The notes under the pieces: model-generated
The model's database searches: none
The model's input: the letters and a program-made list of their open reading frames with translations, nothing else
What the model was told of the DNA's origin: nothing
Source of the DNA: Oscillospiraceae bacterium
GTDB lineage: Bacteria > Bacillota > Clostridia > Oscillospirales > Acutalibacteraceae
Direction of reading: 5' to 3'
Assembly: GCA_015066005.1 (NCBI GenBank)
Contig: SVPF01000002.1
Location: 36,923 to 100,922 of the forward strand
DNA length: 64,000 nucleotides
Position numbers and translations under genes: made by a program
Part shown: piece after piece, positions 1-64,000 of the stretch
Layout of the letters: the number at the start of each line of letters is the position of its first letter
Numbering within the stretch: the first letter of the stretch is position 1

Positions 1-51
1 TTTATTTAACATTTCTTCATCTATTCTGATGGACAAGCTTTTAATAGCCAT
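1..51 (-). CDS. Partial CDS (first 17 codons, continues off the left edge); possible ribbon-helix-helix (CopG-like) protein
   Basis: The reverse strand reads GGGAG-N7-ATG, then MAIKSLSIRIDEEMLNK, and stays open to the window edge. The 'SIRIDEE.L' pattern resembles RHH N-termini. The fragment is too short for certainty. Confidence 0.3.
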   Translation of the reverse strand, partial: MAIKSLSIRIDEEMLNK

Positions 52-161
52 AAAATAACTCCCTTTAAAATTTAATTTATGTTTATTTTAGGCATAAAAT
101 ATGTTATAATGTTTAAAACGAACGCAAAATGTATTCAAAATATATTTAAAAGGGTGCTTTT

Positions 162-501
162 ATGCCAAGTTTAGTTAATGAAAGAATACGTTACTTAAGA
201 AAGCAAAGAAAATATTCGCAAAAATATGTAGCGAAAAAAATGAATATGAAGGTCAGCACATATTCTCAAATGGAAAGAGAAGGGAATATAACCTGCACTC
301 CTTAATTGCGTTGTGTGAAATTCTTGATGCGGATGTGTTAAATATTTTGTACGGTAAGGATATACCGCAAAAATATTATAAAGCCAATGAATTAACCGAA
401 GTAGCCTTTTTGAAAAATTGGTTTTATATGCGCTTCGCAATTTGCCGAAAGAAGAAAAACAAGAGGTTTTCGAGCTAATTTCAAAATATATTGTTTTGTA
501 A
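162..501 (+). pseudogene. XRE-family helix-turn-helix regulator, disrupted by two frameshifts (or two assembly indels)
   Basis: Frame 1 reads MPSLVNERIRYLRKQRKYSQKYVAKKMNMKVSTYSQMEREGNITCTP*, with the stop at 303-305. The HTH continues in another frame from about 299 (LIALCEILDADVLNILYGKD...). The C-terminus (NLPKEEKQEVFELISKYIVL*) lies in the third frame and ends at 501. Confidence 0.55.
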
Positions 502-533
502 TCCCGCATTTTTGAATGAATTAAAATAAACAC

Positions 534-562
534 TTGATTTTTGAAAGCGGTTGTGTTATAAT
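534..562 (+). promoter_or_regulatory. Sigma-A-type promoter upstream of rplS
   Basis: TTGATT (534-539), 17-nt spacer, TATAAT (557-562). Confidence 0.5.
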
Positions 563-569
563 CTTTGAG

Positions 570-691
570 CATGTGATTTCACTCGGTCCTTACGAGTGGG
601 TTCATTGCCGAAAAATTCGACATTGAAGCGGATGGTCCTCTGCCACTTGGTTTGGTTATGAACGTCTGTAAATTTTTAAGGAGGAAGAAAA
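570..691 (+). promoter_or_regulatory. 5' leader of rplS, candidate L19-leader-type autoregulatory element
   Basis: The leader is about 120 nt and lies between the promoter and the GGAGG RBS. It contains the hairpin CACTCG-gtcctta-CGAGTG. An Rfam L19_leader family is known upstream of rplS in Firmicutes. No covariance model was run. Confidence 0.35.
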
Positions 692-1033
692 ATGGACGCA
701 ATTAAGGAATTAACTGCTGAACAGCTCAAAAAAGACGTTCCCGAAATCTTAATCGGTTCTACCGTTAAGGTTCACGTTCGCATTAAGGAAGGCGAAAAGG
801 AAAGAATTCAGGTTTTCGAAGGCACTGTTATTGCTAAGAACAACAGCGGCATTGCCGAAACCTTCACCGTTCGTCGTGTTTCCTATGGCGTAGGCGTTGA
901 ACGTGTATTCCCTGTACATTCACCTTCAGTTGCTAAGGTTGAGCTTGTACGCAAGGGTAAGGTTCGCAGAGCTAAGCTCTACTATCTCCGTGATAGAGTT
1001 GGTAAAGCTGCAAAGGTTAAAGAAAAGATTTAA
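692..1033 (+). CDS. rplS: 50S ribosomal protein L19
   Basis: 113 aa. The full-length L19 pattern ([23 protein letters not shown]...N.G...TFTVRR.S.GVGVER.FP.HSP) is present, and AAGGAGG precedes the ATG. Confidence 0.97.
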
Positions 1034-1039
1034 TCTTGG

Positions 1040-1077
1040 AAGGGGGACGGGTAAGCACCTAGTCCCCCTTTGCTTTT
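1040..1077 (+). terminator. Rho-independent terminator after rplS
   Basis: Stem AAGGGGGAC / GTCCCCCTT followed by TGCTTTT. Confidence 0.6.
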
Positions 1078-1102
1078 ATGTAAATTTTAGGTGAGGTATG
1101 CT

Positions 1103-1750
1103 ATGCAAAACGGCACAAACAATTTTAACAACGGTTTTATAATTGATACCTCTTTTGTGGATAACGAGCTTCCCGAGGTGGAAAAGCTTGATCCTAAAAA
1201 GGAGCTTGTAGAATGGCTGGGCGTTGTCGCTTCGGCTTTAATAATTGTTGTTATTTTGTTCGGCTTTGTGTTCAGGGTTGCGGTTATCAGCGGCGACAGT
1301 ATGAAAAACACCCTTTTCGGTGGCGATGTGGTGGTAATTACCAATTTGAATTGCACCCCAAAGGAAGGCGATATTGTTGTTGTTTCCCGTAATGCTGAAA
1401 ATTCCCCCGAAAGCATGCGGGAGGAAAACGGCCCCATTATTAAGCGTGTAATTGCAACTGAATTTCAAGAGGTTAATATTGATTTTGAAACAGGTATCGT
1501 TTATGTGGATAATGTCCCTCTTAACGAGCCGTACATAAGCACACCCACTGTTGATCAGTATGATGTTAAGTTCCCCGTAACTGTGCCTGAAGGCTGCATT
1601 TTTGTGCTTGGTGATAACCGAGGTGTGTCACTTGACAGCCGCAGCAGCCGTATAGGGGACGGCGGTATGATTGATACACGCTATGTTTTGGGTCACGCAG
1701 TTTACAGGGTTTTCCCATTTAACCGAATGGGAGGGTTAGATAAAAAATGA
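1103..1750 (+). CDS. lepB: Signal peptidase I
   Basis: An N-terminal TM segment is followed by the catalytic 'SGDSM' and 'GDNRGVSLDSR' boxes. The ATG at 1103 has a GGTGAGG RBS, so I prefer it over the track's GTG at 1091. Confidence 0.9.
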   Translation: MQNGTNNFNNGFIIDTSFVDNELPEVEKLDPKKELVEWLGVVASALIIVVILFGFVFRVAVISGDSMKNTLFGGDVVVITNLNCTPKEGDIVVVSRNAENSPESMREENGPIIKRVIATEFQEVNIDFETGIVYVDNVPLNEPYISTPTVDQYDVKFPVTVPEGCIFVLGDNRGVSLDSRSSRIGDGGMIDTRYVLGHAVYRVFPFNRMGGLDKK

Positions 1751-2616
1751 GTGAAAATTCACAAAGCATTCAATGGTTTCCGGGGCATATGGCCAAAACC
1801 AAGCGCAAAATCAAAGAGGTTTTACCCATAATTGATGCCGTGGCCGAGGTGGTGGATGCAAGAATTCCGCTTTCCTCCCGCAACCCCGATTTATTTGATA
1901 TTATTGAAAATAAGCCTTATATAATTTTGCTTAATAAGTGTGATATGGCCGACCCCGCCGCCACTAAGGAATGGATTGATTTTTATAAAGCACAGGGTAT
2001 TACTGCAATTGCGGTCGACTGCAAAAGCGGTAAGGGTCTTAACACCTTTAAAGATAGTGTAAAAGCCACCCTTTCGGACAAGCTGGAAAGCTATAAAGAA
2101 AAGGGAATGGTGGGCAAGCCCCTTCGTGTAATGGTTGTGGGCATACCAAACGTTGGTAAATCGTCCTTTATAAACAAAATTTCGGGTAAAACCCGTGCCA
2201 AAGCCGAAAATCGCCCCGGTGTTACAAGGGGAAATCAATGGTTTACTATTGATAAACAGCTTGAATTATTGGACACCCCCGGTGTTTTATGGCCCAAGTT
2301 TGAGGACCAAACAGTTGGCGAGCATTTGGCAGTCACAGGCGCCGTTAAGGACAGAATTTTAGATACCGAGCTGTTGGCAATGCGCCTTATTGAAATTTTA
2401 AGTGAAGGCTATAGGGAGTTATTAATTGCGCGCTACGGTCAGTTGGATTTTGATGCCGACAGCTATGAAATTCTTTGTCAAATCGGTAAAAAGCGCGGAA
2501 TGGTTATCCGTGGAGGAGAAACCGATACTGAACGTGCGGCAAATATGCTGCTTGAAGAATACCGAAACCAAAAAATCGGTAATATCACTTTAGAAAGGGT
2601 ATGTGACAATGCCTGA
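1747..2616 (+). CDS. rbgA: Ribosome biogenesis GTPase A (YlqF/RbgA)
   Basis: 'QWFPGHMAK' N-terminus with circularly permuted GTPase motifs (NKCD ... GIPNVGKSSFIN ... DTPG). It sits in the conserved lepB-rbgA-rnhB synteny. Confidence 0.92.
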   Translation: MSENSQSIQWFPGHMAKTKRKIKEVLPIIDAVAEVVDARIPLSSRNPDLFDIIENKPYIILLNKCDMADPAATKEWIDFYKAQGITAIAVDCKSGKGLNTFKDSVKATLSDKLESYKEKGMVGKPLRVMVVGIPNVGKSSFINKISGKTRAKAENRPGVTRGNQWFTIDKQLELLDTPGVLWPKFEDQTVGEHLAVTGAVKDRILDTELLAMRLIEILSEGYRELLIARYGQLDFDADSYEILCQIGKKRGMVIRGGETDTERAANMLLEEYRNQKIGNITLERVCDNA

Positions 2617-3217
2617 TTACAGTTATGAAAAAGCCGCTGCTACCAGCGGCTTTAAGTTGATATGTGGTGTTGATGAAGCGGGACGCGGTCCGTTGGCGGG
2701 CCCTGTTTGCGCCGCTGCCGTGATCTTGCCTGAGGATTTAGAAATTCCCGGTCTTAACGATTCTAAAAAGATTAGCGAAAAAAAGCGTGAACAGCTTTAT
2801 GATGTAATAACCGAAAAGGCGCTTGCTTACTGTGTGGCCTACGGCACTTTAGAGGAAATTGAAGAAAAAAACATTCTCAAGGCGACATTTTTGGCAATGA
2901 ACCGCGCTATTGAGGGCTTAAAAATTAAGGCCGATTTTGCCCTTATTGACGGCAATAAAATCCCTGACGGTATTAAGGTTCCTGCGGCGGCAATTGTTAA
3001 GGGGGATGCAAAGTCGATGTCAATTGCGGCGGCCTCCATTCTTGCAAAGGTCAGCCGTGACAGGCTTCTTATGGAATATGACCAAAAATACCCTGAATAT
3101 CAGTTTGCAAAGCACAAGGGCTACGGCACAAAATTACATACCGATTTAATTAAAGAGCACGGCCCGTGCGAAATTCACCGCCTTTCATTTTTAAAGAACA
3201 TTTTGGGTGAAAAGTAA
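2603..3217 (+). CDS. rnhB: Ribonuclease HII
   Basis: 'GVDEAGRGPLAGPV' and 'DSKK' motifs, 204 aa. Confidence 0.93.
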   Translation: MTMPDYSYEKAAATSGFKLICGVDEAGRGPLAGPVCAAAVILPEDLEIPGLNDSKKISEKKREQLYDVITEKALAYCVAYGTLEEIEEKNILKATFLAMNRAIEGLKIKADFALIDGNKIPDGIKVPAAAIVKGDAKSMSIAAASILAKVSRDRLLMEYDQKYPEYQFAKHKGYGTKLHTDLIKEHGPCEIHRLSFLKNILGEK

Positions 3218-3579
3218 TGAATGTTGGTGAGGTCGGAATTCAGGGCGAAAAGCGGGTTGCACATTTTTTGCGACAGCGCGGCTTTAATGTTATAAAACGC
3301 AATTATCAGTGCCGATTCGGTGAAATTGACATAATTGCCGAAAACGGCGAATATATTCTTTTTGTTGAGGTTAAAACCCGCAAGCAAAACGCCTTAATTT
3401 CGGGTGTTGAAGCGGTTGACAGTCATAAGCAGTCACGCATTACCCTTTCTGCGCAGGACTATATTTCAAAAACCCTTTGCGAAAAGCAGCCGCGTTTTGA
3501 CGTGGCCGAGGTCACTGTTTGTGAAAAAAGTGACGGCAGTGTGGGTTATAGCCTTAAATACATTGAAAATGCGTTTTAG
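3217..3579 (+). CDS. YraN-family (UPF0102) endonuclease-like protein
   Basis: 120 aa with the 'GE.DIIA...........FVEVK.R' restriction-endonuclease-like core. It follows rnhB, as is typical. Confidence 0.85.
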   Translation: MNVGEVGIQGEKRVAHFLRQRGFNVIKRNYQCRFGEIDIIAENGEYILFVEVKTRKQNALISGVEAVDSHKQSRITLSAQDYISKTLCEKQPRFDVAEVTVCEKSDGSVGYSLKYIENAF

Positions 3580-3586
3580 GTGAGCT

Positions 3587-4426
3587 ATGAATTTTTTTGA
3601 TTTGCATTGTGACACGGCTTATAAAATGTATACTCAAAATCAAGGCTTTTATAAAAATAACCTTGCAGTTTCGGGTAAAAAGGGTGAAATTTTTGATAAT
3701 TGGTATCAAACCCTTGCGGTGTGGCTGCCCGACCAAACCGAAAATCCCTTTGATTTTTATAAAGCGGTGCTTTCAAATTTAAAAAACAATTTAAGCGGTA
3801 AGGTTAATCCCGTTTTTTCGGTTGAAGGCGGTACCGTTTTGGAAAACAACGCCGACCGACTTTACGCCCTTAACGCCGACGGTATTAAATTTTTAACTCT
3901 TACCTGGAACGGCGAAAACGCTATTGCGGGAGGCAGTAAAAGTGATAAGGGACTAACAAGCTTCGGTAAAGCGGTTATTGAAAAAATGAACAGGCTTAAT
4001 ATGGCGGTGGATGTTTCACACCTTAACGATAAAAGCTTTTATAGGGTTATTGAGCTTTCCGAAAAACTGCTTGCAAGTCACAGCAATTGCCGCAGCGTTT
4101 GTAATGTTCCCCGTAATTTGAGTGATGAACAAATTAAGCTTATTTGCGAAAAAAACGGCATTATAGGGCTTAATTTTTACCCCGCATTTTTAGGGGAAAA
4201 GCCAATGGAAAAAATATATGAAAACATTTTTCATTTGTGTGAAATGGGACTTGAAAGCAATATTGCCATCGGGTCCGATTTTGATGGGGCCGATATGTGT
4301 GAAGATTTATCAAACATCACAAAAATCCCGAATTTATATGCCTTTCTAAAGAGTAAAGGGCTTAATGACAGCCTTCTTAATAAAATTTTTTATAAAAATG
4401 CCTATGAATTCTATTTAAACCTTTGA
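3587..4426 (+). CDS. Membrane (renal-type, M19) dipeptidase family protein
   Basis: 'FDLHCDT' N-terminus, then 'DVSHL', 'SHSN' and 'GSDFDG' motifs. Confidence 0.8.
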   Translation: MNFFDLHCDTAYKMYTQNQGFYKNNLAVSGKKGEIFDNWYQTLAVWLPDQTENPFDFYKAVLSNLKNNLSGKVNPVFSVEGGTVLENNADRLYALNADGIKFLTLTWNGENAIAGGSKSDKGLTSFGKAVIEKMNRLNMAVDVSHLNDKSFYRVIELSEKLLASHSNCRSVCNVPRNLSDEQIKLICEKNGIIGLNFYPAFLGEKPMEKIYENIFHLCEMGLESNIAIGSDFDGADMCEDLSNITKIPNLYAFLKSKGLNDSLLNKIFYKNAYEFYLNL

Positions 4427-4485
4427 CAAACGGGGTTTATTATAATAAAATAACAAGGTAGTTTAAATGTTAGGATGAAAATTTT

Positions 4486-5976
4486 ATGAATTACATCAGT
4501 ACAAGAAACAAGCAAGTAAAAACCACTGCCGCAGGCGCTATTTCTCAGGGTATTTCGGTTGAGGGCGGTCTTTTCGTGCCCGACAGCTTTCCCGTTTTTA
4601 CAAAGGCTGATTTTGAAGCCCTTTGTGAAATGGATTACATCGGTCGCGCAAAGTATGTTTTAAAGAATTTTCTTAATGATTTTACCGATGATGAAATTGA
4701 CTATTGCGTAAAGGGCGCATATACAGGCAGCTTTGATAATGAACAGCCTGCCCCCATCTCGCTTTTGGGTGAAAATGCAAATGTGTTAGAGCTTTGGCAC
4801 GGCCCGACCTGTGCTTTTAAGGATTTGGCGCTTCAGCTTTTGCCTTATCTTTTAACCACATCGGCAAAAAAGGTGTCGGCAGGCAAAAAAATTGTAATTT
4901 TGGTTGCAACCTCGGGCGATACGGGTAAGGCCGCACTTGAAGGCTTTTGCGATGTTGAAAACACCGAAATTATGGTGTTTTACCCCAGTGACGGTGTAAG
5001 CCCAATGCAAAAATTACAAATGGATTCGCAAAAGGGTGAAAACGTTCACGTTTGCGCTATTAAGGGTAACTTTGACGATGCCCAAACAGGCGTTAAAAAG
5101 ATTTTTACCAACAACGACGTTAAGGCCAAATTAGAGCAAAACAATATGCAGTTTTCTTCGGCAAACTCAATTAACTGGGGCCGACTTGCACCGCAAATTG
5201 TTTACTATGTTTCGGCTTATTGCGATTTGTTAAAGCGCGAGGGTGACTACCTTAAGGATGGCTTTAATATTGTTGTTCCCACAGGTAACTTCGGTAACAT
5301 TCTTGCCGCTTACTATGCAAAGAAAATGGGTGTTCCGGTTAAAAAGCTTATTTGCGCTTCAAACCAGAATAATGTTTTAACCGACTTTATAAACACAGGT
5401 AAATACGATCGCAACCGCAGCTTCTTTACAACAATTTCACCTTCAATGGATATTTTAATTTCCTCTAACCTTGAAAGAATGTTGTTTGAGCTTAGCGGTG
5501 AGGATGATACTGCGGTAGCGGCAATGCAAAAGTCCCTTAGTGACAACGGCACCTTTACCGTAAGTGATGAAATTAAGGCTAAAATGAATGAAGTTTTCTG
5601 GGGCGGCTGCTGTGACGATGCCGAAACCCTTAAAACCATTGGCGATTTGTTTAATGAATACGGTTACCTTTGCGATACTCATACTGCTGTTGCCATGAAT
5701 GTTTATAAGCAGTATATCGAAAAAACAGGGGATAACATTCCAACCGTTATTGCTTCAACCGCTTCTCCTTATAAGTTTGCTGCAAGCGTTTTGAATGCTG
5801 TAAGTGATAAAAAGGGCGAAAGTGAATTTGACACCGTTCGTGTGCTTTCGAATGAAACCAAGACCGAAATTCCCGCTCCAATCGCTGCGCTTGAAAACGC
5901 AACCGTTCGCTTTAAGGAAATTTGCGAAAAAGAAAATATGTTAAATGCTGTTTATTCGGCTTTAAATATCGAATAA
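4486..5976 (+). CDS. thrC: Threonine synthase (long form)
   Basis: 496 aa with 'YISTR' near the N-terminus, the PLP-lysine context 'HGPTCAFKDLALQ', and 'SGDTGKA'. Confidence 0.93.
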   Translation: MNYISTRNKQVKTTAAGAISQGISVEGGLFVPDSFPVFTKADFEALCEMDYIGRAKYVLKNFLNDFTDDEIDYCVKGAYTGSFDNEQPAPISLLGENANVLELWHGPTCAFKDLALQLLPYLLTTSAKKVSAGKKIVILVATSGDTGKAALEGFCDVENTEIMVFYPSDGVSPMQKLQMDSQKGENVHVCAIKGNFDDAQTGVKKIFTNNDVKAKLEQNNMQFSSANSINWGRLAPQIVYYVSAYCDLLKREGDYLKDGFNIVVPTGNFGNILAAYYAKKMGVPVKKLICASNQNNVLTDFINTGKYDRNRSFFTTISPSMDILISSNLERMLFELSGEDDTAVAAMQKSLSDNGTFTVSDEIKAKMNEVFWGGCCDDAETLKTIGDLFNEYGYLCDTHTAVAMNVYKQYIEKTGDNIPTVIASTASPYKFAASVLNAVSDKKGESEFDTVRVLSNETKTEIPAPIAALENATVRFKEICEKENMLNAVYSALNIE

Positions 5977-5980
5977 TAAA

Positions 5981-6007
5981 AAAGCCGCTGCTTATCACAG
6001 CGGCTTT
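5981..6007. terminator. Bidirectional terminator hairpin between thrC and the DUF1540 gene
   Basis: AAAGCCGCTG-cttatca-CAGCGGCTTT, flanked by an A-run and a T-run. Confidence 0.7.
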
Positions 6008-6019
6008 TAAAAACTTGAT

Positions 6020-6181
6020 TTATTTTGCTTTGAAGGTATCACAGCAGGTGTCTTCAGCGGAGGAAGCCATACCGTTACCAACGTGAATTTTGCCTGCTGA
6101 ACAGGTGTTATTTGCTGCGTGGTACATACAGTTTTTTACATCGCAGGAAATGCATACATTACTTTCACATTTGTTTTCCAT
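6020..6181 (-). CDS. Small Cys-rich DUF1540-like protein (53 aa; below the ORF-track cutoff)
   Basis: My own translation is MENKCESNVCISCDVKNCMYHAANNTCSAGKIHVGNGMASSAEDTCCDTFKAK*. A GGAAAGGA RBS lies upstream and the shared terminator lies downstream. The 'C..C.V..C.Y......C.A..I.V' spacing fits DUF1540. Confidence 0.6.
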   Translation of the reverse strand: MENKCESNVCISCDVKNCMYHAANNTCSAGKIHVGNGMASSAEDTCCDTFKAK

Positions 6182-6265
6182 TTATAATCAAGTCCTTTCC
6201 GACCGTTACGGTCCTTACTATTATGCATTGAAATTTTAAAATTATACGAAAGGGGAGAATTTTTA

Positions 6266-6946
6266 TTGAGCATTTATGCAATTTCGGATTTACATTTGTC
6301 CTTTGGAGGTAATAAACCAATGGATATTTTTCGCGGCTGGGGCAACCATACCGAAAGAATAAAGGCTAATTGGTGTCGTTTAATTAGCGAAAACGATACG
6401 GTAATTCTCCCGGGGGATTTTTCGTGGGGGTTAAAGCTGGCTGAAACCTTGGAGGATTTTAAATTTTTAGAAAGCCTGCCCGGCAAAAAGGTTATCTTAA
6501 AGGGTAATCACGATTTGTGGTGGTCAACTGTTAAAAAGCTACGCGAATTTTTTGAAGCAAATAACATAAAATCGGTTGAAATTTTGTTTAATAACACCGT
6601 CATCGCCGACGGCTACGCCATTGCGGGTACACGCGGCTGGTTTTATGATGATAAGGCTGATAAAAAAATAATTGCGCGCGAGGTTGGCAGGCTTGAAGCA
6701 TCTTTAAAAGCCGCTGAAAGCACGAATCTTCCCGTTTTGGTGTTTTTACATTACCCGCCGGTATATAATCTTGATGTTTGCCACGAAATTTTTGACGTTA
6801 TAAAGGCGCATAATGTTAAAACTGTTTATCACGGGCATATACACGGCGCAGGGCTTAACAATGCCGTTAAAGAATACGACGGTGTCGAATTTAAGCTTAT
6901 TTCCTGTGATTGTGTCGATTTTACGCCTGTTTTTGTTGCTAAATAA
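6266..6946 (+). CDS. Metallophosphoesterase (calcineurin-like) family protein
   Basis: Motifs 'SDLH', 'GDFSW', 'GNHD' and 'GHIHG'. The start codon is TTG, preceded by GGGGAG. Confidence 0.8.
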   Translation: MSIYAISDLHLSFGGNKPMDIFRGWGNHTERIKANWCRLISENDTVILPGDFSWGLKLAETLEDFKFLESLPGKKVILKGNHDLWWSTVKKLREFFEANNIKSVEILFNNTVIADGYAIAGTRGWFYDDKADKKIIAREVGRLEASLKAAESTNLPVLVFLHYPPVYNLDVCHEIFDVIKAHNVKTVYHGHIHGAGLNNAVKEYDGVEFKLISCDCVDFTPVFVAK

Positions 6947-7046
6947 ATATATTTAAAATATTATTAAAAAAATAGTGGAAAAAATTGCAAGACTGTGGTA
7001 TAATAGTTCGGCACAAAATTTGCATACTTTATGCGGAGGTATAAAA

Positions 7047-8420
7047 ATGACTTTAAAAGAAACAAAAAATTTAAGCGCTAACAGATATGAGCTTACAATT
7101 GCTATCAGCGCTGAAGAATTAGCTGAAGGTGTTAGAAAGGCATATGAAAGCAGAAAGGCTGACATTTCTATCCCCGGTTTCCGTAAGGGTAAGGTTCCCT
7201 TTGCAATGGTTGTTAAAATGTACGGTGAGGAAGCATTTTATGAAGATGCTCTCAACATCCTTTATCCCGATGCAGTAGATGCTGCTATTAAGGAATCCGG
7301 CCTTAAGGTAATTAACGATAAAATGGATACTGATATTGAATCCATCTCTAAGGAAGAGGGCGTTGTTTTAAAGGTTGCTCTTACTACTTATCCCGAAATT
7401 GAAATTGGCGAATACAAGGGCCTCAAGGCTGAAAAGGTTATCGCTAAGGTAGAAGACAGCGAGGTTGACGCGCAGGTTAATGCTATGGCTCAGCGTAATG
7501 CTCGTATGGTATCTGTAGAAGACCGTGCAGCTCAAATGGGTGACACTGCAGTTATTGACTTTGAAGGCTTTAAGGACGGCGTTGCATTTGAAGGCGGCAA
7601 GGGCGAAGGCTATTCATTAGAACTTGGCTCAGGCTCCTTTATCCCCGGCTTTGAAGAACAAATCGTAGGTAAGAACATTGGTGATGAATTTGACATCAAC
7701 GTTACCTTCCCCGAAGAATACGGCGCAGAAGACCTTGCAGGCAAGGAAGCAACCTTCAAGATTAAGCTTCACGAAATCAAGTTCCAGGAGCTCCCCGAAA
7801 TTGATGACGAATTTGCTAAGGACGTAAGCGAATTTGATACTTTGGCTGAGCTTAAGGCTGACATTAAGGAAAAGGCACTTGCCCAAAAGACCAAGATTGC
7901 TGAAGAAGAGGCCGAAAATGACCTTGTTCAGCAAATTGTTGACAGCATTAAGGGCGAAATTCCCGAAGCTATGTTTGAAAGCCGCTTACAGCAAAGCGTT
8001 GAAGAATTTGGCTACAGACTTCAAATGCAGGGCTTAGACCTTGACACCTATCTTAAGTATTCCGGCACTTCTATGGATGATTTCAAGGCTACCTTCCGTC
8101 CTCAAGCCGAAGCACAGGTTAAGTTCCGCCTTGCTCTTGAAAAGATTGTTGAGCTTGAAAACATCGAAGCCAGCGATGAAGCAATTGAAGCTGAATTCAA
8201 GAAGATGGCTGAAGCTTACAATATGGAAGTTGAAGCTGTAAAGAACGCTGTTCCCGCAAGTGAGCTTGCTAAGGATGTGGCTGTTCAGAAGGCTATCGAC
8301 TTTATTAAAGAAAATGCAGTTATTACCGAAGTAGAAGCAAAGACTGAAAAGAAGCCTGCTGCTAAGAAAAAGACTGCTGCAAAGAAAACCACCAAAAAGG
8401 CAGAGGAAGCTGCTGAATAA
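7047..8420 (+). CDS. tig: Trigger factor
   Basis: Contains 'IPGFRKGKVP' and an FKBP-type PPIase region, and has a Lys/Ala-rich tail. The ATG at 7047 follows GGAGG. The track's upstream extension from 6975 has no RBS. Confidence 0.95.
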   Translation: MTLKETKNLSANRYELTIAISAEELAEGVRKAYESRKADISIPGFRKGKVPFAMVVKMYGEEAFYEDALNILYPDAVDAAIKESGLKVINDKMDTDIESISKEEGVVLKVALTTYPEIEIGEYKGLKAEKVIAKVEDSEVDAQVNAMAQRNARMVSVEDRAAQMGDTAVIDFEGFKDGVAFEGGKGEGYSLELGSGSFIPGFEEQIVGKNIGDEFDINVTFPEEYGAEDLAGKEATFKIKLHEIKFQELPEIDDEFAKDVSEFDTLAELKADIKEKALAQKTKIAEEEAENDLVQQIVDSIKGEIPEAMFESRLQQSVEEFGYRLQMQGLDLDTYLKYSGTSMDDFKATFRPQAEAQVKFRLALEKIVELENIEASDEAIEAEFKKMAEAYNMEVEAVKNAVPASELAKDVAVQKAIDFIKENAVITEVEAKTEKKPAAKKKTAAKKTTKKAEEAAE

Positions 8421-8464
8421 TTGATTATAAACCGTTAAAAAGGTTCATAATATTTAAAGATACC

Positions 8465-8492
8465 GCCGGCACAATTCCGTGCCGGCAATTTT
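8465..8492 (+). terminator. Terminator after tig
   Basis: GCCGGCAC-aattcc-GTGCCGGC followed by AATTTT. Confidence 0.6.
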
Positions 8493-8509
8493 AAAAAGGA
8501 GTGTATTTT

Positions 8510-9091
8510 ATGAGTTTTGTACCTTATGTTATTGAACAAACAAGTAGAGGAGAGCGTTCATACGACATATTTTCCCGTCTTTTAAACGACCGCATCATTA
8601 TGCTTAACGGCGAAGTTAACGATGCATCGGCGAGCGTTGTAATTGCTCAAATGCTTTATCTTGAAGGTCAGGACCCTGATAAAGACATTAACTTTTACAT
8701 TAACAGCCCCGGTGGCTCGGTTTCAGCCGGTATGGCTATTTATGACACAATGCAGTACATTAAGTGTGATGTAAGCACTATTTGTATGGGTATGGCCGCA
8801 AGCATGGGCGCATTTCTTTTATCTGCAGGTGCAAAGGGTAAGCGCTTGGCACTTCCCAACAGCGAAATTATGATTCATCAGCCTCTCGGCGGTGCAAAGG
8901 GTCAGGCAACCGAAATTTTAATTGCCGCAAAGCATATTGAGCGCACCCGTGCAAACTTAAACCGCATTTTGTCTGAAAATACAGGCAGAAGCCTTGAAGA
9001 AATTGAACGCGATACCGAACGCGACAACTTTATGACAGCTCAGGAAGCGCTTGAGTACGGTCTTGTTGATAAAGTAATTACTAAGAGGTAA
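8510..9091 (+). CDS. clpP: ATP-dependent Clp protease proteolytic subunit
   Basis: '[18 protein letters not shown]', catalytic Ser in 'AASMGA' and His in 'MIHQP'. I prefer the ATG at 8510 (MSFVPYVIE). Confidence 0.96.
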
Positions 9092-9097
9092 TAAATA

Positions 9098-10333
9098 ATG
9101 CCAAGTAAAGTTGACAATGAAATTCGCTGTTCCTTTTGCGGCAAAACACAGGACGAGGTAACCCGTCTTGTTGAAGGCCCCGGCGTTTACATTTGTGACA
9201 ATTGTATTGATTTTTGCGCTTCTCTTTTATTTGAGGATGAAGTGTCTGCAAATAAGAGCAAAAAACAAAAAAAGGAAAAGGAATTTGTTTTACCTAAGCC
9301 GCAGGAAATTAAGGCTAAGCTTGATGAATATGTAATCGGTCAGGACGAAGCTAAGAAAACCTTGTCGGTAGCGGTTTATAACCATTATAAGCGCATCTTC
9401 AAGAAGGATGAAAGCGGTGTTGAGCTTAACAAAAGTAATGTGTTAATGCTTGGCCCCACAGGTGTTGGTAAAACCCTTTTGGCGCAAACACTTGCTAAAT
9501 GCCTTGATGTGCCGATTGCAATAACCGATGCTACAACCTTAACCGAAGCGGGTTACGTTGGTGAAGATGTTGAAAATATTCTTCTCAGGCTTATTCAAGC
9601 GGCGGACTATGATATTGAAAAGGCCGAACGCGGTATAATTTACGTTGACGAAATTGACAAAATTGCAAGAAAAAGCGAAAATGCCTCCATTACCCGTGAC
9701 GTAAGCGGTGAGGGTGTTCAGCAAGCGCTTTTGAAAATTTTAGAGGGCACAGTTTCCAATGTTCCCCCTCAGGGTGGCAGAAAGCATCCTCAGCAGGAAT
9801 TTATTCAAATTGATACCACTAACATTTTGTTCATTTGCGCAGGCGCATTTGACGGTATTGAAAAGGTTATCGAACGCCGTATAGGCGGCAGCAGTCTTGG
9901 CTTTGGGGCCGATGTTAAGTCCCCAAAAAGTAAGGAAGCTGAGGCGCTCAGCATGGTGGCGACCCACCAAGACCTTGTAAAGTTTGGTATTATACCTGAG
10001 CTTGTCGGTCGTATGCCCGTTATTACAGCTTTAAAGGGTATGGATAAACAAACCCTTATTCGCATTATGACCGAACCGAAAAATTCCATTATTAAACAGT
10101 ATGAAGCACTTTTCAAAATGGACGGTGTTGACTTAATGTTTGATAAAGCGGCGCTTAATAAAATTGCTGAGCTTACAATCGAGCGTAAAACAGGCGCACG
10201 TGGTCTTCGTTCAATTATTGAGGGTGTTTTACAGCCCCTAATGTTCGAAACCCCGTCGGACAACACCATTAAAAAAATCGTTATCACCGAAGCTACCGTG
10301 CTAGGCGGCGAAGCGGAGATTATAAGAGCATAA
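9098..10333 (+). CDS. clpX: ATP-dependent Clp protease ATP-binding subunit ClpX
   Basis: N-terminal C4 zinc finger (CSFCGK...CDNC) and Walker A 'GPTGVGKT'. It follows clpP in the expected synteny. Confidence 0.97.
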
Positions 10334-10362
10334 AAAAATCCACCCGTTTGGGTGGATTTTTT
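10333..10362. terminator. Bidirectional terminator between clpX and tcdA
   Basis: AAAAAATCCACCC-gttt-GGGTGGATTTTTT. Confidence 0.7.
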
Positions 10363-11047
10363 ATTTTATTATATCTTTAATTACTTCGCCTGCAATTATA
10401 AGTCCGGCGGCGGAGGGAACAAAGCTAATGCTCATAGGGGTGCGTGGGTCAAGGCTGTTTTTAATGGGCTCTTCCTTAGAATATAAAACCTTAAGCTTAT
10501 TTACACCACGCTTTTTAAGCTCGTACCGCATTACCTTGGCCAAGGGGCAAACGCTGGTTTTATAAATGTCGGTCACCTCAAATTTTGTTGGGTCTAATTT
10601 ATTACCTGTACCCATTGAAGCTATAAGCGGTGTACCGCTTGACTGACATTTTACCGCAAGCTCAATTTTTGCGGTAACATTATCTATTGCATCAATCACA
10701 TAATCATATTTTGAAAAGTCAAATTGGTGCGAATTTTCGGGCAAAAACAAAATGGGAAAGGTGTTAACAACGGCATTAGGGTTAATGTCCAAAATCCTTT
10801 GGCGCATTACCTCAACCTTGGGCTTTCCAACGGTGGAATGCAGCGCAATAATTTGTCGGTTAAGATTGGTAATATCAACACAGTCGCTGTCAATTAGGTC
10901 GATTTTTGTAACACCCGCCCTTATAAGTGCTTCGACAACATAGCCGCCTACACCGCCAATACCAAAAACGGCAATATGACAGTCTGCAAGCTTTTTAAGC
11001 GCATTGGTGCCTATTAAATTTTCTGTTCGTGAAAATTGTAAATTCAT
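10361..11047 (-). CDS. tcdA: tRNA threonylcarbamoyladenosine dehydratase (ThiF/E1-like)
   Basis: 'FSRTE.LIG..ALKKL....IAVFGIGGVGGY..E.L.R.GV' Rossmann N-terminus, 228 aa. Confidence 0.85.
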   Translation of the reverse strand: MNLQFSRTENLIGTNALKKLADCHIAVFGIGGVGGYVVEALIRAGVTKIDLIDSDCVDITNLNRQIIALHSTVGKPKVEVMRQRILDINPNAVVNTFPILFLPENSHQFDFSKYDYVIDAIDNVTAKIELAVKCQSSGTPLIASMGTGNKLDPTKFEVTDIYKTSVCPLAKVMRYELKKRGVNKLKVLYSKEEPIKNSLDPRTPMSISFVPSAAGLIIAGEVIKDIIK

Positions 11048-11242
11048 AGCTGTTTTCCTTTGATTTTATAGTTTTATTGTAATTGCAACCGAAAAATTTG
11101 TCAAGTCAATATGTCAAAAAATGTAAAAGACAGTTTTGATTTTGTCTCATTTTGTTGTAATAACACTTTTTTTGTTAAAACACTTGATTTAATTGACATA
11201 ATATGGTAATATATGTAAAAATGATTACTCGGAGGGAAAATT

Positions 11243-12019
11243 ATGGAAAAAAGGCTAAAAATTGTAATTGCAGATGACGTAAGCGATTTTTCAAAAAATG
11301 CGGTAAAGGTGCTTGGAAGTTACGGAATGGAGGTTGTTTTAACGCAAAAGGATGGGCTGAAGGTAATATCTACAGTAAAGGCCGAAAAGCCCGATGTTTT
11401 GCTGGCGGAAATTTTTATGCCTAACCTTGACATTTTGGGCGTACTTGACGAGCTTGGGAAAATGGATAAAAAGGATATGCCGCTTGTTATGGTGACATCA
11501 GGCTATGCTAACCCAAGGCTTGAAAAGGAAATTTTAAATGCCGGCGCCTGTTATTATTTTTTAAAACCGTTTGATGTTAATACAATGGCCGAAAGAATTA
11601 TAAAGCTTTCGGGCTGGAAGAATGAAAAAGCACCGCTTGTACTTAATAATTCTACTGTTGGCGATAACGAGCTTGAAATTATGGTTACCGAAATTATGCA
11701 CGAAATTGGTGTACCTGCACATATTAAGGGCTATCATTATTTAAGGGAATCAATTATATTATCGGTCAAAAACAGCGAAATTATAAATTCGGTTACAAAG
11801 CTATTATACCCCACAATTGCCAAAACCTATTCTACCACCGCCAGCCGTGTCGAGCGCGCAATTCGCCACGCAATTGAGGTTGCGTGGGACAGGGGTGATA
11901 TTGATGTTTTGAATTCTTATTTTGGTTATACAATTCAAAACCAACGGGGCAAGCCCACCAATTCGGAATTTATTGCGATGATAAGCGACAAGCTACGGCT
12001 TAAGCTTAAAATCGGTTAA
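11243..12019 (+). CDS. spo0A: Sporulation master regulator Spo0A (atypical: Glu at the phospho-acceptor position)
   Basis: The receiver domain is joined to the diagnostic Spo0A C-terminal domain ('[17 protein letters not shown]', '[18 protein letters not shown]', '[10 protein letters not shown]'). See the findings for E56. Confidence 0.95.
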
Positions 12020-12127
12020 AGCGCTTTGAATAAAAAATATTATATACCTGCCTTTTTTCTATCATTTTTTTAAAGCAAAGGCAATATAATTATACTAACT
12101 GATACAAAAAAGAAAGGTGACAGTTAA

Positions 12128-13054
12128 ATGAACGGATTTTACCCCGAAGGCAAGCTTTATAACACACAGGAAAATAAACGATATATGTTATCACCTGCGG
12201 CACTTTTAGATGCGCAGATAAGGGGCGTTGTGCTTGAAGCGGCGGTGCTTATGTGTGACACCGACCATAATTTAATAGTTAATCTTGGTTGTATGCGAGG
12301 CATTATTCCACGTAATGAAGGTGCAATAGGTATTGAAAGCGGCGCCACCCGTGATATTGCGCTTATTTCCCGCGTGGGAAAGCCGGTTTGCTTTGTTATA
12401 ACCGAAATTAAAAGTGACAAAAACGGCGATTTATATGCTGTGCTGTCGCGTAAAAAGGCGCAGTTGCTTTGCAAAAGCTATATTGAAAGTGAATATAAGA
12501 CGGGGCAGGTTATAAACACGGTTGTAACCCATCTTGAATCCTTCGGCGCTTTTTGTGATATCGGCTGCGGCAATATTGCCCTTTTGCCTATAGATGCCAT
12601 TTCGGTTTCGCGTATTTCGCACCCAAAGGACCGATTTAAAGTGGGTGACAATATAAAGGCGGTAATTAAAAGCATTGCCGAAGATGGAAAAATCACTCTT
12701 TCTCATAAGGAGCTCTTGGGTACTTGGGAGGAAAACGCCCGCGAATTTTCGGCAGGGCAAACGGTTACGGGTGTTATAAGAAGTGTTGAGGATTACGGTA
12801 TTTTTGTTGAAATTACACCCAACCTTGCAGGTCTTGCCGAGCCAAAGGAAAATGTTCGTGTCGGTCAGCAGGCAAGCGTGTTTATAAAAAGCATTTTAAA
12901 GGATAAAATGAAAATTAAGCTTATAATTATTGACAGCTTTGAATCAAGCTATATTCCCGAAATTAAGTATTACAGCACCGATGAGGTAATAAACGAATGG
13001 GAATATTCGCCCAAGGATTGCCGAAAACAAATAACCACCCGATTTTGCGGATAA
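12128..13054 (+). CDS. S1 RNA-binding domain protein (two S1/OB repeats)
   Basis: Two S1-like segments are present: 'GQVINTVVTHLESFGAFCDIG..' and 'GQTVTGVIRSVEDYGIFVEI...'. Confidence 0.75.
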   Translation: MNGFYPEGKLYNTQENKRYMLSPAALLDAQIRGVVLEAAVLMCDTDHNLIVNLGCMRGIIPRNEGAIGIESGATRDIALISRVGKPVCFVITEIKSDKNGDLYAVLSRKKAQLLCKSYIESEYKTGQVINTVVTHLESFGAFCDIGCGNIALLPIDAISVSRISHPKDRFKVGDNIKAVIKSIAEDGKITLSHKELLGTWEENAREFSAGQTVTGVIRSVEDYGIFVEITPNLAGLAEPKENVRVGQQASVFIKSILKDKMKIKLIIIDSFESSYIPEIKYYSTDEVINEWEYSPKDCRKQITTRFCG

Positions 13055-13059
13055 AAAAC

Positions 13060-13090
13060 GGGAGTGTGCTTCTTTACGAAGCATACTCCC
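13060..13090 (+). terminator. Strong stem-loop downstream of the S1 gene (no clear U-run)
   Basis: GGGAGTGTGCTTC-tttac-GAAGCATACTCCC forms a 13-bp stem with one G-U pair. Confidence 0.45.
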
Positions 13091-13095
13091 GCTTA

Positions 13096-13420
13096 GTTAT
13101 ATAACGAAAATCACACGCTAAGCGTGTGGTTCTAAAGAGGCTTCTGCCGATGGGCAATCCCGCCGCAGCGGTGGGCTCCACTTGTCAGGGGAGCTGTCAA
13201 CGAAGTTGACTGAGGGGTAGTTTGAGAGCTTCCTTTTCTCTCCCTCCGTCTTTTTGCCTTATGGCAAAAATCCACCTCCCTCATCAGATGGAGGCTGACT
13301 GCCGTATATACGGCAGTAGGGCATCTTTGCAAAAGGTAGATTATTCGATGGACTTTCAGTCCCGCCAGTAACAGCGGCTTATAGCCGTAGAGCAAACTAC
13401 CGGCTAAGCCGGTAGTCATG
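13096..13420. repeat. Dense field of at least 8 short independent palindromic hairpins (REP/BIME-like) between two convergent genes
   Basis: Hairpins are at 13112-13128, 13159-13175, 13196-13210, 13251-13270, 13298-13317 (a perfect 20-nt palindrome), 13350-13362, 13375-13387 and 13396-13416. The region shares sub-motifs (GTAGGG, GATGAGGGAGG) with the three-copy repeat family. Confidence 0.6.
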
Positions 13421-13426
13421 ATTATA

Positions 13427-14032
13427 TTAAATTATCCCCACAACCTCAACAACACCTGTTTTGTGGTAAAGGGAAGGGGTTACAAGAATACTGTAGCCCT
13501 GACCGCAGTCGGCGTTCCATTCAACAGGCTTTGCCTGTGGTACACCGCAAGCGGCAAGCAGCATCATTATTGCGCCGCCGTGCATAATGACCGCGCTTGT
13601 TTCCAAATTATCCTCAAGCATATCTAAAACAATTTGCTGAAGACCAACACAAAGGCGTTTTACAAATTCTTTATTGTCTTCACCGTTCGGTGTGGCTGAA
13701 AGCTTGCCCGAAGCCCAAGGTATAAAATCGGGGTGAAGCTCTAATTCCTGTGCGGTTTTGCCCTCGAAATCACCGAAATCATATTCCTTTAAGTTTTCCA
13801 CAGGGTAAATTGGCATATTAGGGTATAAAACCGAAGCCGACTGCCTTGCGCGAAGCATAGGGCTTGAATAAAGTCGCTGAATTTCAGGGTAATCGATATC
13901 GCGGCGCATTTCCATCAGCTCGTTTAGTCCTTCAGGGGAAAGTGGCATATCGGTTTTACAGCCAATGTAAAGCCCAAGCTTATTAGCGTCGGTTGCGCCG
14001 TGGCGTATAAGGTGAATTTTAAGGGTTCTCAT
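13427..14032 (-). CDS. Histidine phosphatase (phosphoglycerate mutase-like) family protein
   Basis: 'IHLIRHGATDAN' RHG motif, 201 aa. Confidence 0.85.
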   Translation of the reverse strand: MRTLKIHLIRHGATDANKLGLYIGCKTDMPLSPEGLNELMEMRRDIDYPEIQRLYSSPMLRARQSASVLYPNMPIYPVENLKEYDFGDFEGKTAQELELHPDFIPWASGKLSATPNGEDNKEFVKRLCVGLQQIVLDMLEDNLETSAVIMHGGAIMMLLAACGVPQAKPVEWNADCGQGYSILVTPSLYHKTGVVEVVGII

Positions 14033-14035
14033 TAT

Positions 14036-15118
14036 CTAAAATTCCTCCAAAATTTCGGTAATTATAGCGTTTGAAAGCAGCATACCGTTGTTTGTAAGTG
14101 AAAAGCGGCCGTTTTCTAAAATTCCTAAGCCGTTTTTGGCAAAAAGCCCGCATTTTTTTACTGCGGCGGTGGGTAATTTTTCAGTTTTAATACCATCCTT
14201 AAGGCGAAGGGCAAGCATTATTTGCTCACTTAAATCTCCACCCTCACCGTCGGGTGTGGGGGTAATGCCCTTAATAAACGCTTTAAGGTCACGTGGGTAG
14301 TAAAAACGCTTACCCAAAAGGTAAGAATGTGCCGACGGGCCAAGCCCTAAATATTCTTCACATTTCCAATATTTTATATTGTGCTTACTTTCAAAATTTT
14401 CTTTACAAAAATTTGAAATTTCATAATGGCAAAAGCCTTTGTTTTCAAGGTATTCGCACATAAACAAATATTGGTCGCTGACAGCATCGTCATCGGGTAA
14501 ATTTAGGGTGTTGCAAATTTTGAAAAACTTAGTGTTTCGCTCAATTTTTAAAATATAAGCCGAAATATGCTCAGGGGCAAGGCTTGTTATAAAATCAAGG
14601 CTGTTTTTTAGGGTGTCACAGCTACTGTCGGGAAGCCCCAGCATTAAATCAAGCGAGATGTTGCCAAACCCTAGTTCTCTTGCAATTTTTACGGCTTTTT
14701 CGGTGTCGGCTACAGTATGTCGTCTTCCAAGAACCGACAGTTCAGTATCGTTACCGCTTTGAGCACCTATAGAAATTCGGTTTACACCTGCCTTTTTGGC
14801 ATTGCTCAGAATTTCAAAAATATTATCGGCAGGGTTTACTTCAAGGGTAATTTCGGCATTATCTAAAACGTTAAAGCTTTCATAAACTGCGTTTAGCAAA
14901 GGTACTAAACGGTAATTTAAAAGTGACGGTGTACCGCCACCAAGGTAAATAGTATCAATGGGACGGTTTATTTTGCCGCCCCATTGTTTTATTTCTCTTA
15001 TAAGTGCAGTTGTGTAACTGTCAATAAGCTCCTCATTAGTAAAAGCAGAATAAAAATCGCAATAAGCGCACTTGCCGTTACAAAAGGGAATATGTAGGTA
15101 TAAACCTAAATTAGTCAA
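14036..15118 (-). CDS. hemW: Radical SAM heme chaperone HemW (HemN-like)
   Basis: 'LYLHIPFCNGKCAYCDF' CxxxCxxC motif. I prefer the TTG at 15118 (MTNLGLYLHIPFC), which gives an 8-nt overlap with the pduL stop. The track's start at 15193 lies deep inside pduL. Confidence 0.85.
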   Translation of the reverse strand: MTNLGLYLHIPFCNGKCAYCDFYSAFTNEELIDSYTTALIREIKQWGGKINRPIDTIYLGGGTPSLLNYRLVPLLNAVYESFNVLDNAEITLEVNPADNIFEILSNAKKAGVNRISIGAQSGNDTELSVLGRRHTVADTEKAVKIARELGFGNISLDLMLGLPDSSCDTLKNSLDFITSLAPEHISAYILKIERNTKFFKICNTLNLPDDDAVSDQYLFMCEYLENKGFCHYEISNFCKENFESKHNIKYWKCEEYLGLGPSAHSYLLGKRFYYPRDLKAFIKGITPTPDGEGGDLSEQIMLALRLKDGIKTEKLPTAAVKKCGLFAKNGLGILENGRFSLTNNGMLLSNAIITEILEEF

Positions 15119-15683
15119 GAATTTCACCCATTTGACCGCAACCAACCAAAGCAGCGTTTGCTTCGTCGGTGTCAATGTGCATTGCAAGAGCATAAGAAGG
15201 ACTTACACGTGCAACAACATCACCGAAAACAAGTGAACGGCCGTTGGTGTCAACCTTAACTGAAACAATTTGCTTATCGCTAATGCCGTATTTTTCAGCA
15301 TCGGCGGGGGTCATATGTATATGGCGCTTTGCAGCAATAACGCCCTGTGTAAGTTCTACTTCGCCCTTAGGACCAACAATTTTACAAGCACCGCTGCCTG
15401 CAACGTCGCCTGATTCACGAATGGGAGCAGTAACGCCGATAGCGCGTGCATCGGTTAAAGAAAGCTCAACCTGAGTGTCAGGACGAACGGGACCGAGGAT
15501 AGATGCCTTTAATGAAGATTTAGCACCAACAATGGTAACCTTTTCTTCACAAGCAAACTGACCTGGCTGTGAAAGGTCTTTTTTAGGGGTGAGCTGATAG
15601 CCTTCACCAAAAAGGATTTCCAAATCCTTTTGAGAAACGTGAACGTGACGGGCCGAAATTTCAACTAATACTTCTTTTGCCAT
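15111..15683 (-). CDS. pduL: Phosphate propanoyltransferase / PduL-type phosphotransacylase
   Basis: Duplicated PduL signature: 'EISARHVHVS' and 'AKRHIHMTPADA', 190 aa. Confidence 0.88.
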   Translation of the reverse strand: MAKEVLVEISARHVHVSQKDLEILFGEGYQLTPKKDLSQPGQFACEEKVTIVGAKSSLKASILGPVRPDTQVELSLTDARAIGVTAPIRESGDVAGSGACKIVGPKGEVELTQGVIAAKRHIHMTPADAEKYGISDKQIVSVKVDTNGRSLVFGDVVARVSPSYALAMHIDTDEANAALVGCGQMGEILD

Positions 15684-15770
15684 TTTTAAAACTCCTTAAA
15701 GATATTTCTTTGTCTTTATTTTAACATATTTTTAATATAATTCAAGGGGGTTAATGGAAATTTTTAAATT

Positions 15771-16067
15771 GGGGTTTATCGCTTACGCGAGGTAATAAGT
15801 AAGAGGTAATAGTGAATGGGTTCGGTGTCGCTTCGCGACGGATGTAAATCGTATGTATTTAGATTGATATAACTCGTAGGGGCGATTGTTGATCGCCCGA
15901 AAGCCTTCTCCAGCGGAGAAGGTGGCGCCGATAGGTGACGGATGAGGAGAGCATTAAAGCACTTTCTTAACAATATCCTCCTCATCCACCAAACTTTCGT
16001 TTGGTCCCCCTTCTCCGCTGGAGAAGGCTAAAATTATACAATCAAACGCACCGACAAACTATAATTT
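15771..16067 (+). repeat. Intergenic modular repeat, copy A (carries a nested palindromic cassette)
   Basis: The 5' end GGGGTTTATCGCTTACGCGAGG..., the C-free tract, the GTCGC-TTC-GCGAC hairpin, the GTAGGGGCGAT hairpin and the 3' end ...GACAAACTATAATTT are shared with copies B and C. Confidence 0.75.
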
Positions 16068-16124
16068 AAAGGCAAAAACAATTTTTCCTGTTTGTGAATT
16101 TTTTAAGAATGTGTGTAATTGTAA

Positions 16125-16153
16125 TTGACATTATTTCGCTTATAATGTAAAAT
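16125..16153 (+). promoter_or_regulatory. Sigma-A-type promoter upstream of pyrH
   Basis: TTGACA (16125-16130), 17-nt spacer, TAAAAT (16148-16153). Confidence 0.5.
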
Positions 16154-16188
16154 ATTATTAATAATATAGTAAAGATAGGGTGTTTAAA

Positions 16189-16893
16189 ATGAAACCTGTT
16201 TACAAGCGTGTGCTTTTAAAGCTCAGCGGTGAGGTTCTTGCCGGTGAAAAAGGTGTAGGAATTGATTTTGACAAGGTTCTTGAGGTTTGCGAAAAGGTAA
16301 AAACCTGTGTTGATATGGGCGTTCAGGTTGCCATTGTTGTTGGCGGCGGTAACTTCTGGCGTGGCCGCTCAAGCGGTAAAATGGACCGTACCCGCGCTGA
16401 CCATATGGGTATGCTTGCAACCTCAATTAACGCATTGGCCTTGGCCGATGCACTTGAACAGCTTGGCGTTAATGCCCGTGTTCAAACCGCTATTGAAATG
16501 CGTCAGGTGGCCGAGCCTTATATCAGAAACAAGGCAGTTCGCCATTTGGAAAAGGGCAGGGTAGTCATTTTCGGCTGCGGTACAGGTAACCCCTTCTTCT
16601 CAACCGATACGGGTGCAGCGCTCAGGGCCGCTGAAATTTGTGCTGACGTAATCTTTAAAGCAACCAACGTTGACGGTGTTTACGACAGTGACCCCAAGAA
16701 GAACCCCAACGCTAAAAAGTACGACACACTTACCCATATGGAAGTGCTTCAGAAGGAGCTTCACGTTATGGATGCAACCGCTGCTTCACTTTGTATGGAT
16801 AACAACATTCAAATTTTAGTTTTCAATTTAGACAACCCCGAAAATATTGTTTCTGCCATGGTGGGTGAAGCAATCGGCACAATTGTAAAATAA
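16189..16893 (+). CDS. pyrH: UMP kinase
   Basis: '[11 protein letters not shown]' and '[10 protein letters not shown]' motifs. It sits in the pyrH-frr-uppS-cdsA synteny. Confidence 0.95.
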
Positions 16894-16911
16894 CCTTTAA
16901 GGAGAGTATTT

Positions 16912-17466
16912 ATGAACGAGCTTATTAAGAATACCGAAGAAAAAATGATTAAAACCCTTGGCGTTTTGGAAAGGGAATATAAATCCATCCGTGCAGGCCG
17001 CGCAAATGTTGCCGTGCTTGACAGAATTACTGTTGACTATTACGGCTGCCCCACACCCATTCAGCAAATGGCTGCGGTTTCGGTTCCCGAACCCCGCATT
17101 TTAATGATTCAGCCTTGGGATGCCACCACCTTAAAGTCAATTGAAAAGGCTATTTTAACTTCAGATATTGGCATTAACCCCCAAAATGACGGTCGTGTTA
17201 TTCGTCTTGCTTTTCCTCCTCTTACCGAAGAACGCAGAAGAGATATTTGCAAGGACGTAAAAAAAATAGCTGAAGAAACAAAGGTTGCTGTTCGCAACAC
17301 CCGACGCGATGCTTTGGAAAAATTAAAGGGTCTTAAAAAAGCTAACAGCATAACTGAAGATGATGAAGCTAACGGTGAAAAGAAGATTCAAAACCTTACC
17401 GACAAGTACTGCAAGGAAATTGACGTAATGGCAGCAGATAAGGAAAAGGAAATTTTAGAAATCTAA
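16912..17466 (+). CDS. frr: Ribosome recycling factor
   Basis: 184 aa, with 'SIRAGRAN..LLD.I.VDYYG' and 'LTEERRRD'. Confidence 0.96.
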   Translation: MNELIKNTEEKMIKTLGVLEREYKSIRAGRANVAVLDRITVDYYGCPTPIQQMAAVSVPEPRILMIQPWDATTLKSIEKAILTSDIGINPQNDGRVIRLAFPPLTEERRRDICKDVKKIAEETKVAVRNTRRDALEKLKGLKKANSITEDDEANGEKKIQNLTDKYCKEIDVMAADKEKEILEI

Positions 17467-17511
17467 TTTAAAACAGCGGTCTCTTTTGGGGCCGCTGTTT
17501 GACACAGGGAA

Positions 17512-18225
17512 GTGATTAGCTTGTCAACTGTAAAGGAAAAACGAATTTTGCCACAGCATATTGCTATTATTATGGACGGTAACGGTCGTTGGGCAAAGAA
17601 AAGGGGCTTGCCCCGAAGCGCAGGCCATGTGGCAGGGGCTAAAACCTTTAAAAGCATTGCGCGTTATTGTAATAAAATCGGGTTAAAATATTTAACGGTT
17701 TATGCTTTTTCTACTGAAAACTGGAAGCGCCCCGCTGACGAGGTTAACGGTATTATGAATCTGCTTCGTGATTATTTAAGGGATGCCGAAAACTTTAAGG
17801 ATGAAAACATTCGTGTGCGCTTTATTGGTGACCGTGCACCCTTGGCGGATGATATTAAGGCGCTTATGGCAAAAAACGAAGAGGATTCGAAAAATGCCAC
17901 AGGTCTTACCCTTTACATTGCCATTAACTATGGCGGGCGGGATGAAATTGTAAAAGCTGTGCAAAAAATTGTTGCAAGCGGTGTTAGTGCAAGTGATGTT
18001 AACGAGCAGTTGATTTCAAATAGCCTTTATACACACGACTGCCCCGACCCTGATTTTATAATTCGCCCAAGCGGCGAATACCGACTTTCAAATTATCTTA
18101 TTTGGCAATCGGCCTATTCGGAATTTTGGTATTCCGATGTATTGTGGCCCGATTTTACCGATAAGGATTTAGAAAAAGCAATCGACGACTTTAGTAATCG
18201 CAACCGTCGTTTCGGAGGAATTTAA
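17512..18225 (+). CDS. uppS: Isoprenyl transferase (undecaprenyl diphosphate synthase)
   Basis: 'HIAIIMDGNGRWA', 'FSTENWKRP' and 'RFGG' C-terminus. Confidence 0.94.
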   Translation: MISLSTVKEKRILPQHIAIIMDGNGRWAKKRGLPRSAGHVAGAKTFKSIARYCNKIGLKYLTVYAFSTENWKRPADEVNGIMNLLRDYLRDAENFKDENIRVRFIGDRAPLADDIKALMAKNEEDSKNATGLTLYIAINYGGRDEIVKAVQKIVASGVSASDVNEQLISNSLYTHDCPDPDFIIRPSGEYRLSNYLIWQSAYSEFWYSDVLWPDFTDKDLEKAIDDFSNRNRRFGGI

Positions 18226-18226
18226 A

Positions 18227-19084
18227 ATGAAAACACGAATAATTTCAGGGCTTATTCTTATTTGCATAATGGGCGCTGTTTTAGCGCTTGGCTTTTTGGT
18301 AAACCCCTTGTTTATTACCGTATTGCTTGCATTGCTGGCAGCTATTGCCACCTATGAGCTTGTGCACAATGTTGCTAAAATTAACAGCAAGTCAATTAAC
18401 GTTATAGCAATGGTTTACACTGCGGTTGCGGTTGTAAACTTTGCGCTTGACGGCTTCCAAATTGGCGAATTTTTAATTACCACCTACCACATTACCGTGC
18501 TTTATGTAATTTTCGCGGTGTTCCTAACCCTTAAAAAGCACGGTCAGTTAGACCTTGGCGGTATTTTGTCCCTTTGTGTAATGCCCTTTATTATGGCTTA
18601 TGCGTTTGGCTCGCTTGAAAAAATTGCCAACTTCGGTGCAGAATATGCGCTTGAAATCGGTGGTATTTCAACTGCTACGGGAATATATTATTTACTAATG
18701 ATGCTTAATTTCTCATCCGGCTGTGACACCGGCGCTTACTTTGTTGGCGTAACAATTGGTAAGCATAAGCTTTGCCCCAATATTTCACCAAAAAAGACAG
18801 TTGAGGGTGCTATCGGCGGTATTTTAACCAGTGTTATTTTGTCCCTTGTGTTTAATTTTGCTTTCGGAATGACCGACAAGCTTATACCTACGCTTATTTT
18901 TACCGTTCCGCTCTGTATTGTTGGTATGTGCGGCGATTTGTTCGCTTCTACCATAAAGCGTTCGGTTGGTTTAAAGGACTATGGCAATTTAATTCCGGGT
19001 CACGGCGGTATACTTGACCGCTTTGATTCAATTTTAATGATTTCACCCATCTATTTAATTCTCATTTCACTTGGGGTGTTATAA
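18227..19084 (+). CDS. cdsA: Phosphatidate cytidylyltransferase
   Basis: Multi-TM protein with the C-terminal 'S..KR..G.KD.G.LIPGHGG.LDR.DS' signature. Confidence 0.9.
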   Translation: MKTRIISGLILICIMGAVLALGFLVNPLFITVLLALLAAIATYELVHNVAKINSKSINVIAMVYTAVAVVNFALDGFQIGEFLITTYHITVLYVIFAVFLTLKKHGQLDLGGILSLCVMPFIMAYAFGSLEKIANFGAEYALEIGGISTATGIYYLLMMLNFSSGCDTGAYFVGVTIGKHKLCPNISPKKTVEGAIGGILTSVILSLVFNFAFGMTDKLIPTLIFTVPLCIVGMCGDLFASTIKRSVGLKDYGNLIPGHGGILDRFDSILMISPIYLILISLGVL

Positions 19085-20220
19085 TGAAAAGCTTAGTTAT
19101 ACTTGGCTCAACTGGGTCAATTGGTACTCAGGCGCTTGAGGTTTGCCGTCGTGACGGCTATAAGGTTGAAGCCTTGGCCGCAGGCGGTAATATTGAGCTT
19201 TTGGAAGCGCAGGCACGCGAATTTAAGGTAAAGGCTGTTGCGGTTTTTAACGAGCAAAGGGCTAAAGAGCTTAAAATAAAGCTTAGTGATACTGACATTA
19301 AGGTTTTAGCCGGTGCCGACGGTGTTTGCGAATTGGCTGAAATGGAAGCCGATATTGCCCTTAACTCAATTGTGGGCATTGCAGGGCTTCGCCCAACCCT
19401 TGCCGCAATTAAAAGCGGTAAGGACATTGCCCTTGCCAATAAGGAAACCCTTGTTACAGGTGGCGATATTGTTAACCGTGCCGCAAAGGAAAAGGGTGTT
19501 AAAATTTTACCTGTCGACAGCGAGCATTCGGCAATTTTTCAGTCACTTCAGGGCGCGCCAAAGGGCAGCCTTAAAAAGATTTTGCTTACAGCCTCGGGCG
19601 GTCCGTTTTTTGGTAAAACCCGTAATGATTTAGAAAACGTTACCGTAAAAGAAGCGCTTGCCCACCCGAATTGGTCGATGGGCGCAAAAATTACCATCGA
19701 TTCTGCTACGCTTATGAATAAAGGCCTTGAGGTTATTGAGGCGGTGCATCTTTTTGGGGTCGGCGCGAACGACATTGAGGTGCTTGTTCACCGCCAAAGC
19801 ATTTTACATTCAGCGGTTGAGCTGTCGGACGGCGCAGTTATAGGTCAGCTTGGCACACCCGATATGCGCCTTCCAATACAGTATGCGCTTACCTATCCCG
19901 AAAGAAGCAATTATGCTTTTGAAAAGTTATCTCTTGCTGATATTGGTACTCTAACCTTCCAAAAGCCCGACACTGAAACCTTCAGATGCCTGCCGCTTTG
20001 TATTTCGGCCATTAACGAGGGCGGTCTTCGACCAACTGCGGTCAACGGTGCTAACGAAGAGGCGGTGCGCCTTTTCTTAGAGGGTAAGATTAAATTTTTG
20101 CAAATTGCCGAGCTTGTCGAAAAAGCGGCATATTCTGTGGAGAATAAAAAAGAATTTACTTTAGAGGATATTCTTTATACCGATAAGGCTGCCCGTATGG
20201 CAGTTTTAAACAATATTTAA
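19084..20220 (+). CDS. dxr: 1-deoxy-D-xylulose 5-phosphate reductoisomerase
   Basis: 'ILGSTGSIG', 'LANKE', 'PVDSEHSAIFQ' and 'HPNWSMG'. Confidence 0.95.
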   Translation: MKSLVILGSTGSIGTQALEVCRRDGYKVEALAAGGNIELLEAQAREFKVKAVAVFNEQRAKELKIKLSDTDIKVLAGADGVCELAEMEADIALNSIVGIAGLRPTLAAIKSGKDIALANKETLVTGGDIVNRAAKEKGVKILPVDSEHSAIFQSLQGAPKGSLKKILLTASGGPFFGKTRNDLENVTVKEALAHPNWSMGAKITIDSATLMNKGLEVIEAVHLFGVGANDIEVLVHRQSILHSAVELSDGAVIGQLGTPDMRLPIQYALTYPERSNYAFEKLSLADIGTLTFQKPDTETFRCLPLCISAINEGGLRPTAVNGANEEAVRLFLEGKIKFLQIAELVEKAAYSVENKKEFTLEDILYTDKAARMAVLNNI

Positions 20221-20227
20221 ATTTCAG

Positions 20228-21283
20228 GTGATTAAAATTACTATTTCAGAAATTTGGGGCAACGTTTGGCCCTATCTTATCGCAATTTTACTTTTTTTAA
20301 TTTTAATAGTTATTCACGAATTCGGCCATTTTATTGCCGCAAAGCTTTTGGGTGTTAAGGTAAACGAATTTGCCGTTGGCTTCGGCCCGCGGCTTTTCGG
20401 CTTTCAGGGCAAGGAAACCAAGTATTCCTTTAATCTTGTACCCTTAGGTGGTTATTGCGCAATGGAAGGCGAGGATGAGGAAAGCGGCGACAGCCGTGCC
20501 TTTTGCAACAAGGCCCCGTGGCGCAGGTTTTTAATTGTTGTTATGGGTGCAACCTTCAACCTTATTTTCGGTCTTATTTTGGTGGCAATAATTTTGGCAC
20601 CACAGCAGGTGTTTGCTTCAACCACAATTGCCGAATTCAGCGAAAATGCCGTAAGTCAGCAAAGCGGTCTTATGGTGGACGATAAAATTGTTGAAATTGA
20701 AGGCCGCAAAATTTTTGGCATTTATGATATGAACTATGCCTTTACCAATGTTGACGACGGTACACTTAATATGACGGTTGTGCGTGACGGTAAAAAGGTA
20801 GAGCTTAAAAACGTTAAGTTTGAAACCGAAAAGGAACAGGGCATAACATATTTAAAGTGGGACTTTAAGGTTTACGGTATCAAAAAAACCGTGTGTAACT
20901 ATATTAAAGAAACCTTTAATACTACAATTTCCTATTGTATGATAATTTGGCGCAGTCTTCTTGATATGCTGGCAGGTAAATACGGTATAAGCGCAATTTC
21001 GGGCCCTGTGGGTGTTACGGTCGCTATTGCCGATGCGGCAAAGCAAAGCCTTTTAAATTTACTGCCCATGATGGCGCTTATAACGGTAAACCTTGGCATA
21101 TTCAACCTTTTGCCCGTACCCGCGCTTGATGGTGGACGTTTAGTATTTATTTTATTTGAAATGATATTCCGTAAAAAAGTGCCCGAAAAATATGAATCGG
21201 TGGTACACACGGTTGGCTTTATGATTTTGATTGCCTTTATGGTACTAATTGCCGCAAAGGATATTTGGGGACTTATTTTTTAA
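20228..21283 (+). CDS. rseP: RIP (site-2) zinc metalloprotease RseP/RasP family
   Basis: 'HEFGHF' HExxH motif in TM1, an internal PDZ-like segment, and a C-terminal 'NLLP.PALDGG'. Confidence 0.88.
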   Translation: MIKITISEIWGNVWPYLIAILLFLILIVIHEFGHFIAAKLLGVKVNEFAVGFGPRLFGFQGKETKYSFNLVPLGGYCAMEGEDEESGDSRAFCNKAPWRRFLIVVMGATFNLIFGLILVAIILAPQQVFASTTIAEFSENAVSQQSGLMVDDKIVEIEGRKIFGIYDMNYAFTNVDDGTLNMTVVRDGKKVELKNVKFETEKEQGITYLKWDFKVYGIKKTVCNYIKETFNTTISYCMIIWRSLLDMLAGKYGISAISGPVGVTVAIADAAKQSLLNLLPMMALITVNLGIFNLLPVPALDGGRLVFILFEMIFRKKVPEKYESVVHTVGFMILIAFMVLIAAKDIWGLIF

Positions 21284-21293
21284 ATAAGGTGAT

Positions 21294-22352
21294 ATGATGT
21301 TATACACAAATGATATTACTAAAAAAGTTAAGGTTGGCAATATGTTTATCGGCGGCGGTGCGCCCGTAAGCGTGCAGTCAATGCTGTGCGCCGAAGCCCA
21401 CGATATTGAGGGTAATGTTGCGCAGGCTTTAAGGCTTCAGGCGGCCGGGTGTGACATTGTGCGTGTTACCGTGCCCGATAAGGAAGCTATTAAAACGGTT
21501 GAGGCGCTAAAAAACGCCATTAAAATTCCCTTGGTAGCGGATATACATTTTGATTATCGCTTAGCCATTGAAAGTGTTGCCGCAGGGGTTGACAAGGTGC
21601 GCATAAATCCGGGTAACATTGGCGGTGATGCCAATGTTAAAGCTGTGGCTGATTGCTGCAAGGCGGCAGGTGTGCCAATAAGAATCGGTGTAAATTCGGG
21701 TTCACTTGAAAAGGAAATACTTGCAAAATACGGCGGGGTAACCCCCGAAGCAATGGTTGAAAGCGGTCTTTATCACATTTCACTTTTAGAAAAGTTTGAT
21801 TTTGATGATATTGTACTGTCCTTAAAATCATCCGATACCTTTAAAATGTATAAGGCTTATGAATTGGCGGCCGAAAAGTGCCGTTACCCATTGCACCTTG
21901 GCGTTACCGAAGCAGGTACCGAAAATATGGGTGTTATAAAATCGGCGGCAGGTATTGGCGGACTATTGCTTCGCGGTATCGGTAATACCATTCGTATTTC
22001 CTTGACCGATGACCCTGTAAAAGAGGTTGAAGCAGGTATAAAGCTTTTAAAGGCAATAGGCATTAGAAATGACGGTATTAAGTTTGTTTCCTGCCCCACC
22101 TGCGGCAGAACACAAATTGATTTAATAAAAATTGCCGCTGACGCTGAAAAACGCCTTGCGAATGTAAATAAAAATATAACGGTTGCAATTATGGGCTGTG
22201 TTGTAAACGGTCCCGGTGAAGCATCTGCTGCAGATATCGGTATTGCGGGCGGAAAAGGCTGCGGTGTGCTTTTCAAAAAGGGTGAAATTATTTGCAAATT
22301 GCCTGAAGAAAAGCTGCTTGATGCTTTAATAGAAGAAATTGAAAAAATGTAA
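21294..22352 (+). CDS. ispG: 4-hydroxy-3-methylbut-2-en-1-yl diphosphate synthase
   Basis: 'VQSM', 'RINPGN' and the C-terminal Cys cluster 'SCPTCGRT ... GCVVNGPGE'. Confidence 0.95.
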   Translation: MMLYTNDITKKVKVGNMFIGGGAPVSVQSMLCAEAHDIEGNVAQALRLQAAGCDIVRVTVPDKEAIKTVEALKNAIKIPLVADIHFDYRLAIESVAAGVDKVRINPGNIGGDANVKAVADCCKAAGVPIRIGVNSGSLEKEILAKYGGVTPEAMVESGLYHISLLEKFDFDDIVLSLKSSDTFKMYKAYELAAEKCRYPLHLGVTEAGTENMGVIKSAAGIGGLLLRGIGNTIRISLTDDPVKEVEAGIKLLKAIGIRNDGIKFVSCPTCGRTQIDLIKIAADAEKRLANVNKNITVAIMGCVVNGPGEASAADIGIAGGKGCGVLFKKGEIICKLPEEKLLDALIEEIEKM

Positions 22353-22367
22353 ACGGAGTTGAAAAGG

Positions 22368-25300
22368 TTGGCTACCCCATTGTTTTGTGAAATATTCGGT
22401 GAATTTTTAAGTGAAGAATTACGCCAAAAATTTGGTGGCGCAATTCTTAAAAAATGTAAGCTTGATACCGAAAACAGAAGCCTTGCTGCAGGGCTTTATT
22501 GTGATACATATATTTCACGCACCGCTATGGGTGAAGTTACATCCGAACTTATAAAGCTTTTAAGGCTAGAAAAATGTGTAATTGAAACTGAATTTGCACC
22601 AACAGCCTTTTGTGTTGATGCAATTATAGATACTATTGATGTAATCCGTTTGAAAAATGCGGCGCTTAACGGGTACTTTAATGGGGCTGACTATAATTTA
22701 GACGGTGACGCCCTTACCATAACCTTAAAGCACGGCGGTTATAAAAAAATTGTTTCCACAAAATTTGAAGAACAGTTTATCCGTATGGTAAATAATACTT
22801 TTGCCAGGGAATGTGTTATTTGTTTTGACGGCCAGCTTGATGATGTTGAAATTGAAGTACCCGAAATTCAGGCGGCACCTCAGCCCCAAAGGGCCGAAAA
22901 AAAGGTGGAGGAAAAACCGCAAATCAAGTTTGAAAAGCGTCGCGAAAAGCCCGCAAACGGTGTGGTTTATCTTGATAATCCACAGCTTTTTTACGGCAGG
23001 CGCATTGATAACAATGTAAAGCAAATGATTGATATTTCACCCGACGATTCCTTTGTGTGCTGTTGGGGCGAGGTTTTCGGTTACGAAACCCGTAAAATCA
23101 ATACTAAGCGCGGCGAAGCGGTCATTGTTAATTTTTCAATTTCGGACTATACAAATTCAATCAGCGCTTCAATGTTTATGGACCCCAAAAGAATGGGGGA
23201 TATTTCCAACCTTAAAAACGGTAATTTTGTTTTAGTTAACGGTAATTACGAATTTGATAATTATAAAAAAGAGCATATTATAAAGCCGACTGCCTTGGCG
23301 CTTTTACAGCCCTATTTTGAAATGGATGAATATGAGGGAGAAAAGCGAATAGAGCTTCATTGCCATACCAATATGTCGGACAAGGATGCCGTTTGTCCCG
23401 CTGAGGATTTAATAAATCAGGCTTACAAATGGGGCCATAAGGCAATTGCCATTACCGACCACGGTGTTGTGCAGGCATACCCTGCGGCCGCAGGCGCGGT
23501 TAAGAAAATCCGCAAAAACGGCGGCGACTTTAAGGTAATTTACGGTGTTGAGGGTTATTTTGTTGATGATGTTAATAATGACATCACAAACCTTGCTCCC
23601 AAGCAAATTAAGCGTTACCACCAAATTATTTTGGTTAAAAATGCGGTTGGCCTTAAAAACCTATACAAATTAGTGTCCGACGCGCATATAAACAATTTTA
23701 AGGGCAGACCCTTAACCCTTCGCAGTAAGTTAGATGAGCTGCGCGAGGGCTTAATTGTAGGCTCGGCCTGTGAAGCGGGCGAGCTTTTTCAGGCAATTTT
23801 CCGCGGGGAACCCCACGAAGAGCTTTTAAGAATTGCAAGCTATTACGATTATCTTGAAATTCAGCCCCTCGGCAATAACGATTTTATGGTAAGAAAATCG
23901 ACCGAGCCTGATGAAAAGAACAAAAAGGGCGAGGTTATTCCAAACCCTTACCGCCACGTTACAAGCGTTGAAATGCTTAAGGCTTATAACCGTAAAATTG
24001 TTGAAATTGCAGATGAATTGGGAAAACCTGTTGTGGCAACGGGCGACGTTCACTTTTTAAGAAAAAGTGATGAAATTATCCGTAAAATTTTGCTTGCGGG
24101 TCAAAATTATGACGACTTTGACCACCAAGCGCCCCTTTATCTTAAAACCACCCAAGAAATGCTTGACGATTTTGCATATTTCGGTGACAGGGCAAAGGAA
24201 TTTGTTATTGATAACCCCGCCAAAATTGCCGAAATGGTAAGCGGTGATATTATTCCTGTTCCCGAAGAGAGCCATCCCCCTGTTATTGAGGGGTCGGATG
24301 ATATGCTTCGCGAAATTTGTTGGGCAAATGCCCGTAAAAAGTATGGCGAAGTGGTGCCCGAGGTGGTTGTTAAGCGCCTTGAAAAAGAGCTTAACGCAAT
24401 TATTAATAACGGCTTCTCTATAATGTATATTTCGGCGCAAAAGCTTGTGGCTTACAGTGAAGAAAACGGCTATTTGGTTGGCTCGCGTGGATCTGTAGGC
24501 TCATCCTTTGTTGCTACAATGGCCGGTATATCCGAGGTTAACCCCCTGCCGCCGCATTATGTTTGCCCCGAATGTCAGTACAGCGAATTTTTCTTAAAGG
24601 GTGAAGTGGGCTCGGGCTTTGACCTGCCTGAAAAAAAGTGCCCCCATTGTGATAAAATGCTGGTGCGCGACGGTCACGATATTCCTTTTGAAACCTTCTT
24701 AGGCTTCAAGGGTGATAAGGTGCCCGATATCGACCTTAACTTTTCGGATGAATTCCAAACTGAAGTTCAGCGCTATACCGAAGAGCTTTTCGGCAGCGAA
24801 AACGTGTTTAAGGCGGGTACAATTTCTACCATTGCCGAAAAAACCGCTTACGGCTTTGCAAAGGCCTATGCTGAAAAGAAGGGTATTACCCTTTCCAATG
24901 CTGAGCTTGACCGTTTGGCAAAGCTGGTGGAAAAAAGTAAAATTAAGGCAACAACAGGTCAGCACCCTGCAGGTATGATTGTCGTGCCGAGAAACGAAAC
25001 AATTTACGACTTTTGCCCCATTCAGTACCCTGCAAACAAGCCTGAATCGGGTGTTACTACAACCCATTTTGACTTCCATTCCATTCACGATACAATTTTG
25101 AAGCTTGACGAGCTTGGCCACGTTGTTCCTACTACATATAAATATTTAGAGGAATACACAGGCATTCCCGTTAACAACATTTCAATGAGCGACCCCAAGG
25201 TTTACAGTCTTTTCACTTCAACCGAAGCATTGGGTGTCACCCCTGAGGAAATTGAATCCAATACAGGCACCTACTGCATACCCGAATTCGGCACAGCCTT

Positions 25301-26174
25301 TGTTCGCGGAATGCTTGAGGACTGCCGCCCCAAAAATTTTGCCGACCTACTTCAAATTTCAGGTCTTTCCCACGGTACAGACGTTTACCTGGGTAACGCG
25401 AAGGATTTAATCGACAACGGCACCTGCACCATTTCTGAGGTTATCGGTACACGTGATAATATTATGGTGTACTTAATACATCAGGGTATGGAGGAAGGCC
25501 GAGCCTTCAAAATTACCGAAACGGTGCGTAAGGGCCTTATTGCCAAGGGTGCCGTACCTAAAGAGGTATGGGACGAAATGGCCGAGGATATGCGCAAGGT
25601 TAATGTGCCTGAATGGTATATTGATTCCTGCCGCAAAATTAAGTATATGTTCCCCAAAGCTCACGCCGCGGCGTATGTTATCGGTGCGCTAAGGCTTGCG
25701 TGGTACAAGGTTTACCGCCCGCTTGAATTTTACTGTGCATATTTTACCGCTCGCCCTGAAGATGTTGACGTTCCCACAATTATGGGCGGTAAGGAAGCGG
25801 TGCGCCGTTATCTGCGTGATATTAAGGCTAAGGGCAAGGATGCTACCCAAAAAGAGCTTGATGTTTACGAAAATATGCTTATATTTAATGAAATGTTCTC
25901 CCGCGGGTTAGAGGTTCTGCCAATTGATATTAACAAGTCCCATGCTATGAAATATGTGCCGGAGGATGGGAAAATGCGTTTGCCCTTCGGTGCGCTTTCG
26001 GGCGTTGGCGAAAAGGCAGCCTACGCAATTTATGAAGCGGCGCAGGCAGGTAACTATGTTTCAAAGGAAGATTTTCAGCTTGAAGCAGGCGTTTCAAAAA
26101 CAATTATACAAAATTTAAGCGACTTGGGCGCCTTTAGCGATTTACCTGACACGAACCAATTATCAATGTTTTGA
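22368..26174 (+). CDS. polC: PolC-type DNA polymerase III alpha subunit lacking the usual inserted 3'-5' exonuclease domain
   Basis: An OB fold lies before the PHP domain ('IELHCHTNMSDKDA', 'AITDHG'). The PolC zinc module 'YVCPECQYSEF..CPHCDKML', 'KVPDIDLNFS' and 'KAHAAAYV' are all present. The TTG at 22368 lies 9 nt after GGAG, whereas the track's TTG at 22359 abuts the RBS. See the finding. Confidence 0.9.
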   Translation: MATPLFCEIFGEFLSEELRQKFGGAILKKCKLDTENRSLAAGLYCDTYISRTAMGEVTSELIKLLRLEKCVIETEFAPTAFCVDAIIDTIDVIRLKNAALNGYFNGADYNLDGDALTITLKHGGYKKIVSTKFEEQFIRMVNNTFARECVICFDGQLDDVEIEVPEIQAAPQPQRAEKKVEEKPQIKFEKRREKPANGVVYLDNPQLFYGRRIDNNVKQMIDISPDDSFVCCWGEVFGYETRKINTKRGEAVIVNFSISDYTNSISASMFMDPKRMGDISNLKNGNFVLVNGNYEFDNYKKEHIIKPTALALLQPYFEMDEYEGEKRIELHCHTNMSDKDAVCPAEDLINQAYKWGHKAIAITDHGVVQAYPAAAGAVKKIRKNGGDFKVIYGVEGYFVDDVNNDITNLAPKQIKRYHQIILVKNAVGLKNLYKLVSDAHINNFKGRPLTLRSKLDELREGLIVGSACEAGELFQAIFRGEPHEELLRIASYYDYLEIQPLGNNDFMVRKSTEPDEKNKKGEVIPNPYRHVTSVEMLKAYNRKIVEIADELGKPVVATGDVHFLRKSDEIIRKILLAGQNYDDFDHQAPLYLKTTQEMLDDFAYFGDRAKEFVIDNPAKIAEMVSGDIIPVPEESHPPVIEGSDDMLREICWANARKKYGEVVPEVVVKRLEKELNAIINNGFSIMYISAQKLVAYSEENGYLVGSRGSVGSSFVATMAGISEVNPLPPHYVCPECQYSEFFLKGEVGSGFDLPEKKCPHCDKMLVRDGHDIPFETFLGFKGDKVPDIDLNFSDEFQTEVQRYTEELFGSENVFKAGTISTIAEKTAYGFAKAYAEKKGITLSNAELDRLAKLVEKSKIKATTGQHPAGMIVVPRNETIYDFCPIQYPANKPESGVTTTHFDFHSIHDTILKLDELGHVVPTTYKYLEEYTGIPVNNISMSDPKVYSLFTSTEALGVTPEEIESNTGTYCIPEFGTAFVRGMLEDCRPKNFADLLQISGLSHGTDVYLGNAKDLIDNGTCTISEVIGTRDNIMVYLIHQGMEEGRAFKITETVRKGLIAKGAVPKEVWDEMAEDMRKVNVPEWYIDSCRKIKYMFPKAHAAAYVIGALRLAWYKVYRPLEFYCAYFTARPEDVDVPTIMGGKEAVRRYLRDIKAKGKDATQKELDVYENMLIFNEMFSRGLEVLPIDINKSHAMKYVPEDGKMRLPFGALSGVGEKAAYAIYEAAQAGNYVSKEDFQLEAGVSKTIIQNLSDLGAFSDLPDTNQLSMF

Positions 26175-26180
26175 TCTTAA

Positions 26181-26217
26181 AAACAAGCCAAAATTAACTT
26201 TTTGGCTTGTTTTTTTA
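26181..26217 (+). terminator. Rho-independent terminator after polC
   Basis: AAACAAGCCAAAA-ttaac-TTTTTGGCTTGTTT followed by a T-run. Confidence 0.7.
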
Positions 26218-26257
26218 TGATATTTTAAAGAAATCTTGCAAAAATATTAAAAAAAGG

Positions 26258-26286
26258 TTGCAATTTTGTAACCTTTTTGTTATAAT
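26258..26286 (+). promoter_or_regulatory. Sigma-A-type promoter for the M23 peptidase gene
   Basis: TTGCAA, 17-nt spacer, TATAAT (26281-26286). Confidence 0.5.
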
Positions 26287-26362
26287 ACCCCTTGTAGTTG
26301 TTACAAATTGTAATTTTTTAAGAAAGGCGCTGAATTTTATTTTTAACGAACTTTGCGAAAAA

Positions 26363-27562
26363 ATGTTAAATAAAACGCAAAATTTAATAAAGTATAACAA
26401 GGTGCTTGTAAAAGTAATATCACTTGTGTTGGTTTTGGTTTTAAGCTTTGTGGTAAGCTTTGTTTCCTGTGGCATTACTTTTGGATTAACTGTTATTTAC
26501 AAGGGCAAAACCATTGGTGTTGTTAACAGCCCCAAGGTTTTTGAAAAAGCCGTTTCTTATATTGAAGATAATACCCAGCACTTTAAGGTTGCACAGGCAA
26601 TTGAAAATGCTTCTTACGGCTTTACCGTTACTCTTGCGGACAAGTTTTCAACCAAGAACGAGCTTGCCGAAGCAATTGCCGAAAATACTAAGGAAATTGC
26701 CGCCGCCAACATTTTATATGTTAACAATAAGCCCGTAGCTTATACCGACCTTAAAAATATTGACGAATTGATTGAACAGTCACGCTGCCGTTATTTTATT
26801 GACGGCGCCGAAAACAAGGCCGAATTTATTGATGACATTCGTGTTGAAAAAACCTTCTCTTACGCACCCCGTGTTGACAGTGCCGACACTGTAAAGGAAA
26901 TTATTTCGGCGCTTAATGTTAAAACAATTTCAAAGGTTTCGTTTGAATCTCCTATTGCATTTGCTACAAAGACTGTAAATACCGGTGCGCAGTACATTGG
27001 GTATTCCAAAATTACCACACCCGGCAAAAAGGGTGTTGCCGCTAAAACCGAATTGGTTGAAACCGTAAACGGTGCGGAAAGCTCACGTGAAGTACTTAAA
27101 AACGAAGTGTTGGTTCAGCCTGTCACTCAGGTTGTTTTAAAAGGTACCGCTGTTCATATGGCGAGCGCTACCGAAAAGGCTCAGGCTCAATCAGCAGGTC
27201 TTATTCTTCCTCTTAATACTTATGTTTACATCTCAGCATATTGGGGTGACGGCCGTAACCACAAGGCTATTGACTTTGCAGGCAAGCGCGGCACCGCAAT
27301 TTTTGCGGCACAAAGCGGCGTTGTTACCTGTGCAGGCTATCGCGGTAATTACGGTTATTTGGTTGAAATTGACCATGGCAACGGTCTTAGAACACGTTAT
27401 GCTCACTGTAACGCACTTTGCGTAAAGGTTGGTCAAACCGTTAAGCAGGGTCAGCAAATTGCAACAATGGGTAATACAGGCCGTTCAACAGGTGACCATC
27501 TCCATTTTGAAGTACTTAAAAATAACGTGCAGGTAAACCCCGCACCCTATATTTTTAAATAA
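26363..27562 (+). CDS. Membrane-anchored M23 family peptidoglycan metalloendopeptidase with a G5-like domain
   Basis: An N-terminal TM segment, a G5-like segment ('TTPGKKGVAAKTELVETVNG...') and the M23 motifs 'HKAIDF' and 'GDHLHFEV'. I chose the ATG at 26363 because the track's extension from 26207 overlaps the terminator and promoter. Confidence 0.85.
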   Translation: MLNKTQNLIKYNKVLVKVISLVLVLVLSFVVSFVSCGITFGLTVIYKGKTIGVVNSPKVFEKAVSYIEDNTQHFKVAQAIENASYGFTVTLADKFSTKNELAEAIAENTKEIAAANILYVNNKPVAYTDLKNIDELIEQSRCRYFIDGAENKAEFIDDIRVEKTFSYAPRVDSADTVKEIISALNVKTISKVSFESPIAFATKTVNTGAQYIGYSKITTPGKKGVAAKTELVETVNGAESSREVLKNEVLVQPVTQVVLKGTAVHMASATEKAQAQSAGLILPLNTYVYISAYWGDGRNHKAIDFAGKRGTAIFAAQSGVVTCAGYRGNYGYLVEIDHGNGLRTRYAHCNALCVKVGQTVKQGQQIATMGNTGRSTGDHLHFEVLKNNVQVNPAPYIFK

Positions 27563-27567
27563 AAATT

Positions 27568-27594
27568 AAAGCAGCCTTTAAGGCTGCTTTTTTT
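27568..27594 (+). terminator. Rho-independent terminator after the M23 gene
   Basis: AAAGCAGCCT-tta-AGGCTGCTTT followed by TTTT. Confidence 0.7.
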
Positions 27595-27601
27595 GGTAAA
27601 T

Positions 27602-27822
27602 GGGGGTTATTGCTTACGCGAGGTAATAAGTAAGAGGTAATAGTGAAGAGGTTCGGTGTCGCAACGCGACGGATTAAAATTGTTGATTTTATTAATTTAA
27701 TTGTATATTCGTAGGGGCAATCGGGGTAGCGATTTGTCACGTTTTTGCGGACAGTCCGGGAGGCCTGTCCCTACAAATTCTTAATATAGTTTGTGCTTCA
27801 TTATCCCGATAAACTATAATTT
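27602..27822 (+). repeat. Intergenic modular repeat, copy B
   Basis: Same 5' module, C-free tract, GTCGC-AAC-GCGAC hairpin and 3' end ...CGATAAACTATAATTT as the other copies. The 53 nt after that hairpin are identical to copy C. Confidence 0.75.
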
Positions 27823-27823
27823 T

Positions 27824-27857
27824 AAAAAATAAAAGAGCAGTCGGAAGACTGCTCTTT
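27824..27857 (-). terminator. Rho-independent terminator of fba
   Basis: The minus strand reads AAAGAGCAGTC-ttcc-GACTGCTCTTT followed by TATTTTTT. Confidence 0.65.
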
Positions 27858-27870
27858 AAACATTTAATAA

Positions 27871-28734
27871 TTAAGCCTTGTTTACCGAACCGAAAAGCTC
27901 CATCTTTTCCTTAACGGTTGCCTTAATTGCTTCAAAGCCGGGGGCTAAAAGCTTTCTGGGGTCAAAGCCCTTGCCTGCTAAATCCTTGCCTGCTTCAACA
28001 TATTCACGTGTTGCAGCAGCGAAAGCTAACTGACATTCGGTGTTAACATTGATTTTTGAAACGCCGAGTGAAATTGCCTTCTGAATCATATCAGCGGGGA
28101 TACCTGTGCCGCCGTGAAGAACCAAAGGCATATCACCTGTAAGCTGCTGAATAGCATCAAGTGTGTCAAAGCTTAAGCCTGCCCAATTTTCAGGGTACTT
28201 ACCGTGAATGTTACCAATACCTGCGGCAAGCATTGTAATGCCTAAATCAGCAATCATTTTGCATTCCTTGGGGTCAGCACATTCGCCTGCGCCTACAACA
28301 CCGTCTTCCTCACCACCGATAGAGCCAACTTCAGCTTCAAGTGAAAGACCAAGTTCATCACAAATTGCAACGAGTTCCTTAGTTTTTGCAATGTTTTCTT
28401 CAATGGGGTAGTGTGAACCGTCAAACATAACTGAAGAAAAACCTGCTTCAATGCACTTTTTAGCGCCTTCATAGCTGCCGTGGTCAAGGTGAAGAGCAAC
28501 AGGAACAGTAATACCAAGCTCATCAATCATACCGTTAACCATACCAACAATTGTTTTATAGCCGCACATATACTTGCCTGCGCCTTCGGAAACACCGAGA
28601 ATAACAGGTGAGTTAAGCTCCTGTGCGGTTAAAAGAACGGCCTTTGTCCATTCAAGGTTGTTGATGTTAAACTGACCTACTGCATATTTACCGGCCTTTG
28701 CCTTTTGCAGCATATCTTTTGCGGATACTAACAT
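27871..28734 (-). CDS. fba: Class II fructose-1,6-bisphosphate aldolase
   Basis: 287 aa, with 'VALHLDHG', 'SVMFDGS' and 'LVLHGGTG'. Confidence 0.95.
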   Translation of the reverse strand: MLVSAKDMLQKAKAGKYAVGQFNINNLEWTKAVLLTAQELNSPVILGVSEGAGKYMCGYKTIVGMVNGMIDELGITVPVALHLDHGSYEGAKKCIEAGFSSVMFDGSHYPIEENIAKTKELVAICDELGLSLEAEVGSIGGEEDGVVGAGECADPKECKMIADLGITMLAAGIGNIHGKYPENWAGLSFDTLDAIQQLTGDMPLVLHGGTGIPADMIQKAISLGVSKINVNTECQLAFAAATREYVEAGKDLAGKGFDPRKLLAPGFEAIKATVKEKMELFGSVNKA

Positions 28735-28839
28735 TTTAAATTCCTCCGTTTAAAAAATTTACCTTATTATTGTATACTAAAAGCCCGTTAAAATCAAGCA
28801 TTATTGACTAAATTTTAACAGGCTTTATTCATTTTTGCT

Positions 28840-29682
28840 TTATTTATCCTCGTCTTCGATTACCTTTTCGGGCGGAAGCTCCAAAAGCTCGGGGTTAGCG
28901 AGGTATTTTTTAAGTGCTCTGAAGGCCAGCGCAAAATAACTGCCTGAACAAATACGCTCATCCATTGTAACGCCAATAGGAAGCGATTTCACGAAGACAA
29001 TTTCATCGCCCTTGCGCTTGGGTACCTCACGCAGATTACCCATAGCCATAAACACACCTGTGGTGCCAAATTCATAGCAGTGATGATAAATGTGATTTGT
29101 GCGAATGGATGCAAGGTTAGTGATACCCAAACTCATATGGAAGGGGGACATATCAATAACAAACTTGGGTAAAAGGCCGTGCTTATCCATCCATTTAAGA
29201 ACATTAACACCAACCCTTAAAAGACCGGGTACACTTAAAAGGAACTTAATAATCTTTTCAGTACCGTTGTTTTCGGGGTTTTCGCGGTTTTCTTCAACAT
29301 ATTTGTTAATAATGTTGTTAACATCAAAAATGGTGTTAGTTTTGTCAAAATACATTTTTGACATCGTGCCGTTATGGTCCTCGCCCGATTTCAAAACAAC
29401 CATACCAATGGCAACCTCGTTTCTGGTGTAAACCTTTTTGTTTACAATAAAACGGTTAAGCTCGGGAAATTCGGCAAGGGTGCGAAGATAGGCTGCAATA
29501 ACAAGCGCTAAGTGGCTGATGCGCACATCTTCTTTACGTTTTTTGTTTATGTAGTTTTGAATAGGTTCATATGGAATATCAATGGTTATCATATTCATTG
29601 AATCCACACGTTTGTCCATAATGTGTGCAGCAACCCTGTACATCGGGTCGGTGTGGCGAAGTCGTTTGCCGTCTGCTCTCAT
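28840..29682 (-). CDS. Stand-alone 2-oxoacid dehydrogenase E2-like (CAT-fold) acyltransferase domain protein, with an atypical active-site motif
   Basis: The C-terminal 'TMDERICSGSYFALAFRALKKYLANPELL' aligns by eye to the E2 'DHR..DG......F.......E.P..L' signature. There is no lipoyl or E3-binding domain. Confidence 0.55.
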   Translation of the reverse strand: MRADGKRLRHTDPMYRVAAHIMDKRVDSMNMITIDIPYEPIQNYINKKRKEDVRISHLALVIAAYLRTLAEFPELNRFIVNKKVYTRNEVAIGMVVLKSGEDHNGTMSKMYFDKTNTIFDVNNIINKYVEENRENPENNGTEKIIKFLLSVPGLLRVGVNVLKWMDKHGLLPKFVIDMSPFHMSLGITNLASIRTNHIYHHCYEFGTTGVFMAMGNLREVPKRKGDEIVFVKSLPIGVTMDERICSGSYFALAFRALKKYLANPELLELPPEKVIEDEDK

Positions 29683-29868
29683 AAATTACCTCTTTTTTAA
29701 AAATGTGAATAAATTGTAAATTCATAATAACATATATCGACATATTTCGCAATATTTTTTTAAAATCTTAAAAATTAAAATTACTTGTTAAATTAATATA
29801 TATATGATATACTTTATGTATATGAATTTTTTGTTAAAATCTTTCCATAATAACTATGGGTGATTTTA

Positions 29869-30543
29869 ATGAGTAACGACAATAATTTAAAAAATGAAAA
29901 AAGCGAAGAAATAAAGGAATTTGGGTCGGTTATATCTGCAGGCGGCAAGCATAAAATTTACTGCCTTACCATTATTGGCGAAATTGAAGGCCACACTATT
30001 TTGGCCGAAAACAGCAAGTCCACTAAGTACGAGCATATAATACCTCAGCTTGTGGCGGTTGAAGAATCGGACGAAATCGAAGGTCTTTTGGTTATACTTA
30101 ACACTATTGGCGGTGATGTTGAAGCAGGCCTTGCTATTGCCGAGCTTATTTCGGGTATGAAAAAGCCCACAGCCTCGCTTGTGTTGGGTGGCGGGCATTC
30201 AATTGGTGTGCCGTTGGCGGTATCTGCCAAGCGGTCATACATTGCGCCGTCAGCTACAATGACTGTGCACCCTGTCAGAAGCAACGGTCTTTTTATAGGT
30301 GTGCCGCAAATGCTTAACCACTTTCAGCGTATGCAGGACCGCATAACCGATTTTGTCTGCCGCAATTCCAAAATTCAAAGTGAAGCCTTTACAAGCCTTA
30401 TGATGAATACCGGAGAAATGGTGACCGATGTCGGCAGTGTTTTGTCGGGTGAAAGGGCGGTCGAGGTTGGCCTTATTGATGAGGTTGGCAATTTGTCTGA
30501 GGTTATTTCGGGTCTTTATAATTTAATTGAAAACAAAGGGTGA
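29869..30543 (+). CDS. tepA: ClpP-fold serine protease, TepA/SDH family
   Basis: 'IIGEIEGH', 'KYEHIIPQL' and 'LNTIGGDVEAGLAIAE', with Ser in 'GGGHSIGV' and His in 'MTVHPV'. It lies directly upstream of ftsK/spoIIIE, as in Bacillus. Confidence 0.7.
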   Translation: MSNDNNLKNEKSEEIKEFGSVISAGGKHKIYCLTIIGEIEGHTILAENSKSTKYEHIIPQLVAVEESDEIEGLLVILNTIGGDVEAGLAIAELISGMKKPTASLVLGGGHSIGVPLAVSAKRSYIAPSATMTVHPVRSNGLFIGVPQMLNHFQRMQDRITDFVCRNSKIQSEAFTSLMMNTGEMVTDVGSVLSGERAVEVGLIDEVGNLSEVISGLYNLIENKG

Positions 30544-30582
30544 ATTTCACCCTTACATACTATTGTTAAGGAGAAGATTTTT

Positions 30583-32976
30583 TTGGCAACGAAAAAAAGG
30601 AAGTACACAAAACGTAAAACACAAAAGGCAACAAAACAGTCTACCGCGGCACAGCGTCAGCTTTATTCGGTAATCGGCTTTGCGGTTGCAATATTTTTGC
30701 TTTGCGTTGTGTTTATAAAGGGTGAAAATGTTTGGCTATGGTTACATAATTTTGTTTTTGGCCTTTTTGGTGTTACAGCTTACGCAGTGCCTTTTTTTGT
30801 GGGTATTGTGTCGGTATTTATTTCTATGGAAAAGTTGACAAACACCACCATTGCAAAGCTTGTTGAGGGTGGCGTTTTAATTGCATTTATCGGCGCCGCT
30901 ATTGACATTTTTTCAAAGCACACGCCTGATATCAGCTTTTGGCTTCATTTGGGTAAGGCTTATACAAACGGTATTGCCCTTAAAAGCGGCGGCTTTGTGG
31001 GCGCACTTATAGGTCAGCCAATTTATCTTCTGTTCGGTAAAACGGGCGCCGCAATAACCATAATTTTACTTATGTTTGTGCTTTTAATGGTGCTTACCGG
31101 CACAACACTTATAAGCCTTTTTAAAATTTTCAAAAAGCCCGCAAAGGCTGTTGCCGAACAGGTTGAAAATGCTTATCAAAAGAAGGATGAAAAGGAAATT
31201 AAGGTGGTTAAGGGCTTTAACGTTGATGTTCCCGTTGACGGTAGCATTAAAGAACGCCAGAAGGAGCAAAACGAATTACCCCTTAAAAGCAAGCGGCTTA
31301 TCCGCGCTTATAAGGATGAAAGCGAAGGCGATAACAGCGCCGCTATTATAGTTAAGCCTGACGGTGCGGAGGATAAGGCTAAAATTGATACTGCTTTACA
31401 GGCCGCAAAGCAAGAGGAAGAAAAAATTGTTATTGATATGAAGGCCGAAACCGCAAGCTTTACCGAAGAGGTTAAAGAAAACTTGGAAACTGCAACCGAC
31501 AAGGGCTATGTTTATCCGCCCACAAGTCTTTTGAAGGACACCCGCGGCACAAGCGGCTTGATTGCGGAGGATGATTCTGATACAGCCGAGCATCTTGTCA
31601 GAACACTTAGAAGCTTTGGTGTTGAAACACGTATAGTTGATATCAGCCGCGGTCCTACGGTTACACGTTATGAATTACAGCCCTGCGCGGGTGTTAAAAT
31701 CAGTAAAATTACCGCCTTGGCGGATGATATTGCTTTAAACCTTGCGGCAGGTAACGTGCGAATTGAAGCCCCCATTCCAAATAAGGCCGCAGTAGGTATT
31801 GAAGTGCCTAATAAGGATAAGCGCGCTGTGGGTATTCGCGAAATTCTTGAAGCGCCCGAATTCACCTCGGCAAAATCAAAATTAACGGTTGCCTTGGGTA
31901 AGGATATTACGGGTAATATTATTACAACCGACATTTCAAAAATGCCCCACGGCCTTATTGCAGGTGCTACAGGCTCGGGTAAATCGGTTTGCACAAACTC
32001 AATTATTATAAGCCTTTTGTATAAAAATACACCTGATGAGTTAAAGCTTTTGCTTATCGACCCCAAAACTGTTGAATTTGAACCCTATAACGGCATTCCT
32101 CACCTTATGGTGCCGGTTGTTACCGACCCGCGAAAAGCCGCAGGCGCACTTGGCTGGGCGGTTGGTGAAATGGAAAAGCGTTATAAAATGCTTTCCGACC
32201 GTAAGGTTAGAAATATTGAAGAATATAACGAGGTAGTAGAGGGCCTTACTGATGAGCCCGAGGTTGAAAAAATGCCCTATATCGTTATAATGATAGACGA
32301 ATTTGCCGACCTTATGCAAACCGCCTCTAAAGAGGTTGAAGACCATATCGCACGCTTGGCTGCTAAGGCTCGCGCGGCAGGTATACATATGATTTTGGCC
32401 ACCCAGCGTCCATCGGTTGACGTTATTACGGGTGTTATTAAGGCAAATATCCCAACAAGAATTGCGCTTACAACCTCTTCTCAAATTGACAGCCGTACAA
32501 TTATTGATCAGGCAGGTGCTGAAAAGCTTCTTGGCCGAGGGGATATGCTGTTTAACCCTGTTGGCACCTCAAAGCCAAGTCGTTTGCAGGGCTGCTTTGT
32601 AAGCAATGAGGAAATTAAAGCGGTTGTTGACTTTGTTAAGGGTGACCGTACCGCCTGCTATAATGAAGATGTTATGAACGAAATTGAACGTCAGGCCGCA
32701 ATTGAAAAGAAGCAACGCACAGGTGTTGAAGAGGATGGGCCCGATGAAGACCCCATGCTTAAGGATGCTATCCGTGTTGTTGTGGAAAACGGTTTAGCTT
32801 CTACCTCGCTGCTTCAAAGAAAGCTAAAGCTTGGCTATGCCCGTGCTGCCCGTATTATTGATGAAATGGAACAGCGTGGCATTGTTGGCGGCTATGAAGG
32901 CTCAAAGCCGCGTAAGGTGCTTATTACACAGGACCAGCTTTTAGAAATGGAAGCTGCGGGCGATACTGAAGCATGA
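30583..32976 (+). CDS. ftsK: DNA translocase FtsK/SpoIIIE
   Basis: N-terminal TM helices, a charged linker, Walker A 'GATGSGKS', 'IVIMIDEFADLM', and the C-terminal gamma wHTH 'LLQRKLKLGYARAARIID.ME'. TTG start after AAGGAGAAG. Confidence 0.94.
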   Translation: MATKKRKYTKRKTQKATKQSTAAQRQLYSVIGFAVAIFLLCVVFIKGENVWLWLHNFVFGLFGVTAYAVPFFVGIVSVFISMEKLTNTTIAKLVEGGVLIAFIGAAIDIFSKHTPDISFWLHLGKAYTNGIALKSGGFVGALIGQPIYLLFGKTGAAITIILLMFVLLMVLTGTTLISLFKIFKKPAKAVAEQVENAYQKKDEKEIKVVKGFNVDVPVDGSIKERQKEQNELPLKSKRLIRAYKDESEGDNSAAIIVKPDGAEDKAKIDTALQAAKQEEEKIVIDMKAETASFTEEVKENLETATDKGYVYPPTSLLKDTRGTSGLIAEDDSDTAEHLVRTLRSFGVETRIVDISRGPTVTRYELQPCAGVKISKITALADDIALNLAAGNVRIEAPIPNKAAVGIEVPNKDKRAVGIREILEAPEFTSAKSKLTVALGKDITGNIITTDISKMPHGLIAGATGSGKSVCTNSIIISLLYKNTPDELKLLLIDPKTVEFEPYNGIPHLMVPVVTDPRKAAGALGWAVGEMEKRYKMLSDRKVRNIEEYNEVVEGLTDEPEVEKMPYIVIMIDEFADLMQTASKEVEDHIARLAAKARAAGIHMILATQRPSVDVITGVIKANIPTRIALTTSSQIDSRTIIDQAGAEKLLGRGDMLFNPVGTSKPSRLQGCFVSNEEIKAVVDFVKGDRTACYNEDVMNEIERQAAIEKKQRTGVEEDGPDEDPMLKDAIRVVVENGLASTSLLQRKLKLGYARAARIIDEMEQRGIVGGYEGSKPRKVLITQDQLLEMEAAGDTEA

Positions 32977-33866
32977 TTTCCGAAACCTATAAAAGAAAAA
33001 CAATTACAGTGATAACAGCGGTGCTTTGCATCGTTGTTTTCACTATTTTATTGTTTTATGCCCGTGACCCATCATTGTTCAGCGGTAAGAATTCAGGCGC
33101 TATTGTCAATTTTGACGATGATTTCATTAAGTTTATGGATGTTGGGCAAGGGGACGGAGCAATAATTTACAGCGACGGCTACTGCGCGGTTATTGATATG
33201 GGCGAAGCGGTAGCGGCCGACGATGTTTTGGCTGATTTATCCCGACTAAATGTAAAGCAAATTGATATGGTAATTGCTTCCCACTACCACACCGACCACA
33301 TAGGCTCGTTTAATGAAATTGCCGCAAAATACCCAATTAAAAATATGATTGGGCCCGAGCTTACAAAATATAATATAGCCGCGGCTCACAGTGCTAAGGA
33401 AAGTGTTTTAAAACAGGGTGGCAGCTTTTACGATGGTATTTACGGGCTTAATTTCACCCTTGGTGAATTTGAAATTACGGTTTTGGGTTATTATAACTGC
33501 TATGATGAAAACGACCGTTCACTTTATGTTATGGCCGAAATTGATAATGTGAAATTTTTGTTTACAGGCGATGGCGAAACGGTTGCCGAGGAAAGACTGC
33601 TTGAAAGAACAAAGGCTCTTGATTGTGATGTTTTAAAGGTTGCCCACCACGGAAGCTCCAGTTCAACGGGCTACGAATTTTTAAAATATGCAAAGCCTGA
33701 ATATGCCGTGGTTTCCTCGGGTGAGGGTAACAGCTACGGTCATCCGCATATTGAAACCATGAAGGCTTTAGAAAAGCTTAATGCTAAAATTTACCGCACC
33801 GACCGTAATGGAGACATTACTTTTTATGTCGATGACGGCGAAATAGAAATTAAAACCGAAAAATAG
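32973..33866 (+). CDS. ComEC/Rec2-related metallo-beta-lactamase fold hydrolase (stand-alone)
   Basis: A TM anchor, then 'SHYHTDHIG' (HxHxDH) and 'KVAHHGS'. Confidence 0.8.
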   Translation: MISETYKRKTITVITAVLCIVVFTILLFYARDPSLFSGKNSGAIVNFDDDFIKFMDVGQGDGAIIYSDGYCAVIDMGEAVAADDVLADLSRLNVKQIDMVIASHYHTDHIGSFNEIAAKYPIKNMIGPELTKYNIAAAHSAKESVLKQGGSFYDGIYGLNFTLGEFEITVLGYYNCYDENDRSLYVMAEIDNVKFLFTGDGETVAEERLLERTKALDCDVLKVAHHGSSSSTGYEFLKYAKPEYAVVSSGEGNSYGHPHIETMKALEKLNAKIYRTDRNGDITFYVDDGEIEIKTEK

Positions 33867-36041
33867 GTGATTATTATTAACATTATTGAAAAATTAACTC
33901 AGGAATTTTCACTCAAGGCTTATCAGGTAGAAAATACTGTTAAGCTTATTGACGAGGGTAACACCATACCCTTTATCGCGCGTTACCGTAAGGAAGCCCA
34001 CGGGTCACTTGATGACCAGATACTTCGTGAATTAAGTGAAAGGCTTCAATATCTTCGTAATATGGATGAAACCCGTGAAAAAATTAAGGCATCTATTGAA
34101 GAACAGGGCGCTTTGACCGATGAGCTTATAGCGGCAATTGATGCGGCGCAAACCTTAACCGAGCTTGACGATATTTATAGGCCTTACAAGAAAAAACGCA
34201 AAACAAGGGCAAGTGTTGCAAAGGAGAAGGGCTTGGAGCCGTTAGCCGATATGATTTACGAGCAAGCGCCTGACTGTAAGCAGCCCATTGAAATGGCGGC
34301 CGATTTTATAAATGCCGAGCTTGGCGTAGAAACAGCTGAGGATGCTTTACAGGGCGCTATGGACATTATCGCTGAAAAAATTTCGGATGATGCCGATATA
34401 AGAAAGCGTATGCGCTTTGTTTGTATGGCGCACGGCATTTTGAACGTAAAGGGTGCAAAGGATGACCTTGACGTTTATGAAATGTATAAGGAATACAGCG
34501 AGGCTTTATCAAAAATTGCCGACCATAGAATTTTGGCAATTAACCGTGGCGAAAAGGAAGAATTTTTAAAGGTTTCTATCGATTTTGATGAAGCTAAAGC
34601 AATGTTTATAATTTCTAAAAATCACATTAAAGAGGGAAGCCCCGCAACCGATACCGTGGTTGCCGCCGCAAAGGATGCTTACAGCCGCCTTATTTTCCCC
34701 TCAATTGAACGCGAAATCAGAAGCGAGCTTACCGACCGCGCATCCACCTCGGCAATTAAGGTTTTTTCAACCAATTTGCAGCAGCTTTTAATGCAGCCTC
34801 CTGTTAACGACAAGGTTGTTTTGGGCTTGGACCCCGGTTACCGCACGGGCTGTAAGGTTGCGGTTGTTGATGGAACGGGCAAGGTGCTTGATACGGGTGT
34901 AATTTACCCTGCGCCACCTAAAAGTGATATACAAAACGCAAAAATTATTGTTAAAGCGCTCGTTAAAAAGCACGGTGTTCAGGTGTTTGCCATCGGTAAC
35001 GGTACTGCAAGCCACGAAACTGAGGTTTTCGCCGCCGATGTTATTAAAGAGCTTAATGACGGGCTTTCATATATGGTTGTAAGCGAAGCGGGAGCAAGTG
35101 TTTATTCGGCTTCAAAGCTGGCGGCCGAGGAATTTCCGGATTATGATGTATCACTTCGCAGTGCGGTGTCAATTGCGAGAAGACTTCAAGACCCCTTGGC
35201 TGAGCTTGTTAAAATTGATCCCAAAGCAATTGGTGTTGGTCAGTATCAGCACGATATGCCCCAAAATCAGCTAAACAGCGCGCTTGACGGTGTTGTTGAA
35301 GACTGCGTAAACTCAGTAGGTGTTGATTTAAATACCGCGTCTGTTCAGCTTTTGGCTCGTGTTTCGGGTCTTGGCCCTGCGGTTGCAAAAAACGTGGTTG
35401 CTTATCGCGAGGAAAACGGACGCTTTACAAACCGCAGTCAGCTTAAAAAGGTTTCAAAGCTTGGCCCTAAAGCCTTTGAACAGTGCGCAGGCTTCTTGCG
35501 CATTATCGACGGTAAAAATCCGCTTGATAATACCTCTGTTCACCCTGAAAGCTATGAAGCGGCCGAAAAGCTTATTAAGCTTTGTGATTATACCGATAAT
35601 GACCTAAAAGCAGGTGCTTTGGTTGGAATATCCGAAAAGGTGGAAAGCAAGGGTGTAGCCAGCGTTGCCGCCCAAATCGGTGTGGGTGAGCCCACACTTT
35701 TGGATATTGTAAAGGAGCTTGAGCGCCCCGGCCGTGACCCCCGTGATGAATTGCCCGCACCTTTACTTCGTACCGACATTATGTCGATGGAGGACCTTAA
35801 GGCAGGTATGGAATTAACGGGTACGGTTCGCAATGTTATTGACTTTGGTGCCTTTGTTGACATTGGTGTTCATCAGGACGGACTTGTTCACATTTCCCAC
35901 ATTACTAACCGCTTTATCAAGCATCCAAGCGAGGTTTTAAAGGTTGGCGATATTGTTAAGGTTTGGGTTTTAGGCGTAGATGTAAATAAAAAGCGCATTT
36001 CCCTTACAATGCGAAAGGATAAGTTAAATGAAGCGAAATAA
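33867..36041 (+). CDS. tex: Tex-like transcription accessory protein (YqgF/HhH/S1 domains)
   Basis: 'TIPFIARYRKE', 'LGLDPGYRTGCKVAV', an HhH region and a C-terminal S1 domain 'GTVRNVIDFGAFVDIG'. Confidence 0.92.
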   Translation: MIIINIIEKLTQEFSLKAYQVENTVKLIDEGNTIPFIARYRKEAHGSLDDQILRELSERLQYLRNMDETREKIKASIEEQGALTDELIAAIDAAQTLTELDDIYRPYKKKRKTRASVAKEKGLEPLADMIYEQAPDCKQPIEMAADFINAELGVETAEDALQGAMDIIAEKISDDADIRKRMRFVCMAHGILNVKGAKDDLDVYEMYKEYSEALSKIADHRILAINRGEKEEFLKVSIDFDEAKAMFIISKNHIKEGSPATDTVVAAAKDAYSRLIFPSIEREIRSELTDRASTSAIKVFSTNLQQLLMQPPVNDKVVLGLDPGYRTGCKVAVVDGTGKVLDTGVIYPAPPKSDIQNAKIIVKALVKKHGVQVFAIGNGTASHETEVFAADVIKELNDGLSYMVVSEAGASVYSASKLAAEEFPDYDVSLRSAVSIARRLQDPLAELVKIDPKAIGVGQYQHDMPQNQLNSALDGVVEDCVNSVGVDLNTASVQLLARVSGLGPAVAKNVVAYREENGRFTNRSQLKKVSKLGPKAFEQCAGFLRIIDGKNPLDNTSVHPESYEAAEKLIKLCDYTDNDLKAGALVGISEKVESKGVASVAAQIGVGEPTLLDIVKELERPGRDPRDELPAPLLRTDIMSMEDLKAGMELTGTVRNVIDFGAFVDIGVHQDGLVHISHITNRFIKHPSEVLKVGDIVKVWVLGVDVNKKRISLTMRKDKLNEAK

Positions 36042-36951
36042 CTTAAAGGGTAGCTTAATTCTCGCCCTTGCCGCGCTTATTTGGGGTATGGCCTTTGTTG
36101 CGCAAAACCAAATAAGTGATACGGTACCAACCTTTACCATAAACGCGTGCCGTTCATTTATTGCGTCTGCCTTTTTGTTTGTATTTTGGAAAATAACCAA
36201 CATAAAAACCAAGGCAAGCTTTATCCCTAAGGATAAAGAGGGCAAAAAGAAATATCTTGCTGCAGCCCTAATGTGCGGTGGCTTTTTAGCGGTCGCAATG
36301 AATTTACAGCAGTTTGGCATTGCCCTTTACCCAAAGGGCGCCCCTGCTGAAACCCACGCAGGCTTTTTAACCGTTTTATATGTAATTTTAGTACCGATAT
36401 TTTCTGTTGTGCTTGGCAAAAAGGTACCGTTTTTTGTGTGGTGCGGCGGCATTTTGGCAACCGTTGGCATTTATATGCTTTGCCTTGCAAATGGAATGGA
36501 GGCATTTTACTTTGCCGATGTAATTGTTTTTTGCTGCGGTATTGCCTTTGCCCTTCAAATTTTGGCGGTTGATAAATTTGTAGGTATTACAGGCGGGGTT
36601 AAGCTTTCAATAATGCAGTTCTTTGTTGTGGGTGTAATTTCCACAATATGTGCATTAATCTTTGACCTTAAAGCCCTGTCATTGACCGATTTATTAAACG
36701 GCGCTTTGCCTATTTTATACCTCGGTATAATGTCAAGCGGTATTGCTTATACTTTGCAAATTGTCGGTCAAAAATATGCCGAACCGTCGGTTGCATCTAT
36801 TGTTATGAGCTTCGAAAGCGTGTTTGCGGTGCTTGGTGGTGTTGTTTTTTCACATTCGGCATTATCCACAAACGAAATTATTGGCTGTATCGTAATGTTT
36901 GCGGCAATAATTGTTGCACAGCTACCCGAATTTAAAAAGAATAAGGCATAA
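36028..36951 (+). CDS. EamA/DMT superfamily transporter
   Basis: About 10 TM segments with two EamA-like halves, 307 aa. Confidence 0.85.
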   Translation: MKRNNLKGSLILALAALIWGMAFVAQNQISDTVPTFTINACRSFIASAFLFVFWKITNIKTKASFIPKDKEGKKKYLAAALMCGGFLAVAMNLQQFGIALYPKGAPAETHAGFLTVLYVILVPIFSVVLGKKVPFFVWCGGILATVGIYMLCLANGMEAFYFADVIVFCCGIAFALQILAVDKFVGITGGVKLSIMQFFVVGVISTICALIFDLKALSLTDLLNGALPILYLGIMSSGIAYTLQIVGQKYAEPSVASIVMSFESVFAVLGGVVFSHSALSTNEIIGCIVMFAAIIVAQLPEFKKNKA

Positions 36952-36955
36952 ATTT

Positions 36956-36985
36956 AACGCCGAGGGTTACCTCGGCGTTTTAAAT
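36956..36985. terminator. Bidirectional terminator between the DMT gene and feoB
   Basis: AACGCCGAGG-gtta-CCTCGGCGTT followed by TTAAATTTT. Confidence 0.65.
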
Positions 36986-37003
36986 TTTAAATTATAGTTT
37001 ATA

Positions 37004-38839
37004 TTACACAACTATATTGTAAATTAGATTAAATACAACACATAAAACAACCCCAAAACCTGTTGGCAGTAGAATGGATAAAAGTGTCCATTTTATGCTG
37101 GCGGTTTCTTTTTTTATTGTCAAAACTGTGGTTGAGCAGGGCCAATGGCAAAGGGTGAAAATAAGTACACTAATTGCGGTTTTAACCGTCCAGCCGTTTT
37201 CTATAAAAAGCGCTTGTGTAAATGAGAGAGAAAAGCCGTCCTGTAAAATGCCGTTTTGCATATAAGCCATTATAATTATTGGTACAACAATTTCGTTTGC
37301 GGGAAAGCCGAGTATAAATGCAATTAAAATTACGCCGTCAAGCCCTAAAAGTCGAGCAAAGGGGTCTAAAAAATCAGCGCAGTATGATAAAAGGGTTATG
37401 TCGTTTATCTTGGCGTTTGACATTATAAAAATTATAAGTCCTGCGGGGGCGGCAACTATCAGTGAGCGGCCAAGCACAAACAGGGTACGGTCAAATATTG
37501 ACCGCACAATTACCTTTAAAATTTGCGGGCAGCGATAGGGTGGAAGCTCTAGTATAAAGTTAGACGGCATACCCTTCAATACGGTTTTAGACAGTAATTT
37601 GGTGGCTAAAAAAGTGAGTATTATGCCAAAGGTAATAACTGCCGTTAAAATTATTGCCGAGGTGACCGAGCCACTAATTCCACCGCCGATTAAAAACATG
37701 GTAATAATAGCTATTATGGTTGGAAAACGGCCATTACAGGGCACAAAGGCATTGGTTAAAATTGCAAGCAAGCGTTCACGGGGCGAATCAATAATTCGGC
37801 AACCCGTTACCCCCGCCGCATTACAGCCAAAGCCCATACACATTGTAAGCGCCTGCTTGCCGCAAGCGCCGCAGCTTTTAAAGGGCTTATCAAGGTTAAA
37901 GGCAATACGAGGCAGAAAACCTAAATCCTCAAGCAGTGTAAAAAGCGGAAAGAAAATTGCCATTGGCGGCAGCATAACCGACACAATAAAGCTTACCGTC
38001 CGAAAAACGCCAAAAATTAAAGCGTTGTGAATAATTTTGGGGCAATCTAAAAGCAGTAACAGGGCGGAAAGCTCACCCTCTAACCACGAAAAGCCTTTAA
38101 ATAACAGCTCTGACGGGTAATTTGCGCCGTTTATTGTAAGCCAAAAAATAAAGCATAAAAGCAAAAGCATTAAGGGAAAGCCAAAGGCTTTGCTTGTAAT
38201 TATTTTATCGATTTTTAAATCTCGTTTTTTATAATTTTTGTTTTTGTATGTAATTATTCCATTACAAATTTCTTCGGCTCTGTTAACTGCTTCAAGCGCG
38301 GTTTCTTCATCAGCTTTAAAATCAAATTCTGTTTTCGGGTCTTGGGTTAAAACCTCATCTAATGCCAAAAGCAAGTTATCAATGGTTTTTTTATTTCGGG
38401 CCGTGGTGCCGACAACCCTTACGCCAAGTCTTTTTTCAAGCATCTTCAAATCAATTTCAATGCCGTTTTTCTTGGCTTCATCAAGCAAATTTACGCACAC
38501 CAAAGCCCTTTGACTTACGGCAATTGTTTGTAAAACAAGGGTTAAATTACGGCAAAGGGTGGTGGCATCGCACACAATGATAACCGTATCAGGCTTTTTG
38601 CTGATAATAAAATCCCGCGCAACCTTTTCTTCAAGGGAATGGGGTATAAGCGAATATGTGCCCGGTAAGTCAACAAGGCGGTAATTGTTTTTGTTGGTTT
38701 TAAAATAACCTGCGGCCGTTTCAACCGTTTTGCCTGTCCAGTTGCCCGTATGCTGCTTCATACCCGTAAGGGCATTAAAAATGGTGCTTTTGCCAACGTT
38801 TGGGTTGCCTGCAAGGGCTACGGTAAATTGTTTATCCAT
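37004..38839 (-). CDS. feoB: Ferrous iron transporter FeoB
   Basis: 'VALAGNPNVGKSTIFNALTG' G-domain followed by a polytopic membrane domain. The ATG at 38839 overlaps the feoA stop (TAATG). The track's longer ORF reads through feoA. Confidence 0.93.
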   Translation of the reverse strand: MDKQFTVALAGNPNVGKSTIFNALTGMKQHTGNWTGKTVETAAGYFKTNKNNYRLVDLPGTYSLIPHSLEEKVARDFIISKKPDTVIIVCDATTLCRNLTLVLQTIAVSQRALVCVNLLDEAKKNGIEIDLKMLEKRLGVRVVGTTARNKKTIDNLLLALDEVLTQDPKTEFDFKADEETALEAVNRAEEICNGIITYKNKNYKKRDLKIDKIITSKAFGFPLMLLLLCFIFWLTINGANYPSELLFKGFSWLEGELSALLLLLDCPKIIHNALIFGVFRTVSFIVSVMLPPMAIFFPLFTLLEDLGFLPRIAFNLDKPFKSCGACGKQALTMCMGFGCNAAGVTGCRIIDSPRERLLAILTNAFVPCNGRFPTIIAIITMFLIGGGISGSVTSAIILTAVITFGIILTFLATKLLSKTVLKGMPSNFILELPPYRCPQILKVIVRSIFDRTLFVLGRSLIVAAPAGLIIFIMSNAKINDITLLSYCADFLDPFARLLGLDGVILIAFILGFPANEIVVPIIIMAYMQNGILQDGFSLSFTQALFIENGWTVKTAISVLIFTLCHWPCSTTVLTIKKETASIKWTLLSILLPTGFGVVLCVVFNLIYNIVV

Positions 38840-39069
38840 TATATCACCGCCCCAACAGTAATTTTTTCGCAAATTTCTTTTCTTAAGGCAATAACTGCGC
38901 CCCTTATTAAAAATGCTTTGGGGTCGCCAAGGGGGCTTTTTTCTACACATTCAACCACGCTTTTGGGGGTAAGTCCAATATCAATAAGCCTGCGCCTCAG
39001 GCTGTCATAAATTAAAATTTCATCAATTCGGCACTTTTGTCCAATATCTAAATCGAAAAGACATGACAT
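38839..39069 (-). CDS. feoA: FeoA family iron transport protein
   Basis: 76-aa SH3-like FeoA ('L.DL..G....I......D...RRRL.D.G...G..V......P.GDP'). Confidence 0.85.
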   Translation of the reverse strand: MSCLFDLDIGQKCRIDEILIYDSLRRRLIDIGLTPKSVVECVEKSPLGDPKAFLIRGAVIALRKEICEKITVGAVI

Positions 39070-39117
39070 AAAAAACACTCCTATTCAGTATATAATATTC
39101 AAATCGTGTCTTTGGTG

Positions 39118-39146
39118 TCATAAAAGAAAATGTGTCGGCATAGGAT
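39118..39146 (+). promoter_or_regulatory. Candidate sigma-E-type promoter of spoIVA
   Basis: TCATAAA, 14-nt spacer, CATAGGAT, compared with the B. subtilis sigma-E consensus (T/G)(A/C)ATAxx-14-CATACAhT. spoIVA is sigma-E dependent in Bacillus. Confidence 0.4.
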
Positions 39147-39184
39147 TTTATAGGTTTAGCTTATTTAAAACGGAGGAAATTTTT

Positions 39185-40663
39185 ATGACAAACGCCAACA
39201 TATATAAGGATATTGCCGAAAGAACGGGCGGGGATATATATATCGGTATTGTCGGCCCTGTAAGAACGGGTAAGTCGACCTTTATTAAGCAGTTTATGGA
39301 TAAATTGGTAATTCCGAATATGGCGGGCGATTATGAACGGGAACGGGCGAACGATGAATTACCGCAGTCATCATCGGGCAGGACAATTATGACCACCGAG
39401 CCAAAATTTATTCCCGAAAAGGGCGCTGAAATCACCCTTGACGATAACGCCTTAATGAATGTAAGGCTTATTGACTGCGTGGGTTACATTGTGCCAAGCT
39501 CACTCGGTTATATCGAGGGCTCACAGCCGCGAATGGTGCGCACCCCTTGGTTTGATGAGGCCGTACCCTTTAATATGGCGGCCGAAATCGGTACACAAAA
39601 GGTTATAAACGAGCATTCAACCATCGGCCTTGTTATTACAACCGACGGCAGTATAAGTGATATACCTCGTCACGAATATGCCGAAGCGGAGGAAAGGGTT
39701 GTAAGTGAATTAAAGCAAATCAATAAGCCTTTTATTGTGCTTTTAAACTGTATGTATCCGCATTCTGCTGAAGCGCTTGCTTTGGCTGAGGAGCTTAGCG
39801 AAAAATATAACGTTCCCGTAAAGCCGATAAATTGCTTGGAGTTAACCGTTGATGACATTAAAGAAATTTTAAGCGAAATATTATTCGAATTTCCCATAAA
39901 AGAAATCGGAATTTGCTACCCTGCCTGGATAAACGGCTTAGAGCTTTCGCATCCCCTTAAAAGCGAAATTATATCATCGGTTAAGGCGGCGGCCGAAAAT
40001 ATGCTTCACATTCGTGATATTAAAAAATTCCCTGCTGCATTTAAGGGCAGTGAAAATGTTGATTATGTGAATATTGACACAATCGATTTGGGCGCGGGTA
40101 GCGCCAAGGTTATGCTTAATGTTAAGCCGTCGCTGTTTTATAACATTCTTGCCGAAAGTACGGGCTTACTGATAAATGACGAGCAGGAGCTTATGGAAAG
40201 CATAAAAGAGCTTGCGGCCATGAAAAAGGAATATTCCCGTGTTAAAGGCGCTTTGGAAGAGGTCGAGGCAACCGGCTATGGCATAATTATGCCCGATATT
40301 GAGGAGCTTGAGCTTCAAGAACCCGAAATTGTTAAGCAGGGCGGCCGTTACGGTGTACGGCTTCGCGCAAGCGCACCGTCAATTCATCTTATGAAGGCAA
40401 ACATTACAACCGAGGTAAGCCCCATTGTCGGCAGCGAAAAGCAGTCGGAGGATTTGGTAATGTATTTGCTGTCGGGCTTTGAAGAAGACCCCGTTAAAAT
40501 TTGGGATTCCAATATATTCGGCAAATCACTTCACGAGCTTGTTAATGAAGGACTTCACACCAAGCTTGCCCGCATGCCTATGGACGCAAGAATGAGGGTT
40601 CAGGAAACGGTTGAAAGGGTAATAAACGAAGGCTGTAACGGTCTTGTTTGCATATTGCTGTAA
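39185..40663 (+). CDS. spoIVA: Stage IV sporulation protein A (spore coat morphogenetic ATPase)
   Basis: 'IYKDIAERT.GDIYIGVVGPVRTGKSTFIK.FM' N-terminus, 492 aa. Confidence 0.95.
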   Translation: MTNANIYKDIAERTGGDIYIGIVGPVRTGKSTFIKQFMDKLVIPNMAGDYERERANDELPQSSSGRTIMTTEPKFIPEKGAEITLDDNALMNVRLIDCVGYIVPSSLGYIEGSQPRMVRTPWFDEAVPFNMAAEIGTQKVINEHSTIGLVITTDGSISDIPRHEYAEAEERVVSELKQINKPFIVLLNCMYPHSAEALALAEELSEKYNVPVKPINCLELTVDDIKEILSEILFEFPIKEIGICYPAWINGLELSHPLKSEIISSVKAAAENMLHIRDIKKFPAAFKGSENVDYVNIDTIDLGAGSAKVMLNVKPSLFYNILAESTGLLINDEQELMESIKELAAMKKEYSRVKGALEEVEATGYGIIMPDIEELELQEPEIVKQGGRYGVRLRASAPSIHLMKANITTEVSPIVGSEKQSEDLVMYLLSGFEEDPVKIWDSNIFGKSLHELVNEGLHTKLARMPMDARMRVQETVERVINEGCNGLVCILL

Positions 40664-40670
40664 ATAAAAA

Positions 40671-40699
40671 AAGGACTTATCCGTTTTGGATAAGTCCTT
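40671..40699. terminator. Bidirectional terminator between spoIVA and guaB
   Basis: AAGGACTTATCC-gttt-GGATAAGTCCTT, flanked by an A-run and a T-run. Confidence 0.7.
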
Positions 40700-40709
40700 C
40701 GCTTTTTGA

Positions 40710-42215
40710 TTATTTAATCGGTGAGCCTGCTTCCTTTTGAATAACGTCGTGTGCGCCGCCTTCAACAATGCTTGTTGCTGAAACCAAGGTAAGCTTAGCT
40801 TTTTGCTGTAGCTCGGGAATGGTTAATGCGCCGCAGTTGCACATTGTGGATTTAACCTTTGCAAGCGAAATTGCAACGTTATCCTTAAGGCGACCTGCAT
40901 AGGGTACGTAAGAATCAACACCCTCTTCAAAGGAAAGCTTTTTATCGCCGCCTAAATCATAGCGCTGCCAGTTGCGTGCACGGTTTGAGCCCTCACCCCA
41001 ATATTCCTTATAATAATTACCGCCAATGGCAATTTTATTTGTCGGGCTTTCATCAAAGCGGGCAAAGTAACGGCCAAGCATCATAAAGTCGGCGCCCATT
41101 GCAAGTGCTAAGGTAATGTGGTGGTCGTGAACAATACCGCCGTCAGAGCAAACGGGAATATAAACGCCTGTCTTTTCAAAATATTCATCCCTTGCCTTGC
41201 AAACGTCAATAAGTGCGGTTGCTTGACCGCGGCCAATACCCTTGGTTTCGCGGGTGATACAAATTGAACCGCCGCCAATACCAACCTTAATAAAGTCAGC
41301 GCCTGCTTCGGCTAAGAACATAAAGCCATCACGGTCAACAACATTACCGGCGCCAACCTTTACGCTGTCACCGTATTTTTCACGAATAAAGGCAATTGTA
41401 CGTGACTGCCATTCGCTGAAGCCCTCTGAAGAGTCAATACAAAGCACATCAGCACCTGCTTCAAGCAAAGCGGGAACACGTTCGGCATAGTCGCGGGTGT
41501 TAATACCTGCGCCTACAACATAACGCTTTTCGCTGTCCAAAAGCTCGTTGGGATGTGACTTGTGCTCTTCATAGTCTTTTCTGAAAACAAAATATTTTAA
41601 GTTACCGTTTTTGTCAACAATTGGTAAGGAGTTAAGCTTGTGGTCCCAAATAATGTCATTAGCCTGCTTTAAGGTTGTGGAGTCATCAGCGGTTATAAGC
41701 TTTTCAAGGGGAGTCATAAATTCCTTTACCTTAACATCCTCTGACATACGACTAACCCTGTAATCACGGCTTGTTACAATACCTAAAAGCTTGCCGTTTG
41801 CACTGCCGTCATCGGTAACGGCAACGGTTGAAAAGCCGTTAATTTCTTTAAGGGCTAAAACATCCTTAAGACTACTTTCGGGAGTAACATTAGAAGCGCT
41901 TACAACAAAGCCCGCCTTGTAGGATTTTGCACGTGCTACCATTGCGGCCTCATCCTCAATTGACTGTGAGCCGTAAATAAAGGAAACGCCGCCCTCTTTT
42001 GCAAGGGCTACTGCCAAGCGGTCACCCGATACCGACTGCATTATTGCCGAGGTCATAGGAATATTCATAGTAATAGCGCTTTCTTCACCCTTTTTAAACT
42101 TTACAAGGGGAGTTTTAAGCGAAACATTAGCAGGAATACATTCGCTTGAGGAATAACCCGGAACAAGCAAATATTCGTTAAAGGTGTGTGAAACTTCGTT
42201 AAAATAATAAGCCAT
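40710..42215 (-). CDS. guaB: IMP dehydrogenase (with CBS pair)
   Basis: 501 aa with the 'FNEYLLVPG' N-terminus, a CBS insert, and the catalytic loop '[13 protein letters not shown]'. Confidence 0.9.
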
Positions 42216-42391
42216 TTTGCATACTCCTTACTTAAATATTTTTAATATTATATATTTTTAGTTTGCCAATGTCAATTAGAAATTTTTTGTCAAAAATAAC
42301 GAAATTTATATTTAAAAATGTTCTTTAAAAGTGCAAAAAGTAGACTTTTTAAAAAACGGGCGTAAAAACGAATTAAACTGCAAAAAAATGC

Positions 42392-42420
42392 TTGATTTCC
42401 AAGCTTTAGTGTGGTATAAT
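42392..42420 (+). promoter_or_regulatory. Extended -10 sigma-A promoter upstream of rpsB
   Basis: TTGATT, 17-nt spacer that includes TG, TATAAT (42415-42420). Confidence 0.55.
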
Positions 42421-42548
42421 TTATCGGCTACTGAAGAGGTGGCAAATATTATAACACACATTCCGCTTATATCGGGCAGGTGTCGCTTTACTACGGCGAT
42501 TCTCGAAACCATTGCGGGATGGAGGTAAAACCTTAGGAGGAAATAAAA

Positions 42549-43289
42549 ATGGCAGTAGTATCAATGAAACAGTTGCTTGAAGCCGGTGTTCATTTCGGAC
42601 ATCAGACAAGACGCTGGAATCCGAAGATGGCTGAATACATCTTCACAGAAAGAAACGGTATCTATATTATCGACCTTCAGAAAACCGTTAAGAAGCTTAA
42701 CGAGGCTTATATGTTCGTTCGTGACATTGCAGCTGACGGTGGCGATATCCTTTTCGTAGGTACCAAAAAGCAAGCTCAGGATTCTGTTAAGGAAGAAGCT
42801 GAACATTGCGGCATGCCTTATGTTAACGCTCGTTGGCTTGGCGGTATGCTCACAAACTTCACAACCATCAAAACCAGAATTGCCCGTCTTAACCAGCTCC
42901 GCACAATGCGTGACGACGGCACCTTTGAGCTTCTTCCCAAGAAGGAAGTTATCAAACTTAACCTTGAAATTGAAAAATTAGAAAAATTCCTCGGCGGTAT
43001 TCAAAATATGAAGAAGGCTCCTGCAGCTCTCTTTATCGTTGACCCCCGCAAAGAAAGAATTGCAGTTGCTGAAGCTAAGAAGTTGGGTCTTCCCATCATC
43101 GCTATTGTTGACACAAACTGTGATCCTGACGAAATTGATGCTGTTATCCCCGGTAACGACGACGCTATTCGCGCTGTTAAGCTTATCGCTGAAACCATCG
43201 CTGCTGCAGTTATCGAAGGCAGACAGGGTACCGAAATGGGCACCGCTGCTGTAGAAGAAGCTGTAGAAGAAACCGCTGACGCTGAATAA
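42549..43289 (+). CDS. rpsB: 30S ribosomal protein S2
   Basis: '[19 protein letters not shown]' N-terminus, 246 aa. Confidence 0.97.
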
Positions 43290-43308
43290 TTATTTGGAGG
43301 AAACTATA

Positions 43309-44220
43309 ATGGCTTTTACTGCTAAAGACGTACAGGCTTTAAGAGAAAAAACCGGTTGCGGTATGATGGACTGTAAAAAGGCCCTCGTAGAATGCGACGG
43401 TAATATGGATGCCGCAGTTGACTATTTGCGCGAAAAGGGTCTTGCTTCTCAAGCTAAGAAGGCAGACCGTATCGCTGCTGAAGGTACTGTTGCTGTTTAC
43501 ACAGCAAACGGCGTAGGTGCTATTGTTGAACTCAACAGCGAAACCGACTTCGTTGCTAACGGCGACGGCTTTAAGGCATTGGCTGCTGAGGTTGCTGAAG
43601 TTGTAGCTACTCAGAACCCCGCTGATATGGACGCTCTTCTCGCTGCAGAAAAAGACGGTATGACCGTTGAGGCAAAGGTTCAGGAATTGTTCCTTGCTAT
43701 TCGTGAAAACATTAAGGTTCGTCGTTTTGACCGCTTTGAAGGTAAGGTTGTTTCTTACGTTCACGCAGGTGGTAAGATTGGTGTTCTTGTTAACTTCGAA
43801 ACCGAACTTGCTGCTGATAACGAAGGCCTTGTTACTATGGGTAAAAACATTGCAATGCAAATCGCTGCAATGAACCCTGCTTATCTTGATCAGGCATCAG
43901 TTCCTGCTTCTGTTATCGAAAAGGAAAAGGAAATCCTCGTTGCTCAAATGAAGGAAGATCCTAAAATGGCTAACAAGCCCGATGCAGTTCTCGGTAAAAT
44001 TGTTGAAGGTAAAATCGGCAAATACTATAAGGAAAACTGCCTTGTTGAACAGGCATTCGTTATGGATGGTGATCTTACCGTTGGCAAGTACATTGCTAAC
44101 ACCGCTAAGGAGCTTGGCGCTGAAGTTAAGCTTGCTGCTTATGTTCGCTTTGAAAAGGGCGAAGGTATTGAAAAGCGCGTTGACGACTTCGCTGCTGAAG
44201 TTGCTGCAATGGCTAAATAA
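43309..44220 (+). CDS. tsf: Elongation factor Ts
   Basis: 'LREKTG.GMMDCKKAL' UBA-like N-terminus. The ATG at 43309 follows GGAGG. Confidence 0.96.
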   Translation: MAFTAKDVQALREKTGCGMMDCKKALVECDGNMDAAVDYLREKGLASQAKKADRIAAEGTVAVYTANGVGAIVELNSETDFVANGDGFKALAAEVAEVVATQNPADMDALLAAEKDGMTVEAKVQELFLAIRENIKVRRFDRFEGKVVSYVHAGGKIGVLVNFETELAADNEGLVTMGKNIAMQIAAMNPAYLDQASVPASVIEKEKEILVAQMKEDPKMANKPDAVLGKIVEGKIGKYYKENCLVEQAFVMDGDLTVGKYIANTAKELGAEVKLAAYVRFEKGEGIEKRVDDFAAEVAAMAK

Positions 44221-44233
44221 TTGCTGTAAATTT

Positions 44234-44276
44234 AAATCCCCAAGATTTCGGTCTTGGGGATTTTTGTTTTTTAAAA
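44234..44276 (+). terminator. Rho-independent terminator after tsf
   Basis: AAATCCCCAAGA-tttcg-GTCTTGGGGATTT followed by TTGTTTTTT. Confidence 0.75.
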
Positions 44277-44397
44277 AACAAAAATTATAAAATTAAGAGA
44301 GTTTTTTAAAATTCATACGTCTAATATATAAAAGTTAAAACATTGTAAATTGTTTTTCGAAATTTTTATACTATAATTTAAATGAGGCGGTGGTTTT

Positions 44398-45012
44398 ATG
44401 AAAAAAATAATTTTATTAATCTTGACGGTAATTTTCACATTTGGCACAGTTGGATGTGCTACTAACAAAGAAACCACAAATAATGCTGCAAAAGAGGCAT
44501 TTTCCTCTTTTTTGTCAGGGGACACAACACTTTTGGGTGCACAAGTGGAGGAAAAGGGTATTCCTGATTTTCAAGATGATATGTTGGAATATGAATATAC
44601 TTATTTAGATGTAAATGAAGACGGTGTAGTAGAAATGCTTGTTCAACTTCAGGATGACCCTTGCGGTTATAATGCGGTGTTTCACTTTGACGGCAAGCAA
44701 ATAATTTGTTGGCAAAGTGATTCGGTAGAAGGGGCTTGCCGTGATTATCCGCTAAAGGACGGAACAATGGTGCGCCAATACGATTATTCGGGAACACGAA
44801 GCTATACGCTTTTCCGTTATAATTCTGAGGGTGAAAAGGTCGATATTTCCAAAGTGTTTGCAAGGGATGAATTGATATATTCTAGCGATACGTCAAAATG
44901 TCCTTATTATGAAGTTGACGGGACGGAAGTCAGCAAGGACGAATTTGACAAAAAACATAAATTATTAATTGAGGAACGTATGCTTAAGCGAGATGCTTGG
45001 AAAGCAATATAA
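44398..45012 (+). CDS. Hypothetical lipoprotein
   Basis: Signal peptide with the lipobox 'FGTVGC'. I recognise no family. Confidence 0.7.
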   Translation: MKKIILLILTVIFTFGTVGCATNKETTNNAAKEAFSSFLSGDTTLLGAQVEEKGIPDFQDDMLEYEYTYLDVNEDGVVEMLVQLQDDPCGYNAVFHFDGKQIICWQSDSVEGACRDYPLKDGTMVRQYDYSGTRSYTLFRYNSEGEKVDISKVFARDELIYSSDTSKCPYYEVDGTEVSKDEFDKKHKLLIEERMLKRDAWKAI

Positions 45013-45044
45013 ATTTATAAAATTCTTAAAAATAGGATGGTTTT

Positions 45045-45782
45045 ATGAGTAACACAACAATAAAATGCGAAAACTGCGGCGCAATTTGCAACGTAAAGGA
45101 CGGTTATTGTAAAAACTGTTGGAAAAAGCTTGGCGGTGAAACCGAACAAGCTGATTTCATTATTGATGGTATAGGTCAAACCGAATGGGAAGATTATATA
45201 GATAAAAATGCGAAGCGATACGTTGACGTATATAAAAACAACAACGGTAAAAAATGGTTTTTACATATAAATTTTGCGGCGTTATTTTTGGGGCTTAACT
45301 GGGTTTTGTACCGTAAAATGTATAAGGTTGCAGTAATAGGCTTTATTGTCACGTCTTTAATTACGGTGGCGCTTTCGGTTTTGTTTTTGTTACCCCATAC
45401 CGAAGAAATGAGAATTTTAAACCAAGATATTGCACCGTATAAGGAATATATTAAAGGTGGCGGTCAAACCATTATGCTTGATGCGGATGGCAGACCCTAT
45501 TCGCCCGAAATAGTTCAAAAGGGCGCCATGGCTGAAAATAAGCTTGCCGAAATAGAAGCCAAGGCTCAATTTAAAACCATTATAATAGTTCCTTTTACCT
45601 GTGTTTTTTGGGGACTTTTCGGCGATGCAATTTATAAAAGGCATATTATAAAAAACATTAAAAACAAAAACGGCGGCGCTTCAATTGGGGCGGTAATTTG
45701 CGGTAGAATGCTGCTTGGCTTGGTAGAATGGCTGGTTATGGGTGCGTTAGTGTCGCTTTTGGTTATGCTTTTGTTGGTTTAA
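45045..45782 (+). CDS. Zinc-ribbon plus DUF2628-like membrane protein
   Basis: N-terminal 'CENCGA...CKNC' zinc ribbon, then the 'NFAALFLGLNWVLYRKMY' TM region typical of DUF2628. Confidence 0.65.
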   Translation: MSNTTIKCENCGAICNVKDGYCKNCWKKLGGETEQADFIIDGIGQTEWEDYIDKNAKRYVDVYKNNNGKKWFLHINFAALFLGLNWVLYRKMYKVAVIGFIVTSLITVALSVLFLLPHTEEMRILNQDIAPYKEYIKGGGQTIMLDADGRPYSPEIVQKGAMAENKLAEIEAKAQFKTIIIVPFTCVFWGLFGDAIYKRHIIKNIKNKNGGASIGAVICGRMLLGLVEWLVMGALVSLLVMLLLV

Positions 45783-45864
45783 TGGGTGTAAAATGAATAA
45801 ATAGCTTGTATGGGACGATGCTTACGAGGGGCTTGAAACGAGGTATAATTTGAAATACAAAGAA

Positions 45865-45900
45865 AAAACGGTAGATGCCAAAAAAGGCTTCTACCGTTTT
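45865..45900. terminator. Bidirectional terminator-like hairpin between the DUF2628 gene and sufB/D
   Basis: AACGGTAGA-(14 nt)-TCTACCGTT followed by TTGGTTTT. Confidence 0.55.
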
Positions 45901-45911
45901 GGTTTTGCATA

Positions 45912-46829
45912 TTATTTCAAAAATCCGTTTACAATTTGTTCCTCGGCTTCGGCTTCTGAAAGGCCTAAGGTCATAAGCTTAATAAGCTGTTCGCCTGCAA
46001 TTTTACCAATGGCCGCTTCGTGAATAAGCGCCGCATCAATATGGTTTGCGGTAATTTGCGGCAGGGCGGAAACGTGTGCATCATCCATAATAATGGCATC
46101 ACATTCGGTGTGACCGCTGCAAATGTTATTACCGTTTATGCGGGATACAAAAAGCTGGCTTGATTTATCCTTTGCAACCGAACGGGAAATGACGTTAGCG
46201 CTGCTGTTTTCACCGTTCATATCAACTGTAAAGTCGGTTTCGGCATACTGACTGCCGTGTGTCATAAGCTTTTCCTTAACAATAAGGGTTGCATTGTCGG
46301 CCAAAACAGCTTTGGTTATACGCTTGGTGGAATCAATACCCTTAATTTGTGTAGTTTCCATTTCCATATAACCGCCGTCAGCAATATTTATTACGGTGGT
46401 GGGGTTCATATTTTTGCCGCCCTCGCCGTCACCTTCGCCAACATGCTTTTCAACGTATTTTACCTTGGCGTTTTTGCCAACAAAAAAGGTGTGTATGCCG
46501 TCGTGGCGGGACTCCTCGCTTCCGCAGTTGTGAATACCGCAGCCTGCAACAATTTCAACATCGCAGTCATCCCCAATAATAAAGTCGTTATAAACCATTT
46601 CGGTTAAACCGCTTTCGCTTATAATTACGGGAATGTGAATTTTTTCGCCAACGGTGTTCGGTTTAATAATAATTTCAATACCCGAAACGCCTGCTTTTTC
46701 GCGAATGTCAACGTTTTCGGTAACGTGACGGGAAGAAAGCGCACCGTTTGCACGAATGTTAAACGCGCCTGCCGGTGTGCCGTCAATATCGGCTATCATT
46801 TTTAAAAGCTCAAGCTCTGTATTATTCAC
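45912..46829 (-). CDS. SufB/SufD family Fe-S cluster assembly protein (short form)
   Basis: Beta-helix C-terminal region, 'HEAAIGKI..EQL.KLM..GLSE.EAE..IV.GF'. Confidence 0.85.
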   Translation of the reverse strand: MNNTELELLKMIADIDGTPAGAFNIRANGALSSRHVTENVDIREKAGVSGIEIIIKPNTVGEKIHIPVIISESGLTEMVYNDFIIGDDCDVEIVAGCGIHNCGSEESRHDGIHTFFVGKNAKVKYVEKHVGEGDGEGGKNMNPTTVINIADGGYMEMETTQIKGIDSTKRITKAVLADNATLIVKEKLMTHGSQYAETDFTVDMNGENSSANVISRSVAKDKSSQLFVSRINGNNICSGHTECDAIIMDDAHVSALPQITANHIDAALIHEAAIGKIAGEQLIKLMTLGLSEAEAEEQIVNGFLK

Positions 46830-46833
46830 GGCG

Positions 46834-47568
46834 TTACACCTCCTCTAAAGCGTCGGTCAGTACCTTGCAGGCAGCATCCGCCGCATTTAAAAGGCTGGGA
46901 AGAATATCATCCTTCTTGCCCTCGTCCTTTACACTTCCGTTTGCAATAACTACAACCTTATCAGCAATATTTAAAATGCGTTCCTGGTGGGAAATGATTA
47001 TAATACTGCCGCCAAGTGTGTTGTGCATTTTTTCAAAAACTTTAATAAGGTTATTAAAGCTCCAAAGGTCAATGCCTGCTTCGGGCTCGTCAAAAATTGA
47101 AACCTTGGTGCCACGTGCCAAAACGGTGGCAATTTCAATTCTTTTAAGCTCACCGCCCGAAAGGGAAGCGTTAACCTCACGGTTAATGTAATCCCTAGCG
47201 CAAAGGCCAACCTGCGAAAGATAGCTGCAAGCCTTTGTAACGCTTATGTCCTCACCTGCGGCAAGGCTTATAAGGTCGTGTACGGTAATGCCCTTAAAAC
47301 GAACAGGCTGCTGAAAGGCAAAGCTAACGCCCTTTTTTGCGCGTTCGGTAATGGTTAGGTTTGTAATGTCCTCGCCGTCTAACAAAATCTGGCCGGCTGT
47401 GGGGGTAATAATACCTGCAATTATTTTTGCAAGGGTGGATTTACCGCCGCCGTTTGGGCCTGTAATAACTACAAAGCCATCATCAATTTTAAGATTAACG
47501 TCCTTTAAAATTTGTTTTTCGCCATCTTCGTTTTCGGCTGTAAAAGATATGTTTTTAAGTTCTAACAT
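46834..47568 (-). CDS. sufC: Fe-S cluster assembly ATPase SufC
   Basis: 'GPNGGGKST', 'LSGGE.KR.EI' and 'ILDEPE.G.D'-like motifs. The ATG at 47568 follows GGAGG. Confidence 0.93.
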   Translation of the reverse strand: MLELKNISFTAENEDGEKQILKDVNLKIDDGFVVITGPNGGGKSTLAKIIAGIITPTAGQILLDGEDITNLTITERAKKGVSFAFQQPVRFKGITVHDLISLAAGEDISVTKACSYLSQVGLCARDYINREVNASLSGGELKRIEIATVLARGTKVSIFDEPEAGIDLWSFNNLIKVFEKMHNTLGGSIIIISHQERILNIADKVVVIANGSVKDEGKKDDILPSLLNAADAACKVLTDALEEV

Positions 47569-47921
47569 ATATCCTCCGAAATTTTCCAAAAGTATTTGCG
47601 GTTACAAACGGGAAAATCGTTCATAACACCGTGCTCGGGGTCGTAAAAGGTGCCTTTATAATAAAGTGACCAATGCCAACACCGTGGGGTTTCAAGGCTT
47701 AAAAGCGCAATTTCGGGCAGGTCGGTTTTACTGCTTGCCAAAAGCCGCGGGTTTTCAACCTTAAAGCCGTTATTGTTTAAAAAAGAAACCATTTCACAAA
47801 GGCGTGTTTCTTTTTCATTATTAAGTGTTTTTACCACATCGTCAACCGTTTTTTGCGTAAGCATTGCCAACACAGCTTGTCCGCATTGAAGAGGTGTGGG
47901 TTCGTGAATGTAATTTATCAT
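47562..47921 (-). CDS. Small papain-like (peptidase C39-like) domain protein
   Basis: 119 aa. 'PLQCGQAVLAML' gives the Gln/Cys pair and 'CWHWSLYYKGTFYDPEHG' gives the His...Asp pair, with spacing as in C39-like domains. It overlaps the upstream gene by 4 nt and sufC by 7 nt. Confidence 0.45.
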   Translation of the reverse strand: MINYIHEPTPLQCGQAVLAMLTQKTVDDVVKTLNNEKETRLCEMVSFLNNNGFKVENPRLLASSKTDLPEIALLSLETPRCWHWSLYYKGTFYDPEHGVMNDFPVCNRKYFWKISEDIC

Positions 47922-48841
47922 ATATTAGCCAATTTTTCAGCCAGCAATATCATTGCGGGCATTGTTATAAGAGATAATAATGTGCTAAGGGAAACAAGGT
48001 TAACCGAAAGCTCGGTATCGCGATTGTATTTAGAAGAAAACATTGTTGTAACAGCGGCAACGGGCGCACTGCAGCAAATTGCTTGGGATATAAGCATATC
48101 GCCTTTAACACCGCAAAGCCACATAACTATAATTGCGGCGGCAGGGTAAATAATAAGCCTTAACAAAATGGCAAAAATGCACTTTATATCAGTAATACCC
48201 TTCAGTACATTCGAGCTTGCAAGGTGAAAGCCGATAATTATCATCGGAAGCGGTGTGTTAAGGGCCGCAAGCATAGAAACGGGCTCACTTAAGACCTTGG
48301 GTACGGGAATGGATAAAAGGAAAACCGCCAAACCGATTATAAGCGCTAAAATTGCAGGGCGGGTAATAATTTTAAGGGGCTTTAGGGTTTTCTTGTCGCC
48401 GCTCATTAAAAGCAGTCCCCAGCTCCAAACAAATGCGTTAAAAATTGCTACAAAGGACGAGCCTAAAAACACGCCGTTATCACCAAGTAATGCCTGCTGC
48501 AGCGGAATTGCCATAAACCCGCAATTAGAAAAAACGGCGGCATATTGCAGCACTATCCGGCGGTCTTTGCTTTTATCCCTTAAAAGCAGCATACTTAAGG
48601 CAATAAATGCAAGGTGAAGTAAAATACCCAATAAAAAGCTTATAAGCAGGTCTTTAAGGTCGGACCTGTTAAATTCACGGAAAAAGGATTTAACAATAAC
48701 ACAAGGGGTAACCAAAATTAACACAAGGTCGGTCATACTGCTTACACTTTTGTCATTGAGCACCCTTGTTTTTGCAAGGGCAAAGCCTATTAGTATAAGC
48801 ACAAACAGTATAACCACTTGGGTTAATACATTTATAAACAT
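47918..48841 (-). CDS. AEC (auxin efflux carrier) family transporter
   Basis: About 10 TM segments, 307 aa, with an N-terminus typical of the AEC/membrane-transport family. Confidence 0.85.
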   Translation of the reverse strand: MFINVLTQVVILFVLILIGFALAKTRVLNDKSVSSMTDLVLILVTPCVIVKSFFREFNRSDLKDLLISFLLGILLHLAFIALSMLLLRDKSKDRRIVLQYAAVFSNCGFMAIPLQQALLGDNGVFLGSSFVAIFNAFVWSWGLLLMSGDKKTLKPLKIITRPAILALIIGLAVFLLSIPVPKVLSEPVSMLAALNTPLPMIIIGFHLASSNVLKGITDIKCIFAILLRLIIYPAAAIIVMWLCGVKGDMLISQAICCSAPVAAVTTMFSSKYNRDTELSVNLVSLSTLLSLITMPAMILLAEKLANI

Positions 48842-50340
48842 TATTTCACGCTTTCTATAAACTTCATAAAGGCCTTTTGACCCTTCTCGTCGCGCTTATA
48901 AACGCCTGCGTCTTCAAGCACCTTTGAGAAAACAAGGCCAATTTCTGCCTTAATAATACCGTCAATATTATCGGCATTTATATCATTATATTTTGCCTTA
49001 ATTTCTTCAGCCCATTCAGCGTGTTTTGAAAGTGCTTCGTCGTTTGTAATGTCACGTCCCTCTAAAATGGCGGTTTGAAGTCCTGCCATTTCTTGCTTTA
49101 AGCGGCCGGGAAGTACCGCAAGGCCCATAACCTCAATAAGACCGATGTTTTCCTTTTTAATGTGGTGATATTCCTGATGGGGATGGTAAACACCTAAGGG
49201 GAATTCCTCGGTGGTGATGTTGTTACGAAGAACAATATCAAGCTCAAAATCTTCACCGCGTCTGCGGGCAATAGGTGTGACAGCATTGTGGGGCTCGCCA
49301 TCAGTTTCTGCAAAAATGAAAGCATCCTCATCGGTATAGCTTTCCCAAGCGGTTAAAATTTTACCGCCAAGCTCAATTACACGCTCGGGGTTTGCGCCTG
49401 TAATACGTATAACCGACATAGGCCATTTTACAATACCTGTTTTAAGGTCTTCAAAGCCTTCAAAGGTGATTTCCTTTTCGATGGGGGCCTTTGTCATAGC
49501 AAAGGTGTAGTGACCGCCCTGATAATGCTCGTGCGAAAGGATAGAGCCGCCAACAATGGGAAGACCTGCATTCGAGCCAATAAAGTAATGGGGGAAGACA
49601 GTAACAAATTCAATAATTTTGCGAAGGGTGGTAATATCAACCTTCATCGGAATATGCTCGCCGTTATAAACAATGCAATGCTCGTTGTAGTAAACGTAGG
49701 GTGAATATTGCAAAAACCATTTATCACCGTCAAGTGTAATGGGAATAATGCGGTGGTTTTGACGTGCGGGGAAGTTAATACGGCCCGCATAGCCTTCACA
49801 TTCCTTGCAAAGCGCGCACTTGGGGTAGCCCGACTGCGGCGCATTTTTAGCCGCCATAATAGATTTCAAATCCTTTTCAGGCTTTGAAAGGTTAACCGTA
49901 ATATCCATTTGGCCGTATTCGGTGTCGGCAAGCCACTTAAGGTCCTTTGCTACACGGTAGCGGCGTATGTAGTCACTATCACAGCTTAAATTATAGTAAT
50001 AATCGGTAGCGGCTTCGGGGGATTCCTTATATAAAGCATTAAATTTTGCAATAACCTCGCTGGGTCTTGGCATTAAAGCCGACATAAGCTTAGTATCAAA
50101 AAGGTCGCGTTCGGTAATGTTGTCATCAATTAAGCCTTTTTCAACCGCAAAATCAAGAAGCTCTTTTAGGGTTTCTTCCAAATTTACATCCTCAAAAGCC
50201 TCATCGCATTCAAAGCTGTCAAGCTTTAAAATCTCTAAAATACGGTTGGTTACAAAAATTTCATCCTCTTTTGCAAAAAGGTTTTTGGCAAGACCGTAGC
50301 ATACTAATTTTTTAATACTTTTGTTAATCACAAAAATCAT
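48841..50340 (-). CDS. galT: Galactose-1-phosphate uridylyltransferase (type 2, Firmicute-type)
   Basis: About 499 aa and full length against long-form GalT. The true start may be the GTG at 50331, which is better spaced from AGGGAG. Confidence 0.9.
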   Translation of the reverse strand: MIFVINKSIKKLVCYGLAKNLFAKEDEIFVTNRILEILKLDSFECDEAFEDVNLEETLKELLDFAVEKGLIDDNITERDLFDTKLMSALMPRPSEVIAKFNALYKESPEAATDYYYNLSCDSDYIRRYRVAKDLKWLADTEYGQMDITVNLSKPEKDLKSIMAAKNAPQSGYPKCALCKECEGYAGRINFPARQNHRIIPITLDGDKWFLQYSPYVYYNEHCIVYNGEHIPMKVDITTLRKIIEFVTVFPHYFIGSNAGLPIVGGSILSHEHYQGGHYTFAMTKAPIEKEITFEGFEDLKTGIVKWPMSVIRITGANPERVIELGGKILTAWESYTDEDAFIFAETDGEPHNAVTPIARRRGEDFELDIVLRNNITTEEFPLGVYHPHQEYHHIKKENIGLIEVMGLAVLPGRLKQEMAGLQTAILEGRDITNDEALSKHAEWAEEIKAKYNDINADNIDGIIKAEIGLVFSKVLEDAGVYKRDEKGQKAFMKFIESVK

Positions 50341-50356
50341 CTCCCTTTAACATAAA

Positions 50357-50386
50357 ATTATACTATATTTGACACATAATTGTCAA
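50357..50386 (-). promoter_or_regulatory. Sigma-A-type promoter of the galT operon, with a palindrome over the -35
   Basis: The minus strand reads TTGACA, 18-nt spacer, TATAAT. TTGACA-attatg-TGTCAA is a perfect 6+6 inverted repeat (50369-50386). Confidence 0.45.
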
Positions 50387-50490
50387 TGTAATAAAGATAA
50401 AAAGATATAATTTGTGTGGACTGCTTATTACCGTTTTTGTTATGCCGTAAAAATATATTATATTTCACAGCAAGTAAATTGTTTAATTGA

Positions 50491-50519
50491 TTGACAAACC
50501 AATTCTACTAAAATATAAT
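50491..50519 (+). promoter_or_regulatory. Sigma-A-type promoter upstream of the MBOAT cluster
   Basis: TTGACA (50491-50496), 17-nt spacer, TATAAT (50514-50519). Confidence 0.5.
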
Positions 50520-50653
50520 ATACTCAAATTTTACATAAACGCTTTAATTATTAACAGATATTCGCAAAAATATCGCATTTGTGTGATATGCGATGTATGG
50601 TATAATTACTGTGAAAGAGAATATATCAAAAAGCTTGGGCAAGGGGGACAATT

Positions 50654-52060
50654 ATGGTATTTTCATCAATTGAATTTTTATACCTTTATTTACCGTTAGC
50701 CTCGTTTATTTATTTTATAATTCCCGCCAAATATTTAAGTCTTCGCAACCTTGCTTTATTGGTGTTAAGTCTTGTTTTTTACGGTTGGGGCGAGCCCGTT
50801 TATATTTTTATAATGTTCTTTTCAATTGCGGTGGATTATATTTGCGGCTATTTGGTTGCCAAAAACCGTGAAGCAAATCCTAAAAAAGCAAAAATCGCAA
50901 TGATTGCAAGCGTGGTATTGAATTTAAGCGTTTTGGGCTTTTTTAAATATTTTGATTTTATAATTGAAAATTTGGCGCTTATTCCAATTTTTTCATCCTT
51001 AAAACCGCTTGGAATAGCTTTACCGATAGGTATTTCGTTTTATACCTTTCAAACTATGTCTTACACGCTTGATATTTATTTAGGTAAAGCAAAGGTGCAA
51101 AAAAACATCTTTTCCTTTGGGTCGTATGTTACTATGTTTCCACAGCTTATTGCGGGGCCAATAGTAAGGTATGGCGATGTTGATGAACAGCTTCGGTATA
51201 GAAAGCATAGCTTTGAAAAGGCATCAAGCGGAATACTTCGTTTTATTTGCGGCTTGGCTAAAAAGGTTTTGCTTGCTAACACAGCGGGCGCGGTCTACAG
51301 TCAGTTAGCCTTGTCGGCTAGTGAAACACCAAGTATGCTGTCAAGCTGGCTTGCGCTTATATTCTTTTCCTTCCAAATTTATTTTGACTTTTCGGGCTAT
51401 TCCGATATGGCAATCGGTCTCGGTCGTATTATGGGGTTTGAATTTAATGAAAATTTTGATTACCCGTATATCTCAAAAAGTATTACAGAATTTTGGCGGC
51501 GTTGGCATATAAGCCTTTCCTCGTGGTTTAAGGAATATGTTTACATACCTTTAGGCGGCAACCGAAAGGGGTTGGGTCGCACCGTAATAAACCTTTTAAT
51601 AGTTTGGTTTTTAACGGGGCTTTGGCACGGCGCTTCGTGGAATTTTATTATTTGGGGACTTTACTTCTTCCTGCTGCTTGTAATTGAAAAGTTCTTCCTT
51701 TTAAAAGTTCTTCAAAAGCTTCCTAAATTTATATCACACATATATTCACTTTTGTTTGTAGTGTTCGGCTGGTATATTTTTATTGCTTGCGATTTAACGG
51801 CACCCTTTGAATTTTTAAAAGCAATGTTCACAGCGCCCATAGCTTCCGACTTATCGTTGTACGAGCTGTTGCGAAACATAGCTTTCATAGTGGTTTTGTG
51901 TGTTGCCGCAACACCCTTACCTAATAAAGTTTATTCAAAAATAAAGGACAAGGCAATAGCCAAGGTTATAATTTTTATTGCGGCAATTACACTTTTGCTT
52001 ATTTGCACGGCTTATATAGTCGATTCATCCTATAATCCGTTTTTATATTTTCGTTTTTAA
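50654..52060 (+). CDS. MBOAT family O-acyltransferase (AlgI/DltB/PatA-like)
   Basis: Polytopic, 468 aa, with the conserved 'FWRRWHISLSSW' catalytic-His region. Confidence 0.92.
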   Translation: MVFSSIEFLYLYLPLASFIYFIIPAKYLSLRNLALLVLSLVFYGWGEPVYIFIMFFSIAVDYICGYLVAKNREANPKKAKIAMIASVVLNLSVLGFFKYFDFIIENLALIPIFSSLKPLGIALPIGISFYTFQTMSYTLDIYLGKAKVQKNIFSFGSYVTMFPQLIAGPIVRYGDVDEQLRYRKHSFEKASSGILRFICGLAKKVLLANTAGAVYSQLALSASETPSMLSSWLALIFFSFQIYFDFSGYSDMAIGLGRIMGFEFNENFDYPYISKSITEFWRRWHISLSSWFKEYVYIPLGGNRKGLGRTVINLLIVWFLTGLWHGASWNFIIWGLYFFLLLVIEKFFLLKVLQKLPKFISHIYSLLFVVFGWYIFIACDLTAPFEFLKAMFTAPIASDLSLYELLRNIAFIVVLCVAATPLPNKVYSKIKDKAIAKVIIFIAAITLLLICTAYIVDSSYNPFLYFRF

Positions 52061-52081
52061 ATTTTGAAAGGAGACCTTTAA

Positions 52082-53590
52082 ATGAAAAATACACGTTTAA
52101 TTAAAACAATTGCACTGTTTTTGGTAATCAGCATTTTAACAGTCGCATTTATGGGCGGCTGTAAAAATAAAACAAATTCCAAGCCCGACGATGTAAGCGG
52201 CACGGTTTCGGGAAATAACTCCGAGCTTCAAAATTCAAACGATGAATCAAATAATTCTTCAGGTGACTCTTCGGGTAATTCTTCGGTTAATAAGCCAAGT
52301 AAGCCGCAGAACACCGAAGATAAAAACAATTCAAGCACAAACCAAAGCACCACTGAGGTTAAAATAAGCGATATGCCAACCGTTACTGTTGGCGCACAGG
52401 TAGCGCCCGGTGTTTGCATCGTTGCAGGTACCTGCCCAAAGGGGACTGAATATGTAACAGTTAAGGGCCCCGGTGTTACAACCACTAAAATTGTGCCCTT
52501 TGCAGGCGAGCTTAACGATTTTTATATGGGTCAGGTAAAAATTGATATGGCAGGCAATGTAGAGGTTACAGCCAAGGAAAAGGGTAAGGCTGAATCATAC
52601 GGTGCTTATAGGTATGTTAATTTTACTTATGGCTTTAACGGCAATTATATGGAAGCCCACGAATATCGCCCCGTTATCGGTCTTAACAGCCGCGCACATT
52701 TTTACAGCGCGCTTTTAAGCTATACCCTTTCTTCAAATAAAGTAAACTCTGACGTGCGTTCACAGGCGCAAACCAATATTAAAAGCTTGGTTGATAAGGC
52801 TTCGGACGTAGGTGCTGAAACTATATTCTTAATAATTCCGTCTTCAGCACAAATTTACCCCGAAACCGTACCTGCAGGTTACACTAAAACCGGTGGCGAA
52901 ACAATATATGAGGCTTTTGAAAAAATTGCAACTCAGGCGGGGGCTAAGGTTATTTATCCGCTTGATACAATGAAAAAGCATAAAAACGACGGTAAGGGTT
53001 ATCAGCTTTATCAGTACACCGATTCGCATTGGTCAACCTACGGCGCATATTGGGGCACCTACGATTTATTTAACTATATTGCAAAAGCTCATCCTGCTGC
53101 AAAGCCTCGCACCGTTAAGGAAATGGGCTTCTACACAAAAGAGCTTTGCGGCGGCGACGCGGTATTTAATTTCCCGTCAGGTATAGGCTTTGACACCAAT
53201 ACAGCTTCGGGCATTACCTCCAAAACAAAAATTAAAGAATTAACCACCCTGTATAATTTAAAAACAAGCTCAAATACATTAAGTGCGGTTTATCACAACA
53301 ACGTGGGACTTTATCTTACCGATGCAAATGCTGATGCAAGAAGGGTATATAATAATACCCCTTCGGGACTTCCTAATGCAGTTATTATGCGGGACTCCTT
53401 CGGCAAGGTTGCTCTTGATTTAGTAAGTGACCGCTTTGCAACTGCTTGTTGGGGCCAGTCTAATAATTATAACTTCCCGTCAGGCTGGCAAAATACCAAT
53501 CCCGATTATGTAATTCATCTTTATTCTGAAAGAAACCTGTTTAAAATTATGCTTGCAAATTCAAACGCAAGTATAGTCAACTTCAAATAA
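52082..53590 (+). CDS. Lipoprotein with an AlgJ/AlgX-like (SGNH-like, DHHW-related) domain
   Basis: Lipobox 'FMGGC', a Ser/Asn-rich linker, then a 'YQYTDSHWSTYGAYWG' (D-x-H-W) catalytic-type motif. Confidence 0.7.
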   Translation: MKNTRLIKTIALFLVISILTVAFMGGCKNKTNSKPDDVSGTVSGNNSELQNSNDESNNSSGDSSGNSSVNKPSKPQNTEDKNNSSTNQSTTEVKISDMPTVTVGAQVAPGVCIVAGTCPKGTEYVTVKGPGVTTTKIVPFAGELNDFYMGQVKIDMAGNVEVTAKEKGKAESYGAYRYVNFTYGFNGNYMEAHEYRPVIGLNSRAHFYSALLSYTLSSNKVNSDVRSQAQTNIKSLVDKASDVGAETIFLIIPSSAQIYPETVPAGYTKTGGETIYEAFEKIATQAGAKVIYPLDTMKKHKNDGKGYQLYQYTDSHWSTYGAYWGTYDLFNYIAKAHPAAKPRTVKEMGFYTKELCGGDAVFNFPSGIGFDTNTASGITSKTKIKELTTLYNLKTSSNTLSAVYHNNVGLYLTDANADARRVYNNTPSGLPNAVIMRDSFGKVALDLVSDRFATACWGQSNNYNFPSGWQNTNPDYVIHLYSERNLFKIMLANSNASIVNFK

Positions 53591-53594
53591 AGCT

Positions 53595-54704
53595 ATGAAA
53601 AATATTTTTGAAAAAAGCATTGTTATAGTTAGCGCCTTGCTAATTACCGTTTTGGCGGCGCTTATTATAATAATACCCGATAAGGAAATTTCACAAAAAG
53701 AAAACCGTGCCTTACAGCAGGCGCCAAGCTTTACTTTTGAAAAGCTGAAAAGCGGTGAATTTACCGAACAAATTTCGCGTTATCTTACCGACCAATTTCC
53801 TTTTAGGGACGGCTTTGTGTCATTAAAGGCATATTGCGAATTGGCACTTTTAAAACAGGAAAATAACGGTGTTGTTTACGGCAAAGACGGAGTTTTAATT
53901 CCACGCGGCGATATTACTGATGACAGGCTAGGAGAAAATCTAAACTGTATAAATAATTTTGCAAACGCTATCGGTAAAGCGGTTGTAATAGCGCCGTTAC
54001 CAAGAACGGTTGATGTATATTCTGCTAATTTGCCAAATGCATATCCTTACGAAAATGAAGCAAAAATATGGGATAAGCTGTTTAAAGAAACCAATGCGTC
54101 AGGTATAAATATATCGGATTTGCGCGAAACGCTTTACAAAGATGGCACTTATTATAAAACAGACCATCATTACACCACAAAGGGTGCATATCTTACATAT
54201 TGCGCCTTGGGTAAAGAATTGGGCTTTAAGCCTAAAGATGAAGCTTATTTTAAAACAGAAACCGTAACAAAGGAATTTTGCGGTACTTCAATGCGAAGCT
54301 CGGGCTTTTACCTTGCGCCAAAGGATGAAATCAAACTTTACCGTTATGAAAATGATACCGAATACAGCATAACTGCCGATAATAAGCAAATAGGAATGTA
54401 TGATTTCGAAAAGCTTAATTCGGTTGATAAGTATGCGGTATTTTTGGGCGGCAATCACGCGAGGGTTGATATAACCAACAAACAGCAGGGCAGGGAAAAG
54501 CTGCTTATTATAAGGGATAGCTTTGCCGACAGCATTGCACCATTTCTTGCAATTCATTATGATTTAACCCTCATTGATTTGCGTTATTATACCGACAGTG
54601 TAAAACAACTGGTTGAAACCGAGGGTATAGATAAGGTTTTGGTTTTGCAAAGCATTTCTGAACTTTCAACCGCTAAAAACATTTCTATTTTACAAATGCC
54701 TTAG
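53595..54704 (+). CDS. DHHW family protein (AlgJ/AlgX-like)
   Basis: N-terminal TM anchor, 'YYKTDHHYTTKGAY' motif and 'IIRDSF'. Confidence 0.75.
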   Translation: MKNIFEKSIVIVSALLITVLAALIIIIPDKEISQKENRALQQAPSFTFEKLKSGEFTEQISRYLTDQFPFRDGFVSLKAYCELALLKQENNGVVYGKDGVLIPRGDITDDRLGENLNCINNFANAIGKAVVIAPLPRTVDVYSANLPNAYPYENEAKIWDKLFKETNASGINISDLRETLYKDGTYYKTDHHYTTKGAYLTYCALGKELGFKPKDEAYFKTETVTKEFCGTSMRSSGFYLAPKDEIKLYRYENDTEYSITADNKQIGMYDFEKLNSVDKYAVFLGGNHARVDITNKQQGREKLLIIRDSFADSIAPFLAIHYDLTLIDLRYYTDSVKQLVETEGIDKVLVLQSISELSTAKNISILQMP

Positions 54705-54713
54705 GGGGATTAT

Positions 54714-55223
54714 ATGAAAAAAATAATTGTATTGTTAATGGCTTTAACACTGCTTTTTACTGTGGGCTGCGGCGGCGAAAAAAGCTTTCCCGATAATCTT
54801 TCGTGTGAAGATATCGTTGCGGCTTATCAGTCGGCAGGCGAAAAGCCTGAATATGAAAAGTTTTATCGCAAGTCGGAAAATAATCTGGATGCTTTTTCAA
54901 TGTCACTTTGGGCGGACGGTTCGTTCCAGGAATGCGATGAATTAGAATTATTAGAAGATTATGCAATATATTTAGGCTCGGGCGCTGATACTTACGAGGT
55001 TACGGTATTAAAGGCCAAAAATGAAGCCGACACCGAAAAATTGATTGATTTAATTAAACGCCGCAAGAAAACACTAGAAAACGGCGACAAGGGTATGTAC
55101 GATCAAAGCTTTGAAACCAAAATGGCAAATTCGGTTGTAAAAACCGATGGTAAATTTGTTATTTTCTTAATTACCGATGATAACGATGCGGCAATAAAGG
55201 CTGCAGAAAAGCTTAAGGAATAA
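54714..55223 (+). CDS. DUF4358-like lipoprotein
   Basis: Lipobox 'FTVGC', 169 aa, in the usual position next to DHHW genes. Confidence 0.6.
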   Translation: MKKIIVLLMALTLLFTVGCGGEKSFPDNLSCEDIVAAYQSAGEKPEYEKFYRKSENNLDAFSMSLWADGSFQECDELELLEDYAIYLGSGADTYEVTVLKAKNEADTEKLIDLIKRRKKTLENGDKGMYDQSFETKMANSVVKTDGKFVIFLITDDNDAAIKAAEKLKE

Positions 55224-55227
55224 TTCA

Positions 55228-55263
55228 AAAGGCGGTCACTGTGGCGACCGCCTTTGAATTTTA
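55228..55263 (+). terminator. Rho-independent terminator after the acylation cluster
   Basis: AAAGGCGGTC-actgtg-GCGACCGCCTTT followed by GAATTTT. Confidence 0.65.
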
Positions 55264-55311
55264 TTGCCTTCTTTTGTGTGGTGTGTTAAAATGTATTTGG
55301 GTGATGTTATG

Positions 55312-55773
55312 AAAAAGGCGAAAAATATTGTTTTACTTATTGGTATAATTTTAAATTTGCTTTATATCTTGTTGCAACTTTTCAGGTTTGTTTACGATTG
55401 TGTTACTGTCGTGCTTCAATTTGGTTTTGACAACTTGAGATATTTCGTATATAATGATTTTTTTCCAAGCTTAATAACCGTTGCTATAATGCTTTTGCCA
55501 GTGATTTTACTTATTTTAAACCTTAAAAACAAAGCCGGCAAAGTTTTGCCGATTATTTCGGCGGTGATGTGTGGTGCAATTGCTCTGTGGATGGTGTTTT
55601 CATTTATAACCCCTGCAATTCCGCAGTATCTTATTTACAGCAAATTAGGGCTTGTTGATACATATTTTACAATTATATTGCATTTTATCACAAGCGGTGG
55701 AATCTTGCTTTTCACGGGCTTTGCGCTTTTGACGGTTGGTAGCATAATGTCGCTCATTAAAAGCAAAGAATAG
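55312..55773 (+). CDS. Hypothetical integral membrane protein (4-5 TM)
   Basis: Hydrophobic throughout. I prefer the ATG at 55312 because the track's start at 55264 lies in the terminator tail. Confidence 0.6.
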   Translation, partial: KKAKNIVLLIGIILNLLYILLQLFRFVYDCVTVVLQFGFDNLRYFVYNDFFPSLITVAIMLLPVILLILNLKNKAGKVLPIISAVMCGAIALWMVFSFITPAIPQYLIYSKLGLVDTYFTIILHFITSGGILLFTGFALLTVGSIMSLIKSKE

Positions 55774-55776
55774 ATT

Positions 55777-55995
55777 GGGGTTTATCGCTTGCGCGAGTGA
55801 AGAGTTAAAAGTTAAGAGTGAAGAGGTTCGGTGTCGCTTCGCGACGGATTAAAATTGTTGATTTTATTAATTTAATTGTATATTCGTAGGGGCGATTCAC
55901 GAATCGCCCGTCTGTACATAGCTGTAATTTACGGACAATTCGTGAATTGTCCCTACGATGTGCCGCCAATTTAACTAAGCGATAAACTATAATTT
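55777..55995 (+). repeat. Intergenic modular repeat, copy C
   Basis: It starts 4 nt after the preceding stop codon. The ends GTTTATCGCTT / AAGCGATAAAC form the best terminal inverted repeat of the three copies. Twin mirrored hairpins lie at 55890-55909 and 55933-55952. Confidence 0.75.
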
Positions 55996-56013
55996 GAAAC
56001 TATTAATTTTTCC

Positions 56014-56132
56014 TTGACAAACGAGAAGGTTTGTGATAAACTGTATAAGCCGCATATTGTGGGCTTTTTTAAGTTGCGCCTTTTTTGGTGCACGCCTTCT
56101 GTAGCGAGACTGAAAAATAAGCAGGTGAAAAA
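56014..56132 (+). promoter_or_regulatory. Promoter plus 5' leader of the rplU-prp-rpmA operon (L21-leader-like attenuator candidate)
   Basis: TTGACA, 17-nt spacer, TAAACT. The leader then contains AAGCC-(10 nt)-GGCTT followed by TTTT. An Rfam L21_leader family exists in Firmicutes, but no model was run. Confidence 0.4.
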
Positions 56133-56438
56133 ATGTACGCAATTATCGAAACAGGCGGAAAGCAGTACCGTGTTGAAAACGGCGATGTTATCTACATCGA
56201 AAAGCTCGACGCTCAGGTTGATGAAGAAGTTACCTTCGACAAGGTTGTTGCTGTTAGCAACAGAACTTTAAAGGTTGGTAAGCCCTATGTTAAGGACGCT
56301 TTCGTTAAAGGCACCGTTTTAAAGAACGGCAAGGGCAAGAAGATTACTGTCTTCACTTACAAACCCAAGAAGGGCTGCGCTCGCAAAATGGGTCACAGAC
56401 AACCCTACACTAAAGTACAAATTACTGAAATTGGCTAA
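56133..56438 (+). CDS. rplU: 50S ribosomal protein L21
   Basis: '[13 protein letters not shown]' N-terminus, 101 aa. Confidence 0.97.
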
Positions 56439-56452
56439 TTAGGTTAATTAGT

Positions 56453-56782
56453 ATGACTAGTGTAAAATTTTTGGCTGATAAAAAGCTTTACGGCTTTGAA
56501 ATCAGCGGTCACAGTACAGTAAGCTGTGATGACGAGGTCGGTAAAACGGTTTGCGCGGCGGTATCAAGCGCTGCATATATGGCTGCAAACACCATAACCG
56601 AAATTATTGGCGACAAAGCAAAAGCAACGGTTTCGGACGGCGAAATGTTTTTCAAGGTCAAAAATCCAAGCGATGCCGCAGTAATGGTTTTGGAAGGGTT
56701 AAGGCTTCATTTAACCGAATTATCGATGCAATATAGCAATAACATCAAAATTTTGGAGGTGCAAAAAAATGTTAAAGATTAA
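56453..56782 (+). CDS. prp: Ribosomal-processing cysteine protease Prp
   Basis: 'GHS' and 'VCAAVS' (His/Cys dyad). It lies between rplU and rpmA. Confidence 0.9.
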
Positions 56783-57053
56783 CATCCAGTTATTCGCTCA
56801 TAAAAAGGGTGTTGGTTCTACCAAGAACGGCCGTGACAGTGAATCCAAGCGTCTTGGCGTTAAGCGTGCTGACGGTCAGTTTGTTCTCGCAGGCAACATT
56901 CTTGTTCGCCAGAGAGGCACTCACATTCATCCCGGCAACAACGTAGGCCGTGGTTCTGACGATACTTTATTTGCCCTTATCGACGGTAAGGTTAAGTTTG
57001 AAAGAGTTGGCAGAGACCGTAAACAAGTAAGCATTTACGCTGTTGAGCAATAA
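56769..57053 (+). CDS. rpmA: 50S ribosomal protein L27 (with a cleavable N-terminal extension)
   Basis: 'MLKINIQLF|[15 protein letters not shown]' matches the Prp cleavage-type extension known from Firmicutes. Confidence 0.97.
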
Positions 57054-57063
57054 TTAACTATTT

Positions 57064-57099
57064 AACCCGGGTGCTTTCAGCGTCCGGGTTTATTTTTTA
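57064..57099 (+). terminator. Terminator after rpmA
   Basis: AACCCGG-(13 nt)-CCGGGTT followed by TATTTTTT. Confidence 0.65.
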
Positions 57100-57128
57100 T
57101 TTAAAAATCACGAAAGGTTGAAGGCTTT

Positions 57129-57524
57129 ATGAAAATTTGTCATGTTTGCGGCATTGAATGTGACGACAACCAAGAGGTTTGTCTGGTTTGCGGAGCTGAC
57201 TTAACCCAAAACGAAGAGGTTTCGGGTGAAATGATGGAAAAAGAAATTACCGAACCCGTGCTTATTGCCACCTTTGAGGATGTGATTTCTTCCGAAATAT
57301 TCAGGGATATTTTAACCGAAAACGGAATTCCATACTCAATGGGTAATGATGAGGGCGCCGTGCGTGTAATGTTTGGCGGCAGCTTTTCGGTTGATGAAAT
57401 TTATGTTGAAAAGCGTGATTTTAATAGAGCCGAAGCGCTTTATAATGATTTTTTGGAAAATCCGCCCGAATTTGAGGATGATGAATTCTTTATTGATGAA
57501 GAATTAAGTGATGAAGAGGAATAA
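57129..57524 (+). CDS. Zinc-ribbon plus DUF2007-like small protein with an acidic tail
   Basis: 'CHVCG...CLVCG' zinc ribbon, a DUF2007-like core 'IFRDILTENGIPY...' and the C-terminus 'EFEDDEFFIDEELSDEEE'. Confidence 0.6.
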   Translation: MKICHVCGIECDDNQEVCLVCGADLTQNEEVSGEMMEKEITEPVLIATFEDVISSEIFRDILTENGIPYSMGNDEGAVRVMFGGSFSVDEIYVEKRDFNRAEALYNDFLENPPEFEDDEFFIDEELSDEEE

Positions 57525-57527
57525 AAA

Positions 57528-57794
57528 GTGTTCTTTAGAGTAAAAGATAAAAGTGAATACGACGGTCTTAAGCTTGTGAAGGCGGTAATGCCCAATTTTG
57601 TGGGTATGTATTCCGAAATTTTAAGGGATAACGACATACCGTTTATTGCAAGGCAGGAAGGCGCTGCGGGTTATATGAAAATTGTAACGGGTGGTTTATT
57701 AATACCCGAAAATTTTTACGTAAAGCCCGAAGATTATGACAAAGCGTTAGAACTTTATAACGCTTTTATTGAAATTGAAGCAGAGGAAAACTAA
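57528..57794 (+). CDS. DUF2007-like small protein (paralog of the preceding gene)
   Basis: 'YSEILRDNDIPFIARQEGAAGYMKIV...YVKPEDYDKALELYNAFIE' aligns with the upstream paralog. GTG start. Confidence 0.55.
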   Translation: MFFRVKDKSEYDGLKLVKAVMPNFVGMYSEILRDNDIPFIARQEGAAGYMKIVTGGLLIPENFYVKPEDYDKALELYNAFIEIEAEEN

Positions 57795-59066
57795 ATGTTT
57801 GTTGATATAGCAAAAATACACTTAAAAGCGGGTAACGGCGGTAATGGTGCGGTGTCCTTTCACCGTGAAAAGTTTGTTGCGGCAGGCGGACCCGACGGTG
57901 GCGATGGCGGTAAAGGCGGAGATATTGTCTTTAAGGCTGACAGTAACCTTTCTACCTTGGCCGATTTCCGCTATAAAAGAAAATATACTGCCCAGTCGGG
58001 CGAAAACGGCGGCACATCCCGCTGCACAGGTAAAAGTGCACCGAATTTAGTTATTTCGGTACCGGTGGGCACCTTAGTGAAGGATGCCGAAACAGGCCGC
58101 ATTATTGCCGATATTTCTACCGACGAGCCGGTTGTTATTGCCAAGGGCGGCAACGGCGGTTGGGGTAACCAGCATTTTGGCACGGCGACACGCCAAATTC
58201 CCCGTTTTTCAAAAAGCGGCAATCCGGGTGAAGAATTGGACGTAACCCTTGAGCTTAAACTACTTGCCGATGTGGGACTTATCGGCTTTCCAAACGTTGG
58301 AAAGTCAACCTTAGTGTCGGTGGTAAGCGAAGCCAAGCCTAAAATTGCAAATTACCACTTTACAACCCTTACACCTGTTTTGGGTGTGGTGAGAATGGAT
58401 GAGGGCTCAAGCTTTGTAATGGCTGACATTCCCGGTCTTATCGAAGGCGCAGGCGAGGGTATTGGCCTTGGTCACGAATTTTTGCGCCATGTTGAGCGTT
58501 GCCGTTTATTGCTTCACGTTATTGACGTTTCGGGCAGTGAGGGTCGCGACCCAATTGACGATTTTGATAAAATTAATCACGAGCTTTCGGTTTTCAGTGA
58601 GGATTTAACCCTTGCTCCACAAATTGTTGTGGGCAACAAGTGCGACCTTGCCGATGAGGGCGTGGTTGAAAAGCTACGGGAATATTTTGAGGCCGAGGGC
58701 TTTAAATTCTTTCCGATTATGGCGCCCATTGCCGAGGGCACCGATGAGCTTATAAATTATGTTGCAAGTGAGCTTCAAAAGCTTCCGCCCATTAAAATTT
58801 ACGAGGCGGAGGAATTGCCTGAGGTTATCGAACCCAAAACCCGCCGCAGCTTTAGTGTCAGGTTTGATGGCACATATTATTATGTAGAAGACTGCGACTG
58901 GCTTATGGAAGTAATGAATAATGTTGACCCTGACGATTATGAATCGCTTCAGTATTTCGAGCGTGTTATCAGGGAATGCGGCATTATTGACGCTTTGGAA
59001 CGAAAGGGCTGTTCCGAAGGTGATACGGTTAAGATTTTAGATATTGAATTTGATTATGTTCCTTAA
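57795..59066 (+). CDS. obg: GTPase Obg/CgtA
   Basis: 'MFVD......KAG.GGNG..SF.REK', a Gly-rich Obg fold, 'GFPNVGKST', and a C-terminal OCT/TGS-like domain. Confidence 0.96.
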   Translation: MFVDIAKIHLKAGNGGNGAVSFHREKFVAAGGPDGGDGGKGGDIVFKADSNLSTLADFRYKRKYTAQSGENGGTSRCTGKSAPNLVISVPVGTLVKDAETGRIIADISTDEPVVIAKGGNGGWGNQHFGTATRQIPRFSKSGNPGEELDVTLELKLLADVGLIGFPNVGKSTLVSVVSEAKPKIANYHFTTLTPVLGVVRMDEGSSFVMADIPGLIEGAGEGIGLGHEFLRHVERCRLLLHVIDVSGSEGRDPIDDFDKINHELSVFSEDLTLAPQIVVGNKCDLADEGVVEKLREYFEAEGFKFFPIMAPIAEGTDELINYVASELQKLPPIKIYEAEELPEVIEPKTRRSFSVRFDGTYYYVEDCDWLMEVMNNVDPDDYESLQYFERVIRECGIIDALERKGCSEGDTVKILDIEFDYVP

Positions 59067-59081
59067 AGTTAGAGGTGTTTT

Positions 59082-59462
59082 ATGGAAAATCCCAACCTTT
59101 TAAGCCCGTCGGTGTTGGCCTTTGTGGGTGATGCGGTTTACGGTCTTATGGTGCGTACTGCTTTGGCGCAGGTTAACCGCCCTTCAGGTGAGCTTCACAA
59201 ATTGTCGGTAAAATTAGTTAATGCAACCGCACAGGCTGAAGCGTATAAAATAATTGAACCCACCCTTTCCGAAAAAGAGGTTATGGTGTTTAAAAGGGGC
59301 CGCAATTTTAAAACGGGCAACACCCCTAAAAATTCAACCGGGGGCGATTATCACACCGCAACGGGACTTGAAACGCTGTTCGGTTTTTTATATCTTTCAG
59401 GCGAAAGGGAACGGCTTGAAGCACTTTTTAATATTATTTGGGAAAAATTTAATATATCCTAA
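59082..59462 (+). CDS. mrnC: Mini-ribonuclease 3
   Basis: 'LAFVGDAVYGLMVR' RNase III-like signature, 126 aa. Confidence 0.88.
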   Translation: MENPNLLSPSVLAFVGDAVYGLMVRTALAQVNRPSGELHKLSVKLVNATAQAEAYKIIEPTLSEKEVMVFKRGRNFKTGNTPKNSTGGDYHTATGLETLFGFLYLSGERERLEALFNIIWEKFNIS

Positions 59463-59466
59463 AGCC

Positions 59467-59506
59467 AAACTGGGTACACTAAAAGGTGTATCCAGTTTTA
59501 ATTTTT
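59467..59506 (+). terminator. Terminator after mrnC
   Basis: AAACTGGGTACAC-taaaag-GTGTATCCAGTTT followed by TAATTTTT. Confidence 0.6.
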
Positions 59507-59516
59507 AAGGTGAGCT

Positions 59517-60374
59517 ATGAAGGCAAGAGTAAAAGAATTTTTAACCGATATTATTTATTATATTGTAGGTGGCTGTATTTATGCGGTGGCGGTTACAACC
59601 TTTTTGTCTGCAAATGAAATTTCGCCCGGTGGGGTTACGGGGGTTGCTACAGTTTTAAACTATTTATTTAAAAGTCCGGTTGGTACGGTGGTGTTTTTAA
59701 TAAATGTGCCGCTTTTTATAATTGCCTTTTTTAAAATGGGCAAGGGCTTTATTTTAAAAACCGCAATTGCAACGGCGGTGGCTTCGCTCTTACTTGACAC
59801 ACTTGTAATTGTTTTACCGCAAATGCAAATCGATTTAATATTGGCAAGCATTTTCGGCGGTACGTTAATGGGGCTTGGAGTCAGTATTATAATGCTTCGC
59901 GGTTCCTCAACGGGCGGGGTTGAAATTATTGCAAAGCTAATATCGCTAAAGCGCCCTTATATAAGCATTGGTCGGCTTATGCTGTTTTTGGATTTTTCGG
60001 TGGTGGTAATATCGGCCTTTGTTTATAAAAACCTTCAAAGCGCCCTTTATTCCACCGTGGCGCTTTACGCCTGCTCGAAAATAATGGACCTTGTTCTTTA
60101 CGGCGCCGACAAGGGAAAGGTTATTTATATAATAAGTGACAAGGCACAATATATTGTGTGTGATATTTTAAGCAAAATCGGGCGCGGCGCCACTTATCTG
60201 GATGTTGAGGGCGCCTATACGGGCGATAAACGAAAAATGATAATGTGTACTGTAAGGCGAAACGAAGTGCATAATGTGTACGCCGCCGCAAGACAGCACG
60301 ACCCTGCCGCCTTTATCGTTGTTTGTGAGGCCGGTGAAATACTTGGCGAGGGCTTTAAAAAAAATTTTTTTTGA
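59517..60374 (+). CDS. YitT family membrane protein (DUF2179 C-terminal domain)
   Basis: Five TM segments with a 'GG..G' pattern, followed by a soluble C-terminal domain. Confidence 0.85.
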   Translation: MKARVKEFLTDIIYYIVGGCIYAVAVTTFLSANEISPGGVTGVATVLNYLFKSPVGTVVFLINVPLFIIAFFKMGKGFILKTAIATAVASLLLDTLVIVLPQMQIDLILASIFGGTLMGLGVSIIMLRGSSTGGVEIIAKLISLKRPYISIGRLMLFLDFSVVVISAFVYKNLQSALYSTVALYACSKIMDLVLYGADKGKVIYIISDKAQYIVCDILSKIGRGATYLDVEGAYTGDKRKMIMCTVRRNEVHNVYAAARQHDPAAFIVVCEAGEILGEGFKKNFF

Positions 60375-60384
60375 TAAAAAGTAC

Positions 60385-60439
60385 TTGATATTTCTATAAT
60401 TTGTGTTATAATAATTCTTGCACGCACTATATATTGTAT
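60385..60439 (+). promoter_or_regulatory. nrdD promoter with two NrdR-box-like palindromes
   Basis: TTGATA, 16-nt spacer, TATAAT (60407-60412). Box 1 is tttCTATAATTTGTGt (60391-60406) and box 2 is gcaCTATATATTGTat (60424-60439), compared with the NrdR box acaCwAtATaTwGtgt. The box starts are 33 nt apart. Confidence 0.5.
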
Positions 60440-60487
60440 TATTTATTTAGCATTTTTAAAATAAAAAACTTGTTTGAGGTAGGAATT

Positions 60488-62665
60488 ATGAAGATTATTA
60501 AAAGAAGCGGCGCTGAGGTTACCTTTGACCCACAAAAAATTATAGTTGCCGTTACAAAAGCAAATCAAAGCGTTGTGCCCAGCCACCGTATGACTGAGGT
60601 GCAAATCAAGCGCATTGCCGAGGATGTTGAATCCGCAGCGGCTAATATTAATCGTTCTTTAAGCGTTGAAGAAATACAAGATATGGTAGAAGACCAAATT
60701 ATGAATCAACGCGCTTTTGATGTTGCAAGGCGCTACATTACATACCGTTATAACCGTGCTTTAGTTAGAAAATCAAATACTACCGATGAACAAATCTTAA
60801 GCCTTATTGAATGCAATAATGAAGAGGTTAAGCAGGAAAACAGCAACAAAAACCCCACCGTTAACAGCGTTCAGCGTGATTATATGGCAGGCGAGGTTTC
60901 GAAGGATATTACCCGTCGTATTCTTTTACCGGCTGATATTGTTGATGCGCACGACCGTGGTCTTATACATTTCCATGATGCAGACTATTTTGCACAGCAT
61001 ATGCACAACTGCGACCTTGTTAACCTTGAGGATATGCTTCAAAACGGTACCGTTATCAGCGGCACCTCTATTGAACGCCCCCACAGTTTTTCTACCGCTT
61101 GTAACATTGCAACCCAAATTATTGCTCAGGTCGCTTCCTGTCAGTACGGCGGTCAAAGTATAAGCCTTACACATTTAGCTCCCTTTGTTGACGTAAGCCG
61201 CAAGAAAATTTATTCCGAGGTTGTGGAGGAGCTTGAAGCTGCAGGTCTTGAGGTTTCAGAAGAAAAGGCTGCCGAAATTACCGAAAAACGTCTGCTTAAG
61301 GAAATTGCCCGTGGTGTTCAAACCATTCAGTATCAGGTTGTAACCCTTATGACAACCAACGGTCAGGCCCCCTTTGTTACTGTATTTATGTACCTTAACG
61401 AAGCTAAAAACGAGCAGGAAAAGGCTGACCTTGCTTTAATTATTGAAGAGGTTTTAAAGCAACGCTATCAAGGTGTTAAAAACGAAAAGGGCGTTTGGAT
61501 TACTCCTGCCTTCCCCAAGCTTATCTATGTTTTAGAAGAAGATAATATCAAAGAGGGAACAAAGTATTGGCCTCTTACTAAATTAGCGGCAAAGTGTACC
61601 GCTAAGCGTATGGTGCCTGACTATATTTCCGAAAAGGTTATGCTTCAAAATAAAATTGACAAAAACGGTGAAGGTCACTGCTACACCTGTATGGGCTGCC
61701 GCAGCTTCTTAACACCCTATGTCGATGAAAACGGCAAGCCTAAGTATTACGGCCGCTTTAACCAAGGCGTTGTTACCGTTAACCTTGTTGATATTGGCTT
61801 GTCAGCAAATGGCGATATGGAAAAATTCTGGAAGATTTTTGACGACAGAATGGAGCTTTGCCACCGTGCACTTCAGCAACGCCATGAAAGGCTTACAGGC
61901 ACCCTTTCAGATGCCGCACCTATTTTATGGCAATACGGCGCACTTCTTCGTCTTAAGAAGGGCGAAACCATCGACAAATATCTTCACGGCGGCTATTCAA
62001 CAATTTCGCTTGGCTATGCAGGTCTTTGGGAATGCGTTTATGCCATGATCGGCAAAAAGCTTACCGAAAAAGAGGGCGAGGAATTCGGCCTTGAAATTAT
62101 GAAAAAGCTTAACGAATACACTGCTAAGTGGAAGGCTGCTGAGGTTATTGACTATTCACTTTACGGCACACCGCTTGAAAGCACTACCTACAAGTTTGCA
62201 AAGTGCCTGCAAAAGCGCTTTGGCATTATTAAGGGTGTAACCGATAAGAACTATATTACAAACAGCTATCACGTTCACGTTACCGAGGATATTGACGCCT
62301 TTGAAAAATTAGCGCTTGAAGCTAAGTTCCAGGCATTATCACCGGGTGGCGCAATAAGCTATGTTGAGGTTCCCAATATGCAAAATAACCTTGACGCTGT
62401 TTTATCGGTAATGCAGTTTATTTACGATAACATTATGTACGCTGAGCTTAACACCAAGAGTGACTACTGTCACGAATGTGGCTTTGACGGCGAAATTGAA
62501 ATTAAGGAAGACGAGCACGGCAAGCTTGTTTGGACCTGCCCTAACTGTGGAAATACCGATCAGGACAAGCTTAATGTTGCAAGACGCACCTGCGGCTACA
62601 TCGGTACACAGTATTGGAACCAGGGCCGCACACAAGAAATTAAGGAAAGAGTTTTACATCTTTAA
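60488..62665 (+). CDS. nrdD: Anaerobic ribonucleoside-triphosphate reductase
   Basis: N-terminal ATP-cone, the Zn site 'CHECG...CPNCG', and the glycyl-radical motif 'RRTCGYIG'. The ATG at 60488 follows GAGGTAGG. The track's extension covers the promoter. Confidence 0.95.
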   Translation: MKIIKRSGAEVTFDPQKIIVAVTKANQSVVPSHRMTEVQIKRIAEDVESAAANINRSLSVEEIQDMVEDQIMNQRAFDVARRYITYRYNRALVRKSNTTDEQILSLIECNNEEVKQENSNKNPTVNSVQRDYMAGEVSKDITRRILLPADIVDAHDRGLIHFHDADYFAQHMHNCDLVNLEDMLQNGTVISGTSIERPHSFSTACNIATQIIAQVASCQYGGQSISLTHLAPFVDVSRKKIYSEVVEELEAAGLEVSEEKAAEITEKRLLKEIARGVQTIQYQVVTLMTTNGQAPFVTVFMYLNEAKNEQEKADLALIIEEVLKQRYQGVKNEKGVWITPAFPKLIYVLEEDNIKEGTKYWPLTKLAAKCTAKRMVPDYISEKVMLQNKIDKNGEGHCYTCMGCRSFLTPYVDENGKPKYYGRFNQGVVTVNLVDIGLSANGDMEKFWKIFDDRMELCHRALQQRHERLTGTLSDAAPILWQYGALLRLKKGETIDKYLHGGYSTISLGYAGLWECVYAMIGKKLTEKEGEEFGLEIMKKLNEYTAKWKAAEVIDYSLYGTPLESTTYKFAKCLQKRFGIIKGVTDKNYITNSYHVHVTEDIDAFEKLALEAKFQALSPGGAISYVEVPNMQNNLDAVLSVMQFIYDNIMYAELNTKSDYCHECGFDGEIEIKEDEHGKLVWTCPNCGNTDQDKLNVARRTCGYIGTQYWNQGRTQEIKERVLHL

Positions 62666-62670
62666 AAAAC

Positions 62671-62704
62671 GGGGGCTTTCCGAAAGGTTAGCCCCTTAAA
62701 TTTT
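62671..62704 (+). terminator. Imperfect stem-loop between nrdD and nrdG (partial terminator or processing site?)
   Basis: GGGGCTTTCC-gaaa-GGTTAGCCCC followed by TTAAATTTT. Confidence 0.35.
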
Positions 62705-62714
62705 GGGGTCAGCT

Positions 62715-63275
62715 ATGAATTATGCGGTAATTAAAAAATTTGATATTGCTAACGGCCCGGGTGTGCGGGTTTCGCTTTTTGTCAGCGGCTGCCGTCACAA
62801 ATGTAAAAACTGCTTTAACAGTGAAGCATGGGATTTTGACTACGGCAAGCCCTTCACAAAGGAAACTATTGCTGAAATAATTGAAGCGCTTGATAAGGAT
62901 TATATTGAAGGCTTTTCGCTATTGGGCGGCGAGCCGTTTGAGCCCGAAAACCAAGCGGGTATTTATGAGCTTTTAAAGGAAATTAAAGAAAAGCTTCCAA
63001 ACAAAACGGTTTGGTGCTATACCGGCTTTAATTTTGACACACAGCTTTTGGCAGGGCTTGTTGGTGATAAGAACTTAACCCTTGAATGTCTAAAGTTAAT
63101 TGATGTTTTGGTTGACGGCAAGTTTGTTGAGGAATTAAAAAGTCCGTCACTTCTGTTTCGCGGGTCTTCAAATCAGCGAATAATTGATGTTAAAAAATCA
63201 CTAACGGAAAACGAGGTTGTTTGGCTTTCGGGTGTTTGGGAAAGAAAAATGGGCTCGGGTAATATTTACGAATAG
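62715..63275 (+). CDS. nrdG: Anaerobic ribonucleotide reductase activating protein (radical SAM)
   Basis: 'DIANGPGVRVSLFVSGCRHKCKNCFN' cluster motif. Confidence 0.92.
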   Translation: MNYAVIKKFDIANGPGVRVSLFVSGCRHKCKNCFNSEAWDFDYGKPFTKETIAEIIEALDKDYIEGFSLLGGEPFEPENQAGIYELLKEIKEKLPNKTVWCYTGFNFDTQLLAGLVGDKNLTLECLKLIDVLVDGKFVEELKSPSLLFRGSSNQRIIDVKKSLTENEVVWLSGVWERKMGSGNIYE

Positions 63276-63287
63276 GGGAATAATATA

Positions 63288-63728
63288 ATGAAAGTGAATT
63301 TTAAAAAACTTAATGCTAATGCCAAGGTGCCAACCTTTGGCTCGCCCTTTTCGGCCGGTGCCGACCTTTATGCCTTAACAAACGGTGAAACGGTTACCTT
63401 TAATCCCGGGGAAACCAAAATTATTCACACAGGGCTTGCTTTGGAAATTCCCGAAGGCTATGCAGGGCTTATTTATGCCAGAAGCGGCATTGCAAACAAG
63501 CGTGGGCTTGCCCCCTCTAATAAGGTTGGCGTGGTTGATGCCGACTATCGCGGTGAGATTATGGTATCACTTCACAACCATTCAAACGAAGTGCAGGAAA
63601 TTGCCGACGGGGAACGAATTGCCCAAATGGTAATTGCACCCTTTTTGGCAGTTGAATATACCGAGGTTGAGGAGTTATCTGACACCGAGCGCGGTACAGG
63701 CGGCTTTGGCTCGACAGGCAAAAATTAA
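63288..63728 (+). CDS. dut: dUTP diphosphatase
   Basis: 'SAGADLYA', 'RSG', 'GVVDADYRGEI' and 'ERGTGGFGSTG'. Confidence 0.95.
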   Translation: MKVNFKKLNANAKVPTFGSPFSAGADLYALTNGETVTFNPGETKIIHTGLALEIPEGYAGLIYARSGIANKRGLAPSNKVGVVDADYRGEIMVSLHNHSNEVQEIADGERIAQMVIAPFLAVEYTEVEELSDTERGTGGFGSTGKN

Positions 63729-63742
63729 TAAACTATTAAGAA

Positions 63743-63770
63743 GGGGTAACAGTTTTGTTACCCCGTTTTA
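63743..63770 (+). terminator. Terminator after dut
   Basis: GGGGTAAC-agtttt-GTTACCCC followed by GTTTTAATT. Confidence 0.6.
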
Positions 63771-63771
63771 A

Positions 63772-63800
63772 TTGACAAATATACGCTTTTGGGGTAAAAT
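63772..63800 (+). promoter_or_regulatory. Sigma-A-type promoter for the last (partial) gene
   Basis: TTGACA, 17-nt spacer, TAAAAT. Confidence 0.45.
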
Positions 63801-63831
63801 ATTAAGGCATCAATATGAAAGGAGCTACTTT

Positions 63832-64000
63832 ATGAAAAAATATTATTATTGGGCTTTTTTCCCAATTAGTATTTTTTATTGTGAATTATGGTTGCGCCTT
63901 TTCAGCGGTGAAAGGTTTTTTAACTGGGGCCTTTTAACCGTTGCGCTGTTTTCGGTGTTTTTCGGTTTGCTTTCTCAGTTTGTTTCATTTAATAAAAACG
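63832..64000 (+). CDS. Partial CDS (N-terminus only), hydrophobic membrane protein of unknown family
   Basis: AAAGGAG RBS, then ATG at 63832. It reads MKKYYYWAFFPISIFYCELWLRLFSGERFFNWGLLTVALFSVFFGLL... and stays open to the window end. Confidence 0.5.
   Translation, partial: MKKYYYWAFFPISIFYCELWLRLFSGERFFNWGLLTVALFSVFFGLLSQFVSFNKN

Follow-up and report, generated by a model that had tools for sequence, protein, structure and literature searches.

How does a bacterium enter sporulation when its only Spo0A carries glutamate at the position of the phospho-acceptor aspartate? This question is raised by the stretch of DNA analyzed here, 64,000 nucleotides from the metagenome-assembled genome (MAG) of an Oscillospiraceae bacterium (GCA_015066005.1, SVPF01000002.1:36923-100922), which in its full length we call the window. 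According to textbooks, endospore formation is triggered when Spo0A is phosphorylated on Asp56, an event on which every decision model for Bacilli and Clostridia is built, and spore formation governs how many of the gut commensals are transmitted and how they persist. To our knowledge, Spo0A has always been described as phosphorylation-dependent, and full-text literature searches, with subscription journals outside their scope, turned up no report in which a natural Spo0A lacks Asp56. An earlier note, made from the sequence of the window, had read codon 56 of spo0A as glutamate and proposed that Spo0A may work in a phosphorylation-independent or altered way in this organism.

The gene in question, spo0A, occupies positions 11243..12019 of the window (+ strand) and encodes a protein of 258 amino acids. 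In profile searches, this open reading frame scored 291.2 bits against the Spo0A equivalog TIGR02875 (cut-off 200; positions 2-261 of 262), 56.7 bits against PF00072 (Response_reg; residues 7-119) and 152.7 bits against PF08769 (Spo0A_C; residues 148-251, model positions 1-104 of 104). The protein thus consists of a receiver domain (approximately residues 1-125), a linker (approximately 126-146) and a Spo0A_C DNA-binding domain (148-251). A phmmer search of the PDB matched it to the DNA-binding domain structures 1lq1 and 1fc3 (E = 5e-45). An AlphaFold2 (AF2) model, for which 48 homologues served as input (mean pLDDT 81, above 90 over residues 31-70), placed the receiver strands at residues 6-10 (beta-1), 30-34, 52-56 (beta-3), 81-86 (beta-4) and 104-107 (beta-5), in the element order of a (beta/alpha)5 fold. 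Foldseek comparisons of the model gave matches to 1qmp, a phosphorylated Spo0A receiver, with a TMt of 0.86, and to the Spo0A DNA-binding domains 1fc3 and 1lq1, with a TMt of 0.84-0.88. The same two-domain architecture is found in the canonical Spo0A proteins of B. subtilis, G. stearothermophilus and Clostridioides difficile (1qmp, 1dz3, and 9phz; 1fc3 and 1lq1), to whose solved structures the DNA-binding domain of the window protein is ∼60-65% identical, with the helix-turn-helix and a 15-residue block invariant.

The phospho-acceptor position is encoded by the codon GAA at 11408..11410 (+ strand). The phmmer alignment between the window protein and the B. subtilis Spo0A receiver PDVLVLDIIMPHLD (PDB 9phz) was free of gaps and set E56 opposite D56, the residue against which the earlier note had placed it by eye. 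Because beta-3 of the AF2 model ends with E56, this residue lies at the canonical acceptor site. The earlier note had allowed that a structure-aware alignment could place another aspartate at this site; structure-aware placement on the AF2 model revealed no other Asp at the C-terminal end of beta-3, and the assignment of Glu56 stands. The phosphorylatable aspartate at the end of beta-3, a hallmark of Spo0A, is therefore absent from the window protein. Consistent with the remark that one base separates this codon from one for aspartate, relatives encode Asp56 by GAT (n = 84) or GAC (n = 10) and Glu56 by GAA (n = 24) or GAG (n = 1).

The remainder of the phosphorylation pocket is shared with canonical Spo0A, as is the receiver fold itself. 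By alignment, the acidic metal-binding pair D11 and D12 of the motif ADD (11273..11278, + strand) is retained and, in the AF2 model, directly follows beta-1. The pocket lysine K108 of the motif FLKPF (11564..11566, + strand) is likewise retained just after beta-5, as is the conserved Thr/Ser that closes beta-4. The earlier note had named these residues correctly for the acidic pair and the lysine; within its motif VMVTSG, the Thr/Ser position is S86 (11498..11500, + strand), opposite the B. subtilis threonine of MLTAF, and not T85. Because the receiver fold is kept and the acceptor Asp is not, the window protein is by definition a Spo0A orthologue of the aspartate-less receiver (ALR) type.

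Atypical regulators of this kind include ChxR of Chlamydia (Glu), RitR (Asn), FrzS (Ala), HP1043 and plant pseudo-response regulators such as TOC1, and glutamate is the commonest replacement of the aspartate in ALRs (26%) (PMC4395418). In most ALRs, the first acidic residue is still present along with the pocket lysine, and no cognate kinase is needed for activity (PMC4395418). The window Spo0A resembles them in having a preserved receiver fold and a replaced acceptor Asp. However, many ALRs have lost more of the pocket, which in the window protein is whole except for the Asp. Also unlike ALRs, the window protein is the master regulator of sporulation and has close sisters in which Asp persists, and the site has probably reverted within its lineage.

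GAA and GAT differ by a single base, and the apparent Glu56 could in principle be a one-base sequencing or assembly error in this MAG, the trivial alternative named in the earlier note. This explanation is effectively refuted by the relatives. Among the 120 nearest protein clusters (90%-identity clusters from a 5.8-billion-protein collection, with sources in NCBI, ENA, JGI and Logan assemblies), the site is Glu in 61 and Asp in 59. Further, Glu56 is present in at least 21 of the 212 species genomes of the genus. Nineteen of these were found as spo0A matches to a nucleotide pattern that encodes the Glu motif and two more (G184 and G160) were recovered from their sequences; because the pattern misses their ADVLLAEVF form, 21 is a lower bound. 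One additional pattern match, in G041, lay in another gene, outside spo0A, and was discarded. The relatives are MAGs of Acutalibacteraceae (Oscillospirales) from human, ruminant and horse guts, and Spo0A identity within the Glu clade drops to ∼75%. The distribution of Glu also follows phylogeny on two gene trees (see below). The recurrence of Glu56 across species, and in dozens of metagenome assemblies made independently of one another, excludes a sequencing error, and the ortholog comparison proposed in the earlier note reveals E56 as conserved in the lineage. Within the genus, the site is never occupied by a non-acidic residue; it is either Asp or Glu.

The history of the site was followed on two trees. 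On a Spo0A tree (IQ-TREE, 99 sequences, columns 55-58 removed), a clade with support of 100/98 comprised 36 Glu and 31 Asp rows, and four state changes were required in every bootstrap tree. A single Glu clade was rejected on this tree (AU p = 0.008, for a group defined after the first tree had been seen). An independent tree of SpoIVA from 41 genomes grouped 18 Glu species in one clade (100/99), inside which lie three Asp species (G070, G109 and G120), the sister group of G184 and G160; this topology implies two changes (AU p = 0.025). The most parsimonious history on these trees would have Glu arise once, from Asp, on the basal branch of the clade, with Asp regained at least once thereafter. 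The stem of the Glu-containing clade is long, at 0.19 changes per column, and receiver changes shared at this stem include G17S, C34T, R39L, D89A and T97I. In the rest of the genus, outside this clade, Asp is strictly kept.

We next consider whether the receiver domain of the Glu forms is still under constraint. In the all-Glu clade that includes the window protein (35 clusters), the pocket residues are conserved in 30 (D11), 34 (D12), 34 (S86) and all 35 (K108) of the clusters, and hardly any variation is seen in the blocks FMPNLD, NPRLEKE and YYFLKPFD. Divergence of the receiver, as a ratio to that of the DNA-binding domain, was 1.9 and 4.0 in the two Glu clades versus 3.6 and 2.6 in two Asp groups. 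The receiver domain is therefore neither relaxed nor decaying, and relaxed selection on the receiver in Glu clades was not seen. D11 is replaced by Asn or Glu in five of the 35 Glu clusters versus none of 78 Asp clusters, which gives a weak hint of reduced catalytic constraint in the Glu forms; the hint is weak because D12 also varies in some Asp lineages.

A further observation concerns residue 84 (codon 11492-11494), which lies in beta-4, two residues before S86. Nearly all Glu56 proteins have Val at this position, whereas the nested Asp56 clade and one of the two other revertants have Ala. Within the clade, Val-Glu and Ala-Asp pairings (61 and 40) far exceed the exceptions (2 and 2). However, residue 84 co-switches in two of three reversals only, and proteins outside the clade often combine Asp with Val. 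The two positions may form a compensatory pair, which we regard as a lead only.

These data bear on the possibility that substitutions made earlier and clade-wide had rendered Spo0A phosphorylation-independent, after which Asp and Glu would be nearly equivalent and drift, so that Glu56 would be a symptom and not a cause. The at least four Asp/Glu switches on the Spo0A tree and at least two on the SpoIVA tree, all between acidic residues in this genus, are as this explanation would predict, and so are the long stem with its shared receiver changes and the covariation of position 84, which holds for the majority of switches though not for every one. Kinase content is also equal between nested Asp and Glu species (see below). 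Against this, the rest of the genus is strictly Asp. Further, because the nested Asp group forms a single, well-supported clade, the independent switching events are few. The invariance of D11 in all 78 Asp clusters and its alteration in five of 35 Glu clusters additionally hint that the two forms are under differing constraints. We consider this explanation rather unlikely.

We also examined the sporulation genes of the same genome. The window itself contains a full-length spoIVA, a hallmark of sporulation morphogenesis, at 39185..40663 (+ strand; TIGR02836, 716.9 bits, positions 1-492 of 492). SpoIVA scores ∼700 bits or more in 21 of 21 Glu56 species, as it does in 194 of all 212 genomes that represent the genus. 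Elsewhere in the genome, we found a spoIIAA-spoIIAB-sigF cluster (SpoIIAB, 183 bits against TIGR01925, cut-off 135; the SigF-like factor below cut-off), spoIIGA directly upstream of sigE (343 bits), sigG (429 bits), sigK (303 bits, with an intact pro-sequence) and SpoIID (296 bits). A SpoIIE-like protein is of full length and scores 348 bits, which is below the curated cut-off of 490.8, and a SigH-like factor scores 105 bits, also below cut-off. The sporulation context of sigma factors, spoIIA, spoIIE, spoIIG and spoIVA is therefore present in a genome whose Spo0A carries Glu56, as it is in genomes with a canonical spo0A gene, and the sporulation core is intact across the Glu56 species.

These results weigh against the view that the Glu56 protein is a hypomorph or has lost its function, i.e. 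that it is not activatable, that the clade rarely or never sporulates and that Spo0A is kept for low-threshold regulation. This view draws on the finding that an Asp-to-Glu substitution is often insufficient in studied regulators, Spo0A included (PMC4395418), and on the many Clostridia, such as Ethanoligenens harbinense, that have Spo0A and many spore genes and have nevertheless been reported as non-spore-forming (PMC3533761). In addition, the Glu clade is without cultured members, and a lineage related to Ethanoligenens carries Asn56 in our wider sample. However, SpoIVA is as well kept in the Glu species as in Asp species; the sporulation sigma factors, the SpoIIE-like protein, spoIIGA and spoIID are intact; receiver constraint is normal; and a Spo0A identity of ∼75% within the Glu clade corresponds to a long time for unused genes to persist intact. 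Loss of function is an unlikely alternative.

The wider sample comprised one genome per family from the 15 other families of the order in which a full Spo0A was readable. The site is Asp in 10 of these families and non-Asp (Glu, Asn or Ser) in five. Glu is found in G036 and G030, and Ser in G038. G033 has Asn together with a change of the acidic pair from DD to DN and of K108 to Met (C1:1073111-1073890), and G027 has two paralogues (C3:4064-4804 and C14:45156-45887), both with Asn and with K108 changed to Glu. Full-length SpoIVA is present in all five non-Asp genomes (687-762 bits), the highest score being that of G033 (762 bits). The Asn form of the Ethanoligenens-like G033 lineage, in which K108 is lost, is kept in 42 of 43 clusters, at identities as low as 72%, and one Asn-form cluster is labelled Ethanoligenens sp. 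A further Glu form is found in a sheep-gut MAG at 61% identity.

We then asked which phosphodonors are available to Spo0A in this organism. The 1.97-Mb assembly, which is 88% complete, contains a single Spo0A, as is the case with canonical spo0A, and no second, Asp-bearing paralogue was found in it. Its four other receiver-domain proteins are ordinary regulators of 227-245 amino acids. Ten HATPase_c matches were detected, of which four are HisKA histidine kinases with transmembrane or HAMP regions, on contigs C33, C6, C40 and C48, each adjoining an OmpR-type regulator. The remainder are GyrB/ParE/MutL-type proteins (judged by size and extent of match), SpoIIAB and two small proteins (184 and 141 amino acids; C9:26801-30104). 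The latter two were considered as sporulation signaling or anti-sigma proteins and set aside, as they sit in a hydrogenase/NADH-dehydrogenase-type operon; the operon also holds an open reading frame resembling a PHP domain.

The inventory of orphan sporulation kinases that had been proposed in the earlier note thus returned four kinases, all paired with their own regulators, and no orphan kinase in this genome, although the assembly, at 88% completeness, may lack one. Likewise, the genome yielded no AgrC-type kinase, no stand-alone receiver resembling Spo0F and no SPOB_a domain of the Spo0B type, and no Spo0E-like phosphatase was found in Asp or Glu species. In lacking a detectable orphan sporulation kinase, Spo0F, Spo0B and Spo0E, as well as Asp56, the organism differs from those with canonical Spo0A. 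The absence of Spo0E-like genes from both types of species leads us to reject the idea that Spo0E is limited to Asp species. HisKA counts do not support the idea of fewer kinases in Glu56 species either: Glu species have 1-5 (mean 2.8), seven nested Asp species 1-3 and the genus 1-9, and the near-complete Asp56 sisters G147 and G109 are no richer in kinases. The missing sporulation kinase is a property of the genus and not of the Glu forms; because the Asp56 sisters are equally kinase-poor, kinase loss cannot by itself explain the change from Asp to Glu. An acetate kinase is present in the genome, and acetyl phosphate is therefore available. Phosphorylation of Spo0A through cross-talk from the four paired kinases is also conceivable.

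One of these kinases lies in a region outside the window (C40:3239-15129), in which the SigH-like factor immediately precedes a paired response regulator and histidine kinase, with spoIIGA-sigE ∼7 kb beyond. The same gene order is found in two Glu56 relatives that were checked (with the spoIIGA-sigE linkage in one) and in two Asp56 relatives. The regulator and kinase of this region could be a candidate phosphodonor pair for the Asp forms.

The donor inventory also bears on the possibility that Glu56 itself is modified, as gamma-glutamyl phosphate or by methylation, and so remains a regulated switch. The retention of D11, D12, S86 and K108 around Glu56 would suit such a modification, and the possibility has been raised for aspartate-less receivers (PMC4395418). 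However, no receiver Glu is known to undergo such a signaling modification (PMC4395418), no candidate for a dedicated enzyme was found in our analysis, and the kinases are all paired with their own regulators. We consider this very unlikely.

Overall, the results favor the phosphorylation-independent or altered mode of action suggested in the earlier note as the best reading of these sequences. We infer, with a probability of roughly 0.55, that a single functional Spo0A, naturally aspartate-less and not phosphorylated in the canonical manner, drives an intact sporulation program in this clade, with Glu acting as a partial mimic and with dosage or partners setting its activity. A normal aspartyl-phosphate cannot be formed on Glu by a histidine kinase or phosphotransferase, so that Spo0A most likely acts without canonical phosphorylation. 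Instead, the longer acidic side chain of Glu56, in an otherwise intact pocket, would partly imitate the phosphorylated state, and the activity of Spo0A would be set by the amount of the protein or by its partners and not by a kinase signal. Because Glu occupies the acceptor site while the spore genes are intact, sporulation in this clade is probably not triggered by the textbook phosphorylation signal.

Comparable laboratory mutants are known. In B. subtilis, the sad67 deletion and suppressors of D56N enable Spo0A to drive sporulation genes without phosphorylation once inhibition by the receiver is relieved; these are receiver deletions or second-site changes, whereas the window receiver is full length and conserved. 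CtrA D51E, LuxO D47E and OmpR D55E are engineered Asp-to-Glu phosphomimics with partial or full constitutive activity. The same holds for NtrC D54E (PMC4395418). The substitution and its structural position are the same in these proteins as in the window Spo0A, although they are engineered mutants and the window allele is natural and fixed in its lineage. Glutamate can mimic aspartyl-phosphate but often does not do so alone, and because CheY, PhoB and Spo0A itself are cases in which the substitution was insufficient (PMC4395418), the effect of Glu in the window Spo0A cannot be assumed.

This last point counts against the preferred reading of a Glu56 protein that acts without canonical phosphorylation, as do several others. 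The Asp56 sisters are as kinase-poor as the Glu species, and the absence of an orphan kinase is thus not specific to Glu; a reversal to Asp implies that a phosphodonor is still present in the clade; a kinase may be missing from the 88%-complete assembly; and all of the genomes are MAGs of uncultured bacteria. The switching between Asp and Glu suggests either that any acidic residue suffices at the site or that an inexpensive phosphodonor, for instance acetyl phosphate, serves the Asp forms; switching would then cost little.

Taking this clade together with the families that have Glu, Asn or Ser, it is possible that, across a sizeable share of gut Oscillospirales, Spo0A phosphorylation has no control at all over entry into sporulation and that the site switches between Asp and Glu, or is lost along with the pocket lysine, while the spore program stays intact and the driver would be dosage, a metabolite or a partner. 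We put this broader proposal forward tentatively, at somewhat less than an even chance. If this proposal holds, gut Oscillospirales lineages with spore machinery and a Spo0A not phosphorylatable at this site would start sporulation by a signal that acts in another way, and the logic of sporulation initiation would differ there from the kinase/phosphorelay paradigm. The natural Asp and Glu sister alleles, with at least one reversal, also provide a ready comparative system for the role of the acceptor residue in Spo0A.

The intergenic region at 11048..11242 (+ strand) separates spo0A from a divergent tcdA-like gene (10361-11047, - strand) and contains a candidate sigma-70-like promoter, TTGACA-18-AAAAAT (11193-11222, + strand), as well as two 0A-box-like heptamers, TGACAAA and TGTCAAA, at approximately -146 and -131 from the spo0A start codon; all are consensus matches only. 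Heptamers of the form TG[TA]C[GA]AA number two upstream of spo0A, two upstream of spoIIAA (C28) and three upstream of spoIIE (C45), i.e. seven observed compared with ∼1 expected in 1.5 kb from the genome-wide rate (∼0.2 per region), and none were found upstream of spoIIGA or sigG. Because the motif was relaxed after the fact, this excess of candidate 0A boxes is only a lead.

The surroundings of the gene also differ from those of canonical spo0A, in that it does not adjoin spoIVB or recN. The divergent pair of the tcdA-like gene and spo0A is kept throughout the Glu56-containing clade, in Glu and nested Asp members alike, and was not observed around spo0A at the remaining genus loci examined. 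A tig-clpP-clpX cluster (trigger factor, 419 bits; ClpP, 337 bits; ClpX, 636 bits) is located at 6975-10333, just upstream of the tcdA-like gene. The gene downstream of spo0A (12128-13054) encodes an S1-domain protein and does not adjoin spo0A even in a relative with 86% identity. Most genomes of the genus have one copy of spo0A and three (G052, G112 and G138) have two, and in G213 three or four near-identical copies (C15:7473-8237, C2:106579-107343 and C18:2453-3217) encode proteins ∼75% identical to the window protein.

Follow-up and report, generated by a model that had tools for sequence, protein, structure and literature searches.

An exo-less polC gene in the window

The 64-kb stretch of DNA analysed here (the window) carries, on its forward strand, an open reading frame for a replicative DNA polymerase of the PolC type. 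Its features are listed below, with residues numbered from the first TTG and the evidence for each feature in brackets. Statements on conservation refer to an alignment of 121 sequences, namely the query and its 120 closest homologs.

22359..26174, + strand: polC, variant lacking the exonuclease (open reading frame list, start context, NCBIfam equivalogs, match to PDB 3f2b)
22368..22958, + strand: PolC N-terminal domain region, about aa 4-200 (approximate boundaries; conserved in the 121-sequence alignment)
23013..23318, + strand: OB fold N-terminal to PHP, about aa 219-320 (start of the 3f2b alignment, weak Pfam match, AF2)
23346..23561, + strand: N-terminal part of the PHP domain, aa 330-401, with H334, H336, D343, H368 and E398 (Pfam PHP, aa 332-494)
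23562..23618, + strand: Exo-site junction, VDD (aa 402-404) followed by the 16-residue loop VNNDITNLAPKQIKRY (aa 405-420) (junction comparison, alignments, AF2)
23619..24278, + strand: C-terminal part of the PHP domain, aa 421-640, with H421, C471, D563 and H565 (Pfam, ligand location, alignment)
23895..23948, + strand: lineage-specific PHP insertion of about 18 aa, about aa 513-530, KSTEPDEKNKKGEVIPNP... (segment-length comparison)
24291..25598, + strand: polymerase core (palm, thumb, fingers), aa 645-1080 (Pfam)
24564..24650, + strand: PolC zinc module CPEC...CPHC, with C736, C739, C761 and C764 (four Cys invariant in 121/121)
25905..26147, + strand: tandem helix-hairpin-helix (HhH), aa 1183-1263 (Pfam HHH_6, 2.1e-13)
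26157..26171, + strand: C-terminal beta-clamp-binding motif QLSMF, aa 1267-1271 (motif against the consensus QL[S/D]LF)

The frame encodes 1271 aa from the first TTG (22359) and 1268 aa from the second (22368). The second is the more likely start because it is preceded, at a distance of 9 nt, by GGAG and because the five closest homologs are likewise 1268 aa long.

A first-pass annotation, made from the sequence alone, had read this frame as an uninterrupted PolC gene with an OB fold before the PHP domain, a PolC zinc module and a C-terminal HhH, and the present analysis bears out all of these assignments. The frame contains no stops and is intact across the junction. Its product scores well above the cut-offs of both PolC equivalogs of NCBIfam (1388 bits against 873 for NF001688, and 1260 against 1043 for TIGR01405), whereas all DnaE models remain far under their own cut-offs. 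The domains follow the PolC-type order, OB, PHP (aa 330-640), Pol3, HhH and clamp motif. For the N-terminal region, PF11490 and PF14480, which we take to be PolC N-terminal subdomain families, are found among the precomputed Pfam matches of two homologs (P0004 and P0108) and are absent from the query's other homologs. The OB fold is indicated by the alignment to the Geobacillus kaustophilus PolC chain (3f2b), which begins at aa 219, by a weak Pfam tRNA_anti-codon match at aa 247-303 (E=0.046) and by predicted beta strands in the AF2 model (pLDDT 79-87).

The polymerase core is matched by the Pfam DNA_pol3_alpha (1.4e-55) and finger (3.9e-22) families, and the catalytic residues D790 and D792 (in PDIDLNF) and D917 are invariant in 121/121 sequences. 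The same motif contains Asn794, and an Asn that replaces the third of the clustered Asp residues of DnaE is a hallmark of PolC (PMC3919608). The C-terminal QLSMF is close to the clamp-binding consensus (PMC3919608), as are the C-termini of the homologs, which read QISMF, QMSMF, QLSMF or QMSLF.

A short conserved loop in place of the exonuclease

Canonical PolCs, such as those of B. subtilis, G. kaustophilus and E. faecium, share with the query the zinc module, the DxD+D constellation with Asn, the HhH domain, the clamp motif and a highly similar polymerase core, but carry a DEDDh exonuclease (Exo) domain of about 190-210 aa between the Glu and His ligands of the PHP domain. This insertion, the hallmark of a typical PolC, is missing from the query, where positions 23562-23625 translate to VDDVNNDITNLAPKQIKRYHQ (aa 402-422) and the 16-residue loop occupies the place of the domain. 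Inserts of about 205 aa are present at this junction in the Exo-bearing relatives P0128 and P0123. The loop is conserved throughout the clade with the pattern D-I-x-x-L-x-x-K-Q-I and is predicted by AF2 to include a short helical turn (pLDDT ~70-78).

That the Exo domain and its motifs are missing and that a 16-residue linker replaces them had been proposed in the first-pass annotation, and profile searches, motif searches and alignments to PolCs of solved structure now confirm the observation. The Pfam matches in the query comprise PHP, DNA_pol3_alpha, the finger domain, HHH_6 and the weak OB match, with no RNase_T/DEDDh (PF00929) match even at E<=1. The NF001688 match falls into two stretches, the second of which aligns query residues 413-1271 with profile positions 608-1444, so that the positions up to about 607, with the Exo region, are left uncovered by that stretch. 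We made a PolC-Exo HMM from 98 Exo inserts; it recovered 102 of 132 sequences in a positive control (131 PolC representatives plus the query) and detected nothing in a six-frame translation of the window, where the best E was 0.72. Regular expressions for D.E..G and H.A..D found nothing in the query PolC; a single N..FD, at aa 296, lies in the OB region and is a chance match. Neither Exo I-III motifs nor an RNase_T fold were detected in the protein or nearby.

The query aligns contiguously with 3f2b (E=0, 1032 bits, aa 219-1271), a chain from which the Exo domain is missing (PMC3919608, figure legend) and whose junction reads ...RRLGSGSGPFH...; the natural junction of the query lies at practically the same position. 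With the full-length PolC 9qpc, the alignment breaks in two, the first stretch overlapping only weakly beyond about residue 430 and the second starting from chain residue 633. Given that the Exo domain is absent, we place the query in the exo-less subclass of PolC rather than among the typical PolCs.

Conservation of the architecture, the locus and the gene

The 120 closest homologs, each representing a 90%-identity cluster and drawn from independent NCBI, ENA, JGI and Logan assemblies, show 73-98% identity to the query, are 1267-1281 aa long and share the exo-less architecture; PF00929 was found in none of them. Upstream of polC, the genes in the window are ordered pyrH-frr-uppS-cdsA-dxr-rseP-ispG, which, by the B. 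subtilis gene order, we take to be the canonical Firmicute polC neighbourhood, and the arrangement dxr-rseP-ispG-polC-M23 is common to 13 related MAG species. The gene is intact and syntenic, and dN/dS values of 0.037-0.099 against 12 orthologs show that purifying selection on it is strong. The nearest loci and proteins bear the names of Acutalibacteraceae, Oscillospiraceae, Ruminococcaceae or Clostridia MAGs, and genes for Spo0A and SpoIVA lie in the same window, which places this PolC in a host from the Clostridia/Negativicutes range of the exo-less subclass. No dnaE was found within the window, and neither Rfam nor tRNA scanning detected RNA genes in it.

The first-pass annotation had allowed for two other readings, a collapsed assembly and a degenerate paralog that accompanies a full-length polC. 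A collapsed assembly is excluded by the recurrence of the same architecture, with a conserved linker sequence, in 120 homologs from four assembly sources and at 13 syntenic loci, each from a different MAG species. Decay of a paralog is opposed by the occupation of the canonical polC locus, by the low dN/dS (0.04-0.10) with no stops and by the invariant catalytic residues, and the 2014 survey recorded a clostridial genome with two polC genes just once (PMC3919608). The probability that we are dealing with artefact or decay is accordingly negligible, and the frame from 22359 or 22368 to 26174 almost certainly encodes a functional, naturally exo-less PolC of a known subclass.

Relationship to known exo-less PolCs

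In the survey of Timinskas et al. (2014, NAR 42:1393; PMC3919608), 6% of the PolCs were exo-less, and among genomes with both PolC and DnaE1 the share rose to 16%. Their hosts were Clostridia and Negativicutes only, with one additional Thermotogae copy as the exception, and they were always paired with DnaE1 (PMC3919608). The rarity implied in the first-pass annotation is thus overstated. Judged by its sequence, which combines membership in the PolC group with the lack of an Exo insertion, the query is a member of the subclass already described in 2014.

The PolC of Acidaminococcus fermentans (1191 aa, HHDHEHCDH) has the same succession of NTD, OB, PHP, Pol3 and HhH, with no Exo insertion. The query shares with the known exo-less PolCs the complete PHP nonad (9/9), the C-terminal clamp motif and a clostridial host, and differs from them in its lineage, that of uncultured ruminant-gut Acutalibacteraceae-type MAGs, and in an extra PHP insertion of about 18 aa that most PolCs lack. 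The query and P0121 have 48 aa in the segment that contains this insertion and P0132 has 45 aa, whereas almost every other PolC representative, whether it carries Exo or not, has about 30 aa. We considered the insertion as a compensation for the loss of Exo and rejected this idea because most other exo-less PolCs lack it and it occurs in the query's own clade only. Ethanoligenens harbinense presumably belongs to the same order as the source organism. This species is listed as PC+E1, that is, with PolC and DnaE1 (PMC3919608).

An intact PHP metal centre

The PHP ligands, which the first-pass annotation had considered intact, are all nine present and form the nonad HHDHEHCDH, in agreement with the pattern HHDHEH[C/H]DH of PHP-type proofreading exonucleases; D563 is conserved in 119/121 sequences and the other eight in 121/121. 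This nonad was scored 'active' in a 2026 survey (PMC12926913). The PolC of G. kaustophilus, reported to be without PHP exonuclease activity (PMC5636811), has one altered ligand, the eighth (GNVH, compared with GDVH in the query), whereas the query has none.

The loop between E398 and H421 aligns without gaps, at equal length, with the loop beside the PHP active site of T. aquaticus DnaE1. Its counterpart in M. tuberculosis DnaE1 borders the groove that leads to the PHP exonuclease site, and it is into this same loop that Exo is inserted in PolC (PMC5636811). The M. tuberculosis DnaE1 and the Thermus Pol III alpha resemble the query in their uninterrupted PHP domain with nine ligands. Such DnaE1-type enzymes differ, however, in having a C-terminal OB fold and no zinc module, compared with the N-terminal OB fold and the zinc module of the query, and their similarity to the query extends over PHP and palm only (E ~1e-11 to 1e-24); furthermore, their exonuclease activity has been demonstrated, whereas that of the query is predicted only. 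The AF2 model (aa 220-1271, from a shallow alignment of 38 sequences) reached pLDDT 75-95 in the OB and PHP half; given its low overall confidence (pLDDT 61.6, pTM 0.47), we draw from it neither geometric conclusions nor a primer path from the polymerase to the PHP site.

Exo and PHP across PolC representatives

We compared the query with 131 full-length representatives of PolC clusters and built PolC trees from 50%-identity cluster representatives. Among the representatives and the query, the state of the PHP nonad was distributed as follows.

Exo present: PHP nonad intact 62, altered 40
Exo absent: PHP nonad intact 22, altered 1
Insert unrecognisable: PHP nonad intact 7, altered 0

Loss of Exo looks recurrent among the representatives, the exo-less state taking about 14 parsimony steps on the trees (10-17 over 40 bootstraps), and six further representatives (P0142, P0143, P0170, P0171, P0213 and P0224) have, at the Exo site, vestigial inserts of 140-290 aa that are either catalytically dead or beyond recognition. 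The PHP metal site is perfect in all exo-less and dead-insert representatives except P0217, an exo-less PolC with a degenerate PHP domain, which implies that a PolC with no obvious proofreader in cis can exist. The association between PHP and Exo is nevertheless confounded by phylogeny: the PHP-degenerate PolCs group in a different part of the tree from the exo-less ones, which sit in a part with intact PHP whether Exo is present or not. Named members of the exo-less clusters include Thermoclostridium sp., Clostridia bacterium, Clostridiales bacterium and Bacillota bacterium.

Candidate sources of proofreading

The first-pass annotation had named the PHP domain and a DnaQ-like protein in trans as possible sources of proofreading, which is a reasonable proposal. 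The most likely scenario is that the DEDDh domain was cleanly excised in a lineage of uncultured ruminant-gut Clostridia of the Acutalibacteraceae/Oscillospiraceae type, and that the 16-residue loop left behind restores an uninterrupted, DnaE1-like PHP fold. In this scenario the query is the orthologous, functional replicative PolC of the organism, and the trinuclear metal centre of its PHP domain would proofread PolC-made DNA in the 3'-5' direction in cis. The cell would also hold a DnaE1 with an active PHP domain of its own, as in all PolC-bearing Clostridia surveyed; such co-occurrence is expected for hosts of exo-less PolCs (PMC3919608, PMC12926913). By analogy with M. tuberculosis DnaE1, for which PHP exonuclease proofreading is established (PMC5636811), and with Thermus Pol III alpha, for which it has been reported, the PHP centre is somewhat favoured as the proofreader of this PolC, and we consider the scenario as a whole, mechanism included, to be reasonably probable.

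Alternatively, a separate DnaQ-like DEDDh protein might edit the exo-less PolC in trans, with the PHP domain in a structural or docking role only. The alpha-epsilon pair of E. coli provides a precedent, bacterial proteomes contain on average more than three stand-alone DnaQ homologs (PMC12926913), the Exo of B. subtilis PolC can serve DnaE3 in trans (PMC12926913) and clostridial DnaE1s retain a conserved putative epsilon-binding surface (PMC3919608). Docking, however, does not require nine strictly conserved metal ligands (119-121/121 homologs here), and the E. coli PHP domain binds epsilon with 5/9 ligands altered (PMC5636811). The PolC-Exo HMM detected no DEDDh domain in the whole window or, for the 13 related loci, within 6 kb of polC; Pfam scans of 47 window ORFs were likewise negative, and the 2026 survey assigns no stand-alone replicative DnaQ to Clostridia (PMC12926913). 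We therefore regard proofreading in trans as improbable.

Only a little less improbable is the reading in which this PolC goes unproofread in a restricted or specialised role, while a DnaE1 with active PHP performs the bulk of synthesis, so that the loss of Exo would have been cheap. This possibility was raised by Timinskas et al. (PMC3919608), and it fits the restriction of exo-less PolCs to PolC+DnaE1 lineages, the extra Thermotogae copy aside, and the existence of Clostridia with DnaE1 alone (PMC3919608). The purifying selection on the gene, the invariant active site, the near-consensus clamp motif and the retention of the canonical locus all speak against it, as does the invariant PHP site, which could decay unhindered, as it does in DnaE3, if the fidelity of this PolC were immaterial. 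Moreover, in C. thermocellum, which has PolC and DnaE1, the PolC PHP-ligand mutation C669Y alone is a 30-fold mutator, which implies that much of the genome in this species is made by PolC. This mutator is also the only indirect support for a metal-dependent 3'-5' exonuclease activity of the PHP centre in PolC.

Proofreading by the PHP centre in cis may extend beyond this lineage. If DEDDh has indeed been lost repeatedly in clostridial-type PolCs, the PHP centre, and not the DEDDh insert, could be the primary proofreader of PolC, sufficient by itself, across PolC+DnaE1 Clostridia, a generalization that we advance tentatively and hold to be rather more doubtful than not; if it is true, the query is a natural PHP-only PolC.

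Implications

The exo-less variant is already in the literature and has cultured hosts, such as Acidaminococcus; what the window contributes is breadth, not a new concept. In ruminant-gut Clostridia the variant is common and has been stably kept, as is apparent from its presence in all 120 closest 90%-identity clusters. Exo-less PolCs bear on two questions raised in 2014: they provide a natural test of the PHP domain as a real proofreader of PolC, and they touch on how labour is divided in the clostridial PolC+DnaE1 replisome.

The polC gene and its missing exonuclease domain

The gene for the PolC replicase follows ispG, whose TAA stop codon occupies positions 22350-22352, with two candidate in-frame TTG codons at 22359 and 22368.

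22359..26174, + strand: polC open reading frame (ORF), 1271 amino acids (aa) counted from the first TTG

Of the two codons, only the second is suitably spaced from a GGAG, lying 9 nt downstream of it, and its product, at 1268 aa, is as long as the five closest homologues in the database. Judged from this spacing and length, the true start is probably 22368, as the first-pass annotation had it, and the mechanical ORF start is three codons too early; residues are numbered here from 22359.

Pfam assigns to the protein a PHP domain (residues 332-494), DNA_pol3_alpha, a finger domain, HHH_6 and a weak OB match, with no RNase_T/DEDDh exonuclease match even at E<=1. Both NCBIfam PolC equivalogs score above their cut-offs (NF001688, 1388 vs 873 bits; TIGR01405, 1260 vs 1043 bits). 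The NF001688 match falls into two stretches, the second of which aligns residues 413-1271 with profile positions 608-1444, so that the block before 608, which holds the exonuclease (Exo), is unmatched by that stretch. Alignment to 3f2b, a G. kaustophilus PolC chain whose structure is missing the Exo domain (figure legend, PMC3919608), is contiguous over residues 219-1271 (E=0, 1032 bits); where this chain has RRLGSGSGPFH at the junction, the PolC of the window has a natural linker. In contrast, the match with full-length PolC 9qpc, the aligned sequence of which exactly matches the N-terminal sequence of Enterococcus faecium PolC given in the PMC3919608 supplement, is broken in two, the second stretch running from chain residue 633. 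Regular expressions for Exo I and Exo III matched nowhere in the protein; a lone N..FD is located in the OB region. A custom Exo HMM, built from 98 PolC Exo inserts, recovered 102 of 132 sequences in a positive control (131 PolC representatives and the query), yet gave no match in the window, scanned in all six frames (best E=0.72), or in 13 related loci. The first-pass observation that both the Exo domain and its motifs are absent is thus confirmed in all details, and the profile searches revealed no exonuclease that had been overlooked.

The junction and the PHP metal site

Residues 402-422, encoded by the flagged span 23562-23625, read VDDVNNDITNLAPKQIKRYHQ. Between ...YFVDD and H-x-I-L-V-K-N, there are 16 residues here vs about 205 in the exo-bearing homologues P0128 and P0123. 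The T. aquaticus DnaE1 loop aligns gap-free with the E398-H421 stretch of PolC, which spans two successive PHP ligands, a glutamate and a histidine, so excision returns the PHP domain to an unbroken, DnaE1-like form. In M. tuberculosis DnaE1, the corresponding loop lines a groove that runs into the PHP exonuclease site, and the DEDD domain of PolC is inserted in this same E-to-H loop (PMC5636811). An AF2 model of the protein, poor overall (pLDDT 61.6) and reasonable for OB and PHP (75-95), predicts a loop for the linker, flanked by two strands and including a short helical turn (pLDDT ~70-78).

The PHP ligands had been described as apparently intact, and all nine were located (H334, H336, D343, H368, E398, H421, C471, D563 and H565), conserved in 119-121 of 121 homologues. 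This HHDHEHCDH set is counted as an ‘active’ PHP in the 2026 survey (PMC12926913). The PHP exonuclease activity of G. kaustophilus PolC was reported to be absent because one ligand is changed; that protein has GNVH, whereas the PolC of the window has GDVH.

The PHP domain also contains a lineage-specific insertion of ~18 aa (KSTEPDEKNKKGEVIPNP...; aa ~513-530, window 23895-23948). The insertion segment is common to the closest cluster representatives only (48 aa in P0121, 45 aa in P0132) and does not correlate with Exo loss; in nearly all other PolCs, Exo-bearing or not, the same segment measures ~30 aa.

Conservation of the locus

An artefact or a paralog as the source of the deletion is effectively excluded. 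The best 120 homologues (73-98% identity, all 1267-1281 aa), which come from NCBI, ENA, JGI and Logan assemblies, share the architecture, and none carries PF00929. The gene order dxr-rseP-ispG-polC recurs in 13 of 13 retrieved loci, each from a distinct MAG species (mostly bins from the ruminant gut, under the labels Acutalibacteraceae, Oscillospiraceae or Clostridia), with an M23 peptidase downstream of polC in 11. Upstream of polC in the window lies pyrH-frr-uppS-cdsA-dxr-rseP-ispG, which we take, from the B. subtilis gene order, to be the canonical Firmicute polC neighbourhood; the gene is the orthologous polC. Signs of decay are likewise lacking: pairwise dN/dS against 12 orthologues is 0.037-0.099, with no internal stops; D790, D792, D917 and the four cysteines of the Zn module are invariant in 121 of 121 sequences; the linker follows a clade-wide pattern, D-I-x-x-L-x-x-K-Q-I; and the protein ends in QLSMF, a near-consensus clamp motif.

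Several other features of the window were recorded.

8501-10333: canonical clpP-clpX pair
14036-15193, - strand: radical-SAM/HemN-like ORF
15111-15683, - strand: PTAC phosphate propanoyltransferase ORF
29860-30543: second, divergent ClpP/NfeD-like serine protease ORF (CLP_protease, 6.9e-22), just upstream of ftsK
44398-45782: two ORFs, of 204 aa (no Pfam match) and 245 aa (weak DUF2628 match)

The two mechanical ORFs at 14036-15683 overlap by 83 nt, and the downstream gene probably begins later than listed. Region 44001-46000 has the second-lowest G+C in the window (0.371; 0.352 in 50001-52000) and the highest GC skew (0.224).

Exo loss across PolC

Residues 220-1271 were searched exhaustively with HMMER against representatives of clusters at 50% identity. 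Of the 150 best matches, 131 were at least 1100 aa long; with the query, 132 sequences were analysed.

State of the Exo site and the PHP nonad in 132 PolC sequences
Exo site; sequences; PHP nonad intact; PHP nonad altered
Exo absent (<=38 aa at site); 23, including the query; 22; 1 (P0217)
Unrecognisable insert; 7; 7; 0
Exo present; 102; 62; 40

The association between PHP and Exo states is phylogenetically confounded, as PHP-degenerate PolCs occupy a different part of the tree. Six of the seven representatives with unrecognisable inserts (P0142, P0143, P0170, P0171, P0213 and P0224), all with an intact PHP nonad, have 140-290 aa at the Exo site that Pfam does not match to RNase_T and in which similarity to the Exo HMM is no more than vestigial; the seventh, P0235, has 61 aa. 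DEDDh catalytic residues are replaced (FIILDIIHH in P0213 and FVAVSLKTTG in P0171 vs the consensus fVvfDiETTG), and these six inserts have the look of dead, vestigial Exo domains. Neighbour-joining trees were built from the PHP-polymerase core common to the sequences; they are crude and poorly resolved at deep nodes, and on them the exo-less state requires 14 parsimony steps (10-17 over 40 bootstraps). Together with the vestigial inserts, this suggests recurrent Exo decay and loss in lineages with an intact PHP.

P0217 (1178 aa) is the sole exo-less representative among the 23 with a degenerate PHP site (HRSLENADQ), and therefore has no obvious cis proofreader. It may be the additional Thermotogae-type PolC copy of Timinskas et al.

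Implications for proofreading

Exo-less PolCs were described in 2014 (Timinskas et al., PMC3919608), so this kind of object is already known. In that study, the Exo insertion was absent from 6% of PolC sequences and from 16% of those in genomes with PolC and DnaE1. These sequences came, except for one extra PolC copy in Thermotogae, only from Clostridia and Negativicutes, where PolC is always paired with DnaE1. PolC PHP metal sites were highly conserved, and the supplement lists an Acidaminococcus PolC with NTD+OB+PHP+Pol3+HhH architecture and an HHDHEHCDH PHP site. Clostridia usually have three ‘active’ proofreaders, the PolC PHP, the DnaE1 PHP and the PolC DnaQ (PMC12926913). The window adds a new, well-populated lineage: a documented variant gains a member, not a new kind of replicase.

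The PolC of the window has all the features of a replicative polymerase that is active and tethered to the clamp, together with a perfect PHP metal site, and lacks a DEDDh domain. We infer that its PHP centre would proofread in cis, by analogy with M. tuberculosis DnaE1 and Thermus Pol III alpha. Further support comes from C. thermocellum PolC, in which mutation of the cysteine equivalent to C471 (C669Y) alone causes a 30-fold mutator phenotype. A DnaQ-like protein could instead proofread for PolC in trans, but none is encoded in the 64-kb window or near polC in relatives. DnaE1 has been speculated to be the main replicase in organisms with exo-less PolC (PMC3919608); the PHP ligands and the gene as a whole are under strong constraint, which, like the C. 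thermocellum mutator, speaks against DnaE1 as bulk replicase beside a specialised PolC that is not proofread.

The finding holds, and its first interpretation was correct. Its value is modest, as a naturally occurring system in which to test whether the PHP domain of PolC proofreads.

Follow-up and report, generated by a model that had tools for sequence, protein, structure and literature searches.

Mosaic palindromes of probable REP/BIME type at intergenic sites of a clostridial contig

To our knowledge, the spread of REP and BIME sequences is poorly understood, and nearly all work on it has dealt with Proteobacteria. A REP is an imperfect palindrome of 20 to 40 bp with an unpaired GTAG tetranucleotide at one end, and a 2013 survey reported GTAG REPs from Proteobacteria, Cyanobacteria, Chloroflexi, and the PVC superphylum only (PMC3733652). 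TnpAREP cleaves and rejoins REPs, two of which in inverted orientation form a BIME (PMC6006769). In TIRYTs, or "TIRtrons," a Y1 transposase gene lies between long inverted repeats, which also constitute repeat families (Di Nocera 2013, PMC3733652). The BOX elements of pneumococci are intergenic, strongly folded, and variable in size between strains at orthologous sites (PMC3049150), and the elements described below are likewise. A search of the literature on MITEs in Clostridia and on REPIN/RAYT in Firmicutes found nothing usable.

The window analyzed here, a 64-kb stretch of a contig from an uncultured rumen member of the Clostridia, contains three copies (A, B, and C) of a modular element. 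With a probability of about 0.6, we take them to be dispersed, non-coding, DNA-level mosaic palindromes of the REP/REPIN/BIME class, with the RayT-based mechanism proposed below. An earlier note on this DNA, made from the sequence alone, had described the three copies and a set of shared modules; all three were found on the plus strand where it had placed them, and every module that it listed is common to A, B, and C. The element limits, however, lie approximately 5 nt (AAATT) further 5' than it had drawn them. Matches to the hairpin module GGTTCGGTGTCGCNNCGCGACGGAT, to the 5' end, and to the 3' end fall precisely at A, B, and C, with 0.00, 0.00, and 0.15, respectively, expected from dinucleotide shuffles; the 3' end has one extra solo match beyond these, at 36989 to 37004 on the minus strand. 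BLAST of 16 family members against the 64-kb window gave no further copies, and three additional copies are present on the same contig just beyond the window limits. The total is six copies in approximately 75 kb of contig, all intergenic, or about 1 per 12 kb, any genome-wide copy number being an extrapolation from those 75 kb. The copies share one orientation within the window, as had been claimed, but they are a local sample only: the fourth copy, approximately 1.9 kb past the window end, lies on the opposite strand. The features of the window are as follows (L numbers denote sequences outside it).

15766 to 16070, plus strand: copy A, whole element, 305 nt, between the divergent PTAC-domain gene (minus strand) and pyrH (plus strand)
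15766 to 15791, plus strand: A, terminal inverted repeat at the 5' end with the conserved bases next to it, AAATTGGGGTTTATCGCTTACGCGAG
15792 to 15818, plus strand: A, C-free purine-rich tract with a 7-nt period, GTAATAA GTAAGAG GTAATAG TGAATG, as read from the sequence
15819 to 15843, plus strand: A, small GC hairpin, GGTTCGGT-GTCGC-TTC-GCGAC-GGAT
15876 to 15899, plus strand: A, GTAG-tagged REP-like hairpin, GTAGGGGCGATTGTTGATCGCCCG, 100% identical to the L018 site-B hairpin
15903 to 16028, plus strand: A, 126-nt compound hairpin cassette (arms 96% complementary), with a small palindrome at each end, the two in inverted orientation, CCTTCTCC-AGC-GGAGAAGG
16049 to 16067, plus strand: A, 3' terminal inverted repeat, CACCGACAAACTATAATTT
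27597 to 27825, plus strand: copy B, the entire 229-nt element, flanked by the terminators of the convergent M23 peptidase and fba genes
27650 to 27674, plus strand: B, small GC hairpin, with loop AAC rather than TTC
27711 to 27774, plus strand: B, REP doublet, a degenerate GTAGGGGCAATCGGGG... arm and CGGACAGTCCGGGAGGCCTGTCCCTAC, the second arm 97% identical, inverted, to a hairpin of L012_C
27803 to 27822, plus strand: B, 3' terminal inverted repeat
36989 to 37004, minus strand: remnant of a 3' end by itself, ATATAAACTATAATTT, directly next to the FeoB stop codon; a full element is present there in sister strains
45842 to 45856, plus strand: deletion scar, GGTATAATTTGAAAT, adjoining a TetR-gene remnant
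55772 to 55998, plus strand: copy C, the entire 227-nt element, which starts at the stop codon of a gene for a 160-aa membrane protein and ends just ahead of the rplU promoter
55798 to 55824, plus strand: C, 7-nt-periodic purine tract, TGAAGAG TTAAAAG TTAAGAG TGAAGA
55825 to 55849, plus strand: C, small GC hairpin
55886 to 55910, plus strand: C, REP1, GTAGGGGCGATTCACGAATCGCCCG, identical to the RayT-embedded hairpin of L333 and L346 and to the L208 REPs
55932 to 55956, plus strand: C, REP2, in inverted orientation, CGGACAATTCGTGAATTGTCCCTAC, with four transitions relative to REP1 and its own stem still perfect
55975 to 55995, plus strand: C, 3' terminal inverted repeat, CTAAGCGATAAACTATAATTT

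At the place of the deletion scar at 45842 to 45856, L192 has an intact TetR gene and a 161-nt element.

Elements of this family measure 150 to 320 bp and are built on an outer frame, a terminal inverted repeat of 16 to 17 bp. Within the frame lie a 7-nt-periodic purine tract, a small GC hairpin, and REP-like hairpins tagged with GTAG, which are commonly arranged in inverted doublets; some elements also have a compound hairpin of approximately 125 nt. The inverted repeats that had been noticed at the ends of copy C are exact over 11 nt (GTTTATCGCTT...AAGCGATAAAC) and close the predicted fold. The repeat is nevertheless longer than first described, reaching 16 to 17 nt in L170, L329, and L098 and extending to CAAATT...AATTTG; L098 consists of the inverted repeat alone, as a 41-bp palindrome. 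In relatives the outer repeat is AAATT-GTAG-TTTATCG...CGATAAA-CTAC-AATTT, a GTAG-tagged palindrome, whose canonical GTAG/CTAC form occurs in L170, L328, L329, and one L343 allele, whereas the tags of the window lineage are GGGG/CTAT. B and C are, as had been observed, nearly identical over part of their length (97% over 77 nt, W_B1 46-122 versus W_C), the differences being two loop bases (AA versus TT). The GC content of the elements is 39 to 45%, versus 41.6% for the window.

Across the family there are 17 distinct GTAG-tagged hairpins, with stems of 7 to 9 bp, differing sequences, and conserved stem complementarity. Short palindromes with a terminal GTAG, as expected of a REP, lie at 15876 to 15899 in A, at 27748 to 27774 (inverted) in B, and at 55886 to 55910 and 55932 to 55956 (the latter inverted) in C. 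The family also has inverted REP pairs in mosaic with other motifs, as expected of a REP unit. The doublet form GTAGGG-hairpin-CCG...CGG-hairpin-CCCTAC is found in C, B (with one degenerate arm), L005, L012, L018, L194, L202, and L341, and copy A has a single REP only. Framed elements with the exact REP doublet of copy C are present in L208, a contig of 64% GC.

Like the REP, REPIN, and BIME sequences of E. coli and Pseudomonas, the window family combines GTAG hairpins that have 7- to 9-bp stems with inverted doublets and mosaics with short motifs, is extragenic, makes no target-site duplication, varies between strains in the content of its sites, and shares a hairpin with RayT-family genes, here in other contigs. 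Unlike them, it occurs in Clostridia, sets its hairpins inside a frame of long-range 16- to 17-bp inverted repeats that also encloses an additional GC hairpin and a purine tract of 7-nt period, and has GGGG/CTAT as the outer tags of the window lineage, while the related RayT genes hold a REP pair inside the reading frame, besides or in place of flanking ones. The likeness to pneumococcal BOX (boxA-boxBn-boxC), by a comparison of architecture alone, lies in a composite build, in which a variable interior is set between conserved end modules. BOX, however, varies by the count of one tandem module and makes target-site duplications, whereas the window elements have unrelated mosaic interiors, in both orientations, with no duplication and no tandem interior module. 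With the MITEs Correia/NEMIS, RUP, ERIC, and Nezha they share terminal inverted repeats, a size in the range of 70 to 300 bp, base pairing, and a non-coding position beside genes, but they differ in having no target-site duplication, no AT richness, no parent IS that could be found, and a REP tag in the repeat of relatives. TIRYTs are similar in being a Y1-linked family built on inverted repeats rather than on simple REPs, and some TIRYT repeats start with GGGG (consensus GGGGWSAS); the window 5' end, GGGGTTTATC, does not fit this consensus, and no Y1 gene was seen between a repeat pair. The view of the earlier note that the elements resemble a BOX/RUP/BIME-type modular element or a MITE is upheld, with the evidence favoring the BIME/REP end of that range because of the interior GTAG tags, the inverted doublets, and the identity of a copy C hairpin to one embedded in RayT genes.

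Y1_Tnp proteins are encoded in L219, L328, L333, and L346 (PF01797 was confirmed for the L219 protein), and several homologues are named "REP element-mobilizing transposase RayT" in their sources. In the RayT genes of these four sequences, the HUH motif is bracketed by an inverted pair of hairpins that lie within the reading frame, and the hairpin embedded in the clostridial RayT genes of L333 and L346 is GTAGGGGCGATTCACGAATCGCCCG, identical to window positions 55886 to 55910. In L333, which has 45% GC, the RayT gene is also flanked by an outer GTAG pair, and in L328 a half-element alone adjoins the Y1 gene; nowhere was a Y1 gene seen between a pair of outer inverted repeats. The peptide VGAIHESP is kept in 108 of the 120 P0249 homologues listed, which are 46 to 60% identical to P0249. 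Of 35 diverse representatives, 20 show full reverse-complement compatibility between the two peptides that the hairpins encode, versus 0 of 35 with shuffled partners. RayT homologues P0105, P0279, and P0273 come from organisms of 55 to 61% GC, and phmmer found no RayT homologue in the window or in the same-species contig open reading frames (ORFs) examined.

An unusual trait of the family is that the intergenic sites are fixed and the interiors are swapped between strains. The sites are old, and site C is occupied in relatives down to approximately 85% identity, with other interiors in L005, L006, L012, and L014. Site A has three filled alleles and one deleted allele (L203) in strains 97.4 to 97.6% identical in the flanks, and site B has three alleles among sister strains; at each of five sites (A, B, C, D, and one other), two to four unrelated interiors occur between flanks that are 96 to 98% identical. 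Homology between strains breaks at the inverted-repeat cores of sites A, B, and C, and at site A the homology to sister strains stops at 15781, inside the repeat core, and resumes at 16047. Copies at different sites share mosaic blocks of 24 to 129 nt at 95 to 100% identity, some of them inverted. The 126-nt cassette of A recurs at 95 to 96% identity in both orientations, in L015_b (plus strand) and in L014_C and L015_B2 (minus strand). The latter two occupy different sites and have near-identical interiors, with three differences, and ends that differ at several positions. Hairpin cassettes were found inside frames only, in the window and 35 related loci. Every site examined among the same-species loci showed replaced interiors, and none showed a new insertion. 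No target-site duplication was found at 11 sites, where no direct repeat longer than 2 nt flanks the elements. The search for empty sites in sister strains that the earlier note had proposed yielded only one empty allele (site A, L203), in which the element is missing together with 17 and 23 flanking nucleotides and microhomology is 1 nt at most; with those extra nucleotides gone, it looks like an imprecise deletion. Two other accounts of the mosaics were rejected: independent mobile hairpins landing in the frame, since the cassette ends next to the frame are unconserved and cassettes were never seen outside frames in this lineage, and strict within-genome concerted evolution, since a single strain combines A2 with B2, two alleles that differ in type.

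For the REP/BIME-class reading, we propose that a RayT-family Y1 (HUH) transposase acts in trans. Such an enzyme would recognize GTAG-tagged hairpins extruded from single-stranded DNA and would cut and rejoin beside them, so that modules could be copied or swapped without target-site duplication; ordinary gene conversion among many copies may add to the mosaicism. The elements would then be long-lived at neutral intergenic sites with interiors that turn over fast, and they would occasionally be lost by imprecise deletion or mark rearrangement breakpoints. A host function is not required, and an effect on neighboring genes is possible, although not indicated. Several observations count against this reading: there is no RayT gene in the window or the same-species contigs examined, the outer repeat of the lineage is GGGG/CTAT and not GTAG/CTAC, a long-range terminal inverted repeat of 16 to 17 bp is more typical of MITEs than of REPs, and the purine tract and small GC hairpin are without counterpart in described REP/BIME systems. 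The exchange of interiors could also be plain RecA-dependent gene conversion, with no transposase.

The elements are non-coding, as had been proposed: stops fill all six frames, and the copies have no ORF in common that keeps its frame. A 23-aa ORF with a GTG start is common to B and C only, and a small toxin-like ORF was rejected, being unconserved in copy A and in other alleles. The contexts are also those described previously. Copy A is flanked by divergent promoters (15745 to 15718, minus strand, and 16119 to 16153, plus strand), copy B lies between convergent genes and both of their terminators (27568 to 27590 and 27832 to 27857), and copy C, between tandem genes, comes after the stop codon at 55773 and ahead of the rplU promoter (56014 to 56042). 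A scan of A, B, and C found no promoter or terminator inside the elements; an outward promoter from the terminal TATAAT was likewise discarded, as it lacks a conserved -35 box and was not picked up by the scan.

That the modules act instead as RNA, whether as a small RNA gene, a 3'-UTR stabilizer, a terminator or insulator, or a cis-regulatory leader, we regard as very improbable. The predicted fold is very stable (z score, -6.4), but the opposite strand folds as well (-7.4), the two strands being comparable, and the slight excess of G:T over A:C among palindrome-arm mismatches (75:51) is a weak strand asymmetry. Also in keeping with an RNA are a wobble pair (T-G) that the small hairpin has on the plus strand, stops in all three frames of the purine tract of A and B, and the position of copy C right after a stop codon with no intervening terminator. 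Nevertheless, Rfam gave nothing at gathering score for the whole window and only chance-level matches (E up to 10) inside A, B, and C, the orientation relative to neighboring genes varies, and the interior is swapped wholesale within the species between flanking genes that are 97 to 98% identical. A hammerhead ribozyme (CTGATGAGG in the long hairpin) was also rejected, since the motif is one stem arm and Rfam is negative. The earlier note had kept an autonomous structured RNA in play; its caveat can now largely be set aside, because two of the three copies, A and B, are not within transcription units, both strands fold equally, no promoter or terminator is internal, Rfam has no match, and interiors are unconserved between strains.

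A classical MITE, that is, an IS derivative moved by a DDE transposase acting on the 16- to 17-bp ends, with the REP-like hairpins as passengers or later nested insertions, is a more serious rival, though still an unlikely one. It would account for terminal inverted repeats of 11 to 17 bp, which reach into the approximately 15 to 30 bp usual for MITEs, for the intergenic, non-coding, strongly folding elements of 150 to 320 bp, for the presence/absence polymorphism at site A (L203), and for the frequent assembly breaks within elements. The absence of a target-site duplication at 11 independent sites argues against it, as do the failure to find in the searched related sequence any transposase gene, or any IS or longer element bounded in this way, a GC content close to that of the window rather than an AT-rich one, and the REP tag GTAG/CTAC in the inverted repeat of relatives. 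Interiors, moreover, were replaced everywhere examined at same-species loci and new insertions appeared nowhere, and the sole "empty" site resembles an imprecise deletion. Another rival is that the sites are fixed recombination loci, at which a dedicated site-specific recombinase, an invertase- or integrase-like enzyme, acts on the GTTTATCG/CGATAAAC repeats to invert or exchange the interior, as in invertons, shufflons, and integron cassettes; we consider this quite improbable. Modules do occur in both orientations between ends of conserved asymmetry (examples are the 3' part of B2, which is the reverse complement of the 5' part of B3, and A2 versus L012_C), strain homology breaks at the repeat cores, L014_C and L015_B2 have near-identical interiors at different sites with differing ends, and some copies have variable genes 5' of them. 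However, no two same-site alleles are simple inversions, mosaic breakpoints also fall within the elements, and mirrored modules are explicable by half-loss (A2), because many elements are near-symmetric palindromes that can lose one half. The two deletion scars retain 8 and 14 to 15 nt of the 3' end, and the different lengths indicate that there is no fixed crossover point. An inverton in particular was rejected, with no simple-inversion allele pair, no internal promoter, and no recombinase gene in the Pfam lists of the neighboring genes. Integron attC sites have R'' (RYYYAAC) to the left and R' (GTTRRRY) to the right of an imperfect palindrome and form arrays next to cassettes. The window repeats, with GTTTATCG left and CGATAAAC right on either strand, have the reverse, GTT...AAC polarity, and their bases do not fit the consensus. 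Inverted repeats of the Tn3 type starting with GGGG were rejected because the 3' end has no CCCC.

Wider searches with parts of the elements gave few relatives. The small-hairpin module had only four chance matches, in high-GC genomes, in a genome-contig collection apparently without this species, and a metagenome scan that required both ends, with gaps, had 0 matches. Nearly all of the 120 metagenome matches listed for the 17-mer of the 3' end are due to chance, the real relatives being L069/L095, L089, L094, L098, L162, and L170. The 3' end had chance matches only in viral sequences, and copy A had no blastn match to plasmids.

The window family adds gut and rumen Clostridia to the range of GTAG-tagged REP-like elements and shows REP-like hairpins nested in a larger inverted-repeat frame. 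The allelic series, with the same site and ends and differing interiors in strains 96 to 98% identical, can be used to infer the mechanism of exchange, and the linked RayT genes with their covarying in-frame REP pairs suggest a direct test of the specificity of the enzyme for its hairpin. Speculatively, the sequences may belong to a large, apparently undescribed clostridial REP/RAYT system, with its own GTAG hairpin pair in the RayT reading frame on both sides of the catalytic HUH motif, in which the framed elements serve as fixed "docking" loci whose interiors are exchanged or inverted as RayT cuts and rejoins at hairpins of the GTAG type; if so, they would be a natural cassette-exchange record of REP spread, as opposed to ordinary transposition or gene conversion. 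For metagenomics, the elements matter in that they break assemblies, yield spurious ORFs (with peptides such as VGAIHESP), and mark rearrangement hot spots in metagenome-assembled genomes. Assemblies were often seen to end inside elements, and variable genes lie 5' of some copies. The G-rich strand carries five of the six copies on the contig.

The three intergenic repeats of the window are best read as mosaic palindromes of the REP/BIME class; their anatomy, their occurrence as a family, the absence of duplication at their borders, the old sites with fast-changing interiors, and the identity of a hairpin to REPs embedded in RayT genes (encoding the Y1, or HUH, REP-mobilizing transposase) are direct observations. 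An earlier note had described three copies in the same orientation, and reading of the window bore this out, a module search adding one solo end:

15766-16070, + strand, copy A
27597-27825, + strand, copy B
55772-55998, + strand, copy C
36989-37004, - strand, solo match to the 3' end

A MAFFT alignment recovered the shared modules listed in that note, namely, a common 5' end, a C-free tract, a GGTTCGGT-GTCGC-NNN-GCGAC-GGAT hairpin, a GTAGGGGC hairpin, and the 3' end CGAYAAACTATAATTT. Copies B and C, which it had called identical over about 76 nt apart from two loop bases, match at 97% over 77 nt and differ in those bases, and the inverted repeat that it had seen at the ends of copy C is exact over 11 nt. 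With chance expectations of 0.00, 0.00, and 0.15 for the modules in shuffles, the observation as a whole was confirmed. The small hairpin, 5' end, and 3' end each match solely at A, B, and C when 2 to 3 mismatches are tolerated, the exception being the solo 3' end, and BLAST with 16 family members found no further copies in the window. Two copies lie within 8.3 kb to its left and one lies 1.9 kb to its right, giving six copies in about 75 kb of contig; the G-rich strand carries five of the six.

The ends form a frame of terminal inverted repeats that reads, across copies, (C)AAATT-GGGG-TTTATCG...CGATAAA-CTAT-AATTT(G). By direct reading, the purine tract has a period of 7 nt (e.g., GTAATAA/GTAAGAG/GTAATAG); other alleles read TAATTCG/TAATGCG/TAATTCG, with TAA or GAA about every 7 nt. 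Interior hairpins are laid out as GTAG, GG, stem, loop, stem, and CC, frequently in doublets (GTAGGG-hairpin-CCG...CGG-hairpin-CCCTAC), and in the window and 35 related contigs these cassettes are found solely within frames. Stems differ among the 17 distinct hairpin versions yet remain complementary; in copy C, REP1 (55886-55910) and REP2 (55932-55956) differ by four transitions, with each local stem still perfect. Copy A has an additional 126-nt compound hairpin. The repeats had been judged noncoding, and no ORF is conserved across A, B, and C. A 23-amino-acid GTG-start ORF, MKRFGVA(T/S)RRIKIVDFINLIVYS, is common to B (27643-27714) and C (55818-55889), is shortened to 11 amino acids in A, and has no counterpart in other alleles; it is unlikely to be coding.

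At fixed sites, the elements exist as multiple alleles: three at site B among contigs with an identical fba protein and near-identical terminators, three filled alleles and one without the element at site A, five at site C, two at a further site, D, and three at an additional site left of the window. Flanks are 97.4 to 98.1% identical at A and B and 94.6 to 96.3% identical for same-species alleles at C and D, and homology ends at the inverted-repeat cores (A, 15781/16047; B, 27608-27621/27805-27807; C, 55789/55997). The interiors are mosaics of 24- to 129-nt blocks that are 95 to 100% identical to copies of other sites or strains, some of them inverted. Alleles L014_C and L015_B2, from separate sites, differ at only three positions in their interiors and at several in their ends. 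No new insertions were seen in same-species loci, and the comparison with sister strains that the note had proposed yielded one allele without the element (site A, L203), an apparent imprecise deletion that also took out 17 nt and 23 nt of the flanking sequence. Insertion and loss are both rare; the sites are old, and their interiors turn over fast. Flank identity to the window ranges from 98% to about 85% in relatives that have elements, and elements are absent in sampled relatives at about 80% identity. Exact protein matches assign the window to JGI contig Ga0318466_10001729 (158 kb; sample 3300031555), and its relatives derive from that sample series and from datasets of the ruminant gastrointestinal tract. 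The host encodes Spo0A and the rplU-prp-rpmA arrangement and has a window GC content of 41.6%, and is therefore a sporulating, uncultured Clostridium.

Two scars in the window (36989-37004 and 45842-45856) correspond to places where other strains have full elements and different neighboring genes. The solo 3' end ATATAAACTATAATTT at the former lies directly against the stop codon of FeoB; in sister strains L015 and L020, this place has a full element, a second element, an HTH gene pair, and GalK replacing FeoB, and the element therefore marks a rearrangement breakpoint. At 45800-45856, a TetR pseudogene remnant, consisting of the last ~30 nt of the gene, runs into ATAATTTGAAAT; in L192, the TetR gene is intact and a 161-nt element comes after it, and the scar resembles the product of a deletion between TTTAATTT and TATAATTT. 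A 160-amino-acid membrane-protein gene (no Pfam match) and copy C (together 55264-55998) co-occur upstream of rplU in relatives, both being present in L005, L006, L009, L012, and L014 and both absent in L007/L188 and L008/L010/L011. The more distant relative L188 has a different intergenic array 3' of a sulfatase gene (19150-19440), made up of small hairpins alternating with short words, first AGTGATATT and then AATATAACT. The ends of many metagenome contigs, including L020, L021, L023, L027, L029, and L206, fall inside elements, often in the middle of the long hairpin; assemblies of this species frequently break because of the family.

GTAG is the tag that marks REPs, and a 2013 survey reported GTAG REPs in Proteobacteria, Cyanobacteria, Chloroflexi, and the PVC superphylum (PMC3733652). 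Contigs L328 and L329 (55% GC) contain framed elements with the outer repeat AAATT-GTAG-TTTATCG...CGATAAA-CTAC-AATTT, as well as REP doublets that lie free of any frame; the 5' end of L170 shows the GTAG form, and L098 (2633-2700) has the inverted repeat alone, a 41-bp palindrome directly 3' of a stop codon. The frame itself is therefore a GTAG-tagged palindrome, of which the window lineage carries a GGGG/CTAT variant. Past the L098 palindrome lie four tandem 8-nt units ending in CTAG. Two framed elements of the family, one with the REP doublet of copy C, occur in L208 (64% GC).

Contigs of other organisms carry RayT genes with an in-frame inverted pair of GTAG hairpins around the HUH motif:

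L219, 10247-10738, - strand
L333, 2175-2690
L346, 10001-10522
L328, 10001-10603

The L219 product is a 163-amino-acid Y1_Tnp protein (PF01797; E value, 1.2e-6). At E ≤ 1e-10, it has 2476 homologues, and the names given to some of these are "REP element-mobilizing transposase RayT" and "transposase [Oscillospiraceae bacterium]." The L219 hairpins flank the motif as VGAIIDRP...MPNHIH...GRSMIAPT; another such peptide pair is VGAIHESP...RAIRESPL. Among 35 diverse RayT representatives having both peptides, the two are fully reverse-complement compatible in 20, versus 0 of 35 with shuffled partners. The embedded hairpin GTAGGGGCGATTCACGAATCGCCCG of the genes for RayT proteins P0249 (L333, 45% GC) and P0273 (L346) is identical to window positions 55886-55910, and an outer GTAG pair also flanks the L333 gene. 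VGAIHESP is kept in 108 of the 120 listed P0249 homologues, at just 46 to 60% identity. As a lead, the in-frame, covarying REP pair of the RayT genes may be more interesting. A search of contigs of the window's species found no RayT gene, and three homologues checked for origin all belong to other organisms. In L334 (10001-10519; also L335 to L337; 61% GC), the RayT gene has miaB and mutS on its two sides within a conserved order of housekeeping genes, and neighboring intergenic regions are packed with diverse CCCTAC-tagged hairpins; this fits a vertically inherited, domesticated gene.

BIMEs are built on two inverted REPs, which TnpAREP cleaves and rejoins (PMC6006769). A RayT enzyme of the host genome, acting on single-stranded hairpins, would mobilize or reshuffle the elements; the mosaics could also arise by gene conversion alone. 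The main rival, a DDE-type MITE, would explain the inverted repeats, but no target-site duplication was present at 11 sites, no parent IS was seen in the related sequence searched, and neither the GC content of the elements nor a GTAG tag in the inverted repeat fits, making this origin unlikely. Still more improbable is a recombinase-driven inversion or cassette system, since no allele pair is a simple inversion, neither recombinase nor promoter lies nearby, and breakpoints occur inside elements too. The REP/BIME kind is already known, and the window elements share BOX-like modularity; going by Rfam and the searchable literature, what is new is the family and its host range in Clostridia, the outer frame of the GTAG type with its periodic tract, and the allelic, cassette-like turnover.

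An RNA function is also unlikely. At gathering score, nothing in the window matched Rfam, and permissive scans of A, B, and C gave only chance-level matches inside the elements. The predicted fold of copy C has an energy of -79.4 kcal/mol (z, -6.4), but the opposite strand folds equally well (z, -7.4), and the ratio of G:T to A:C mismatches in palindrome arms (75:51) indicates weak strand asymmetry. No sigma-70-like promoter or intrinsic terminator was found inside A, B, or C. The promoter and terminator scan agreed with the gene contexts described earlier (A between divergent genes, B between convergent genes and their terminators, and C between tandem genes); A is flanked by two divergent promoters and B by two convergent terminators, and transcription is therefore not expected for these two copies of the three. 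The sole credible match of the permissive scans was an L21 leader (RF00559) downstream of C at 56037-56121, just below threshold (32.3 versus 36 bits); a strong sigma-70-like promoter (56014-56042) lies directly downstream of C and upstream of rplU.

The hairpin of copy C is widespread and extends to viral contigs, where the pattern GTAGGGGCGAT-N3-9-ATCGCCC had at least 120 matches; among the matches listed, contigs have 27 to 69% GC and up to 13 copies each, and the exact copy C form occurs at least 30 times. IMG/VR contigs L214, L228, and L269 contain composite repeats of about 157 nt, partly head to tail (11 to 13 hairpin matches per 12 to 13 kb), that combine GTAGGGGCGATGAAAATCGCCC with GGCTCCCTC...GAGGGAGC/GTCAGC...GCTGAC hairpins, the second hairpin type resembling cassettes of L170 and L006.
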